Below are positions 1 to 64,000 of a stretch of DNA of 64,000 nt, in pieces. The notes under the pieces are model-generated. The model had not been told where the DNA came from, did not search any database, and saw nothing but the letters and a program-made list of their open reading frames with translations. The DNA is from Yuukianura sp. NJ FZ-2021. Taxonomy: Eukaryota. Numbering within the stretch: position 1 is the first letter of the stretch; every line of letters starts with the position of its first letter. The translations under genes and the position numbers were made by a program. The stretch is from contig CM102290.1 in the NCBI GenBank assembly GCA_046563655.1, positions 11,036,001 to 11,100,000 of the forward strand, in the 5' to 3' direction.

Positions 1-1515
1 TTGAAGAAATTTTTGGCGGGAAGAGGCAAATATTACTTGGAACATTGAAGCGGTAACAATCATTTTGGAAACGAAATTTCGAAGAAATGGTATACAAATT
101 ATTTGAGAATGTGGAAATTTTGTGGAAAAACGAAATTTTTCTGCGGGAAAAGGGAGATTCGGAGTAGGATTAAAACGTTTTTCTAACGTGAGGATTTCCT
201 CATTTACTCAAGATTTGAGGATTTCGTCGAATGAGTCAGCAGCGCATGGCTGTTGATAAAGATCCTAATGTTAAGTTTTTCTTAACTCTAAATTCCTTTT
301 AAGAGTTCCACGTTCTCATTTTATGTTCTTGTTCTAAAATGTTGTTCAAATGTTGTTTCTGTGTAAATTTTGTCTAAAAAGTTGCATAATCTCAAGAGAG
401 ATGTGGTTCTCTGATTAATTCTTTTACCATCAACCATTTGCATTGTTCTCCTCCATCTCCGTCGTATTGTTCTCTTTTATGACGGCGTTGATAAGTCTCG
501 TAGTTTGTAGACTCGGGTTTTGTTTTACGGTCTATGGACTCTAGGGTTGTTCTGTTTTAGAAAGTAATTAGACCCTTGTTTTATTTCCATTTTTTAAAAT
601 ATTCTAAAAAAAAAGTTGAAAAGTGTAACGAGATCTGTGGAGCAGCCATGTTGTGGTTGAGCCACAGGTAGATTTTGTGGACTAAATTGTGTAGAGTGAC
701 TGTGCCTAATTACGTCTAAATAATTCGAATGGAAGTGACTCCAGTGGGCTGGAACATGCTTTCCAGTCCACTGGAGATGCAGATCCAGCAGGGCCCAATT
801 TCAAAGTTTGTTTTGAGGCTTTGGGCTTTGGTTGGGAATGGAACTGGATACGCTGGAGGCATGTCTTCTCTCCGATTTGGTTGTTCCCACTTTGAATTCA
901 AATGTAGTGAGATACGTTATGGATTTCTGGATCTGGTTATGGCATATTCCTGGATTTTCTGGAAGTATCACTTTATGTCACGGTGTCAGAGAATCTTTTG
1001 AAAAAAGAAGAAAGGAGAAAACTTTTGTTCGTCTTCCGGAAAGATATGAATCCGAAAAAGTTCTGGAAGGTGGGTGGTTTACGGTTAGATAGGAGTTGGT
1101 TCATTAAATTTGGTTGAGATTGGTTACAATCGTGAGATTAGGGCTGTCAACAACAGATTCTCGGAATAGTGTCACTAATTGTGAATTGTAAGTTAAAATT
1201 TGATTGGCAATGTTCGGAAGTTCTTGCAAATTGTTAGGTTGAAGTTTATTATACCAATGGTGGAAAGTTTTGCAATTATTAATTCAGCTTGAAATGATGT
1301 TTAAAAGTTAGCTGGATATTTAGTGAAATGCTAAATTTGAGGTCAAATTTTGTTTTTTGATATTTTAGTTTTTGAAATGAACTGATCACGTTAAAGCAAT
1401 TCATGTCAATTTTAAGATTTAACATATTACGTTAAGATTAGGCCACGCCGATATAAGTGAACTCGGACCTGAAATTTTTATTTTTAAAAAAAAATCTTTT
1501 TTTCGTTTTTTGTAG

Positions 1516-1644
1516 ATTCTGCTGTCGACTGCCTCACGCGCCGACTACTACGGAGACATTGAGATTGACCCGGGTCATCCCATTCTGCCCGACACACAAC
1601 TGGATCCCAGTGGTCGTTTCCTGTATGGTCTCAGCACTAACAAG
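1516..1644 (+). CDS. PlexB: PlexB exon, end of Sema domain ([43 protein letters not shown])
   Basis: tgtag acceptor, gtgagt donor, 43 codons, phase 0. Confidence 0.85.
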
Positions 1645-4600
1645 GTGAGTAAAAACTTAAGTGGGGGTGAAGATGAACTGAATTGGAATGAAGTTTCTTT
1701 TCTGGCCACCCTGTCAATTGAGAGGAATTGCCATTGAGGCTGTAAGGCTCAAGGGCTCCTTGGGGAGACTTCAGTGACCTCAATTGCAGAGGGAAGGCAA
1801 GGAAGGCTCCTCTGCCCATCATCAATTTTCATTCCGACTAAGGACAGGGGGAATCAATTTGAGAAGCTTAGGAGGAAATGAAATCAAATGCCCGGATACT
1901 ATGTTTACGAAGGCCGAGAGAGCGCCTCATAGTGAGTCTTTTGGATCCGTTCCAGAAAAAAAAGATACTGGGTTTTAAATTTTTAAATAATTTTGAAAAC
2001 GGAAACTGAAAATTATTTTCAATTTTCTGGGCAGCGGATATTGTTAAGGGTGTGGTCAAGGTTGCTAGAATTCTGTTGTTACCAAATCATTCAAATTTCA
2101 TCAAATTAACGAATTTTGTGTAGTGGGGTAAATTGAGATTTTGGAAGTTTAGTTATTTTGAAATTTTTTTTTGAGGGATTTTTGAAAATGGTGGGTAGTT
2201 TTGTAGTTGTGAATTTTGTAAAACAGAGTCATTTGTTTGTATGCTGCCAGTACCTGTTCCCCCACTTGGTTAGGTTGTGCAGTTTGGAAACATGGCACGT
2301 GACCTCTCCTGTCTCCTTCCCCTCTCTGGAGTAATGGACATTCTGAGCTGTATGCAGTTTAACGGTGGAAAAGTAGTGGGAAAAGGAGCGAGGCGTAAGT
2401 TGACTTGTAAGCAATTGAGCAGGCTCAAGCTCCTTTCCTTGTGCAAAAGGTTCCTGGAGAGGCAGAAATCGATTTAATCCTCACTAAATTTATGACACTG
2501 ACAGAAAACTCGAGAGAGTGTGAGGCAGGAAAGCGAACGGTTTTCCTTTTGGACGGAAGAACTTTAGAAACAAGGGGGGAGGTTTCCAGGTTTTCAGACT
2601 TTTCAAAATGGAAAACCGAAACAAAGTTTTGAGAAAGAAATCGAAATCTGGTTGGCCTAACTTAAACAACTTGGTTACATTTCGTATCCAGATTTGTTTT
2701 AAGTGCAAGCTATCGCAGCTAAAAAATTTCCTGGTGGAGCTGGAACTAGCTGACCAACTTGGTTGTTTAGCTAGAAATAGTTGGCCAGCTAAGTCCAACT
2801 TGATCAGCCATTGCCGTGGTCTAACTGGATCTAAGCAGCCAGCTTGGTTAGGTTAGAGTCACGTTCTTAGTAGCCAGCTAGGTCTAACGAAAAGCACAAG
2901 CTGAACTTGACGAGCTTTGCGGAAGCTAGAAATATTGCGACCAGCTTGGTCTAACAAAAACACAAGTTGAATTTGACGAGCTTGCCACCTTTAGAAATTG
3001 TGCGCGCAGCTTGGTCCGGCTTGAACATGTTGGTCAAACTAGCTGGACAGCCTTTATAGCCACTTTTGGTTAGTAACGTAAAGTGTCATTAGTGGACTCT
3101 TTGGTGCAAGTTTTTTGTTTTGACTGGCAGTTGTTGCAAGATGTTTACTTTTTTGTGCAATTTTTGTTGAGTACCATTGCATGATTTGGAAGCTTAGTAA
3201 TAACCTTTTCAATTTGAAGTTTGCTAGTTTTTTTATTTCCAGTTTTTTTTTAAATTGACGTTCGTTAAAGTGAATTCTACGTGGCGGAAGGGCTGAGTCA
3301 AAGCAAGAAGTTTAATTATGGTTTGTAAAGCAAAAGTACCACCACCGTGGTGGTTGGCTGTCATGCATTTTCCATACTTATTCAATTTCTGCCTCCTTTG
3401 TTACCAGCGGAAACCTTTCTGCATGAGTTATCTCATAAAAAGTATAAGCTGAAAGTATATGCTACGAACGCTAAGAACCTTCTACTTGAACTGAAGTCCA
3501 AATTGTAGGTTTCCACCATTATTTAAATAAGCATAAGTGGAAGTCATGTCTAAGGATCCCACTTAAGGAGGTCCTCTTCCAACCAAATGCTCTTCAATTT
3601 CCATTGTCTCACTCTTTTTTAGAACAGGTTCAATTCAATTTCCAAGAAAATTTGGAAGAAAATGGGTTCCTGTTAATGTTCATGTTCGGAGGAACAGAAA
3701 ACTGAAAAAGTCCCGGCGCTGGGTTTAATTTATAATTCTGAGGCGGTTGTTTTGATTTGAAAATAAATTGAAAGTGACCGCCTCCTCCCGCTTCTTCTGT
3801 GTTTCTTACTTTTTTACGTTTTGTTATGTTCAAAGTTAAGTTAGGCTAACATAACTTCCTGTTCTCATGATCGTCATGTCACCCGGAGCCAGCGGAAAGA
3901 GGTTGAACGGTTCCTGTTTAGTCACTAGGTTTTTTAAATTGTTATGTTTATTATATTATACATTGTACATGCATTAAGTCTAAGGTTAAGCGAGGTGTGC
4001 CGAGGCACTCTTTTTGCTTTACTTTTTTTTTTTGAATGTGCACCGTGGACCGTGGGCAGAACGTCCACGGCCAAACGCACATAAAAAGTCTTTTTCTTCG
4101 AGTCGTGTGAAATTTATGAGGGATTTATGCTCAGGCTTTCACGCCTCCTTTCTCACATGCACGTCACGCAGAGGCTACAAGGGGAGGAAGTACGAAAGTA
4201 ACGAGGAACTGAAACGGCTTCGTTTTTTATTAAATAAAATTATTGGAGAAAGTAACCTAACCAAATAGGCTAAAAAACAGGGACGTTAGGTTTAGCGTTT
4301 AGGTTTTTATGGTTTCTGGAATTATGGAAAAACAAGCCCGGGAGAAAGCAGAGGAAGGGAAGACAATGAAGAACTCGAAATTGAAAGAAATAGGAGTTCT
4401 TTTTTGTGTGAGGCGGATTTTAAATTCTTGGCGGCCAGAAAGGAAGCAACAGGTTTGAAAAGCTCTTTGAAATGGAAAGTTACGTTGGATTTTAATTTAA
4501 AATCGAAGTTTTGCTTAGGGGTTAGGTTAGGGGGGTCAAATTTTGAAATGGTGCTGAGGGGGAGTTTTGGTAGCTGGGGAATTGTACTTTCGCCTAAAGT

Positions 4601-7600
4601 GAAAGTGACACTAACTTTGTCTTCAGTAGTGTTTTCAGCGTTGTCAAGAAACGCGGGAAGTGAATAGGGAGAAGCAGTAGAAGCGTCATTGTTATTACAC
4701 AACCAACCCCTCCATAGTCCTTGCCAAAACAATGAAACAAAAGGAGAAAGTTTCCATTTCAATATTTTTTGGTGAAAGGAAAACAAAATCCGAAAAGGTG
4801 GCGGCGGGAAATTCAAAAGGAAATTGTTTGAAAAGAAACACCGCACTCTCAATGTCTTCACTCTTTCTCCTCCATTTCGAGAAATAGGAGGCTATTCTTC
4901 CTACTTTGTACAAAAATCTTTCTGCTTTCAGAAAAAAATTGCAGTCTTAGAGAAAATCGTTTACTTTAAGGAAAATCTACTTTCTAAAAAGATTTTCAGA
5001 TTTTCTGGGAATTTTTTTAGAATCTTGGAAAAAATGGAGAATTTTTAGAAATGTCCAACTGAAGTTGTAACGAACTTCTGAGCTAACCTTACGTTGACCA
5101 TCTAATGGGAAACTTGGCTCTTCCTTAACCTAACGTAGGCTAACTAAGATAGGGACGAAGAAGGGGGCGGTGAACAATACTGTAGGTGGGGGGAGTAGTT
5201 TAAGGTAATCTAATGTAAAAGCAGTTTCCTGAACCCGCACTTTCGATGTAGATAATCTCTTATGGGGAGGAAAGTGCGACGCTGACGTACATTTTTTTAG
5301 AGGAAACTCCAGACTCATGACATTTAAAAGTTGAACCGGGAAATGGATGCGGGCGGGTTTTTAATTTTTTTTCTTGCTAAAACCGAAAATCGGCTGGGAG
5401 AATGTGAAGTAAAGACTGGATTTTGTCCAACTGTGTCCAAATGCTGGTTCTTTGATTTTTTGGTTGCTTTGTGCTGCAGCAGTGCCAAAGTTCCTTACTT
5501 AGTTTCCGGTTGATTTGTTGTTTTGGACGGTTGTTGTTCCGATGGAGGAGGCTTGGACCATGTGAGACAGCGTCTGGACGACGTGTCTTTTGAGGCTTGA
5601 AAGGAGTAGAGTGAAAGAAGGCGGGAAAGATAGGTTAGGTTGGAGAGAAAATACGTTAGTTTAAGTTAGGCTAGGAGAAAAGATAGGTTAGGTTAGCGGG
5701 AAAGATAAGTGGACTGACTTCTTCTGGAAGGGCGCACATCTGCTGCTGAAACTGGCTCAAATCAAATACCTATTCTCTGCTGGTCTAGAACAGATTTAAT
5801 CCCCTTGATAGCCTCCTTTCTCCTGCTAAAAAAGGAAGGACTTTCTTCTCCTTGCAGCACAAGGGACAAGCTTTCACTTTACGCGCCTAACATTATTAGC
5901 TAGAAAGTTGGAGATTAGAAGTGTTGCGGCTGCCTTGGAAACTCCACCAACCACCACCATGTATACTAGTACCACCGGTACAAACTAGTCATTAGTGGCT
6001 CCCTAATGTTACTCGGAATTTTACGCCTCACTACACACCAAAAAGTAGCTGCCTTGTATTACGCAATTTTTGTGAAACGTAGATCCAGCACAGGAAGCGC
6101 TGATGAACTGTGATGGCGTCGATACATGATCCATTGGCCGAAATCCGCCAAAAGGTGGCCACGATTGGGCAGATTTAGGTTAACAATTTGGCAAACAGAG
6201 AAAAAATTTGGTAAAAATGATGTGCGGAAAGAAATTTGCTAGAAACCGACTGAAATTGAAACTAAATTTGAAATAACAATTTGGTTTGTTGGACACTTTT
6301 TTTCGTTTTTGCGAGTGGAAGGTTGAAGTTGCCGCCGTATCTAAAAGGTTTTATTTTTTGAAAGTATTTTTGGCTCTTTAGAGCATAAACTAAAATAGTT
6401 GTTGTTTCCATTGGTTTGAAAGAGGAGTGGGGAGTAGAGGAAGAAGTCAGAAGTCACTGGTTCACTGCCTCGTAAAGAGTAATTGAAGTCATTAATTTAA
6501 GAGACAGGGAACGTCCCAATTTGTTACGTTTGACAATCCCCAACTACTGTGCCATCCTGCCCTGCTGGCAGGTAGTACGACGGATGATGACACACGGATT
6601 CCACGGGAGATGGTCTGGCTCATACGCAACTTCATAACTTTTCATTTCATTTGAGCATATGTAGCCTAACCTAAGTTCTCATTTCATGCGGACATATGTA
6701 GCTTCTGTGGTTACAATTATTAGAACCAACAAACTCAAAACACTATAAACTGGAGCCAAGAACCCGGGTATGGAGCCAATTCTGAACCATGTTAGCCATA
6801 TCTCACTCTCCATGCTCTCCTTAGAATTCTCATGCTAGACCTCCATGCCGTGTCAAATTATTATTTTCTCCTCAGCCATCTCGCCCATTCATCTTTCAAA
6901 ACCATTTCCAAATCTTAACGGTACCATTTCCAAAAGTTTTACATCTAAAAAGTTCAATGGAAGCTGAAGGTGGACCAATATCTTCGCAAACGACGTTCAA
7001 AGTGTTGAAGGAATTGGCAGCGACATCTCTGGTTTGAGTTTGAGCGGTGTAATGTTGTAGTTACAGTTAATCATGCGCAACGTGTCTTCAGAATGTGTTC
7101 ATATGCACTGCATATTACGCAGGCATATAATCACACCTTCAAAAACTTTGTTTTTCAACCTTTTCAACGTTATAGTTTGGTTGTATCACTCTCGCTACTT
7201 TCAAGATTTTGATTTCATCGTGATTTTCAGATTTCCGGTTTATCCGTAGTTGGTAGATTTTGGTTTTGTATGAAAAGATTCCGGTTTTATGACAGTTTCA
7301 AGATTTTGGATCATTTGTGGATTTTGGTTTTCCTTTTCGTAGTTTGTAGATTCGGGTTTTAGTTTTCGTAGTTTGTTGATTCTGGTTTTAGTTTTCGTAG
7401 TTTTCGAAGTTTGTGGATCTCGGTTTTTCCTAGTTGTTTGTTTTTGGAGTTGACTTTTTTTGCAGTTTGTAGTTTTTGGTTTTTATCTTAGTTGGTTGAT
7501 TTGGGCTTAATTTCGGCTTTATCCCAGCTTGTACTGATAGATTCCGGGTTTATCAATGGAAGGAAGGGTTTTGATCACGCAGCTCCTGTTTTATCGGTAC

Positions 7601-10600
7601 GACGAAAGCAGTTTCGGTTTTATCAGAACTCTGAACGTGGTTTCCGTTAGGACGAACAATGTGTTTGGAACGACAAAGCGAAAGTTTGGTTCGCCCGGTA
7701 CAGAAAAATGGAAGCTGGTTTCATTGGTGGAAGGAGGAAATGACCTTTGACATTAGGAGTCTTTGTGAATAGTGCTGTCTATTGCTTGTGGCACAATGAA
7801 GATTTGTCGTTGATTTGGAAGAGGCAGATGGGGGCTTGTGTCTGTTCTACTATGTCGCGGCTATGCGTCATTTGTGCGGGTTCTGGAAGACCTCCTGATT
7901 CAGGTCTCCGTGCAGCACTGATGCCCATCTCTGCATTTTTTGTTTGCTAAGCAATGTTTGAAGCTTGAATTTTGCACAAGCTGTAACCTTGTCTTGAGTT
8001 GCGAGAAAAAGTGCAAATTCGATCTTGACCTTTGACCTTTGTAGCTAATAATTTACGGGTTTTGTGATTTTGCAGGTTGTCAAAGTGCGGGTAGAACAGT
8101 GCGAAGTCCACAGCAACTGCTCAACATGTCTCAGCTCAAGGGATCCCTACTGCGGTTGGTGCTCATTGGAAAAGGGGTAAGATTTTGAATTTTTGAAATT
8201 TTTAAAATTTGGGTCAAGTGGTTTGTGAAATGCAGAATTTCAGCAAAGTAGGATCGTAATAACAAAGTTTTGACTGGAAAATACTCAAAATAGTTTCTTG
8301 GAATCGAGAATGTTTCTTTTCCAAGTCAAAATATTGAAAAATGATGAAACGGTTAGATTTTTCTTTTTAATTTAAAAAATTATGTTTATTCAAATGGCTT
8401 CCGAGGGATTTATGATTTCGAAAACATTTTGGTTCAAACTGAATGTATAGTAGAGGAGATACGCGAATCCATTTTCGATGACAAATGTGAAAGCCTTCTT
8501 TCTAGACGATGTTAGACTTTTGGGTTAGTCTAGTTCTGAGAGTTTTCAGGAAAAAAAATATAGAAAAAGTAGAGAAAAAAAACACATTTTTTAAGAACAT
8601 TTTTTTGCAAAGAAAAAGGGAAAAACATGCAAGAGATTTGCTTGTTTCAAAATTAGGCCGCATCTGTAGCACCTCCTTCAGAGAAAGCTGCTTTCTCTTT
8701 GTCTTCTTTTTTTTTTTGGCTCAACTTTGTCTCGGATGGAAATAAAAAGGGCGGGTAAGGCTGAAAGTTGCCTAGAAGAAATTGGGTTAAGTCAAATTAA
8801 ATTAAGGTTTCCTTCCTGTTTCTTCGTTTTCCTCTTTTTCCCAACTCTGTCAGAATAACAGTTTGAAACATTTTCATTTTTGGAGTCTCTGCTTTCCTTC
8901 TTTGGCTACAGACTGCCTAGATTCGCTTCTATCTCGCTCCAGTTTTTTTTCTGCTTTCTCCTGCAGAATTTTGCGGAAAATTTTTGGGGAGAAAGGCGGA
9001 AATTGGGCGGGAGATGCTTCCATGTATTTGAATGAGGTTGGCTACAGCCGGTTGCGGTTGTCTTATTCTTTTCCGTTCTTCTTAAGAACTAACTTCTCTT
9101 ACTTTAGTTTGGTTTATGTTTAGCTAGGGAAGGAAGGAGGGAGAGGCAAGACAGGACGTTTGGCAAAGTAATTCCTTCGATAGCGTTTTCTCCTGACAGG
9201 AGAAAGGAAATTCAATTAGGAATAATATTTAGGAAATCCAAAGGAGAAAGTAAAACAAAAGCTGCTTCTATAACTTCTTTTGTTCAATTAGAAACACTTT
9301 TCCGTTTTGAAAAGAAAAATATTTAGAGAGGAAAAAATGAAGCAATAACTTACTGAAAATTGAGGCATTTCCAATTTTAGATACGGGTTTTAATAAATTT
9401 CGGAAAAAAAATGGGAAAAGAACCAAATTGGGGGAACAGGAACATTTTAAGAGAAATTTCTTTTTCAATGGCGCTTTGGTTTGAAATTGGCGTTGGATTC
9501 GAACTGCCAGTGCTTCTTTTTTTTTGTTTCCATTTTTTTCTACTCCAGATTGTAAATTCTACTGCAAATTTAGTTGCAGATTTTCAAATCTGCATAAATA
9601 TTCAAATGTTTTCCAAACTCACATCTTACATTTGAAATTCTGATTGAATTATCAGACAACAAATTTCAGAGTCTGAATTTTTTTGTAAAAAAAATTTAAC
9701 GTTACACTTAAAATGTAATTGTAGTTTTTTTATGCATATCAAAATACGGCGTAGAACTATTTCTGATTTTTTTAAACCTCTTTTTTAGATTTGTTTGTTA
9801 GTTTCTTAGAAGGAATATTACTGCGAAATTTGAATACGTCGCAATATGTACTATAGAATTACTCTGTTAGTTTTAAACCAGACATTCTTGATTATGAAAA
9901 GCTCAGGAAACGAAAGGCGTGTGTAGAATGTCACAATTTTTAAATTCTACCCTAAAATTATGGTAGAACTTAAAATTTTGTGTCATTTGATGATGCTTGT
10001 TGAAGAAAAAGAAAAAAGGTTCTGGGGTTTTGCACAATGAAATTTTGTGAAAGTCTTTGATTCTTAATTTGAAAGATGGTTGAATGGATTGAGAGGGAAT
10101 AGAATTCCGGATGAAGGAAGACAAGTTGAAAGCAAAAAAAAAAGTTTCAGCGGTTTTTTTTTTCGTTGTTTGGAGTCAAAAGGAACTTTTTCCAGTAGTT
10201 TTTTGTGAGTTGTTGGGAGAAAGCCTGCTTTCTCCACAAGCGAACCCAAAAAGGTTGCTGCTTGGAGCTCTGATCTCTCCGAGACTGACGACGACGTTTT
10301 ATGGTCCAATTAAGACGAAAATGGTTTTGAAATTTCCGCCAGTCGGAAGTGTTCCCGCTCCTCCTCCGCTCACAGGGAAAGAGGAGTGAGGCTGAGTGTT
10401 TCTATTAATTCCTTTATGACCTTGGAAGGGGCTCATAAATGGGCATTAGGCAGAGACGAGCTCCCGCTCCCACTGTCTCCCGCTCCTCGAGTTCCATTTA
10501 ATGGACTTTCTCCAGGACTTTTCCCACCAATATTTCATCATTTCCACAAACTTATTTCTCGAAATGGCAACTTCCATGTTAGACCGAGAAAAGGGAGAGC

Positions 10601-13600
10601 GGGAATTGAGGTTTCTGGGCCAATTCCAAGTATGTTCTCACTCTTAACTTCTCTCAATTAAATCTTGATTTCGGCGGGAAAGTTTGGAGGAGGCGAAATG
10701 GAGAAAGGCAAGTGAAGACGGATCAAAAGTTAAGACCTACAAACATGGTTCAGTGAAACAAGAAAATAATGGCAAAAGGCGAGACGTTAAGCGGGAACTA
10801 GAATTCAAAAAGCATTTTTTTTTTGAATTTTTTCAAAATGTGAAGGAAATTGAAAGAGAGTAATTTGAGTGAAATTTATGCGGGAGAGTTTGACTTTGAG
10901 TGGGACTTGGGAGGAAGAGGTTCCATTTAAGAGTGGTCTTTGTTGAGTAGTTGTAGTTTAATAGGCTCTACTTCCGTTTCCTAGGCCAAAGAAAGACTAG
11001 TTTCTGTGTTGCTTAAGCGGGGCGGAAGGACGCTCTTCTTCTTACTGGAGACAATTCTCGGAAACTTTCTGTGTGTCGACATTCTTGTCCGGAACGACAG
11101 AGCTTTAACTCCTTTGGCTTCATTTCCAATTGGCTGTTGACTGCACAATACATCTACACCCTCACCAAAGCACATCGATTTTGGTTTTAGATTCGAGTGT
11201 TTCAGATTTTAATTTCATTTTAGTTTTATTCAGTTAACATTAAACGAAACGTATGTTAGTTTTATCGAGAGCGTTTTTGGCTTATCGAGAAAGCGAAAGA
11301 GTAGGCGTGCCGCGGTGGCCTGAGTATTTTTGTTTTATCGAGAGTCTGGGTCCTAGCGATTCCTGTGTTTAGTTGTGTCGAGAGTTATTCGAGAACTTTG
11401 GTTTTATCGCGATCACTTTAGTATAGTTATATTGATAGCACGTGGGTACATACAGCTTTATCGGAGAGACTGCGGATGTATCGAGATAGTATTTTGGTTT
11501 TATCGAGAGTATGTGGGTTTTATCGAGATGAGTTGAGGTGTGGTTGCATGGCCACTCCTTCTGCATTGTTTTCATGAGAAGACTCACGATGTATGTCATG
11601 AGTATCTTGGGCTTTTCGAGCGGGTTTGAGTATCGAAGGTTTGCTGTACGTCCGCCAGAGGCCGCAAGGGAGTGTGAATCCTACGATGAAACAGTAGTAG
11701 TGTGGTAAGATTAGGTAGGTGAAGACGCTACAGTTGATGATCTGCTGGTGACAGGAGAAAGAAACAAAGGAAGGGCGGGGGAGGTCTGGCATTAATTATC
11801 CAAAGACTGTATCTCTACCTCGGGCTCCCGCTACACTTCCTGCTTCCTTCTTCTTATTCATTCTTAGTACTTTCCTCCAGAGAAGAAAGTTTCTTTCAGA
11901 TTGGAATCTCGCACAGGAACACCCTACTACTTTCACAACAGCACAAAAGTCTCCTTTTTCCCTTCCAGAAGTTGGCATGACACGGAGAGTCGCAGGGGGC
12001 GGTGGAATTCAAATGAGCCAAGACTATTCTTCCGTAGTTCCTCCTTCCCCGGGGGAACAATGGGAATGTTCTCAAACCTCATTTCAAATCTATAAGATGC
12101 AGTATGGAAGTCTACAAAAAAATAAAGGTTTTGAAGAAGCAAATGAACCGAGATTTGAACCCGCGGACGCGGAATTGGGAAATTGTAAACATTGAACCAA
12201 AAACTAGCAAAATTTTAGTTTTTTTGTGGAAAGTTAGGATCGCCCAGGATCGCTTTCACTGAAGTTTTATTCGGCTAATGACAAGAGAGATTAGCCATCG
12301 TCGACCAGCTTGAGCCACCATTCTCACTGAGTGACAACATCTTTTGCCATCAATTTCCCATCTCCCGTTGCATTTTGTGGGGTGTGAATGGGTAATGAAC
12401 GCGGGGAAAACATTCAAAACGGCACTCCCCGCTACGACGGCCGCCAAAGATGGATGATCCCTCCTGATCACCACCAAAAGTTGATCATCCTGATCCACCA
12501 TCATGTGGACAGGCTGGAGCTTATTGAATTTGTGCCCGCCGGTTTTTAAATTAACGGACCCATGTGGATTATGGTAGATTTGTTGAAAAAGGTTAGCTTA
12601 GAGGATTAGAGTTCATGTTCCCGCCGTTCTGCACTTTGAGTTTGAAGGGGATGAGGATTGGAAAAGCTTCGTGAGATGTCATCTTCTTCAAAGAAATTTT
12701 GTGTCAGATGCTGGACCAAGGATGCTGGCAAAACATAAACTTAGGTAAGGTCTACTCCCTCCTTGATACAGCAGGGAGAGGACGGGAGGTCAATTCCATG
12801 GTCTGCCTGCTTTGAAGCTTCAAGTCAGCTTGGCCTCAGATGATGTTCCTCCATCCGCATTTCTGTAATAAAATATTGATTAGAGGCTCATCTTGGGCGG
12901 TGGAGGAAGAAGCGGGAAGATTTTGGTCCTTTGAAGATACTAGGTTTGGTTTTTCTTTTTATTACACCGAAGGGGTCCGTTTGGTTCTGGTCTGTGTAGG
13001 ATTTGGGAAGTTTTATGGTTTGGGGTAGGAAGACTTAAATTGGAGGCATTTGAGTAAATTGGATCTGATTCCAATAAACAGGTCTTCCCATCTACGTATT
13101 ATTACAACTCTGGTGGGTTTTATGTCCGGAGCAGGCGCAGTGGGCTTAGGGTTGACCCAGGGACAAATCCCGAACTCATCATCTCTCCTAAAACTGGGCG
13201 CTACAGACCTCGTAGGTTATGATCAACCCACTCGATGAACATAGTGAATGGGTTCCATTATTTATGATTGGATGGAAATGGAGTGATGGCGGCTCAACAA
13301 CTCCATCATCATGTTCGGCCGACTTATCTTCCATGTAGTATCTTACTCATCTTCCTGGAAAATATCATTTGTAAGGGTGGACCAGATCGATGGTTGGGGC
13401 TTTAGGAAGTATGAACCAATATTTCTAAAAGAGCATTTTGTGCTAAATGGATATTGGTCTGGTTGAGGTTGGAATTGATGCTGGACTGGAAGGAAAAAGT
13501 CACTGACCTCGTGAGACTTTGCTGGTCAAGTGTGTGTAGTCACCTGTCAGGTCATATCATTGTGTCGGTTTCATAATTGAAAAACAACTGTTAGGCCAGG

Positions 13601-16600
13601 TTGGTCATGTTCAGTAAACATTTCTGCTTGGCAGGATGTTGCCAGGGCCTTTACGTAGCGAAGCTTTGCTACTTTACGGTTTTAGGTTGTCTGTCTGGCC
13701 GTCCGTCCGTCAGCGGCAATTCTCTTCAATACTGTCCAATATTTCGTAGTGTTTTCTGTTCTTTTGTTTTCAGTAGTGAACATCCTGAGACCCCGAGGGG
13801 TCACTATTCAATATCATCCCGTGTCGACTTCCGGGTCAAAGGTCAATGTCAACCTGCATTATCTCCGGTAACATGAAATATAACCAGGTACAACGTTGGT
13901 CTCACTGAGATGAAGAAATTTTGTGTATATCATGTTAGCCTAAATGACGTTCTTACGGGTTAAAGGGCAACGTTTTTGATATGCATAACAACAGTACACT
14001 CTTGTTCATCATACTAGATAGCGTAGCGTTGCTAGCAGCTGTTTGCTAATGCAGCGCTTTCCTTTGTTTCGCTACTTTTGTACACTCCCGGGTTACGCGC
14101 GGATTTAGTAAAAGTATGTAGGAAGACGTAACCAGGGGGTTACACGTTTTCTTTGACATGACAGAAGCTCTTTCTGGAGGGCATGAAGAATAAGAACGTT
14201 GAGTAACTGGTGAGTGACATGTCCTTTCATTAAGAGAAAATCCTCAGGTGAAATTCCATTCCACTAATGGGTCTTCCATTTCACTTTCTCTTCCACTTTC
14301 CACGAAATCCATTACACCAAAATTCATGTCATTTCCAACAAAGCTCATCTAAGATTTCAATTTCAAATGAAAGTTTCTTTGAAAAAATGTGCTTTTGAAA
14401 GGATGCTACTGCAAGCAGAAATTTAAAAAATATAATAACGTTTTGAGAATATAGGAATTTCCAATTTACCGCTGTAACTCTTGCGTTACTGTTTTGGATT
14501 TTAAACGGTTTTGTGGACTTTTTTACGATGAGTTAAAGCAAGCATCTTTTCAAAAAAAAATTGGCATGAATTCAACTCTGCCTTTTTAAAACAAATTGTA
14601 TGATGGACTTGGAAAGAATTTATTCTGGTATCGTTATTCGTCATTGCATTTTGGCTTCCATACGTAGGAATTTCAAATAAAGTTTTTAAACTGGAAAACG
14701 AAGTGCTAATTTTGGCGCAAATTTTGTCTTTTTTCTTGGGATGTACGGCTGTTTTCACGATTTGCATTTTTTTTTGTCGGGTTACGCTATACGCTCCTGC
14801 TTTTCCGTTCAGCATAACTTTCTCCTTGGTCGCTTTTTGCGTTTAATTAAATTTGAAGTTGAGTTGTTTTTTGCCCAACTCTGTTTCTTAATTTTTTTTT
14901 CTCCTTTTATGAATTTTATTTTGTCGTGTCATATACGCTTTTTGTTTTTTTTTTAAGTTGACGTGGTTGAGCTTAGAAAAGAGCGTTTTGTAATCTTATC
15001 CGCCTCTTGAATTTTTGAAAATTCCATACAAAAGTGTATGCCGCTGGAAACTTATTCTAAAAATTTCTTTGAAAAAAAAATACGTTTTTGGTGCTTTTTT
15101 TTCAAAAATGAAGACACTGCAGTGTCCTCATCCGTCATTCCATCTTGCTAGTCCATTGTGTATGTCGTTTCCTTTGTCCCATTTTTTTCAAAACGTATCA
15201 TCATTTCCTTGTCTTCCGGAAAGTGGATCTTGGCAGAGGAAAGTTCAGAGAAAGCAAGAGCACAAGAACCACTGAAGACAAAGGCAAAAGCATAGAGTGA
15301 CACGTTTCGTTTCAAATTTTTTTTAAAAAAAAAAGACAAGGAAATGTGAAATAAGCTACATTTTGAATTTCCTGGTTCAAGGAACAGTCAATTTTTTGTT
15401 TGAGTAAACGATTTTCAGAAACTCGACTTTACAAAAAATAACTCTCAAAAGATTGAAATTTTTGGGTCAACTAAAACCAACTCAAGTCACTAAAACGAAA
15501 AGAACTAAAAACAAAGTTGAAAAATTCAAACTCAAAATAACTTGTCATGAGAAATATTATGAAATTTTGATGTGCAATGTTTGTTTAGCTTTTGGAAAAA
15601 AACTTTCTTTCGACAACTTTCTTTTTCTGACCTTCCGCTTTTGATTTGATTTAAATTTTTCGGAAGATGGCTTGACTTGCTTTTCAACATTGTTTACATT
15701 TCCGATTCCGATATTGTCTTTAATAGTTTTTTTTTTCAATATTAGAGTGTTTTTTATGCTTTTTTGTTATTTTTTTCTTGTTTGGTTCTTTTTTTTTAGT
15801 TTACTTTCTTTTTCCCCTCTTTTTCTTGGAAAGTCTACGGTTAAGTGTTTGAATGGAAATGGATAAAGTAGCACTTTGACCAGGATAAAGCTAGTTCATG
15901 TGTAAGATATGGGCAATGGTAAAGCCAAAGAAACTCATAACAGAGCTGGGCAAGTGTAGTAGTAGCATAGTGTTTCTGGATTGTAATTACAAGCCAAGTG
16001 GAACCGTGCAAGGCAGGAACGACCGTTGGAAGGAAGCCAAGGGCTCCGGTGGTGTGCCCGTCCCTCCTTCGTTGAATTGGAATTTTAATTCTAATTGAAA
16101 AATCATGTTTCTCCAGGAAGTGAAAGTTCTCTTGTCGACTAGAGCACAGGCTCTATCCAGGACTTTCTCCATGGTCCACTTCCTTGACATTGGAAACAAG
16201 GAACGGTGCACAGTGTTGGAGCTCCTTGGTGCACTGGAAAGTGAAAGCCGCAAGTGGGGAAAGGCTACTAGCTATTTCCCTGTTCTTAATCGCAAGAAAA
16301 CCCAAATCTGAAGCCATGCAGCTTTTTTCTTTGGCTCTCACTCGAAAAAGAGTGCGTAAGAGTAGTTTGGATATTGGCAAAGCTCCATACCATAATGACA
16401 GAGTTAGAGTTTGTGCGGGTTGGCTCAATGTTGGTTTTTGGGGTTGAAAAACTCTTTTAAAAAAAACTTTTTTTTCTGAGATTTTATTGAATGTTGAATT
16501 TGGAAAGATTAAGGATGAAACAAGTCGTTTCCCTTTCTACTTTCTCTTGAACAGAGAATCACTCCACGTGAACTAATTATTTCAAAAATTTTTTTATTTT

Positions 16601-19600
16601 GGATTGTACGGCAAAATTTGTGAATAAAAAAATCTTCGTTTTCATATCTAAGATAATCAGAGCGTTGGTTTTCAATTGGTTTGTGGGAAAAAATTGTTTT
16701 ACCCAGACGGTCTGCTTTCGCTTTTTGGTTTCAACTTGGCCAGGATTAATTTTTGAGCTGAGTAAAATTTACAAAATAAATGTCAATTTTTGTTATGCCA
16801 AAATTTCACTTTCTGGATTCTAAAATCTAAAAATCTAATTTTTTGTGTGTTTTTCAGCTGTACGGTCCGTGGCTCCTGTCGAAAAGCTCTGCCAAGCTCT
16901 CCACGGTGGCTAGCCTTTGGTCTTGGTCAAGAGTGCATTAGCTTCGATCGAATTCAACCCGATCGCATTCCGATTAATCAGGGCGGATACGTAAGTTTCT
17001 TCAATTATTGATTAGTATGCATAACGTTGCTCGTTAGCTTAATTATGTTTAAGTTAGGTTAGTAAAGTTTGGCTAGATGTGACATGCGTCTTTGAAAGTT
17101 CTTACAATATGAAAATTATGTAACGAGAGGAAGGAGGGCAGAATTTTTTTTTGGTTCAGTAACGAAAAAGGTTAATCCAAACTCCTAAACCTATCTCTTG
17201 TGCACAGGGTTATGTTAAGGATTTGGGTTTAGTGGCGTATTGAAGATGTTAGGCATGTTAGGTTAGCCTAGGATTAAGTTAGGTTAATGCAAAGTTAGGC
17301 TATGATGTAGCCAAAAAGAAAGAGAGTGGAAGGTGCTTGAGGTTTGGGTTTTCGACGAAGAGTTCTTAAGCCAAGGCTGAACTTCCTACTTAATGCCCTT
17401 CCCTCTTAAAATTGACATTTCGATTAGGAAAATGCTTTCAGAGGGATTTTTGAGTAGAAGACTCCGGGAAATGGTTCTTCCCCAAAAGCCACGGCTCACT
17501 TCCTTGTGTCAACTTCCTGGTTGAAGAGGGCTGTTGCCATGGCAACATCCACGTAGCCTAGCCTAACCTTCCAGTGCTACACAATTTGCATCTAGGGAAT
17601 CACGGGAACCTGCTGGATCCATAAAACCGTAGCCTCCCTGTCACTTGTTCCTAGTTGATTTTTTCCTGGAAGTTATTTTGGCAAAAGGTGCAGAGAAAGT
17701 GGCATTTTGTAGTAGAGAGACCATTACTAGATCAAATCCATTTGACACTCAACAAATTCAATCATCCAGAGCATAACACACGACTCACATGATTTTATTC
17801 GACAGGCACTATATAGAGCTCAATCGACCTCCGTTTCCTTCTTTTAGCACACGGGAAAAAGCGAGTCTGGGGATCGATTCCTACAGGAAGTGAAAAAATG
17901 GCAAAAAAATATAAAAGCAGGTGGTTTTTGTAGGGGAAAGAGAGGTGTTGGGATAATGAATGGTGTTTGGAGGTCGTAAACATTTCAAATTGTGCCAAAC
18001 GAAAAAACGAAACGGCTTGAAAGCATAAAATGTTTTTTTCAAAAACGAAAAAACGGACAAAAGATGTTGTCTGATTTGGAAAAAAAATTGGACAAAAGAT
18101 ATTGTTCGATTTTGAGATCCATTAGGACACAAACCCTTTTAGCTCCAGGTCAAAGGTTACGTTTTTTGAAATTTTGAAAAAAAGCATTTCAAAAAACTAG
18201 TCTAACAGCTGGAGAAAGCTGAAGGGGTAAGTTTTGAGAGAGGGAAGAATTGAATAGGAGCGGAACTTTTCTGTTGTTGATGAAAACGTACGGTTTACTG
18301 TTCGTGTTGGTTGAAACGGACGATGGGAAAAGGTGTTGGTTGTTGTATTTTTTAGATTTGGTTTATATTGTTATGGAGCGTGTGGAAATGATGATGAAGT
18401 TATAAAAAATGGATTTCGTGGGGACTTGGGAAAAAACCGTATGGATCCAAAAAATTGCGGAAGAGAAATATGCTATCTCGTAACGTTTTGGGAGTGGAGA
18501 GTAAAAGGAAGTATTATTTGGTGTTATTAAATCATATTTCATAAACAAAAGGCAACTGGCGGCTACAGTTGGAGCAGTAAGCACTTTCCTGTTGTTAATT
18601 TTTTTTAAACTTTTTTTTGGTAATTTTTCTTCACGAGGATACAGTTTTTCGAAGTTTCCATCATTCTAAATACATAAGTCTCGTAAATACATTCCTGCAG
18701 GCGCATAACTTGCTAAAAATTGACAAACTTCCGGTAAAATTTAAAAATCAAGTCGGTTTTTGTGTTTTGTTGTTCTTTGTTGTGGTTTTGTTATTCCTTG
18801 TTTTATTGTTTTAATTTTTTTTAAATTTAAGTAACTAGATTGTATTTTAGTTTGCGGCGGTTGCATTTTAGGACATTTCAGGCTGTTTTTGTTTGAGTTG
18901 TGGTTTGTATAGGTAGCAAACTAATTAATTAACATAATTAATCTAACTAGCACAGCGTTAAGAATTTGCAAAACATAATATAATTTTACTTAAATAAATT
19001 TTAGACCAAGGAATTATGTTATGTTTTTGGTTTGTTTTTCGGCGAGTGAAAAGGAAACAATCAGGCTCTCAGTTTTTAGATTTGTGTTAGGTTTCAGGTT
19101 GGTTAGGTTTTGGCCAAGGTTAGATTATTTTGGTGCTGAGATTAGGTTAGGCATGTATGTGTGTATTGTATGGTTTCAGTTCTTTTGTTAATTACTGAGA
19201 TTAGGTTGAGGTCCAAGACCACACGATGATTTTTGTGAAGATTTGAAAAAAGAAAGTGCGGTAGATTTTGAAGGGAAAAGGAAGTACTAGCGGCTGTGAC
19301 TGAAAGTGAAAGTGAAGGAAAGTCTGCGTGTGAAGGGAAGCGTGACGCTGAGGAAAGAACTGTGGGAAAATGATGGATAGCCCTCTCTCCCTCAACATTA
19401 AAATGGAAAAGCCTAGTAGGAAACAAACAATCAATTATTCCTTACTCAAAAATATAATAAACATAATTTATGTAATTCATATAAACATATTCGGTGTAAT
19501 CTTTGGTTACATTTTACATCTAAAGAGGTTTTTCAACTTGCAAGTTTTTTTTTCGTGTCCTTGGTTTTGGGTAGAAAGGAGAAGGTAGTAAAACGGGTTA

Positions 19601-21032
19601 TAAACCCAGGAAATGTTAATCATTTCTAAATTAAATTTAAATCTCAAACTAACCGCTATTCTTGAAAATGACGGGTATAGTTTTAAATGGCCCTGAAAAA
19701 GAACTTGCGAAAGCAGTAACTAGAAGTTAGTTTATCTAACAATTTTACAATTTGATTAGGACCAATAAATGGAACTGCAAAAGTTACTCAAATGTCACAC
19801 ACGCGCACAAAACTTTCTTTTGGAGAAAGCTGAAATTGACAGTCACCTATCCTAACTTGTAACATCTACTAAACGTTGGTTCCATAAGCAGCCTAGTTTA
19901 CCATGGTTACTGGAATTGATTTAAGTTTTTTGGGCTAAGTTAGTTAGGCTATGGTCGATTAGGTTGAAGTGGGAGGAAGGTGTGAAGACATGGAGAGTAA
20001 ATTAATAAAAATCCATGTGGTGTATTTATGGAAGTTTTTGCTGGAGATTTTAATTTAATTGAATCTCCCCTCTCTTGTCTTGCTCATCTTGATCCTGGTG
20101 GAGGATCCTTCGTTGTGAAGACTAAATTGTGACTTTAGGCGTTTCTCTTGACTTTTCCTGGACGCAGAAGATGAAGTCTCTCTCTCTTTAGTTCTGGAAG
20201 AGGATGTTCATGGACAGAGACTTACTTTAGAGTAATGAAACGAGCCCAGTGGGATCCCGGTTCAAATTAAGTGGAGGGAAATAGAAATTAATTAAACAAA
20301 GGAATGTTGAAGCTTTGTCTTAATTTTGAGGTCAGTAACGGAGTCTGACCTTTCGGTCGGTAGGGTCGCATAGGCAAAAATTCGGGTGAACCGTAGCTAT
20401 ACTGCATTTTTTTCTCCAGCAAATGTGATCAAGAAATTTACTCACAACTTTTTTTTTCTTAAGTTTTTTTTTTTTTTTTTTTTTGCTGTAGTTTCTTATC
20501 CTAGAGTAAAACCCGGCGTGATATGTCATAATGTAATACAGTGGATTCTCTAAATAAGGGAAAAAATTACGATTGGAGGATTGGTAGTAGGCGCCTCCCC
20601 CAGTACCGTAAGATTTCTGGTAAACGGTCATTTATATGGAATTTAAGGCTAGGAACACCATTCTAATGAAAAATTCCTGTTTCGAAGTTCAGAGTATATA
20701 ATTAATATTAATATACATAATATTCATATATTAATGCTAATTATATGTGATATCTATATACTAATCAATATTATATGGTATATTATATGCAAATTACGTT
20801 GTGAATGTCACCCTTATTAAACAGGTCATATAATATAATATATTATATACAGTGCGCAGTTGCGCAGGTTGTGCGCTGTTGCGCAGGTTGTGCGCTGTTT
20901 CGCAGGTTGTGCGCTGTTTCGCAGGTTGTGCGCTGTTTCGCAGGTTGTGCGCTGTTGCGCAGGTTGTGCGCTGTTGCGCAGGTTGTGCGCTGTTGCGCAG
21001 GTTGTGCGCTGTTGCGCAGTTTGTGCGCAGAT

Positions 21033-21063
<31 letters not shown>

Positions 21064-24000
21064 TAATATTAGTTAATTCCATTTAATTATCTAATTACTT
21101 TTGTTTCGCACCAAAAAAAATTAACCAAAAAAAAAACAATCGTAAAAAATAAGCCGATAAACTGAAACATACGTTCCCTCCAAAATTAAAACTTTACGGT
21201 ACCGCGACTTCGAGTGAAAGTGAGAAAGAGGAGGAGCTCCTGTCCCTTATTTAGAGAATCCACTGTACTGCATAACGCAACCCAGCATCAAACACCATTA
21301 ATTAATTGTTAATACACTGCTAATGTTAATCTTATTGATGTTTTTTTTGTTGATTACAGGTGATGCTGGTGATCAGACCAAACTTACCTGGAGGAGGAGC
21401 CAAGTACAAGTGTGTGTTTGGGTCAATGCCGCCGATTGATGCGGAGCTGAAACCGCATGGACTGGAGTGCAAAACGCCCCCTGTCGACCACCGTCCACAA
21501 ATTGCAGAGGAGGAACAGGATCATGTCCAAGTTGACCTGGCCGTCCGGTCGGCAGAAACGAACAAAGACTTCGTTAGCCGTTCCTTCTACTTTTTCAACT
21601 GTTCAAGACACACGCGATGTCGGTCGTGCGTCAAATCAGCCTGGGGCTGTAGCTGGTGCGTTTACGAAAATAAGTGTGTTCATGACACAGGGACTTGCAA
21701 CACTTCTTCGGTCGTCACTGGCGACAAGGCTGCTATCTTCCACGTCCTTCATCAGGTAAAGTTAATGCAGTTCTCATTTCTGGTCATGAGGTACAATTTC
21801 ATTGCTCAATCAATAGCCATGAGCTGCAAATCACTGGTAAACGTGCTTTTGTTTTCCGACCACTGATAATTTTCATGAGTTGCAAGTCATGGGTCAATTT
21901 TCATGTGTCTCAAATCATGGGTCAATTTTCATGAGTTGCAAGCCATGGGTCAATTTTCATGTGTCTCAAATCATGGGTCAATTTTCATCAGTTGGAGGTC
22001 ATAGGTCAATTTTGAGTGCAAGTCATGGGCCAATTTTCAGGAGCTGGAATTCATTGGTCGATTTTGATGAGCTTGAAATCTCGGGTCAATGCGCATGGCT
22101 GGCGAGTCATATGTGAAAGGTTGTGTTTTGTAGCGTCCTAAAAGCGTAAATAGCACCAAATGACTTTAACACTGATGATGATAGAAGTCATTGTGTCCCC
22201 ATTAGGGGTCATGTTGACCCGTGGGGTGTTAATGTACAAACCTTGTTTTTGGCTGGTTACGGTTGAGTTGAGTTGTTGTTGGAGTGAGCGAATGGCGGTC
22301 AAGGACCTGTGATGGCGGCGGGAGAATTTGAAATGACGTGAGAGGAAGTCGAGAGTTTTAGTGGATCGACCGAGCGTCACTGTCACTTTCGTTGGCTTCG
22401 CATTCACTGCATCCGTCTTGTTTGGGCATCCAAGTAGGTTGCTCTTCTGTTTTGGAACAAGAGCCAAAATAGGAAACCAACTAATCAAAAACAAGTCAAA
22501 AACTTTGGGGAAATTAGCTCCACGTCAATAATTCCCACTTAAGAAAATGGTCGAGGGAAAATCAAAGTTTTCTGACTCATGTCTCCTCCGAATGGCGGCT
22601 TTTCATGAAACAAACTTTCTCTCGCCTCCGCTTTCAGCCTGTTTTTCTTTCCAGAGAAAGTGCGTCTTTTTAAATTTGTTCATTCAACGTAAGTAGTTCT
22701 TCCTTCCAAAGAAACCATTCTATAACTTAACCACTTTTTTTAACTTTAGTTAAAGCTAACTTTATATTAGCTGCGTAATCCATTCAACCTTGATTTAATT
22801 TAACTAACTTTAGTTGATTTTTGGTAGGTGTAACTTTGCTCTTGGTGCTAACTACAGCGGGTAGAGAAAAATCGAATTCATGGTATGCGTTTGGGCTTAT
22901 AAGTCGAGTCAATGATCAAATTAGGTTAGGGTTAGACCAAACCTAACTTTTCTCGGCGTGTGAGCTGTGACTAACAGTTAATGTTTTGTGCTGCTTACTT
23001 GTCCAAACGAACACCTTTTTGTTCACGGTCGACTGACGTGGAAAGGGAAGGTTTGGCTGGCTTTCAAGCGGAGCGCTAGCGGCGCTCGCTGCCGCTTACT
23101 CACTGGTTACGTTGTTCCATTATGAGGATTCAATTAGTCGAGAGTGAGGAGCGTGCGGGATCAAAGAGATCGGATATCCAAGGAACCCGAGTCCCACTTG
23201 AAGTGGGATTAAAGAGCCAAGGTTAATGGTCCCACCATGGTGGGGCGGCCTTTGATGAGCCACGTTTAGACGGAGGAGCACAGAGTTCCACTTCCAGGCC
23301 GTTCCGTTTTCCTTTTTATTCAAAGTTTCCAGTTGGGCAGTGAAAGTGAATCCAATTCAATTTGAACAAAGTGATGAAAAGGAGAAAGTGGAAACGGAGG
23401 TTCATGGACCGTTAAGAGCAGCGTACAGAGTCAGATTCACACTATTACGAGAAGCCTATTTCAACAAGTTAATTATTACATGTCTTTTGCGCAGTTTTTG
23501 ATTTTTAAAGTTCCATCTCTGGAGTTTTGTTTTTAAAAGTAGAATCTTAGTGTCAGGAGTCAAGCGAAGCGATGAAGATGTGGGAGATGGAGAAAGTGAT
23601 TGTAGAAGGAAGGCTGAGGAAGAATTTAATAAGAGTAAAAGGCCTTAAATCTCTGGCAACTCTGCTGGTTACAATTTCAAAAATTAAAAGAATTTAAATC
23701 TCGCGCTCGGAATTAAATCAACGGCTTCATCTTGGGTTAAAATCTTCTCTCTCTTTTTCGGTGAAAATTTTAAACTTGGGAGCAAGAGAGCGAAGCTAAG
23801 CAAAGGGAGAGCAGAATATTCAAAAAAAGTTTTTGAACGCTGCTTCACTCCGTGGTTCCAAGGGATTTGGGATTATTGTAGCACACTATAAAACTAATTA
23901 AAATTTATGATTAACTTTTCTCACTTTTTTCATCTTTTTCGAAAATGGTTTTTAGGAACTTTTCCATTTCTCGTTTATTGAAAGAATGTTTTTTAAGAAA

Positions 24001-27000
24001 AGAGAAAGAATTCAAATTTTGAAAACTCAGTTGAGGAAGTGCACCCGGGAATTACTGTTTTTTAAGAAAATTTTTAATTATTTGAAGTTGAGACAGTTTT
24101 TTGAGCAAGTGACTGTTTGCAAATTTTTGTTAGCTTGTAACTTATTTTTTTACGTGTTTCAGAATCCTGCTCAAATGACATCACATGGTTCCGGTTTCTG
24201 TCCAAGATTTCGTAGTCCAGCTCCAGATAGCCTTCTATTTCCAAACAATATGCCAAGAAAAATTAAACTCGAAGTTGAAAATCTACCGAGACAAGTAAGT
24301 CAAAACGTAACTTTTTATCTGTAATTTTAACTGAAGTAGTATAATCGGAAAATATACTTCGTAACTTCGAGAAACCAATCTTTACAGTTTAAGTTTCAAC
24401 TTAAGTTTTGTCTTTTGTACTATATTTTAAAATAACCTAAAGGTTCAAACTAGCTTTTCTTTAAATTTGACATAACATGATGGTGTAAAAATAACATAAA
24501 AGTAAACTTTAGGTAGATTTTAAGCTATTTTGAGAAATTCACCTTTTACAATGTTAGAGTGAGTAACGTATGTTTCAGATTAGGTTAACAAAACCTAAAG
24601 TAAGAAAATGCCTGAAAGTGAAATGGAGAACGATGGAAAAAGTAGGGTTTTTGTTCCCGCTGTGTTGGAAACTTAAAAAATTGCGGAAGGAAAGTTGTTT
24701 AAAAGTTTTGTCTACGTCGCGCCCTTTTTTGAAGTCCGTGTCTCCGTGGATTCCTTCCTTCCTGGATGAAGTTCCACTTGAGACATGAACAGCACAGAGC
24801 CATACGTAGTTAGGTAGTAAGTCGTAAGGAAGAGGGCCCTTACTATCGTAGACTGTAGATGATGATGTACTAAAATTCAAATCTTCCCTCTTCATTCTTC
24901 CCTGCACTAGGTAAACCACTTTGACTTCTCCTGCATCATCCATCTTGAAGAAAGGAACATCAGAGTGGGAGCCAGAGTCGAAAATGGCCGAGTCGTAGTC
25001 TGTGATGAAACGACGGTACTTTCATTTTATTTCACTTTTTTTCTAGAACAAGAACCTCTAGGTTCTAAGATTTTCAAAAAAGTCACGGATATTTGAAAAG
25101 TTGAAAAAGAAATTGAAAAGACTCATTTAACAAAAACTTTCCACAGAAAAACAAAGATTTCTGGATATAGCGAACGACTCTTCAATTTGTTTGACCTAAA
25201 TGTAACTTTTTTAAATGGTTAAAGAATTGTTGGACAAGTTTTTTTTCCAGTTTTTGATGAACTTTTTCTGTGATTTTTTTGTTTGAAATTTTGATAATTT
25301 TGAAAAAGTGATTAATTTTTATGAATTACAGCTCTCCTACCAAGCGGCATTGGGTGAGCTGGAGGGAAGCGTCACCGTCCTATGGAAACAAACGCATCAT
25401 CTTGACACCATGAATTTTACAGTGTACAAATGTGAAATTCTGGGGTCACATCGAGGTCACCCTGACTGTTCCCTGTGTGTCACGCCCAGCAGTGCTCGCT
25501 ACAAGTGCACTTGGTGTGGTGAGCAGTGTTCATACCGTGAATCATGTCTCAAACACCCTGTGTCCAAGTGCCCAAAACCTCGAATTGACGTGGTAAGCAT
25601 TTTTTCTCTTGTAATTTCACATTTTGTGGAAAAGTTTTCAATTTTTCTCCTCTCAAGAAAAAGTAACCGTAGAGAGGGAACAGACAGGAAATGCTTTTTT
25701 TTCTTGAAACTTGACGGCTCAAGTGGCTCCAAAGATCTAAAGCAGTTTTAAAGTGTTTGTTCTGGCGCGGGGCTTTTAAACAGAAGTGGTGTAAGGTGGA
25801 AGGAGTGACTGAGATCTATGACTTTTTGGGACGGGTGGAAATGTGTATTTGTAAAAACGCGGGAGATTCCATCTTTCTGATTCAATTCATGACTTTTTTT
25901 CTGGATCTTTTGAGAAGGATTGGATTGGATTTGTAGGAAAAAGTGTTCGAGATGAGAATATGATATAAGAGAGGCAACGGTGCAGCGATTGCACTCTGCA
26001 CCAATACATTCCATTCAGCGAACAAAGGATGTTGCACGGGGTTAACTTCGAAGACTAGCGTCAGCTTCGCAGATTGACACTCACGATTTATTACTTCAGT
26101 CTTCGTCTGCATTTCAAATAGAAACTACTACAAGGGATGTGAAAGGACTAAAGAAGCAATGCGGAGCCCTGTTAAAGTTATATAAGGGCTCCTTTCTTCT
26201 CAAAGACTGTGTCTATAAAGTTAGTTTTTGTTGTGGAGTCATGGATCCTGGACCTTGTCTGACTTGTCCAACTTCCAAGTCCATCCATCATCCGCTCAAG
26301 TGTCAACATTCTTCCGTTTCGGGCTCTTAAGGGCTTATTCCAGCTCAGTCACTTCTAGTACTTGGTGCAAGCGCTGCACGAGCCCATTCAAAAACGAAAA
26401 GTTTTTCACGTTTTTAGCAATTCTTTGGCTACATAGAACAAGTAACCAACCTAGTCCAAAACATTGTAATTTTTGTAATTTTTATATTTTAGAAAAACTG
26501 AATCTAATTTTTTTTAATGTTTCCTAAAAGTCTCCTTGTGTTAACGTTAGATACTCGGATACAGCTTGATTTTGGTTTGCAATTTTTGATCGGTTTTGAG
26601 TTAGTCAGGTCAGACTAATATTAGGTTGTTTGCACAAAAATGTTAAGTTTTTTTTTGTGTTTATTCTTAGGCCAGGTTAGGCTATGCTATGTTGTTTGGA
26701 TTGCGGTCTGTATGAGTATTTTGGGTAAGTTGGAGTTTAATTGACGAGAGAAAGTTGTGTGGAGTTGTGAGAAAAGTTTGAAGTGGTCCTTGAAGCGGGT
26801 ACTTGAAGGAGTCCTGAAGACGTGGACGGTGAAGAGGTCATTGGAAGGGCCTTTTGTGTTCTGTCTGGAACTGGAATCCAATTAGGAATAACCCTCTGGC
26901 ACTCCATAACGTTAGGCTGAGTCCAGCACCACTTTGGCCTCACAATGGAAACATTTCACTCTGGCTCGTTGCTCACTAGGTTCCTTGAAAGTCGCTTCAC

Positions 27001-30000
27001 TTAACCTGTTCACTTTTTGGAGAAAAGACAACTTTTGACGTTTTGTATCATTAAATTTTGAAATGACGAGCAACAACGGTTAAAGGTCCGTGTCAACCTG
27101 CTCTTTTTCTGGACTCGTGCACCCTGGATTTTGAACTTTGAAACGGGCAGGGGGCGAGGGGATTGAAGTTATTAGCTTAATTATCAAAGAGTATCAATGG
27201 CATCTTCTGGTTCGGTGCTCAAAGTTCCTAACCAAGCCACTTTACACTCTAAAGTTGTCAATCCCGTGCACAAGGTGCTTTGATACCTTAAACTAACTCA
27301 AACATTTTGTGAACGAAACGAAAAAGAAAGTTGGAGAGCTTTTCTTTTGGGATTTTGGCAAAACTCGTTTTCTGGACATTTTTGAAAATTCCTGTTTTTA
27401 ACTCGTCGCAAACCATTTTCAAGCGTTTTCCGACAAAAGAAACTTTTACAATTATGGACAGATAAATCACTCACATTTTTTGGTTTTCTAATACGTTTTC
27501 AAAAAACTGTAAATTTTTGTTCCTATTAAATTGAAAATGATTTTTGATACGTGCCCAGTAAATGGTAGGTGCTTGAGCTACGAATGATAAATGATTCATA
27601 ACAATTTTCAGTTTAATTGATTTCCGAGAAACGACAGTTGGACACGAATGGCGTTGGGTCAGGTAACGACTTGGACTAAACTAATCGTCCAAGTTGCGAT
27701 CCTATAGTTACTAGGTTAGGTTATGGAGAAAGTTATGCATATACAACATAAGGTTTAGAACATGCAATATAAATGAACAGAACGCATTCAGACTGCAGTA
27801 TGAATGTCAGCATTAGGATATTGTTCTGCAAAAGGGGCGTGGCTTTGGAAGCTGATGATGATAGGAGCACTTCCGTGCAGCTCATCAGGAGCTTCCTAGG
27901 ACAAGGGTGATGAACAATTATGCACTTTGTAAGTGGTGATTGATGGTGATGCGCTTTCTGGAAGGGGGATGAAGAAGAATAGGAAAACGACCAGGACACA
28001 AGTCATGGCGGTGACAAAGTCTCTGTTCTATGGCTTCTGACTGAGGGAGACTTTGGACTAGAGTAGTAATTTATGTAATGATTCATTAGACCAACCCTAG
28101 CTGCTTGCTTCTCCTTAGTAGTTTCAGTGGAGCTAAAACTGGACTTTCTCCCTTCCAGTAGTCGCTTCTGGCAACTGGAAGTCTTGACAATTGAGGTCTT
28201 TGATTTGACGTGAGTACTTCCTACCATGGGTGTGGGAAGATTGATTAGAGGGCTCTCCCCTTCTCCACCAAAGGACTCTTCAATTTAGTCTCAGCTTAAT
28301 TAACGAGAGGGGGAAGTACAAGGACCCACTTCGTGGTGACAGATTCATCAGCAGCGTTCGAAGGTCATCAACAGTATTGGCAGGTCATCAGCTCCGCCGA
28401 AGTGTGTTGAATGTACCGGCGAGGGTTTCTGGAGGCGCTGAAACGGGTTTCTGGAGGCGCCAAAGTACTGTGAAAGGTTTCTCGAAGCATCGAACTTTTG
28501 TAGATTCACGGAGATACTGGCGAAGCATTCTTGAAGCAACAACGGAAAACCGGCCGCTAGTTCCTAGAGGTACCGATCGATACCGAAACATGGCCGGTAC
28601 TTCCTGGAGGTACCGCAGTATCGCTTCCAGGGTTTCTAGAAGCAGCGTGGATGCTGCGTGCGAAATCGAGGCAGGTAGGGAACGATTTCCGAAAAACTGT
28701 GATGAGAAACAATCTTGAGGAGCTCTTCTGCAATTTGATTGGCCGTTTAGGTTTTCTTCCCGGAATTTGAAACATATCCGAATCCGGTTCCCCCTTTTTT
28801 TTAATACTATTCATTTCAAGTGATTTCCTTTTCGGATTTATTTGGAAATTTCAAAGTTCGTAGGAAGAGAAGAGAGGATTTGGCGGAATTGAAATTTGAA
28901 ATTCCGGATTCTCGCGTTTTTTTGAAAACCGGGATTTGGGAAGTAGTAGTGGTGGCATAACTTTCTCTTCCGCTTCTTTATGCTGCTTTCCACCCTCCCT
29001 TTAGCTGCGTACAGCCACCTAAAGTTGAAATTAATGAAGAATGGATGAAAGTTGAGACTTGACACGTGACGAGACTGGCGTAGTAGCTTTCCCTACCATC
29101 ATGGTAGTACTATAAGCTAGGAACAGGATTTGGATTGAATGAAACCCACAAGGAAATAACAATAATAGAATTGAGCAGTGGATCTGAGGATCCTTCAAGT
29201 CCTCCTTCGCTGTAGGGAGCCTTTTTTGAACGGAATTGTATTTGAACATTCCCAGACTTTTTCGACTATCCCTATTTCATCATTTACTCCTGCGTTCTAC
29301 CGAAAGACGACGAATGTGGAGATTTGTCCCTGCAGAATGAACAAAAACTCGGCAGCACAAGATTTCCATTTCCAAATCCAGATCAAAGTCTCTTCCACAG
29401 CCCTTTGGAGTCGAGAGCTCAAATTGAATTTGACGGGATTTAGGGAAGGCAGGGGACCCTTGGCTTCCCTTTAAGGGCCACTGGCATGTCACATTCATTT
29501 AGGAATGTGTTGAGTTCTAGGGATGAGTTTTCGGGGAAAAATTGAAAAGCTTAACTTTCACTTTAAAAAGTTAAAACCAAGTTGATGTCAATAAGGCTCA
29601 AAAACTTTGGAGTTTTCTTTTCTTTTGAAATTTATGAAGGGAAAGCGCGCTAGGGGAAAAGCAGGGAAAATTCTTTTTTCTTTTGGAACTCCTAAAAAAA
29701 GCGTGGCGACATTCTTCGTTAGAGTTCCGTGTCAATTTGCAACACAAATTTATTTCCAGATGTCAAGGGCAAGGTCAGAAACGGTGATCACGTTACGTTT
29801 TAATTGTAGAGTCTGGTAAACACGGGGCGTCAACCGTCAGCGTGGCAATTAACGTTTTAATTACAATAATAACCGTTTTAATCGAAATCGAAATGAGAGA
29901 ACGAGAGAGGGGTTAGAAAATGATCGATTATCGATACTGTTTTCGAGTTTTCAAGGAATTAATATAAATAACGTCTGTATGAGTACGCTCTAAAGTTGTT

Positions 30001-33000
30001 GAAAGTCCTTGAAATTCTAGGAGTCGCTGCATATGAATTTAAATTATATACTTTTCAAAATCAGTGTATTACGTAAACTTATGCAAAACAATATTTTTTT
30101 TGCAGATAAAACCGCTGAGTGGTCCAATTGAAGGCGGAACGCTAGTGACAATCGAGGGGTCAGATTTGGGTCTGAAGGACGAAGATGTCCGGGGAAAGAT
30201 TCATATTGGTCATGTTCCATGTATATTGAAAGACTATCAGGTGAGTAGTACTTTATAGTAGTGGATGTTGATACTAACGTGCAATCCATAAGTAATTACA
30301 CTAATTGATTAGAGTAGGAAACATAAAAGACAATACTTATTTTGGTTTTCTGTACAGGTTTCTGTTCGAATTGTATGCCAAACGGGCCCCGTGAGTCGAG
30401 AACTGGAGAGTACGATTCAAGTAGGGAATGCTGTTGGTTACACGAACTCTTCCGTGCATTTTAGCTATAAGGTAAAACCGTCCATTTCACTTGTCTTCAT
30501 GAGTAGGATTTTAACACAAACAGGAGTCGATGGAGGGGTTATTTATTGCGGCTCCATTTATGGCTGAATCAATTGAACCAGTTACAACTGATTAATGTTT
30601 TTATGTCTAAGTTGAAGCTCTGGGCTTAACTAACGGTTTAAGTTTGGTTTCAGAATATTCGCGTAACGGGAGTTACTCCGCAACAGGGACCGAAAAGCGG
30701 CGGGACTCAGCTAACGATCAAGGGCTCACACCTCAACATCGGATCCTCAGTCCGTGTCCTTCTCAAGAACTACCCGTGTCATGTCAATACAAGTCATTCC
30801 TCAAGTTCCAGAATTACCTGTACGACGTCTGAGGCCGTGGCCAATGAGACTGTAGAACGAATCAGTGTCAGTATTGACGATGCGACGAGAATCCTGTCGT
30901 CAGATACGAACGAGAGGGATGACGGGACGAATGATGGAGAAGGAAGAAAGGGAAGAGCCTTATTTTACTACATGCCGGATCCTACGATAGTCGAGATCAA
31001 ACCGTTGAAGAGCTTTGCTTCTGGAGGGCGCATGATAACCGTCCATGGAACTAATATCGACGCAGTCCAGAGTCCAGAGATGATTGTTTACGGCGGAGAG
31101 GCCGAGAATCTGGTTATAATGAACAGAACGGTAAGAATAATTCATCAAGTTCGTTGAGTTATGTAACGTTCAATTGGTCAAACTTTGTAAGTCCAGTTGG
31201 ATATGCTTGGTTAGATTGATGCTAAATGTTAACGTACAATGTCGCTGGGTGTCATTTTGATGAGTGTTGGAACTTTGTAGACCTGTATTGTGCTAAATCC
31301 GACTCAAATGGAATGCCCGTCACCACCTATCAATGTCATGGAATTCTCCCTGGATTCCGTCACGACCAAACGAGCCGTACGTGGGACAGGGTCGGGATCT
31401 TATGCAGCTCGACGTGGTTCAGGCCTTGAGACGACGAAGGCCATTGGCTTCATCATGGACAACGTCGAGTCACTTCTTCATCTTCACAATTACTTACCGC
31501 CTGACAAGGCCCAGTTAATCTACGTCGAGGATCCTGTCGTCAATCCGTTTCCTGGTAGAGTTAAGCTGTACAAGGGAGATACGCTTGTTATTGAGGTAAG
31601 ACTGTGAATCGACTTTTAAAGAAAACCATTGATCCATGTACAATTAATTGCTGACATTCGACGTGCTTCAACTTATAAATTTTTGTCTCGTCAGGGTGAA
31701 CACTTGAACGAGGCCTGTGATGAGACTGATGTGACAGTTCTGATTGGATCCCAAAAGTGCAACGTCACTTCCCTGGCACAGACTCAGTTGTTCTGCACGC
31801 CACCGGAAGTGCAACCTGCAGCCACGGACGAAGTGGGGTTGCCCCTGGTGACGGTCAAGGTCGGTCAGTTCCTGAGATTCCAAGTAGGCTACCTCCAGTA
31901 TGAGCTGAACAAGTCAAGTCTCTTCCCCGTCGAAGCCTATCTGATTGCCTCCATCTCAGCGCTCATTCTACTCTTCGTCTTTGGTGGAATTGTATTCATC
32001 TATCGGCGAAAGTCTACTCAGGCGGAGCGGGAATACAAACGGATTCAAATACAAATGGATACGCTAGAGAGTAACGTTCGCTCCGAGTGTAAACAAGGTA
32101 AATGGATCCAAATTAAGACTAACCTTCAACTCTCCCTCGTTTCGGAGCAGGAGTCTTTATTGGACCAATTGAGAATCATTTCCTTCTAAAAGTCTCTCTT
32201 GGTCCCTCTAATGGACTCTTTCCAGATCCCAAATTACTCAATTACCATTTGTGAGAGTGCAATAGAATCCTAATGAAATGAGAGTCCTACTCATTACTTT
32301 GAGCAGTTGAACTATGGACATGGAAATGAAATTGAAGTTTTGTTCTATTTCTAATTTTCCAGCCTTTGCGGAACTCCAGACTGATATGAGGGACTTAACA
32401 GCGGATTTGGGAGCTTCTGCTATTCCGACGCTCGATCACAAAAATTATGTTATGAAGGTCTTCTTCCCTGGAGTCTCCGAACATCCAATTTTGAGGGATC
32501 CAAAGGTAAAAAAAAGTGTTTTTAAGTTCTGTATGCATCACGTGACTGTTTTTTAACTCATAACACATACACTGTTACTTTGGATCGTTTGTGCAATGCT
32601 AGAAATTTTGAAGTTTTTTAATCTTCAGACGTTTTCGGGCTTCCCGTTTTTAGCCTAAAATTTTTCGATTTTGAGTCAGAAGCTTTGAGTTCAGTCAGAA
32701 AGTTTTCTTTTTCGCCAAAAATTGTCCGTTCCGTTTTCATTCCTTTCTTTGGCGGGATTTAAAAATCCTTGAAAAGGACACTGGAGAGCTTTTCCTGGAA
32801 CAAAAGTACTAGAATCTGGAACTTAAGTGAAAGGTGGTGTGCAATTGTTGGGAAGGGCTGTGAATGATGAATTGGGGTGAGGATGAGCACATGTTTCTCT
32901 CCAGTCGTCCTCTGAAGTGGAGAAAATAGGCTTGGGGTGTCTTCTGGGGATTTTCTTGACTGAACATGTCATCCATCTTGTCATGTCCTGTTCTCCTGGT

Positions 33001-36000
33001 ACATCCCAAAAGAACAGAACATTTCCCTACTTTCCTCACCACCACAACCATGGAGAACAAGAACCAGGAGAAAGTTCTAGCAGATCCAATTCCAAACTTG
33101 ACTCATTTTTTATTTCGGATAACCAAGATTAGAGTGTAGGGAAGTAGCTGGGACAAGGCGAGTTTTCTGGAAGGGACTCCGGATCTCTGTTCGTCCAAAC
33201 ATAAACAGTTGGACTACTGCTTTAAGGGGGCTCCGGTTCCCTGCGAACTGGAAAATTCTAGAAGGTAGGAATCCCTCTTTCAGTTTTCTAAACTTACGTC
33301 TGTCGTCTCAATTTCAGATCCGGATTAATGGGCCGTCCACAAACTACGATGCTGCGATGAGTCAGTTTGACCTTCTTCTCAACAACAAGTACTTTCTTCT
33401 TACTTTTATTGAGACGCTCGAGTGTCAGCGGGGCTTCAAATTACGTGATAAGTAAGATCCATGTCGGACTCAATTTTCAAAAAGTGTTTTGGGTGGGGCT
33501 CCAACTTTCTGGTTTCTTTTGTTTCAGAGTCAATGTTGCCTCTCTTCTGATGATCATCCTTATGGGGAAAATGGAGTACGCTACGGACATTTTGCAGAGC
33601 TTGCTTCATCGTCTTGTGAACAAATCCGTTGGTACGAAGCATCCCCAGCTAATGCTCCGCAGAACGGAGACTGTCGTGGAGAAGATGTTGTCCAACTGGA
33701 TGGCCCTTTGCATGTACAACTACCTCAAGGACCATGTCGGTCCTTCCCTATTCCTTCTTTTCAAAGTAAGTCATTTCAAACTTTGTGGCGATTGCACAAT
33801 TTCAATTTTTGAAATTTTTAGTTGTTTCCTGAAAATTCCAAATTATAATATTTTAAATTTTGCAATAGAATTAGTATAATAATAATAATAAAAAAATCTG
33901 TTTTCCAGGCGCTCAAGTACCAAGTAGAGAAAGGTCCTGTTGATGCCCTAACTCATGACGCTCGTTACTCTCTCTGTGAAGAACGCCTTCTCCGAGAGCC
34001 CATTGATTACTCAGTCATTGTAAGTTTTTCTTTTGATTATCAAATTCAATCAATTAATTTGTCAAAAACGAATTACTAAAATTTTGTTGGTTTTAGACAA
34101 TCCAACTTGTCCAGGAGGATCCCTACTACGAAAAGATTCCGTACCAAGCTTATCAGGTACACTTTGCTTATTTGTTGCAAACTGAAATATGTGGAATTCT
34201 GGGATTATTTGAAATTTAAGAAGAAGTGTGCCAGGAGAAGATGGGTGGGAGGTTGGTTGATTGGAGATGACAGACGGAGAAAGGAAACTGTTTGGAGTCA
34301 TTTGACTAATCCCTTTTCCGGATTCCTGTCTTTTCTCTCCATCTCCTCATTTCTCATCGTCATCTGTCAGTGCTCATTAGAATTTTGGAAGCCTCTGGAG
34401 AAGGAAGGCTCTGGAAAGGAATTTTGGAAGGGCGGGAAAGGCAGGCGACGCTTGAGAGTTGAGCCTCTTCGTGTTTGGAAGTAGAAGGGAGTAACTATGG
34501 GAGAATTAGAAAGTAGGAGAAAGGAACTAAGCCCCTCCGCCCTTAATAATCCCTTACTCCTCTGATTTAGCCTCCAAATGCTATTTATCTATGCCAGGAA
34601 GGATCCTGAGCTATTTATTTCCCCTCTGTGCTGTATACTTTCCTTCATCAGGCTGTTTTAGACAATGAAGAGGCAGAATTCAAAATGCAAAGCTTCCTGG
34701 AGCCGGGTACGGAACGGTGTGCAGGCGAGCAATATGGAAAACGGTATCTTAACGACTTTATTCCAAGAAAAGATCCAGTTTTTGTATTCAGCCAAGTCCG
34801 TCTCCAGCATATCCGTTTTAAATTAATTGTGTTCCCGTTTAGACTTAAAATGTGATTGGAGCTTAGGGGTCCAAAAGCTCCAACTTTATTTTTGGATTTT
34901 GCAAATCGACCTTGTTGCAAAATAAAATGAGCAGAAACGTAGGATTTTTGCGTGCTCCACGAATCTCGTTAGGGAAAGTGCTGAGGAAAGTCTTTTCGTC
35001 AGTTCTCTAAAAAAAAATCGGTAGTTGGTGTGCCTAATGTTCTACAAAAGTTGGAATCAAAAGGTTTTTTTCAAATTCCAGTTTTCTTCTAAAAGCTGCT
35101 TTTTTAGAAAGTTTTTTTTTGGTTTCGGTTGGAATATGGTTGAATAGGCTTTATGCTGCCTGTGGTCACTTTGGTGGGATGTCATAGAGAAAAACCCGAA
35201 CTTTTTTGTGTAAGAATGTTGTACTAAAGGAACCCAAGTTGATGAATCGTCTCTTGATTTTCTATAGACTTTCCAAATGGTGCAGGAAGAATTAGACGAG
35301 AAGATTCAGTGCAAAGTTTTGGACTGTGATACTATTAGTCAAGTCAAGTCCAAGATTCTGGATGCACTTTACAAGAACACGCATTTCAGTCTTCGACCTT
35401 CCGTCCATGAGCTTGACTTGGGTAAGAACCACTACCACCACAAACACGGTGGAACTCGTGATGTTAATATCGCTTTCTGGAAGTTGGAAATCAAAAGTTT
35501 CGGGTTTCGGAAAAGTAAGTTTCCAGCCTTTAGGTATGGAGTCTGGAAAGGACTTTTCCGAACCGGAAGTAATGAGCAGACCAACTCCCATGTATCAATT
35601 TCCAGCCACTCATTTTTATTTGTCTTTTTTCTTTTCCATTTTCTTAGAATGGCGTCAGGGACAACGGGGTCATTTGACGCTGCAGGACGAAGACCTCACG
35701 AGCAGAAGTATTGGTGGCTGGAAGAAACTCAATACGCTGGCTCATTATGGAGTCAAAGACTCTGCAATTATGTCTCTAGTCACTCGCCACAATGACTCCT
35801 ACAGCAGTAACAACACGTCAATCTGCAAAAAATCATGTAACTTAATACCCCAAATCTTTGGTTTTGGAAATTACTTTGGAATTGAAAATTACTCACATCG
35901 AATTTGGAAAATAATGGGGATACGTTTATTGATTTGGACTGGAAGATTTCTAAAAACGAAATTAGAGAATTCGAATTGTAATGTTGATTTTGTTGCCTCT

Positions 36001-37125
36001 GTTTCAGATTCTGGTGCCTATCTAAATAGTGGAATGTCGCCGACCGTGGGAAACGGGATGAGCATGTCGCTAGGTTTAGGACTTGGTCTTGGATTTGGAA
36101 CTCTGGGCTCTAGTAATCATGGACATAATCATCATTCCCGTGACTCTGCACTCTTTCATTTAGTCCGTCCAATTGAAGAGAACGGAGTAGGAGTAGGCAA
36201 TGGCGGAACGTACTTGGGCAGAGGAACAGGAGCGGGAAAAACGACTCCAACAGAACGAGCTCAGAAGGCCATTCCAGAAATATTCCTCACTCGCCTCTTG
36301 TCTACAAAAGGAACGATCCAGAAGTTTGTAGATGACTTCTTTGATACAATTTTTGCAGTCAACGAAGCTCTACCACCCGCTATCAAATGGTTATTTGACT
36401 TACTCGACGAAGCTGCTCGGAGACACAACATTTTGGATCCTGAAGTTGTGCATGCCTGGAAATCAAATAGGTAAGAACTAAAAACTTAAACTGCATTCTG
36501 CTTGGTCATTGGAATCAAATTTAACTTAATTCTTATCAACTTTTTTGTATTTCTAGTTACCCACTTCGTTTCTGGATAAATTTTATCAAGAATCCTGATT
36601 TCATTTTTGATGTGGAGAAAACTGCGACTGTGGAGGCTAGCCTAGCAGTTGTGATGCAGACGCTGATGGACTCTTGCTCAACGTCCGAACAGCGTCTAGG
36701 AAAGGATTCTCCTTCCAGTAAACTCCTATTTGCCAAAGACATCCCACACTACAGGAACCTCGTGTCAAAATTTTATGCTGACATTCGAAATCTCCCGCAA
36801 ATCTCTGACCAAGAAATGAATTCTGCGATGCAACAACTTTCAATGACCCAAGCATCTCCGTTTGATCATGCTGTGGCGCTCAAGGAACTTTACATTTATG
36901 TGTCCCAGTATAACAATCAAGTACGGACGTTTTATTTTACTTTCTGTTCTGAGAACTGTAGTAAATAATGACTTAATTGATTTATAACTAACGTATTGCA
37001 TCTTTTCTGGCTTTCAGATTCTTGAAGCCTTGGAAATGGACCCCTACTGCAAGAAGATGCACTTGGCTCACCGACTTGACAATGTCACTTGCACTCTTGA
37101 GGGAGAAGAGACATCGATGTGCTGA
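1516..37125 (+). CDS. PlexB: Plexin B-type semaphorin receptor, partial (most of the Sema domain lies upstream of the window). Exons: 1516-1644, 8076-8176, 16858-16990, 21360-21755, 24163-24294, 24911-25015, 25332-25592, 30106-30240, 30358-30471, 30654-31130, 31281-31595, 31695-32097, 32363-32505, 33318-33451, 33528-33765, 33909-34019, 35268-35421, 35648-35836, 36008-36470, 36557-36920, 37018-37125
   Basis: All introns are GT-AG with matching phases. The translation shows PSI repeats ([39 protein letters not shown]), IPT domains ([32 protein letters not shown]), a TM segment, and the plexin RasGAP/RBD region ([65 protein letters not shown]). The B-type call rests on recalled similarity to insect PlexB. 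Confidence 0.95.
8076..8176 (+). CDS. PlexB: PlexB exon, PSI-1 ([33 protein letters not shown])
   Basis: tgcag/gtaaga boundaries; canonical PSI cysteine pattern. Confidence 0.93.
16858..16990 (+). CDS. PlexB: PlexB exon ([18 protein letters not shown]...[21 protein letters not shown])
   Basis: ttcag/gtaagt boundaries; phase matches both neighbours. Confidence 0.9.
20853..21030. repeat. 19-bp GC-rich minisatellite (GCGCAGGTTGTGCGCTGTT, ~9 copies) flanked by AT microsatellite, in a PlexB intron
   Basis: Directly visible; the spurious ORFs here repeat with a 19-aa period. Confidence 0.9.
21360..21755 (+). CDS. PlexB: PlexB exon, IPT-like domain plus PSI-2
   Basis: ORF 21360; tacag/gtaaag; [21 protein letters not shown]. 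Confidence 0.92.
21870..22040. repeat. Degenerate ~28/29-bp tandem repeat (core CATGGGTCAATTTTCATG) with alternating subtypes
   Basis: Four near-exact copies of catgggtcaattttcat plus decayed flanking copies. Confidence 0.75.
24163..25592 (+). CDS. PlexB: PlexB exons 24163-24294, 24911-25015 and 25332-25592 (IPT-like domain and PSI-3)
   Basis: Phase-0 GT-AG introns; [14 protein letters not shown].., [53 protein letters not shown]. Confidence 0.9.
30106..32097 (+). CDS. PlexB: PlexB exons for IPT/TIG domains and the transmembrane helix (30106-30240, 30358-30471, 30654-31130, 31281-31595, 31695-32097)
   Basis: IPT motifs; [24 protein letters not shown] followed by [31 protein letters not shown]. 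Confidence 0.95.
32363..37125 (+). CDS. PlexB: PlexB cytoplasmic RasGAP/RBD exons, ending ...[13 protein letters not shown]
   Basis: Conserved plexin cytoplasmic motifs across 9 exons; TGA at 37123-37125. Confidence 0.95.
34097..34156 (+). CDS. PlexB: Putative alternative 60-nt PlexB cassette exon ([20 protein letters not shown])
   Basis: ttttag acceptor, CAG/gtacac donor, phase 0-0; similar to the start of exon 35268 ([14 protein letters not shown]). Confidence 0.65.
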
Positions 37126-37437
37126 CAAAACGGTAAATCGACTTGATTTGAAACGAATTATATAAACGTAAATTAAAATTTGTTAATAGTTATTTGAAAT
37201 TGTGTGTTTTTAATTTTTGTAGGGTCGCCTCCAAGACCTCCTTCGACTTCATCGTATTGTGATACGACGGCAGAGCAGCAGAGCCGAAACAACTTGTTCT
37301 TCTACCATACCCTGCTACACAACCAAGCGGAATTGATGCGGGAGCGGGAAAATTTAAGATCATCGCCCGTTTCAGGCACTCAAACTTGGTATCGTGAGAA
37401 GAATCGGCTTCCACCGCAGCCCTACCGTCCCTACTAA
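37126..37437 (+). CDS. PlexB: Putative stop-codon readthrough extension of PlexB (37126-37132 spliced to 37223-37437)
   Basis: TGA-CAA-AAC-G/gtaaat...ttgtag/GG-TCG...; in-frame open reading to TAA at 37435-37437. Confidence 0.6.
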
Positions 37438-37494
37438 AAACTTTGACTTCAACCAGTCTAAAGTTTTTTCGAAGGAAACGATTTTGGAGGTGAC
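37224..37494 (+). promoter_or_regulatory. Long-range RNA stem 3' of the PlexB UGA (candidate readthrough stimulator)
   Basis: 37224-37236 GUCGCCUCCAAGA pairs with 37482-37494 UUUUGGAGGUGAC (13 bp, 2 G-U); 37239-37246 UCCUUCGA pairs with 37469-37476 UCGAAGGA (8 bp). Confidence 0.6.
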
Positions 37495-38301
37495 GAGTGA
37501 AACAGACGTCGTCACAAAACTGACTTACTTATGCAACCGTGCCTCAACTTAGCACTAATAATTGTACTACTTAAAATAACTACTTAAGATTAAGTATGAC
37601 ACTGTAAAACCTACTTTTTATCAAACTAATTCAAATCCAGAGTATCTCAGTCGGCCTCATAACAGCATTATACAACACGGATCAAATCAACGTTATCCGA
37701 CTAATCTTTTCACCCGGCTTAAGGAGGTCGTGGCTCTCTATTTTTTCAAGGTGTGATTCCCAACTTACTTAGGCCTCTTCCCCAGCAGAAGGGTTAGACA
37801 TTGTCCGTTCTATCGCTAATGTGGCCAATTTTAACCCTTTTGTTAAATTCAGCGTCAGACCACGGATTCCCCTACATCTGACAACTCTTTTGTAGAAGAA
37901 AAATGTTTGGGCGGTATTGAACACATTAGCGACTGGAAAACTGAGTAGATAGAGTAAAATTAATTTAGTTTTGGCGCCTAAGCTCTTTTTGTAAATCGTC
38001 AAATCGGGCCTCGAGGTTGTCTGTACCTATTTATACTAATTTAGATTTCTTAATGCTCCTTTAGCCTATTTGTTGATTTCAAATTGTTCCCCAAGGACCT
38101 TTGAGGGCCCTTGAAACCGAATGAGAGTCGCTGCTGTAGCTGAGTTATGTTATGGCGTCGACTCTGCCTGCCAAAGAATGGTTGAGCATCACCCTGCGAG
38201 AGTAACTTGATTAAATTTAAAACGAAAAGTTAAATTAATTATATTGAAAGGAAAAAGCATAAGACTTATTTAAATGTAATTGAGAATATAAAAAAAAAGG
38301 A

Positions 38302-38307
38302 AATAAA
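38302..38307 (+). terminator. Candidate PlexB polyadenylation signal AATAAA
   Basis: AATAAA followed by a T-rich tract, ~0.9 kb after the second stop and just before the next gene. Confidence 0.35.
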
Positions 38308-38630
38308 TCCACGCTACTTCGACGAATTCTCCTCTTCTTGTTTTACGATCACTGTGGAAAAGTGTTCCTGGGAAACATTTCAAAGGAAGTATAAAGTTTT
38401 CCTAAAAAAACGCAAATTCTTTGGGGTTGGTTAGCCTTTGCCTATGGGTTTTCGACGGATACACTACCGTTGACATCTCAAAAGTTGGGAACATGAAAGT
38501 AGATACTAGTTCTAATTCCCATAGGCCATCATGTACGTATCCCGTTTTTTTTAGCGTTTCAACGTAAGGTTGTTTCAACGTTTTCAAGTTGAAGTTCGTC
38601 AGTTGGGCTGTGGACATCCCGAATACAACA

Positions 38631-41600
38631 ATGCCAGGGATTTCTATGGTAAACGTATTATGTTGTCTTTTGTGCTTCTACGCGGTGACAGCAAACGAGC
38701 CACCATCATTGCCTACTACAAGTTCGTTGACATCCGCCCCGAGGGCTTCGGAAGGTCAAGGACGCCAAGGCGAGCTGAGAACGCAAGGACTGTTCCCGAA
38801 ACTGTTCGGCTACTTACGCAATGCCTTTAGTCCAGTAGTAGTGAGCGCAGGCGCTGTAACTCAAAGCAGCATTAGTTCCAGTACAACGGAATTATTAGAG
38901 TCCATTCAGGACGATGGGGACGACTACGATGCAAGGAACAGCGATTACCGTGCCTTAGGGCTCCAAATGGATAATAACTTTGACGAGTTCCAGCAGAACG
39001 ATGTCGAGGAAGAACCAGCATCCGGTACTGAAAAAGGTAGGAGATTCAGAATTTTTAGAAATTTTAAAAGCTCCAAAATCAAACATCCAGCTTTTCGTCA
39101 AATTTTGAGAAAAACCATGGACTACAGTCCAAGTCCATGGATTTTTTCGAAATTTGGTCAAAATCTAAGGGTACCTTTTTATATTTTGTAAAAATACTAT
39201 ATATTTTTGTGAATTCAGGGGCGAAGAGTTTACCTTTCTATCGCTTTCCGTTCCCGAGTTATGAATTTTGAAAGTTTTTGAAAATTAAAATGAAATTTTG
39301 AAATTTTATATCTCGTGAACGGAAAGCGATAGAGACCTAATCTCTTCACGAAAAACTTTCAAAAAGTATGAAGAATTTTTAGAAATATTAAAAACTCCAA
39401 AATGGAACATCAAGTTTTTCGTCAAATTTTGAAAAAAACCATGGACTATAGTCCATGGTTTTTTGTGAAATTTCGTCAAAATCTAAGGGTACCTTTTTAT
39501 ATTTTCTAAAAATACTATATATTTTTGTGAATTCAGGGGCGAAGAGTTTACCTTTCTATCGCTTTCCGTTCCCGAGTTATGAATTTTGAAAGTTTTTGAA
39601 AATTAAAATGAAATTTTGAAATTTTATATCTCGTGAACGGAAAGCGATAGAGACCTAATCTCTTCACGAAAAACTTTCAAAAAGTATGAAGAATTTTTAG
39701 AAATATTAAAAACTCCAAAATGGAACATCAAGTTTTTCGTCAAATTTTGAAAAAAACCATGGACTATAGTCCATGGTTTTTTGTGAAATTTCGTCAAAAT
39801 CTAAGGGTACCTTTTTATATTTTCTAAAAATACTCCATATTTTTGTGAATTCAGGGGCGAAGAGTTTACCTTTCTATCGCTTTCCGTTCCCGAGTTATGA
39901 ATTTTGAAAGTTTTTGAAAATTAAAATGAAATTTTGAAATTTTATATCTCGTGAACGGAAAGCGATAGAGACCTAATCTCTTCACGAAAAACTTTCAAAA
40001 AGTATGAAGAATTTTTAGAAATATGAAAAACTCCAAAATGGAACATCAAGTTTTTCGTCAAATTTTGAAAAAAACCATGGACTATAGTCCATGGTTTTTT
40101 TGTGAAATTTCGTCAAAATCTAAGGGTACCTTTTTATATTTTCTAAAAATACTATATATTTTTGTGAATTCAGGGGCGAAGAGTTTACCTTTCTATCGCT
40201 TTCTGTTCCCGAGTTATGAATTTTGAAAGTTTTTGAAAATTAAAATGAAATTTTGAAAATTTATATCTCGAGAACGGAGAACGATAGAAAGCCAATCTCT
40301 TCACGAAAAGGTTTCAATAAATGTGAAGAATTTTTAGAAATTCTGAAAACTCCAAAATGGAACATCAAGTTTTTCGTCAAATTTTGAAAAAAACCATGGA
40401 CTATAGTCCATGGATTTTTTCGAAATTTGGTCAAAATCTGAGGGTACCTTTTTATATTTTGTAAAAATACTATATATTTTTGTGAATTCAGGGGCGAAGA
40501 GTTTACCTTTCTATCGCTTTCTGTTCCCGAGTTATGAATTTTGAAAGTTTTTGAAAATTAAAATGAAATTTTGAAAATTTATATCTCGAGAACGGAGAAC
40601 GATAGAAAGCCAATCTCTTCACGAAAAGGTTTCAATAAATGTGAAGAATTTTTAGAAATTCTGAAAACTCCAAAATGGAACATCAAGTTTTTCGTCAAAT
40701 TTTGAAAAAAACCATGGACTATAGTCCATGGATTTTTTCGAAATTTGGTCAAAATCTGAGGGTACCTTTTTATATTTTCTAAAAATACTATATATTTTTG
40801 TGAATTCAGGGGCGAAGAGTTTACCTTTCTATCGCTTTCCGTTCCCGAGTTATGAATTTTGAAAGTTTTTGAAAATTAAAATGAAATTTTGAAAATTTAT
40901 ATCTCGAGAACGGAGAACGATAGAGAGCCAATCTCTTCACGAAAAGCTTTCAATAAATGTGAAGAATTTTTAGAAATTCTGAAAACTCCAAAATCGAACA
41001 TCAAGTTTTTCGTCAAATTTTGAAAAAAACCATGGACTATAGTCCATGGATTTTTTCGAAATTTGGTCAAAATCTGAGGGTACCTTTTTATATTTTCTAA
41101 AAATACTATATATTTTTGTGAATTCAGGGGCGAAGAGTTTACCTTTCTATCGCTTTCCGTTCCCGAGTTATGAATTTTGAAAGTTTTTGAAAATTAAAAT
41201 GAAATTTTGAAAATTTATATCTCGAGAACGGAGAACGATAGAGAGCCAATCTCTTCACGAAAAAGTTTCAATAAATGTGAAGAATTTTTAGAAATTCTGA
41301 AAACTCCAAAATCGAACATCAAGTTTTTCGTCAAATTTTGAAAAAAACCATGGACTATAGTCCATGGTTTTTTGTGAAATTTGGTCAAAATCTAAGGGTA
41401 CCTTTTTATATTTTCTAAAAATACTATATATTTTTGTGAATTCAGGGGCGAAGAGTTTACCTTTCTATCGCTTTCCGTTCCCGAGTTATGAATTTTGAAA
41501 GTTTTTGAAAATTAAAATGAAACTTTGAAAATTTATATGTCGAGAACGGAGAACGATAGAGAGCCAATCTCTTCACGAAAAAGTTTCAATAAATGTGAAG

Positions 41601-44596
41601 AATTTTTAGAAATTTTGAAAACTCCAAAATGGAACATCAAGTTTTTCGTCAAATTTTGAAAAAAACCATGGACTATAGTCCATGGTTTTTTGTGAAATTT
41701 GGTCAAAATCTAAGGGTACCTTTTTATATTTTCTAAAAATACTATATATTTTTGTGAATTCAGGGGCGAAGAGTTTACCTTTCTATCGCTTTCCGTTCCC
41801 GAGTTATGAATTTTGAAAGTTTTTGAAAATTAAAATGAAACTTTGAAAATTTATATGTCGAGAACGGAGAACGATAGAGAGCCAATCTCTTCACGAAAAG
41901 GTTTCAATAAATGTGAAGAATTTTTAGAAATTCTGAAAACTCCAAAATCGAACATCACGTTTTTCGTCAAATTTTGAAAAAAACCATGGACTATAGTCCA
42001 TGGATTTTTTCGAAATTTGGTCAAAATCTAAGGGTACCTTTTTATATTTTCTAAAAATACTATATATTTTTGTGAATTCAGGGGCGAAGAGTTTACCTTT
42101 CTATCGCTTTCCGTTCCCGAGTTATGAATTTTGAAAGTTTTTGAAAATTAAAATGAAATTTTGAAAATTTATATCTCGAGAACGGAGAACGATAGAGAGC
42201 CAATCTCTTCACGAAAAGGTTTCAATAAATGTGAAGAATTTTTAGAAATTCTGAAAACTCCAAAATCGAACATCACGTTTTTCGTCAAATTTTGAAAAAA
42301 ACCATGGACTATAGTCCATGGATTTTTTCGAAATTTGGTCAAAATCTAAGGGTACCTTTTTATATTTTGTAAAAATACTATATATTTTTGTGAATTCAGG
42401 GGCGAAGAGTTTACCTTTCTATCGCTTTCCGTTCCCGAGTTATGAATTTTGAAAGTTTTTGAAAATTAAAATGAAATTTTGAAAATTTATATCTCGAGAA
42501 CGGAGAACGATAGAGAGCCAATCTCTTCACGAAAAGGTTTCAATAAATGTGAAGAATTTTTAGAAATTCTGAAAACTCCAAAATCGAACATCACGTTTTT
42601 CGTCAAATTTTGAAAAAAACCATGGACTATAGTCCATGGTTTTTTGTGAAATTTGGTCAAAATCTAAGGGTACCTTTTTATATTTTCTAAAAATACTATA
42701 TATTTTTGTGAATTCAGGGGCGAAGAGTTTACCTTTCTATCGCTTTCCGTTCCCGAGTTATGAATTTTGAAAGTTTTTGAAAATTAAAATGAAACTTTTG
42801 AAAATTTATATGTCGAGAACGGAGAACGATAGAGAGCCAATCTCTTCACGAAAAGGTTTCAATAAATGTGAAGAATTTTTAGAAATTCTGAAAACTCCAA
42901 AATCGAACATCACGTTTTTCGTCAAATTTTGAAAAAAACCATGGACTATAGTCCATGGATTTTTTCGAAATTTGGTCAAAATCTAAGGGTACCTTTTTAT
43001 ATTTTCTAAAAATACTATATATTTTTGTGAATTCAGGGGCGAAGAGTTTACCTTTCTATCGCTTTCCGTTCCCGAGTTATGAATTTTGAGAGTTTTTGAA
43101 AATTAAAATGAAATTTTGAAAATTTATATCTCGAGAACGGAGAACGATAGAGAGCCAATCTCTTCACGAAAAGGTTTCAATAAATGTGAAGAATTTTTAG
43201 AAATTTTGAAAACTCCAAAATGGAACATCAAGTCTTTCATCAAATTTTGACGGTAAAAATCGGTAAGGGTACCTTTTTATATTTTCTAAAAATACTCTCT
43301 TCTCAATTTTCGGGGTGGCCTGCTAAAACACTTGTCCAATTCATCCCAGTAGTTTCGAATGAGTTGAAGGATACATTCAGATAAACAAGGGCGGGATTTA
43401 TATTAATTATATTTCACGTTATTTATAACAGACTCTGTTATTAACAGAAGCTTTATAATTTCGGTTTTAAGAATCTTCATTGCTTCAGGGCGTGACTTTG
43501 AAACTACTACTGCAAATGGAACGGACGAATGGCGTGGGATGCCCATCTATTTATTCCAGGGTCAGTACTTAGCTGAGCCACGTCTCAATCGCTTTGTCGA
43601 TGGAGCTATGGAAAACCTTGGACAGGAAATCAAGTCAGCCGCGTTGGATCCCATTTACTTTAAGGTTCTACCCAAAGGAAGAGTTGCGTAAGTACTAGCC
43701 AGAGGTCAATTTATGGGAAGCAAGAAGCAATTGACCTACCTAACCTAAACTAAACGGAAATTACGAATTTCCAGGAGCAGGCCCAAACCAGTCAGACGAA
43801 TTCCTGTAAAACCCGCGAGAAGGCGTAGCAGGAGACCAGTGCGCCGTGGCATTCAAAGAGGTCAAACGTTCTTTACTGGAAGGAGACTCAACTTTGCAGA
43901 AGACCATGAAACTGACACTGGTAGGCAGTTGCAGCGTAGGCCTGCGGCAACTGCGCAGGCTCAAAGTCAAAAGCAACAAGCGAGAAATCAAGTCGTTGGG
44001 GCAGGACGAGTTGAAGGTTTGAGTAAAGTTCTGCGAGATGGAGATGCCGAAATGCAACTGTTTGGAAACTATACGCTGGTAAAAATTTATTCTTCTTAAA
44101 ATGCTTATAGTCTTTAATTAAATCGTCAGGATTTGAATCATCAGAAACCAATTTATATTTTTTAGATCCGATCACATTACAACATGGGACCACTGAATCT
44201 GGTGATGCAGTTTCGAACTATTCGAGGCATGCGTCGTGCAGATGCGAATTTAGAAAGAGTGAAAATTCATACTGTAACTCGCGTGAATACACAAGGTTGT
44301 GAAATGATCGACTTTCTCCTCGACAGGTAGATTCTTAAATAAAATTGTGTATCACAAATTTTAAGTTAAAAAAAAGTTTTTTGGGAGGTTAATGTCAACC
44401 TATTGTTAATTTTTTGTAAATTTATTTAATTAGGCCGCATCCAGAGACAATTGAAATTCGAGGTCAATTGTTCCCAATGGCACAACGAGTGGCTAAAAAT
44501 GTTTTCTCTAGGCTTTTTGATGGCGAATCTTTTCTCGTTGCTCGAATTCGGGAGAAAACTGGTTTAGCTCTTCTGTCCAAGAAAACTTCGTTCTAA
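38631..44596 (+). CDS. Secreted ~410-aa protein with a Der p 7 (group 7 allergen)/TULIP-like C-terminal region. Exons 38631-39036, 43489-43687, 43775-44078, 44166-44326, 44434-44596
   Basis: Signal-peptide-like start [21 protein letters not shown]; five exons join in frame with GT-AG sites to TAA at 44594-44596. The motifs NRFVDGAMENLGQEIKSAALDPI and GRVEGLSKVLRDGD resemble group-7-allergen-like proteins (family call from memory, ~0.5). Confidence 0.8.
39049..43297. repeat. 318-bp satellite, ~13.3 tandem copies, filling intron 1 of the secreted-protein gene; each unit has two inverted repeats
   Basis: GAATTCAGGGG recurs at 39211, 39529, 39847, 40166, 40484, 40802, 41120, 41438, 41756, 42074, 42392, 42710 and 43029. 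Confidence 0.97.
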
Positions 44597-45424
44597 ATTT
44601 ATACATGTGTTTGGAAAGTACTAAAACAAAGTCTCAGTGTTTTTTTTTTTTTTTTCAAAAAAAAAAAAAAAAATTTCTAAAAACTGGAAAGCAATCACCC
44701 CATATAATAACCTGCTCTCGCTCGTTCAATTGACTAGGGAAATACAAAATATAGTAAAACACTTATTACTACAGCAGTCGACGTTTTGAAGCTTAACAAA
44801 TTCTCTTTGAATTTGGAATAAACAAATCATAGACTGTTAATCTTAACTTAAGTTCAACTGTATAATATTTAATAATAAAACTTTTAACCTGGGGTCAAAC
44901 TTCATTCTTTAAGTACAAAATTTGTCGAAGCAGTAAACTGAAGGTATAAAAACGAATAGTGATACGCCTATCCTGAAAATTTAGTGTCTTTCTAAAGAAA
45001 GAAAAGATGTTTGGTGATAAATGTTCAAGGTTTGGCACCCAACTCCAAATTTTTTCTCAGAATTTTAATTGAATCAATTTCACTTTCCCATCTTTGTTCA
45101 AACTCATTCTAAGCAATTTGTTCCAAACAGAAAATAATAAAAATCCGGTTATGATTTGCGCTCGAAGCAGGAAACGTTTGTTCAAGAAAGCCTGAGATGC
45201 GTTACCGCTTATCATACGGAGGAATGACGAATGTGCAGGCTGCTCGGTCGTAAAAAGTCTGCCCACTACTAAACCAGAACAAGAACAGAACAGACAAAGA
45301 TGCTCAAAATCGTTCCAAACTTTTTTCTTCAATATTTACACGTTCATAGAGTCGAAAGAAGCGACGCTTGAGGCTGCTCCATACGCTAGAAAGCTATGAG
45401 GGGAGAAAACCCGCAAAATTCCTC

Positions 45425-45710
45425 TACAGAATTACATCTGCATTTCCTGATGTGTCAAATTCGAGACATCTGAAATAACAAAAACGCAACAGAAATCCAG
45501 ATATGTGAAATTAAACACGTCTCAAATCACAAAAAGACAACAGGAATCCTGATGTGTCAAATTTGAGATGTGTGAAAATAAAAATAGAACACAAATCCTA
45601 ACATGTCAATTTGAGATGTATCTCGCCTCATCCGCTTTTTCAGATGTGTGAAATTGAGGCGTCTCAATTCCTCATGTCTCATGTGTCAATTTGAGATGTG
45701 TTTTTGGTGC
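45425..45710. repeat. Degenerate ~50-bp repeat block (core GATGTGTCAAATTTGAGA), possibly a decayed MITE
   Basis: Variants of ctgatgtgtcaaatt near 45447, 45498, 45549, 45598, 45641 and 45680. Confidence 0.5.
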
Positions 45711-45861
45711 AGGTGGTTGAGCTAAGCCACAGTCGAATCCGTTGTATACACCCACATCATTTACCCTCACCAGTATATATTTATAATGTATATATATGGT
45801 ATATATTTAAAATACATATGGTATATATTTAAAATACATATGGTATATATTTATAATATAT

Positions 45862-48800
45862 ATGCATATGTAAATGCATATGTAAATGCATATGTAAATG
45901 CATATGTAAATGCATATGTAAATGCATATGTAAATGCATATGTAAATGCATATGTAAATGCATATGTAAATGCATATGTAAATGCATATGTAAATGCATA
46001 TGTAAATGCATATGTAAATGCATATGTAAATGCATATGTAAATGCATATGTAAATGCATATGTAAATGCATATGTAAATGCATATGTAAATGCATATGTA
46101 AATGCATATGTAAATGCATATGTAAATGCATATGTAAATGCATATGTAAATGCATATGTAAATGCATATGTAAATGCATATGTAAATGCATATGTAAATG
46201 CATATGTAAATGCATATGTAAATGCATATGTAAATGCATATGTAAATGCATATGTAAATGCATATGTAAATGCATATGTAAATGCATATGTAAATGCATA
46301 TGTAAATGCATATGTAAATGCATATGTAAATGCATATGTAAATGCATATGTAAATGCATATGTAAATGCATATGTAAATGCATATGTAAATGCATATGTA
46401 AATGCATATGTAAATGCATATGTAAATGCATATGTAAATGCATATGTAAATGCATATGTAAATGCATATGTAAATGCATATGTAAATGCATATGTAAATG
46501 CATATGTAAATGCATATGTAAATGCATATGTAAATGCATATGTAAATGCATATGTAAATGCATATGTAAATGCATATGTAAATGCATATGTAAATGCATA
46601 TGTAAATGCATATGTAAATGCATATGTAAATGCATATGTAAATGCATATGTAAATGCATATGTAAATGCATATGTAAATGCATATGTAAATGCATATGTA
46701 AATGCATATGTAAATGCATATGTAAATGCATATGTAAATGCATATGTAAATGCATATGTAAATGCATATGTAAATGCATATGTAAATGCATATGTAAATG
46801 CATATGTAAATGCATATGTAAATGCATATGTAAATGCATATGTAAATGCATATGTAAATGCATATGTAAATGCATATGTAAATGCATATGTAAATGCATA
46901 TGTAAATGCATATGTAAATGCATATGTAAATGCATATGTAAATGCATATGTAAATGCATATGTAAATGCATATGTAAATGCATATGTAAATGCATATGTA
47001 AATGCATATGTAAATGCATATGTAAATGCATATGTAAATGCATATGTAAATGCATATGTAAATGCATATGTAAATGCATATGTAAATGCATATGTAAATG
47101 CATATGTAAATGCATATGTAAATGCATATGTAAATGCATATGTAAATGCATATGTAAATGCATATGTAAATGCATATGTAAATGCATATGTAAATGCATA
47201 TGTAAATGCATATGTAAATGCATATGTAAATGCATATGTAAATGCATATGTAAATGCATATGTAAATGCATATGTAAATGCATATGTAAATGCATATGTA
47301 AATGCATATGTAAATGCATATGTAAATGCATATGTAAATGCATATGTAAATGCATATGTAAATGCATATGTAAATGCATATGTAAATGCATATGTAAATG
47401 CATATGTAAATGCATATGTAAATGCATATGTAAATGCATATGTAAATGCATATGTAAATGCATATGTAAATGCATATGTAAATGCATATGTAAATGCATA
47501 TGTAAATGCATATGTAAATGCATATGTAAATGCATATGTAAATGCATATGTAAATGCATATGTAAATGCATATGTAAATGCATATGTAAATGCATATGTA
47601 AATGCATATGTAAATGCATATGTAAATGCATATGTAAATGCATATGTAAATGCATATGTAAATGCATATGTAAATGCATATGTAAATGCATATGTAAATG
47701 CATATGTAAATGCATATGTAAATGCATATGTAAATGCATATGTAAATGCATATGTAAATGCATATGTAAATGCATATGTAAATGCATATGTAAATGCATA
47801 TGTAAATGCATATGTAAATGCATATGTAAATGCATATGTAAATGCATATGTAAATGCATATGTAAATGCATATGTAAATGCATATGTAAATGCATATGTA
47901 AATGCATATGTAAATGCATATGTAAATGCATATGTAAATGCATATGTAAATGCATATGTAAATGCATATGTAAATGCATATGTAAATGCATATGTAAATG
48001 CATATGTAAATGCATATGTAAATGCATATGTAAATGCATATGTAAATGCATATGTAAATGCATATGTAAATGCATATGTAAATGCATATGTAAATGCATA
48101 TGTAAATGCATATGTAAATGCATATGTAAATGCATATGTAAATGCATATGTAAATGCATATGTAAATGCATATGTAAATGCATATGTAAATGCATATGTA
48201 AATGCATATGTAAATGCATATGTAAATGCATATGTAAATGCATATGTAAATGCATATGTAAATGCATATGTAAATGCATATGTAAATGCATATGTAAATG
48301 CATATGTAAATGCATATGTAAATGCATATGTAAATGCATATGTAAATGCATATGTAAATGCATATGTAAATGCATATGTAAATGCATATGTAAATGCATA
48401 TGTAAATGCATATGTAAATGCATATGTAAATGCATATGTAAATGCATATGTAAATGCATATGTAAATGCATATGTAAATGCATATGTAAATGCATATGTA
48501 AATGCATATGTAAATGCATATGTAAATGCATATGTAAATGCATATGTAAATGCATATGTAAATGCATATGTAAATGCATATGTAAATGCATATGTAAATG
48601 CATATGTAAATGCATATGTAAATGCATATGTAAATGCATATGTAAATGCATATGTAAATGCATATGTAAATGCATATGTAAATGCATATGTAAATGCATA
48701 TGTAAATGCATATGTAAATGCATATGTAAATGCATATGTAAATGCATATGTAAATGCATATGTAAATGCATATGTAAATGCATATGTAAATGCATATGTA

Positions 48801-51800
48801 AATGCATATGTAAATGCATATGTAAATGCATATGTAAATGCATATGTAAATGCATATGTAAATGCATATGTAAATGCATATGTAAATGCATATGTAAATG
48901 CATATGTAAATGCATATGTAAATGCATATGTAAATGCATATGTAAATGCATATGTAAATGCATATGTAAATGCATATGTAAATGCATATGTAAATGCATA
49001 TGTAAATGCATATGTAAATGCATATGTAAATGCATATGTAAATGCATATGTAAATGCATATGTAAATGCATATGTAAATGCATATGTAAATGCATATGTA
49101 AATGCATATGTAAATGCATATGTAAATGCATATGTAAATGCATATGTAAATGCATATGTAAATGCATATGTAAATGCATATGTAAATGCATATGTAAATG
49201 CATATGTAAATGCATATGTAAATGCATATGTAAATGCATATGTAAATGCATATGTAAATGCATATGTAAATGCATATGTAAATGCATATGTAAATGCATA
49301 TGTAAATGCATATGTAAATGCATATGTAAATGCATATGTAAATGCATATGTAAATGCATATGTAAATGCATATGTAAATGCATATGTAAATGCATATGTA
49401 AATGCATATGTAAATGCATATGTAAATGCATATGTAAATGCATATGTAAATGCATATGTAAATGCATATGTAAATGCATATGTAAATGCATATGTAAATG
49501 CATATGTAAATGCATATGTAAATGCATATGTAAATGCATATGTAAATGCATATGTAAATGCATATGTAAATGCATATGTAAATGCATATGTAAATGCATA
49601 TGTAAATGCATATGTAAATGCATATGTAAATGCATATGTAAATGCATATGTAAATGCATATGTAAATGCATATGTAAATGCATATGTAAATGCATATGTA
49701 AATGCATATGTAAATGCATATGTAAATGCATATGTAAATGCATATGTAAATGCATATGTAAATGCATATGTAAATGCATATGTAAATGCATATGTAAATG
49801 CATATGTAAATGCATATGTAAATGCATATGTAAATGCATATGTAAATGCATATGTAAATGCATATGTATATGCATATGTAAATGCATATGTAAATGCATA
49901 TGTAAATGCATATGTAAATGCATATGTAAATGCATATGTAAATGCATATGTAAATGCATATGTAAATGCATATGTAAATGCATATGTAAATGCATATGTA
50001 AATGCATATGTAAATGCATATGTAAATGCATATGTAAATGCATATGTAAATGCATATGTAAATGCATATGTAAATGCATATGTAAACGCATTACGTAAAC
50101 GCACATGTAAACGCATACGTAAACGCATATGTAAACGCATACGTAAACGCATACGTAAACGCATATGTAAACGCATTACGTAAACGCATTACGTAAACGC
50201 ATACGTAAACGCACATGTAAACGCATATGTAAACGCATATGTAAACGCATACGTAAACGCATATGTAAACGCATTATGTAAACGCATACGTAAACGCACA
50301 TGTAAACGCATATGTAAACGCATACGTAAACGCATATGTAAACGCATTACGTAAACGCATATGTAAACGCATACGTAAACGCATATGTAAACGCATATGT
50401 AAACGCATATGTAAACGCATATGTAAACGCATATGTAAACGCATACGTAAACGCATTACGTAAAACGCATACGTAAACGCACATGTAAACGCATATGTAA
50501 ACGCATACGTAAACGCATGCATACGTAAACGCATATGTAAACGCACATGTAAACGCATACGTAAACGCATATGTAAATGCATATGTAAATGCATATGTAA
50601 ATGCATATGTAAACGCATATGTAAACGCATATGTAAACGCATATGTAAACGCATATGTAAACGCATATGTAAATGCATATGTAAACGCATATGTAAATGC
50701 ATATGTAAACGCATATGTAAACGCATACGTAAATGCATATGTAAACGCATACGTAAACGCACATGTAAACGCATTACGTAAACGCATATGTAAACGCATA
50801 CGTAAACGCATATGTAAACGCATACGTAAACGCATATGTAAACGCATACGTAAACGCATACGTAAACGCACATGTAAACGCATATGTAACGCATATGTAA
50901 ACGCATATGTAAACGCATATGTAAACGCATATGTAAACGCATACGTAAACGCATACGTAAACGCACATGTAAACGCATATGTAAACGCATACGCATAAAC
51001 GCATATGTAAACGCATACGTAAACGCATACGTAAACGCATATGGTAAACGCATATGTAAACGCATACGTAAACGCATACGTAAACGCATATGTAAACGCA
51101 TACGTAAACGCATGCGCATACGTAAACGCATACGTAAACGCATATGTAAACGCACATGTAAACGCATACGTAAACGCATATGTAAACGCATATGTAAACG
51201 CATACGTAAACGCATACGTAAACGCATTACGTAAACGCATTACGTGTAAACGCACATGTAAACGCATATGTAAACGCATTACGTAAACGCACATGTAAAT
51301 GCATATGTAAACGCATATGTAAACGCACATGTAAACGCATACGTAAACGCATATGTAAACGCATATGTAAACGCATACGCACATGTAAACGCATATGTAA
51401 ACGCATACGTAAACGCATATGTAAACGCATTACGTAAACGCATACGTAAACGCATACGTAAACGCATATGTAAACGCATACGTAAACGCATACGTAAACG
51501 CACATGTAAACGCATACGTAAACGCACATGTAAACGCATATGTAAACGCATACGTAAACGCATATCGCATGTAAACGTACATGTAAACGCATATGTAAAC
51601 GCATATGTAACGCATTACGTAAACGCACATGTAAACATATGTAAACGCATACAAAAACGCATTACGTAAAACGCATATGTAAACGCATATGTAAACGCAT
51701 ATGTAAACGCATATGTAAACGCATGCGTAAACGCATATGTAAACGCATACGTAAACGCATATGTAAACGCATATGTAAACGCATACGTAAACGCATATGT

Positions 51801-53137
51801 AAACGCATACGTAAACGCACATGTAAACGCATTACGTAAACGCATACGTAAACGCATATGTAAACGCATATGTACAACGCATATGTAAACGCACATGTAA
51901 ACGCATACGTAAACGCACATGTAAACGCATACGTAAACGCATATGTAAACGCATTACGTAAACGCATATGTAAACGCATTACGTAAACGCACATGTAAAC
52001 GCATTACGTAAACGCATATGTAAACGCATATGTAAACGCATTACGTAAACGCATATGCTAAACGCACATGTAAACGCATACGTAAACGCATATGTAAACG
52101 CATTACGTAAACGCACATGTAAACGCATACGTAAACGCATACGTAAACGCATATGTAAACGCATACGTAAACGCACATGTAAACGCATATGTAAACGCAT
52201 ATGTAAACGACATGTAAACGCATTACGTAAACGCATTACATGTAAACGCATACGTAAACGCATATGTAAACGCATACGTAAACGCATATGTAAACGCATA
52301 CGTAAACGCATATGTAAACGCATACGTAAACGCATATGTAAACGCATATGTAAACGCATTACGTAAACGCACATGTAAACGCATGTAAACGCATATGTAA
52401 ACGCATACGTAAACGCATATGTAAACGCATACGTAAACGCATATGTAAACGCATGTAAACGCATATGGGCGCATGTAAACGCATATGTAAACGCATACGT
52501 AAACGCATACAAACGCATTAAGTAAACGTAAACGCATATGTAAACGCATACGTAAACGCATATGTAACGCATACGTAAAACGCACATGTAAACGCATATG
52601 TAAACGCATTACGTAAAACGCATGTAAACGCACATGTAAACGCATATGTAAACGACATGTAAACGCATACGTAAACGCATATGTAAACGCATACGTAAAC
52701 GCATACGTAAACGCACAAACGCATATGTAAACGCATTACGTAAACGCATACGTAAACGCATATGTAAACGCATACGTAAACGCATATGTAAACGCAATGT
52801 AAACGCATACGTAAACGCATTACGTAAACGCATACGTGTAAATGCATATGTAAATGCATATGTAAATGCATATGTAAATGCATATGTAAATGCATATGTA
52901 AATGCATATGTAAACGCATATGTAAACGCATATGTAAATGCATATGTAAATGCATATGTAAATGCATATAAATGCATATGTAAATGCATATGTAAATGCA
53001 TATGTAAATGCATATGTAAATGCATATGTAAATGCATATGTAAATGCATATGTAAATGCATATGTAAATGCATATGTAAATGCATATGTAAATGCATATG
53101 TAAATGCATATGTAAATGCATACAAAATGCATATGTA
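45862..53137. repeat. 12-bp satellite (GCATATGTAAAT)n. About 352 near-perfect copies to ~50086, then a heterogeneous CpG-containing domain (GCAYAYGTAAAC) to ~52840, then the T-type again up to the gap
   Basis: Directly visible; explains the long AYVN/HMHL/YAFT ORFs. Confidence 0.98.
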
Positions 53138-53237
53138 NNNNNNNNNNNNNNNNNNNNNNNNNNNNNNNNNNNNNNNNNNNNNNNNNNNNNNNNNNNNNNN
53201 NNNNNNNNNNNNNNNNNNNNNNNNNNNNNNNNNNNNN
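53138..53237. other. Assembly gap (100 N)
   Basis: Run of exactly 100 N. Confidence 1.
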
Positions 53238-53500
53238 ACGCTAGAAAGCGACTGGGAAGCACAACTTACTTATTCCTCTGGCCCACAACGCCCCACGTTA
53301 GGTAACTGGACATCCAAGCACGCTTATTTGCGTACGAGCATTCCTGTCACGTTGAGCGCAATTAACCTGGACAGTTATATTTGAACATACGATGCTACGT
53401 TTAGTATAGCTCTGTACATTATCATAGTACAGTCCATAAGTCACCGGCCATAAGCGTCCCGGGATGCCGACGACCGCCTCCTCCAACTTTTTCAAGTGCA

Positions 53501-54486
53501 TCAAACCAGTCTTTTTGGCTTCAGGTCAACTTTTCCTTTGACTTCTTCTTTCTCGGGACTTTTCCTGGTGGTGGTAGTAGTAGTGGTGTACTCTTCCGTT
53601 GGTGGCTTCACTGTCTTAATCAGTCTGTGTCGAGAAACTGTGAAGTGACAGTCAAAATGTGTTTGTGAAAGGCGAAACCTTTGCTCAAAATTTGGAATTT
53701 TTGTTCTTCTTGCAAAGAAGAAACAAGCAAGTTCAATTTCGGCTTGGGCTGTCTACTCCCTTGAGGCATTCCTTCCGAAACCGGTGCCATCACAGCGCAT
53801 CGGTTTCACCAACAAAACTTTTCAAAAATCCAAACCTTCTCAACAAATTTCCCTTCAAAACTTTCACTTTTTGTGGATTTGAGTTCTCGCGGCAAGAGTT
53901 CCTAAGTGAATTTGAAGATTTTGACTTTGGCGGTGAACTTTTCAGGGTTCACGCAGGTCACATGGACGTAAGTTCACGGTTTGCTCATAGGTTAAGTTAG
54001 ACTTTCCTTTGCAGCGGCGCCCTCAAACTTTTTCTTCACTTGTTGGTACAAAGTAGTCGCTAGAAAACTAACTTCTCGTAAGCTAAGGAAAAAGTATGCG
54101 AAAAAGTATTTTGTTTTTAGAAATGTTTCTGGTTGTTTTTTAAATGAAAATGAGACGGAAGTGGATGAAGCTGATGATCTTGGAAAAGTTGAAGCTTTCC
54201 AATACGACCAACAGATCTTATTCTTGGGTGGATCTTAAGATCAAACGGGTGGCAGAAATAGAACTTGGTTTCGCACTGTGTCTACCGCTGAGGCATTACA
54301 GAGGCAACTTTTGAGGCACAAGATCCCGGTTCTTTTTGGATCTTTCTTTTTTGCTTCTTCTATGTCATGAACCCTAAAATCTATTTCAGATTGGCAACCG
54401 AATGTCGAATGAAACTTGAAAAAAATGTAAAAAGTACTCAAACATGGCATAGTAGGAGCAACAGCGTCAGCGTTATCGTCAGACAT
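53501..54486 (-). CDS. Possible small minus-strand gene, unresolved; candidate terminal exon 53637-53501 (SRHRLIKTVKPPTEEYTTTTTTTRKSPEKEEVKGKVDLKPKRLV*)
   Basis: Coding-like segments after cacag/tttag acceptors, but no consistent phase chain could be built. Confidence 0.25.
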
Positions 54487-56944
54487 AATCCAAAAATGAG
54501 TTCAAAAAACCAAAAAGTTTCTGTGCCTTTTATATCGGCCGCTTATTTTCACTAAAAAGTTCTCACTTCGCCTACTCTATTCTTTCGCCATTGGCTCAAT
54601 TCCGGAATCACTGAAAGTCACACTCCTCATACTTTGAAAGTCAAAAGTCAACATTTTGAAGTAAAATTTTCCAAAATATGAGTGTATTTTGTTTGATTTA
54701 AAAAAAAGTGAAAACGTAGTAAAGTGTGAACAAAAGCATTGACATAAAAGTCCTTGTCTTCTTTCCTTTGAAGAATCCAAATGAGTTACAGAAATGTATG
54801 AAACTTACAAACTTTGATTCATACAAAAGCAACAGCGTAAAAATAACGCCATTGGGCGAAAACGAAGTTGGACAGCTTTGTTCATCTAGAAAAAAAAATC
54901 CAAATCCGCTAAATACTCAATGTGAAAAACATGTTTTTGCAAAAGCCGGAGGAAGAGTGTTAGGTGTAACCATTTTATTTGCGTTCTCAACACAAACATC
55001 TTTTTAATGAAAAAAAAACTCACGCATTATGCCATTTGCCTGCTTATAATTGATTAATGTTGCAATGGTGTGCAAACACATTTCGTCAGAACATAAATAT
55101 GTCTGGTTTACTTCAACCAAAGTTATATCTAAAACTAATCTAGGTGGTTGGATAAAACTTTTTTTTACCGAAATATCAACATGTCAGTTTTACTTCATCC
55201 ATAAAGTAAAATACAAATTTTTGGCAAAACACAACCCTCCCAATTATTAAAAGTTTACGGGAATAAAATTTTCCACGTTTTTTTTCCGGGGTTGTATTTT
55301 ATAAAGACTTGATTTTTGGAAAAAAAATTGGAATACGGAGCGGATTTTCTTTTTAATTTGGAGGGAAACCATAAGGTTATTTTGGAAAGGTGAAAGTGAA
55401 AGGTAGGCGAGAGGAGGCTTAAATTGTGAAGTTCTTAAGATTAGTTCTGATTCTTACAATTTGAAATAGGATGATGATGAGCTTTCATTCAGCTTTTGAT
55501 CCTCCAGAGGATACAAAGATGATCCTTTTTCTATTTGAGTTCAACCCATAGTTATATGCATCCAAAGATAGAGAATGACAGTAGGAACTGGGAAGTATCT
55601 TATTCATCTTCCAGGAAGTAGAAGAAAGCTCTCTTGTCATCTTAAGGAACCAACCCATTTGGTCCAACCCTTCGTCCAGTCACAGGAAATTAAAAATGGG
55701 AAATTACTACTGTGCTCTACGTTCCTTCTGGGCAGATTTTGTTGCCGTATTAAGTTTCAATGACTGTGCAACCTGTTGCTTCTTTTTTACCAATAGTTTT
55801 CATCCGCCTTGTGTTAAGGAACCTTACAGCTTTTACAGGCCTCCTAAAAATGCTAGTCTCGAAACCAGGGTTCGCCAGACTTCTATTGACTGCCCAAATG
55901 GGTACTGAACGTTTTTGAGAGCTGCATCACCAAAGCACAACTGTTTAGAAAAAAGTATCAAAACTACTTTAGAACGAAATATAAAAACCAACACAAACAA
56001 AAACATGTAAGCAAACAAAAAGGAACATGATTCACTTCAGAGTGAGGTTCAGGATTTGTTTCAATTGTTTAGTCTAGAACAAACTTTAGAGTGAGTTAAG
56101 TTAGGGTCTCGTGATTGGCGAAAAGTTGTGTTGGAGGCTACTTGACATCTTTTGGTTCGTAAAGCCTCTTCAAATCCATTTTTTTGGAAAATTATGAGAA
56201 GTCGAGGTCACTAATGCTGTTTTTGTAAAAGCTAAAACTGATTTTGCCCACTACTTTCTCTGGACTTTTCGTATAGACGTGCTGGAAAACTGGCGGAGAA
56301 AGCATCTTTTCTTCCTGTCACCTCAACACACACTTTCACATCCTAAAAGTCAGGCAGTAGGTAACTCCCAGTCGGCACGTACACACTCAAATCCAGGATC
56401 AGAAAGCACAAAAGCAAGAAGAAGCATTCAGGATCATTAGCATCACCAGGTCAAAGGTCATTCCACTCCCAATGAAATTCAAAACTCCAAGGCTCCTTGA
56501 CAACCAAATTGTATTTCCTACAACAGGTTGTCCAATATTCAGGGTTTTCAAACATCTTTCTTCGAACAACCTTTACCAGTAATTCAGCACCACTTTCATT
56601 TACATTACATCAAAAAAATTACCACAAAAAAAACAGATTTGCTATTTTCAAACAAATTTTAAAACCCCGAGTTGTTGGGGAACCTGGTGTAAAGAAAAGT
56701 TTCTTTTGTTTACGAACCTTGCAAAATTAGTAATTGGAAGACGCAATACGATTTGTCACACAGCCCGGGATGTCCAATCCAGATGGACTAGTCTGCCACT
56801 TATCAAACCTAATCACTTTGATTACAATAGACACAAAAGCGCTTTTCGCTGTTCTGGTTCAGGCAAAGCTAACCTCTCTCTCTGAGGGGAAAGTTGGTGA
56901 GTGAAAGTTCAAGTGGTTCAGGCGTTAGCCAATCAGAAAGAAAG

Positions 56945-62578
<5,634 letters not shown>

Positions 62579-62911
62579 GTAAGTTTTATTTCCATTGTTT
62601 TCAACATTCCACAAGTATTTTTGTTTTCTGCGACTCTTCTTGTAAAAAAAAAAACTTGAATTTCCAATTTTTCAAATTGAACTGTAAAGTTGTCTACTTT
62701 TTTTAAAAAAGCAATCCAAAGTTGAACTATCAAGAAGCGCCATTTGAAACTAGGTTTGGTGAAAACTATTATGATAAAATTTACCAAATCATTTGCTTTA
62801 TTGACAGCATTTTTGTTATTCGTTTGGTATTGTACCAATGCGTACATTAGGAAGCCATAATGTTAGGCTAAGTTTAGACTTTTAACGTTTAGTTGCTAGC
62901 TGTCCAGAAGT

Positions 62912-64000
62912 TTACCGCTGTCTCCAAAGGATAATGGGATCCTTAGTTCTCAAGAAGTATTTACGCTTCTTAGGAGTAAGTTTTTGCTTACGTTTCTTCC
63001 TCTCAAACGCCTCTCTGTAGTAAGCCATTCGGACTTCTCGATCCTCATCTACCGACGGAGCTGACTCCGAAGACGAAGACGAACCAGTCCGTCGTCCCAC
63101 GAAGTCGTACACCATTTTCCGTTTCTTCCTTCGCATCATCAGTTCCTGTCGTTCCATTTCGTCTCGATATGCAACAGCTTCGGCTCCAAGACGTGCCAGT
63201 TCCTCAGCAGCATCTGCCTCCATTCGTTCACGGTAAACTTCTTCCTTCAGTTTCCGATGTGGATCCATTTCCATCATTTCCATCATTTGCTGAACAGTTT
63301 CTTCTTCCTTTTGAAGACGCGTCTTTTCATAGCGCTCGCCACCATCCAGCAGTGGCACGGCGGCCCACAACTCCGCATCCAGTTCCATATCTGACAAACT
63401 TTCGTCCAGCAGTTCCACCATTTCGTCATCCGGTTCAACGTAGGTCTCGTACGGCTCCAGCAGATTCCGTACCTCTTCGGGTTCACTCTCACTGCTATGT
63501 CGACGGAACAGGAGCGGAACGCGGTAGAAAACGTCGCGGTAGATTTCGTTGTAGGCGTCTTTGTCGTTAAAGCGAATGCGCTCTCTCCACGTGACCATCC
63601 AAGTAATGATGACTTTGCGACCGTAAACGTTTACTGATGGGTAGAGTTTTGGAAGGCCCCAGAGGATAGGCGTTCCCATGAGAAGCCCAAGGCAGAAGAA
63701 GTAGATCGTATGAAGAGCGAAGACAAGGCAGAAAAAAACGAGCCAAATAAGAATGGCGCAGCGAATGTAGTCGTAGTGTGAATCAGCATGGATTATCTTG
63801 TGGTACTTGATTACTGCGGCGTCCTCTTCCAGCTGAAGTCGGTTCCAGAAGTCAAAGTCATTGAGGTATATGGACCATTCCGACCAGTCCAACCCGGAAA
63901 CATAAAATCCTGGATTACTAGGGTCATCGGGTTCATCTATAAGTAGTTCCTGCAGAGACAGATCTCGTGTTACGAAGCACGTTTGGAAGTCCTGGAAGAC
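62912..64000 (-). CDS. Nested antisense intronless ORF (at least 362 aa, open to the window edge); predicted membrane protein with an acidic coiled-coil and a basic tail
   Basis: The frame stays open from 64000 (VFQDFQTCFVTRDLSLQELL...) to the stop at 62912-62914. It has a hydrophobic segment AILIWLVFFCLVFALHTIYFFCLGLLMG and higher GC than the flanking intron. Confidence 0.75.
   Translation of the reverse strand, partial: VFQDFQTCFVTRDLSLQELLIDEPDDPSNPGFYVSGLDWSEWSIYLNDFDFWNRLQLEEDAAVIKYHKIIHADSHYDYIRCAILIWLVFFCLVFALHTIYFFCLGLLMGTPILWGLPKLYPSVNVYGRKVIITWMVTWRERIRFNDKDAYNEIYRDVFYRVPLLFRRHSSESEPEEVRNLLEPYETYVEPDDEMVELLDESLSDMELDAELWAAVPLLDGGERYEKTRLQKEEETVQQMMEMMEMDPHRKLKEEVYRERMEADAAEELARLGAEAVAYRDEMERQELMMRRKKRKMVYDFVGRRTGSSSSSESAPSVDEDREVRMAYYREAFERKKRKQKLTPKKRKYFLRTKDPIILWRQR

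Follow-up and report, generated by a model that had tools for sequence, protein, structure and literature searches.

Why does a reading frame in phase with plexin B continue beyond the stop codon of this gene? In the window, that is, the whole 64,000-nucleotide stretch of springtail DNA analyzed here, the canonical coding sequence ends at a TGA, a short intron opens soon after it, and the plexin frame then runs on to a second stop (Table 1). As a semaphorin receptor, plexin B has a central role in axon guidance, and an initial annotation had read this arrangement as leakage of ribosomes through UGA-C into a spliced extension. It has to be asked whether the extension encodes protein and, if so, how the stop codon is passed. 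On the comparative evidence presented below, UGA-C readthrough into a spliced, in-frame coding extension is quite likely the best explanation, and conservation of splice sites, substitution and indel patterns, relatives of the extension, and the stop context all support this core reading.

Identity and canonical end of the gene

We assign the predicted gene to plexin B from its cytoplasmic part and its nearest named relatives. Pfam searches matched both PF08337 (Plexin_cytopl) and PF20170, representing the plexin cytoplasmic RasGAP and RhoGTPase-binding domains, and the PF08337 match in the penultimate exon extended to the final profile position (319 to 441 of 441, E = 2e-57). Protein searches returned sequences named plexin-B from Ischnura, Neocloeon, and Bacillus rossius, and the C-terminal 156 aa of the window plexin were 91% identical to a plexin of Allacma fusca versus 70 to 75% identical to those of insects. 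The penultimate and last coding exons (156 codons) gave a dN/dS of 0.01 against L008, a metagenome locus that is a deeply diverged relative.

At the canonical C-terminus, CTLEGEE.S.C was unchanged in 16 of 16 aligned sequences, and annotated plexin-B proteins from nine named species all terminate exactly at the Cys preceding the TGA. None of 10 long plexin proteins (229 to 2000 aa; 9 with species names) contains the extension, all of them stopping at the TGA, which is what stop-aware annotation would produce.

Table 1. Features at the 3' end of the plexin B gene (positions in the window)
Feature	Position	Strand	Remarks
Next-to-last coding exon of plexin B, with the RasGAP domain end, ...YVSQYNNQ	36557..36920	+	Pfam PF08337; donor GT at 36921
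Last canonical coding segment, 35 codons, ...EGEETSMC	37018..37122	+	AG acceptor at 37016-37017
Stop TGA and next C (leaky UGA-C context)	37123..37126	+	TGA itself 37123-37125, after TGC
CAA AAC G, the 7 nt between stop and donor; codon split in phase 1	37126..37132	+	Same place in L008: CGA GAC G, followed by GTGAGT
Predicted 90-nt intron in the readthrough region, GTAAAT...TTTTTGTAG	37133..37222	+	GT 37133-37134, AG 37221-37222
Extension exon, predicted coding part: 2 nt (GG) finishing a GGG Gly codon, then 70 codons (P0001)	37223..37434	+	Window/L008 comparison
Second stop, TAA	37435..37437	+	Aligned with a TAA of L008
3'UTR containing conserved non-coding blocks, among them a hairpin at 37490-37515	37438..37700	+	Gaps not multiples of three

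Layout of the region behind the stop codon

The donor at 37133, the intron of 90 nt, and the exon that resumes the frame at 37223 and keeps it open to the TAA had all been placed correctly in the initial annotation. Other introns nearby in plexin B measure 86 nt and 97 nt. When the intron is retained, the frame closes at a TGA after 6 codons (QNGKST*); spliced, the predicted tail comprises 74 residues, with many Pro, Ser, Tyr, and His. A Pfam search with this tail matched no family. By chance, 70 open codons would arise with a probability of 0.05 under the exon's own base composition and of 0.009 under that of the downstream 1 kb, values that are not negligible, and consequently the open frame alone is weak evidence. 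It is the comparative evidence that lifts the predicted extension above chance.

Coding constraint on the extension

The most informative comparison was made with L008. This locus has a donor (G, then GTGAGT) and an acceptor (CAG, then GG) at the same codon position as the window, and the two introns cannot be aligned while both of their flanks can. The L008 intron measures 70 nt, not a multiple of three, versus 90 nt in the window, and thus the frame is restored by splicing only. Unspliced, L008 enters a different frame with a stop after 17 codons; spliced, 63 codons are open and end in a TAA at the aligned place.

Over the 63 aligned codons, omega in the plexin frame was 0.155 (Fisher p = 6e-7), based on 22.5 synonymous differences over 42 synonymous sites and 19.5 non-synonymous differences over 147 non-synonymous sites. 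The other five frames served as controls and gave omega values of 2.05, 2.13, 1.87, 0.37, and 1.46, with stops in every one (2 to 5 codon pairs dropped). Three of these values belong to the antisense frames (1.46, 1.87, and 0.37), and the frame with 0.37 shares the wobble position and lost 5 stop-containing pairs. Mismatches at codon positions 1, 2, and 3 numbered 8, 10, and 24 (binomial p = 0.0013). Furthermore, a frame-blind MAFFT nucleotide alignment placed gaps of 3, 15, and 12 nt within the extension, all multiples of three, and gaps of 10, 1, 6, 1, and 7 nt and so on past the TAA. The window/L008 comparison thus shows protein-level purifying selection on the predicted extension in this exact frame, the outcome that the initial annotation's reading had implied for dN/dS in orthologous post-stop sequence.

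Identity in the extension reached 147 of 189 bases. Further upstream in the coding sequence, synonymous sites have reached saturation (pS 0.71), and the intron is unalignable; this level of identity therefore indicates constraint. Conservation is poor in the second half of the tail, where L008 has deletions of 5 and 4 codons and L007, a springtail-like locus, shows little resemblance. Part of the nucleotide conservation of the extension could reflect a function in the 3'UTR, as blocks past the TAA are conserved too. An antisense ORF at 37190-37528 (112 aa) was also considered and rejected; it is not conserved, and stops interrupt each of the three antisense frames when the window is aligned with L008.

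These observations bear directly on the possibility that the extension is never translated and represents a conserved 3'UTR element with a frame that is open by chance. We regard this as improbable. A chance of 0.01 to 0.05 for 70 open codons and the conserved non-coding blocks behind the TAA are compatible with such an element, but it would not account for a low omega confined to the plexin frame, for the third-position bias, or for gaps that are all multiples of three. Nor would it explain why splicing restores the frame although the intron lengths differ, or why the frame is open, with shared peptide motifs, in five of five springtail-like sequences.

Relatives of the extension

Homologous tails were found in three further springtail-like sequences, namely, L007 (as DNA) and P0004 and P0005, where they follow the stop directly, with no intron. 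The L007 tail comprises 75 codons and is contiguous with its stop. Extension sequences were available as DNA for three loci only. SP, xP, an S-rich stretch, D, and YHxLL are common to all five springtail-like extensions, and the conserved motifs of the window extension are SPPxP, YCDTT, QQSRNNLFFYHTLLHNQ, and QTWYREKN. The tail begins with SPxxP, which is kept in 5/5; the "WW-like" end LPPQPYRPY, proposed initially as ligand-like, is not conserved, part of it being deleted in L008. A third sequence group, beside the springtail-like and the termite-like or other insect ones, has its own conserved tail of 80 to 90 codons.

Searches with the tail by itself were less productive. No candidate scored among 87 when the tail was compared with proteins of 124 to 2000 aa, and an exhaustive search of representative proteins gave three matches, P0004 being the sole plexin tail. 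The other two, P0002 (1398 aa) and P0003 (526 aa), contain internal repeats but no plexin part and were treated as composition matches.

The stop codon and its context

The plexin ORF ends in TGC TGA C. TGA followed by C, singled out initially as a leaky context, was found in 12 of 12 DNA sequences (the window plus L001 to L011), covering about seven distinct lineages, the termite-like ones included. The stop codon is retained in all of them, with no sense codon in its place. Additionally, 9 of 15 protein-database ORFs carry W at the stop position and continue past it. This W is TGA in both ORFs that could be checked against DNA (P0006 against L005 and P0008 against the L003 group); for P0004 and P0005, which exist as protein only, TGG is a conceivable codon for W. 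The residue following W in the nine ORFs is His or Gln, whose codons begin with C, in six, and Arg in three. Folding behind the stop revealed no stimulating RNA structure (z = -0.07, -0.15, and +1.09), so the efficiency of readthrough could be very low.

Routes into the extension

If the extension is translated, the stop might be avoided by splicing rather than read through. Alternative splicing, or another transcript, could join the extension exon to an upstream plexin exon and yield an ordinary alternative C-terminus; alternative last exons are frequent in long neural genes, and the acceptor of the extension exon is good. Such a junction needs a phase-1 donor, however, and the two upstream donors inspected are in phase 0 (36920/36921) and phase 2 (36470/36471), with resulting frames that have an omega of about 2 and contain stops. 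Skipping from the phase-0 donor at 36920 into the extension exon was likewise set aside, its frame having an omega of about 2. Within the last exon, the only codon with a GT in the required phase is the GGT after the stop, and in L007, P0004, and P0005 no intron separates the tail from the stop. Since the sole in-phase GT of this exon comes after the stop, and stop and tail adjoin in L007, splicing probably does not bypass the stop, and this alternative appears improbable. The extension of L008 lacks Met, so there is no start codon there either.

Insertion of selenocysteine at the UGA would create a Cys-Sec pair, and a selenoprotein form would then have the extension as its regular C-terminus. 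The strict use of TGA in 12/12 DNAs and the invariant Cys before it would suit this idea, and Cys-Sec dyads exist in thioredoxin reductase. Nevertheless, an Rfam search of positions 36900-41000 gave 121 weak matches (E up to 10), none of them to a SECIS family, and six orthologous loci (L001, L003, L005, L007, L008, and L011; 22,403 nt in total) gave no SECIS at E up to 1. Selenocysteine would also leave the conserved C after the stop unexplained, and plexins are not known to have a redox role. The initial annotation had counted the Cys-UGA junction against selenocysteine; this is not a valid argument, whereas the missing SECIS match is one, and it makes selenocysteine very improbable.

An equally slim chance is given to A-to-I editing, which would turn UGA into UGG (Trp) in some transcripts and allow the extension to be translated without readthrough: editing is frequent in arthropod neural genes and the adjoining intron could in principle supply a complementary strand, but local folds of the pre-mRNA around the stop gave no stable duplex (window, z = -0.26; L008, z = +1.41), the intron shows no conservation and is missing from L007, a G 5' of the edited A is the least favored ADAR neighbor, and editing would give no reason for the conserved C behind the stop.

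Proposed mechanism and significance

We infer that ribosomes reach the extension by readthrough. Most ribosomes would terminate at the UGA at 37123-37125 and release the canonical receptor. UGA followed by C is a weak terminator, and because of this a minority of ribosomes would translate on, a near-cognate tRNA presumably inserting an amino acid at the UGA. On a mature mRNA lacking the 37133-37222 intron, these ribosomes would add Gln-Asn-Gly and then 70 codons up to the TAA at 37435-37437. The predicted product is a plexin B isoform bearing a 74-residue tail, which would bury the invariant free C-terminus ETSxC-COOH and probably supply two additional short motifs, a Ser-Pro/SPxxP site and the FYHxLL block. 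Most likely the window gene is a real, probably ancient, and new addition to an already known class, the readthrough genes of arthropods.

The TGA-C stop and the first residues after it, x-x-[G/E/A]-Ser-Pro, are common to the springtail-like lineages and to the termite-like and other insect lineages, which would point to an origin of the arrangement before the springtail/insect split, more than 400 million years ago. We tentatively propose that plexin B readthrough could be among the oldest recoding events of hexapods, predating that split, with the tail as a translational switch that yields two receptor forms per mRNA. If true, the switch would bury the free ETSxC end and add a Ser-Pro/SPxxP site, giving two signaling forms of an axon guidance receptor. 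The termite-like loci have a second in-frame TGA with conserved sequence after it, which hints at double readthrough.

A conserved, hidden plexin B isoform with another C-terminus, missed by current annotation, would alter how cytoplasmic signaling by this receptor is read. These results would also extend well-supported readthrough beyond flies and mosquitoes to a springtail and to termite-like insects. Scans of unspliced DNA would miss an extension of this kind, which comes into being only through a splice 7 nt past the stop. Public ORF sets in which TGA is read as Trp reveal such tails and are a resource that can be mined.

Comparison with known readthrough systems

Readthrough candidates are described as long genes in the study by Jungreis et al. 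(2016, PMC5100048), where the prevalence of TGA and of a 3' C was compared among candidates. The conserved readthrough genes of Drosophila and Anopheles resemble plexin B in the TGA-C stop, in a second ORF under coding selection, in the conservation of the stop itself, and in being long, neural, many-intron genes (PMC5100048). Unlike these cases, plexin B has an intron 7 nt past the stop, so that the extension exists in spliced mRNA only, its host is a springtail, and no conserved RNA structure was found. Neither PlexB nor plexin was found in Data S1 of that paper, as a candidate or as the orthologue of a candidate. A preprint atlas of Drosophila readthrough gives approximately 1,400 events, many of them in neural genes, and the same mechanism is proposed there (PMC13278127). 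The terms "PlexB" and "plexin" have no mentions in its main text and the searched part of its supplement (3,998,073 characters), where identifiers may differ. Our literature search found no report of plexin B readthrough, and other readthrough lists could include this gene; combined with stop codon readthrough, plexin brought up a meeting-abstract volume and Collembola a mitogenome study.

Among other recoding systems, the Cys-Sec type of thioredoxin reductase likewise has an in-frame UGA right after a conserved Cys. In contrast to the 1 to 2 residues that follow the UGA there, the plexin B tails span 13 to 100 codons, with no SECIS match. Vertebrate B-type plexins carry a C-terminal PDZ-binding motif, and the arthropod sequences are alike in having an invariant extreme C-terminus (here CTLEGEE.S.C-COOH, in 16/16), although the sequence differs. 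By analogy, this end could be a docking site that requires a free carboxyl group, and readthrough would then mask it.

Layout of the plexin B 3' end

Pfam matches to Plexin_cytopl and, upstream of it, to a RhoGTPase-binding domain confirmed the gene as a plexin. The layout proposed in the initial annotation, with a TGA-C stop, a GT donor shortly behind it and an in-frame exon running to TAA, was borne out at the sequence level (see table). With the intron retained, the window frame hits TGA after six codons. The probability of a 70-codon open frame arising by chance lies between 0.05 (exon's own composition) and 0.009 (downstream 1 kb), so that the open frame alone is little proof. No Pfam family matched the window tail.

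Features of the plexin B 3' end, its surroundings and related loci (window numbering unless a locus is named)
Feature	Position	Strand	Remarks
Plexin_cytopl profile match	36557-36920	+	Pfam, preceding exon, to last profile position, E 2e-57
Last plexin exon	starts 37018	+	reading ends ...EGEETSMC
First stop, TGA	37123-37125	+	next base C
Post-stop 7 nt	up to GT donor at 37133	+	CAA AAC G
Intron	GT at 37133, AG at 37221-37222	+	90 nt
Extension exon		+	first 2 bases complete a Gly codon, then 70 codons (P0001)
Second stop, TAA	37435-37437	+
Antisense ORF	37190-37528	-	112 aa, overlaps extension
3'UTR hairpin	37490-37515; L008 ~905-925		arms GTGACGA / TCGTCAC
Other conserved 3'UTR blocks	~37530-37548, ~37645-37660		window/L008
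Satellite	39048-43250		318-bp unit, 13.2 copies, 97% matching
12-bp tandem repeat	45862-53137		ATGCATATGTAA, ~604 copies, 7.3 kb
Second in-frame TGA loci	L003 from 2955; L005 from 919; L001 from 1613

Database relatives

Searched exhaustively against 1.84 billion representative proteins, the 70-residue tail returned three hits, two of which were rejected as composition matches, being internally repetitive and without a plexin part. The third, P0004 (130 aa), is an ORF that opens within the last plexin exon, carries W in place of the stop and goes on into a tail that matches the first 44 residues of the window tail at 68% identity. When P0004 was used as the query, 15 short ORFs were recovered: nine have W at the stop position and continue (P0004-P0011 and P0017), and six end at Cys. 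Scanning JGI metagenome contigs with an alignment of these ORFs (A1) yielded 53 pattern matches and, from these, 11 DNA loci (L001-L011). In the DNA behind two of the ORFs with W, L005 for P0006 (which it encodes) and the L003 group for P0008 (which matches it), every stop-position W is TGA; therefore, the W of the remaining ORFs (P0004, P0005, P0007, P0009-P0011 and P0017), as we infer from these two cases, is most likely a TGA read by the gene caller under a TGA=Trp code. Public ORF sets with TGA read as Trp expose eukaryotic post-stop tails hidden by normal annotation and are a cheap source for mining UGA readthrough candidates.

A search with P0004 among proteins of up to 2000 aa gave ten hits, nine of them with species names and several labelled plexin-B, from the springtail Allacma fusca and from Cryptotermes, Gryllus, Ischnura, Neocloeon, Ephemera, Bacillus rossius and Polyplax. 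Because the last 156 residues of the window are 91% identical (142/156) to the Allacma protein, versus 70-75% for the eight other compared proteins, the source of the window is probably a springtail. The Cys before the stop is the exact C-terminus of all nine species-named proteins whose C-termini were inspected, and no annotated extension was found among the hits of this search.

Coding conservation of the extension

The metagenome locus L008 shares 34 of 35 last-exon residues with the window. Across the upstream 156 codons, synonymous sites are saturated (pS 0.71) at an omega of 0.01, and the two sequences are by this measure deeply diverged. After its TGA, L008 reads CGA GAC G and then GTGAGT, which places the donor at the window's codon position; its acceptor, CAG followed by GG TCG CCT CCA, matches that of the window. 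The L008 intron is 70 nt long, not a multiple of three, and unalignable with the 90-nt intron. Unspliced, the L008 frame meets a stop after 17 codons; spliced, it holds 63 open codons, the last of them reading ...PY, before a TAA that aligns with that of the window.

Over the 63 aligned codons of the extension, 48 residues are identical, with 22.5 differences at 42 synonymous and 19.5 at 147 non-synonymous sites. The resulting omega of 0.155 in the plexin frame (Fisher p 6e-7) agrees with the coding role first proposed for the post-stop region, and mismatches at codon positions 1/2/3 number 8/10/24 (p 0.0013). The control frames gave 2.05 and 2.13 (two sense) and 1.87, 0.37 and 1.46 (three antisense), the 0.37 coming from a frame that shares the wobble position and from which five stop-containing codon pairs were dropped; stops occur in every control frame. 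In a frame-blind nucleotide alignment, gaps within the extension measure 3, 15 and 12 nt, and those past the TAA 10, 1, 6, 1, 7 nt and more. With a dN of 0.146, against 0.022 for the RasGAP domain, the extension changes faster than that domain, as a disordered tail would.

Conservation of the antisense ORF was sought in L008 and none was found; this ORF probably exists as a by-product of coding in the sense frame. The 3'UTR hairpin keeps its stem in L008 with a different loop, and has no SECIS likeness by Rfam. Further downstream, the satellite units contain long hairpins, which account for many sub-threshold Rfam matches to miRNA families (none at gathering score), and the 12-bp repeat explains a region of low GC, strong skew and ORFs of >1400 aa open in five frames.

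Tails in other lineages

In L007 the DNA reads TGA CAT GAG GAG TCG CCT... and continues, with no intron, for 75 open codons to TGA; the tails of P0004 and P0005 likewise run on directly after the stop position. Since these tails adjoin the stop, the post-stop intron is, among the sequences compared, specific to the window/L008 lineage, where it is placed so that the frame is kept. Aligned five ways, the tails all have SP with a Pro three residues further on, a run of Ser, D and [FM]YHxLL. Omega between the L008 and L007 tails is 0.29 over 53 codons; the comparison of window and L007 is saturated.

TGA is followed by C in 12 of 12 DNA sequences (window and L001-L011), representing about seven lineages. 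Identity of L004 with L006 and of L009 with L010, and 496/501 identity between L003 and L004, unite these loci in one cluster, called termite-like for the resemblance of its last exon to the Cryptotermes protein. L001, L003, L005 and L011 have in common the post-stop peptide x-x-[E/G/A]-SPDLL[L/V]A, in which the SPDLL[L/V]A codons differ synonymously (TCG/TCA/TCT, GAT/GAC, CTC/CTA/TTG). Ser-Pro occupies post-stop positions 4-5 in these loci and in springtail tails alike, which suggests a common origin. A second in-frame TGA lies 13-14 codons into the tail of the termite-like L003 and the insect loci L005 and L001, with similar peptide past it (CDMLHAH, CDTCHAH), and may reflect double readthrough; L011 has no stop at this place and its frame runs through. 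The plexin B ends of P0009-P0011 and P0017 form a third group: His or Gln comes after the stop-position W, and the tail, unlike the others, spans 80-90 residues with conserved ends, starting [VI]D[YF]L and finishing GF[SN]KFF.

Route into the tail and possible function

Near-cognate readthrough of the UGA-C stop, leading to translation of the spliced in-frame extension, would best explain the tail, and folding detected no stimulating RNA structure behind the stop (z -0.07, -0.15, +1.09). Decoding of the UGA as selenocysteine, already considered less likely in the initial annotation, is disfavoured: the 121 weak Rfam matches across 36900-41000 included no SECIS family, and none was found in six orthologous loci at Rfam E up to 1. 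Editing of UGA to UGG would also open the extension; folding around the stop gave it no support (z -0.26 and +1.41), and it leaves the conserved post-stop C unexplained. Independent initiation within the tail is unlikely, as L008 lacks Met there. A splice that skips the stop is also unlikely, as the extension acceptor requires a phase-1 donor, the sole in-phase GT of the last exon is the post-stop one, the two upstream donors checked are of phase 0 and phase 2, and the L007 tail is reached without any intron.

The extreme C-terminus CTLEGEE.S.C shows no variation across the 16 aligned sequences, which fits a motif acting as a free end. In vertebrates, the C-terminus of B-plexins serves as a PDZ ligand. 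Readthrough would bury the CTLEGEE.S.C end and give plexin B a Ser-Pro/SPxxP site and an FYHxLL block. The LPPQPYRPY end of the tail, previously described as WW-ligand-like, is not conserved, with four of its codons missing in L008.

Comparison with known readthrough genes

PlexB and plexin do not occur in the main text of Jungreis et al. 2016 (PMC5100048); neither they nor two gene identifiers occur in the searchable part of its Supplemental Data S1, where candidates and their fly orthologues are given by gene name. Both terms are also absent from the available text and supplement of a 2026 preprint on ~1,400 fly events (PMC13278127), and the absence of plexin B from published lists is stated for these two sources. 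Full-text literature searches on plexin or Collembola with stop codon readthrough returned nothing relevant.

UGA-C readthrough into a spliced in-frame coding extension, as the initial annotation put forward, is supported by the comparative evidence. On that evidence, plexin B is most likely a new representative, and probably an ancient one, of the known class of arthropod readthrough genes. Its unusual detail is that an intron begins 7 nt after the stop.

Follow-up and report, generated by a model that had tools for sequence, protein, structure and literature searches.

A conserved long-range RNA helix 3' of the plexin-B stop codon in springtails, a probable stimulator of stop codon readthrough

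The plexin-B gene and its canonical C-terminus

The DNA analysed, referred to here as the window, is a stretch of 64,000 nucleotides of Yuukianura sp. NJ FZ-2021 (contig CM102290.1), which harbours the 3' end of a plexin-B gene on its plus strand. The upstream exons encode matches to the Pfam family Plexin_cytopl (PF08337), the plexin cytoplasmic RasGAP domain, with E-values of 3.6e-57 and 3.1e-34. The closest protein matches come from two springtails, Orchesella cincta (Plexin-B, 88%) and Allacma fusca (one protein, 89%), and insect proteins show at most 73% identity in the same protein comparison. Judged by these matches, the gene is a springtail-like plexin-B. Its coding sequence ends as follows, with three orthologous metagenome loci (L001, L002 and L003) described in the next section.

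37018..37122, plus strand: last canonical coding exon of plexin-B, from the translation, 35 residues
37123..37126, plus strand: first stop codon UGA with its 3' C, in the context TGC-TGA-C (TGA = 37123-37125), the same in L001, L002 and L003

The Allacma fusca protein stops at the identical ...EGEETSMC. Among the 120 arthropod plexin-B-like matches listed, 96 carry a Cys at the C-terminal end and 40 have the terminus EGEETS.C. In view of these termini, and of the same end in A. fusca, the UGA is regarded as the canonical and conserved end of plexin-B. Pfam searches returned no family for the 35-residue last exon, nor for the 70-residue extension that is encoded beyond the stop codon.

Orthologous loci and a related protein

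A metagenome scan with the last exon yielded 78 stretches that matched the pattern, 3 of which encoded a relative (L001, L002 and L003). Each of these loci has the penultimate exon upstream, with 97%, 89% and 89% amino-acid identity to that of the window, respectively, which identifies them as orthologues of plexin-B that fall into two levels of divergence. The four-sequence comparison described below consists of the window and these three metagenome loci, and all DNA evidence comes from these four sequences.

At the protein level, an exhaustive search of representative proteins with the 70-residue extension gave three matches at E <= 0.001. The only true relative among these is P0123 (ENA), a gene call of 130 residues on a contig from a metagenome collection; the other two were rejected as repetitive, unrelated proteins. 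P0123 reads MDPYCKK...EGEETSMC, followed by a W residue and then by a homologous extension (62% over 34 residues in BLASTP, 68% over 44 residues in HMMER). A word-based search with residues 30-85 of P0123 returned P0123 itself only, and its cluster has a single member.

The spacer and its intron

The stop codon is separated by a short spacer from a long-range helix, described further on, and in the window this spacer is interrupted by a putative intron.

37126..37132, plus strand: first 7 nt of the spacer, CAAAACG; the eighth nucleotide is the G at 37223, beyond the intron
37133..37222, plus strand: putative GT-AG intron of 90 nt within the spacer, with boundaries G/GTAAAT ... TTTTTGTAG/G

Once the intron is removed the spacer of the window reads CAAAACGG, whereas the helix begins 98 nt past the stop in unspliced RNA. 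All four species have a spacer of 8 nt, which in the window and L001 requires removal of the intron; its letters are CGAGACGG in L001 and CATGAGGA in both L002 and L003. L001 has a GT-AG intron of 70 nt at the same point as the window. As 70 is not a multiple of 3, the conserved extension of L001 is in frame only after splicing, which supports the intron call, and the intron of the window is presumably removed as well. As called here, the intron shows that the 8-nt spacing is preserved across a splice junction in the window and L001. In L002 and L003 there is no intron near the stop, and the TGA is found between two conserved coding stretches on contiguous DNA. Splicing can therefore neither bypass the stop nor explain expression of the extension. 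In the window the intron-retained frame hits a stop 6 codons on, so that intron retention would abolish the extension whatever the helix does.

The reading frame beyond the stop codon

The open frame that follows the UGA in the window has the following parts.

37223..37434, plus strand: in-frame extension, which together with the 7 upstream spacer nucleotides makes 73 codons after the UGA, QNGSPPRPPSTSSYCDTT...PQPYRPY
37435..37437, plus strand: second stop codon TAA, from the reading frame, inside the loop of the helix

After TGC-TGA-C, frame 0 is open for 73, 63, 75 and 56 codons in the window, L001, L002 and L003, respectively. Alignment of the window and L001 showed that 48 of the 63 aligned codons of the extension encode the same residue, with a dN/dS of 0.16 and with indels that are all whole codons. 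Synonymous divergence between these two sequences is near saturation in the preceding exon (pS 0.85, pN 0.04) and is lower in the extension (pS 0.54), a comparison between small samples of 35 codons (exon) and 63 codons (extension). An RNA constraint that overlaps the coding sequence would lower the pS of the extension in this way. By its pattern of substitution, the extension is under purifying selection and hence coding, and we infer that it is translated, by readthrough in vivo. The features by which insect-type genes with abundant readthrough (Jungreis et al.) are recognized, a leaky, conserved TGA with a 3' C and a coding signature in the second ORF, were all found in this comparison. The extension is of low complexity and is poorly conserved beyond close relatives. 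The +1 frame is open too, for 39, 68, 87 and 57 codons in the window, L001, L002 and L003.

Other explanations for the open frames were tried and rejected. Alternative splicing does not apply, as the last exon lacks a phase-1 GT donor. Skipping of the last exon would lead into the +1 frame, which is less conserved by inspection of the translations, and L002 and L003 have no intron to do so. An antisense gene was considered as well; the minus strand contains a 112-codon ORF (37190-37528), but it is open across the domain only in the window (92/92 codons) and is broken elsewhere, with longest runs of 65/78 codons in L001, 70/97 in L002 and 40/149 in L003.

A long-range helix that encloses the extension

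The helix that starts after the 8-nt spacer consists of an outer and an inner segment, and closes a domain in which a further helix is predicted.

37224..37236, plus strand: 5' arm of the outer helix, 13 nt, GTCGCCTCCAAGA, beginning at +9 after the stop in spliced RNA
37482..37494, plus strand: 3' arm of the outer helix, TTTTGGAGGTGAC, in the 3' UTR, pairing with 37224-37236
37239..37246, plus strand: 5' arm of the inner helix, 8 nt, TCCTTCGA, pairing with 37469-37476
37469..37476, plus strand: 3' arm of the inner helix, TCGAAGGA, in the 3' UTR, 32 nt past the second stop
37296..37404, plus strand: helix inside the loop domain, formed by 37296-37303 (GTTCTTCT) and 37397-37404 (AGAAGAAT), in the minimum free energy (MFE) fold and in RNAalifold columns 77-84/178-185
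37495..37705, plus strand: further 3' UTR with blocks conserved between the window and L001, from the alignment

The outer helix has 13 bp, 2 of which are G-U, and the inner helix has 8 Watson-Crick bp. The internal loop between them is 2 nt (37237-38) by 5 nt (37477-81), and the enclosed loop of 222 nt contains the TAA at 37435-37437. These elements had been described in an initial annotation made from the letters of the DNA, and its coordinates, base pairs, two G-U pairs and 2x5 internal loop agree exactly with the sequence. Its approximate loop length of 220 nt, with the second stop inside, and its spacer of 8 nt in spliced RNA (CAAAACGG after removal of 37133-37222) against ~98 nt in unspliced RNA proved correct too. 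The internal helix at 37296..37404 is not separable from coding constraint, as both of its arms are also conserved codons. The conserved UTR blocks at 37495..37705 indicate that the transcript runs past the 3' arm.

All 21 bp of the outer and inner helices are present in the MFE fold in five contexts, i.e. spliced RNA of 331, 513 and 1017 nt, unspliced RNA of 421 nt and exon-only RNA of 278 nt. In the four short contexts the probability of these pairs is 0.85-1.0, and in the longest, spliced RNA of 1017 nt, it is 0.77-1.0. For the domain of 278 nt the predicted energy is -96.5 kcal/mol, compared to a mean of -69.3 kcal/mol for shuffled sequences (z = -5.57), and 0 of 200 shuffles were as stable; folding against shuffles, a check that the initial annotation had named, thus upholds the helix. 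The reverse strand folds well too (z = -5.84), but there the outer helix is mismatched where the plus strand has G-U pairs. When 298 overlapping segments of the spliced mRNA were compared, the 23-nt segment at +9 was found to form the strongest long-range duplex (-33.1 kcal/mol). When the downstream RNA was shuffled 1000 times with dinucleotides preserved, this energy was never reached (shuffle mean -15.9). An inverted-repeat listing of 37000-37700 contains 20 inverted pairs and gives the two arms under two different entries, I7 and I18. Only when G-U pairs are allowed and the segments are joined over the internal loop would the repeat stand out there.

Conservation and covariation of the helix

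The long-range helix is found at +9 in all four species, with a pair probability of about 1 in spliced folds of 550 nt. It spans 271 nt in the window, 230 nt in L001, 288 nt in L002 and 442 nt in L003, with loops that vary from 217 to 430 nt, and its stems have 12-14 bp in the outer and 5-8 bp in the inner segment. In each of the four species the 3' arm is located in the 3' UTR, past the second stop, and its partner is the very beginning of the readthrough ORF.

Covariation among the orthologues was counted over the 14 homologous 5' positions from +9 to +22. With the register of each of the four sequences taken from its own MFE fold, which leans towards structure, 54 of the 56 cells are paired, 6 of the 14 positions show 2-3 pair types and 5 of the 14 have changed on both sides:

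+12: G-U to U-A
+17: C-G to U-A
+18: A-U, G-C, C-G
+20: G-U, C-G, U-A
+21: A-U, U-A, C-G

Sliding of the 3' partner by 1-3 nt lowered the number of paired cells to 14-22 of 36, compared to 34 of 36 in register. The G-U pair at +12 is kept in three of the four species and replaced by U-A in the fourth, which argues that the helix acts as sense-strand RNA. The inner helix is kept with different bases in L001, where the G-C pair of the window at mRNA index 63 is C-G. As far as can be judged from these orthologues, the helix is kept by compensatory changes in the four species; covariation in orthologues was a further check that the initial annotation had named.

In each species the segment at +9 ranks first of 298 for long-range duplex energy (-33.1, -35.1, -32.1 and -27.9 kcal/mol in the window, L001, L002 and L003), and 0 of 1000 dinucleotide shuffles match it. 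The domain as a whole has z-scores of -3.05 in L001, -5.22 in L002 and -4.44 in L003, with 0 shuffles as stable in each. From a MAFFT alignment made without structural guidance, RNAalifold predicts the 9 bp at the base of the helix; 2 broken cells in L003 result from a 1-nt bulge that puts the 3' arm one base off register in the MAFFT alignment. The 3' arm of L003 is found in a GA-rich tract 430 nt away, and the 1-nt bulge is needed for its pairing. Loops align poorly beyond close relatives.

Conservation of the separate arms is less informative. A 15-nt block (TTGGAGGTGACGAGT) that covers the 3' arm is identical in the window and L001, in contrast to the poor conservation of the UTR that leads from the second stop up to it. 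These two sequences have further conserved 3' UTR blocks in common, so that conservation of the 3' arm between them proves little by itself. Conservation of the 5' arm is confounded with coding, since this arm encodes a conserved Ser-Pro-Pro.

These data bear directly on the view that the helix is a chance inverted repeat, formed between CT-rich coding sequence and GA-rich UTR and accompanied by a chance open frame. The arms are indeed of low complexity, one pyrimidine-rich and the other purine-rich, 20 inverted pairs occur within 700 nt, and the +1 frame is open as well (39-87 codons). Already very unlikely, this view can scarcely be credited given the shuffle results and first rank in each of four species, the compensatory changes at 5 of 14 positions, the frame-0 dN/dS of 0.16, and the conservation of both the stop codon and the length of the spacer.

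Editing and selenocysteine as alternative readings of the UGA

The spacer is not predicted to be single-stranded in every species. The L001 spacer has a predicted pair probability of about 0.99, and when 550 nt of this locus are folded the predicted pairing continues through the stop codon itself. In the window, L002 and L003 the stop is not within the conserved duplex.

The pairing in L001 is of interest for ADAR editing, in which an enzyme recruited by the duplex would turn the A of the UGA into inosine (UGG, Trp), and the extension would be made from edited transcripts. P0123, which carries a W exactly at the UGA position of the other species, would fit such a product; however, this W may be a TGG codon or originate from a gene call made with TGA=W. 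In known editing of stop codons, the HDV amber/W type, the edited A is inside a duplex and the RNA differs from the DNA at this base. Here the stop lies outside the conserved duplex in three of the four species and is paired only in the prediction for L001; the conserved helix begins 8 nt past the stop and does not cover it. Furthermore, the target A has a 5' G, the least favoured neighbour for ADAR. Editing as the source of the extension is for these reasons regarded as very improbable.

The position of the UGA, directly after the Cys that ends 96 of the 120 arthropod plexin-B-like matches listed, might also suggest a selenocysteine codon. The old C-terminus would then carry a Cys-Sec pair, and the helix would resemble the Sec redefinition element of SEPN1, which has a stem 6 nt after its UGA (PMC3159437). 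A search for SECIS elements and Rfam families at E <= 1 detected no SECIS in 36000-40000 of the window and no match of any kind in 37223-37500. The matches obtained at this threshold were 41 miRNA-family matches, all located in a satellite at 39100-40000 and below their gathering scores. Across the whole of L001, L002 and L003 the search gave only one sub-threshold miRNA-family match (in L001), and again no SECIS. The low complexity of the extension and its poor conservation beyond close relatives are unlike a catalytic selenoprotein site. In the light of these searches a role as selenocysteine codon appears exceedingly improbable.

Readthrough and the proposed role of the helix

Long-range stems are known 3' of several leaky stop codons. 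Firth et al. (2011; PMC3159437) described stems of 11-14 bp with spacers of 8-9 nt and loops of 101-268 nt, located 3' of read-through UGA codons. The elements of VEEV and SINV were tested in reporters, including substitutions in single arms and in both arms, and that of Drosophila kelch is a prediction (14-bp stem, 8-nt spacer, 268-nt loop). Readthrough stops are enriched in UGA with a 3' C, and conserved structures were predicted within 100 nt 3' of 9-10% of candidate stops, compared to <1% of other transcripts (PMC5100048). Our comparison revealed the same combination of features as in the elements of Firth et al.: a conserved in-frame ORF, a spacer within ~7-12 nt (typically 8 nt), a compensated stem of at least ~11 bp and a long variable loop, for which ~100-270 nt is usual. 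Because of this likeness in anatomy to the stem-loops of PMC3159437, combined with the UGA-C context of PMC5100048, the most likely role of the helix is to stimulate readthrough at the UGA of plexin-B, a reading that we hold to be probable.

The proposed mechanism is as follows. The canonical UGA-C of plexin-B would be read through at some frequency, which would add a 73-residue C-terminal extension that is encoded across the short 3' intron. In spliced mRNA the helix (13 bp plus 8 bp in the window) would begin exactly 8 nt past the UGA and, with its 3' arm in the UTR, would close a stable domain of about 270 nt holding nearly the whole extension ORF. With the UGA in the ribosomal A site, the base of the helix would be located at the mRNA entrance, and the helix may then favour decoding by a near-cognate tRNA over recognition by the release factor, as do the stem-loops of alphaviruses and, by prediction, Drosophila kelch.

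It could also be speculated that the helix is a conserved mRNA element with a different job (localisation, stability or translational control), bound for instance by a Staufen-type dsRNA-binding protein, and that any readthrough is driven by UGA-C alone. Staufen-type proteins bind long-range duplexes, and the present duplex of about 20 bp joins sites separated by 230-440 nt, one of them in the 3' UTR, where the further conserved blocks suggest a regulatory load. Moreover, readthrough needs no structure, as structures are predicted at only 9-10% of the readthrough candidates (PMC5100048). However, the helix starts at exactly +9 in all four species despite loops of 217-430 nt, and for a protein-binding UTR duplex there is no reason for such a fixed position. 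The 5' arm is furthermore located in translated sequence, so that readthrough ribosomes would strip off a bound protein. A function apart from readthrough is considered unlikely on these grounds.

The initial annotation had proposed both that the helix is a stimulator of readthrough and that readthrough could be turned on or off by the splicing or retention of the 3' intron. The first proposal has gained from the UGA-C context, the 8-nt spacer, the selection on the extension and the compensated helix in four orthologues. The second is not supported as a general mechanism, as the same spacer and helix are present in L002 and L003, which lack the intron.

A more elaborate form of readthrough stimulation has been considered, in which the helix resets itself. 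As the whole extension ORF is located in the loop, the 3' arm would never be under a translating ribosome. Terminating ribosomes would leave the stimulator intact, and each readthrough ribosome would briefly melt the helix, spacing out readthrough events. In the window and L001 the 8-nt spacing would arise only after intron removal, which would tie the signal to splicing. Readthrough would toggle the terminal Cys of plexin-B, bury the C-terminus and modulate receptor signalling. This combination of resetting, splicing link and Cys toggle is speculative and in our view doubtful.

If stimulation by the helix is real, structure-stimulated readthrough would also occur in a hexapod lineage outside the insects and in a major receptor of axon guidance and semaphorins. 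Vertebrate B-plexins have PDZ-binding tails, and by analogy the Cys-ending C-terminus of plexin-B, shared by 96 of the 120 arthropod matches listed, may be a docking motif. Readthrough would bury this C-terminus, which points to a regulated change in receptor function. The element is compact, and its 3' arm is in the UTR, free of coding constraint, so that mutants of this arm can be made with the protein unchanged.

Comparison with individual readthrough elements

In the literature searched, no paper linking PlexB with readthrough was found. The one paper found to combine Collembola with stop codon readthrough is, judged by its listing, a bristletail mitogenome study, and PlexB is absent from the main text and two of the three supplementary files of PMC5100048 and from the main text of PMC13278127. 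The likeness to known elements summarized here is based on PMC3159437 and, for headcase, on PMC5100048 as well.

The SEPN1 element shares with plexin-B a conserved stem shortly (6 nt) past a recoded UGA, and it can stimulate readthrough without SECIS (PMC3159437). Unlike the plexin-B helix it is a local hairpin of 16 bp with a 5-nt loop and works alongside a SECIS. The gag-pol pseudoknot of MuLV also has an 8-nt spacer, which puts the structure at the mRNA entrance of the ribosome (PMC3159437); this is, however, a compact pseudoknot after UAG-G, whereas the plexin-B structure is a nested long-range helix, as predicted by folding tools that cannot predict pseudoknots. Drosophila headcase is, like plexin-B, a cellular readthrough gene with a stimulatory 3' structure of which the stem base is conserved and the loop variable (PMC3159437, PMC5100048), but its stop codon is UAA and its hairpin is local, with about 52 nt in the loop.

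The stem-loop at the nsP3/nsP4 junction of the alphaviruses VEEV and SINV resembles the plexin-B element in its UGA-C context and its compensatory substitutions, with a spacer of 8-9 nt (12 nt in SINV), a stem of 11-12 bp with a bulge and a loop of 101-154 nt. The alphavirus elements are viral and reporter-tested, whereas that of plexin-B is predicted and known from sequence. The plexin-B stem is longer (21 bp in two segments) and its loop is larger.

Drosophila kelch, a prediction, agrees with plexin-B in several respects: a cellular gene, a UGA, an 8-nt spacer, a stem of ~14 bp with a small asymmetric interruption, conservation across relatives, and a very long and less conserved loop (268 nt in kelch, 222-258 nt in plexin-B). 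The two differ in the nucleotide after the stop (UGA-A in kelch, UGA-C in plexin-B) and in host (fly and springtail), and they have no sequence similarity. The 3' arm of kelch lies inside the kelch second ORF. In plexin-B, by contrast, the 3' arm is in the 3' UTR past the second stop, the loop holds the whole short extension, and the spacer is interrupted by an intron in two of the four species. Two traits of the plexin-B element are unusual: the entire extension ORF lies inside the loop, since the 3' arm belongs to the UTR, and part of the lineage has an intron in the spacer.

Architecture of the plexin-B gene end and protein C-termini

A Cys residue terminates 96 of the 120 arthropod plexin-B-like matches listed in the protein search (P0001-P0120), and EGEETS.C forms the C-terminal end in 40 of these 120 listed matches. 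A few annotated isoforms among the plexin-B-like matches diverge directly past ...TLE. This divergence suggests that some insects and crustaceans have alternative 3' exons. The most distant of the orthologous metagenomic loci, L003, has no intron after the stop codon and carries an additional one upstream:

L003 3062-3301: extra intron of ~240 nt that splits the last coding exon after ...ENVG(C) and before TLEGEPTSMC

On this exon structure, intron positions at the plexin-B gene end are fluid among springtails.

Residue 30 of P0123, a 130-residue ENA gene call in which ...EGEETSMC runs on into the homologous extension, is Trp and lies exactly at the TGA position of the four DNA sequences (the window, L001, L002 and L003). 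The Trp could stem from TGG at this position in the species concerned, from TGA translated as Trp in the gene call, or from editing of the transcript.

Pairings within the loop domain and at the splice site

Two further pairings involve the region enclosed by the long-range helix.

37296-37303 with 37397-37404: helix internal to the loop domain (GTTCTTCT paired with AGAAGAAT), predicted by MFE and RNAalifold
37214-37227 with 37426-37439: complementary pair (86% complementary) between the 3' splice-site region (TTTTTGTAGGGTCG) and the surroundings of the second stop (CGTCCCTACTAAAA)

The internal helix joins the codons of NLFFY and YREKN, the two peptide motifs best conserved in the extension, and this predicted structure cannot be separated from coding constraint. 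The second pair would be an alternative pairing possible in unspliced RNA only; by eye, its complementarity is not obviously preserved in L001.

3' UTR beyond the helix

Alignment of window positions 37495-37705 with L001 906-1130 revealed several near-identical 3' UTR blocks past the 3' arm of the helix, for example one of 17 nt (ATGCAACCGTGCCTCAA), despite saturation of synonymous sites in the preceding exon. Such blocks may be regulatory sites, for instance for miRNAs or RNA-binding proteins.

Repeats downstream of plexin-B

Two tandem arrays are located further downstream.

39048-43250: satellite with a 318-bp unit, 13.2 copies, 97% matches, ~1.5 kb beyond the 3' UTR of plexin-B
45862-51999: tandem repeat with the 12-nt unit ATGCATATGTAA, ~508 copies, 95% matches

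Because the 318-bp units are palindromic, miRNA families of plants and animals gave numerous sub-threshold Rfam matches in this satellite, all of them artefacts of the hairpins that the repeat forms. At 46-50 kb of the window, the 12-nt repeat accounts for both the GC content of 0.25 and the GC skew of 0.33.
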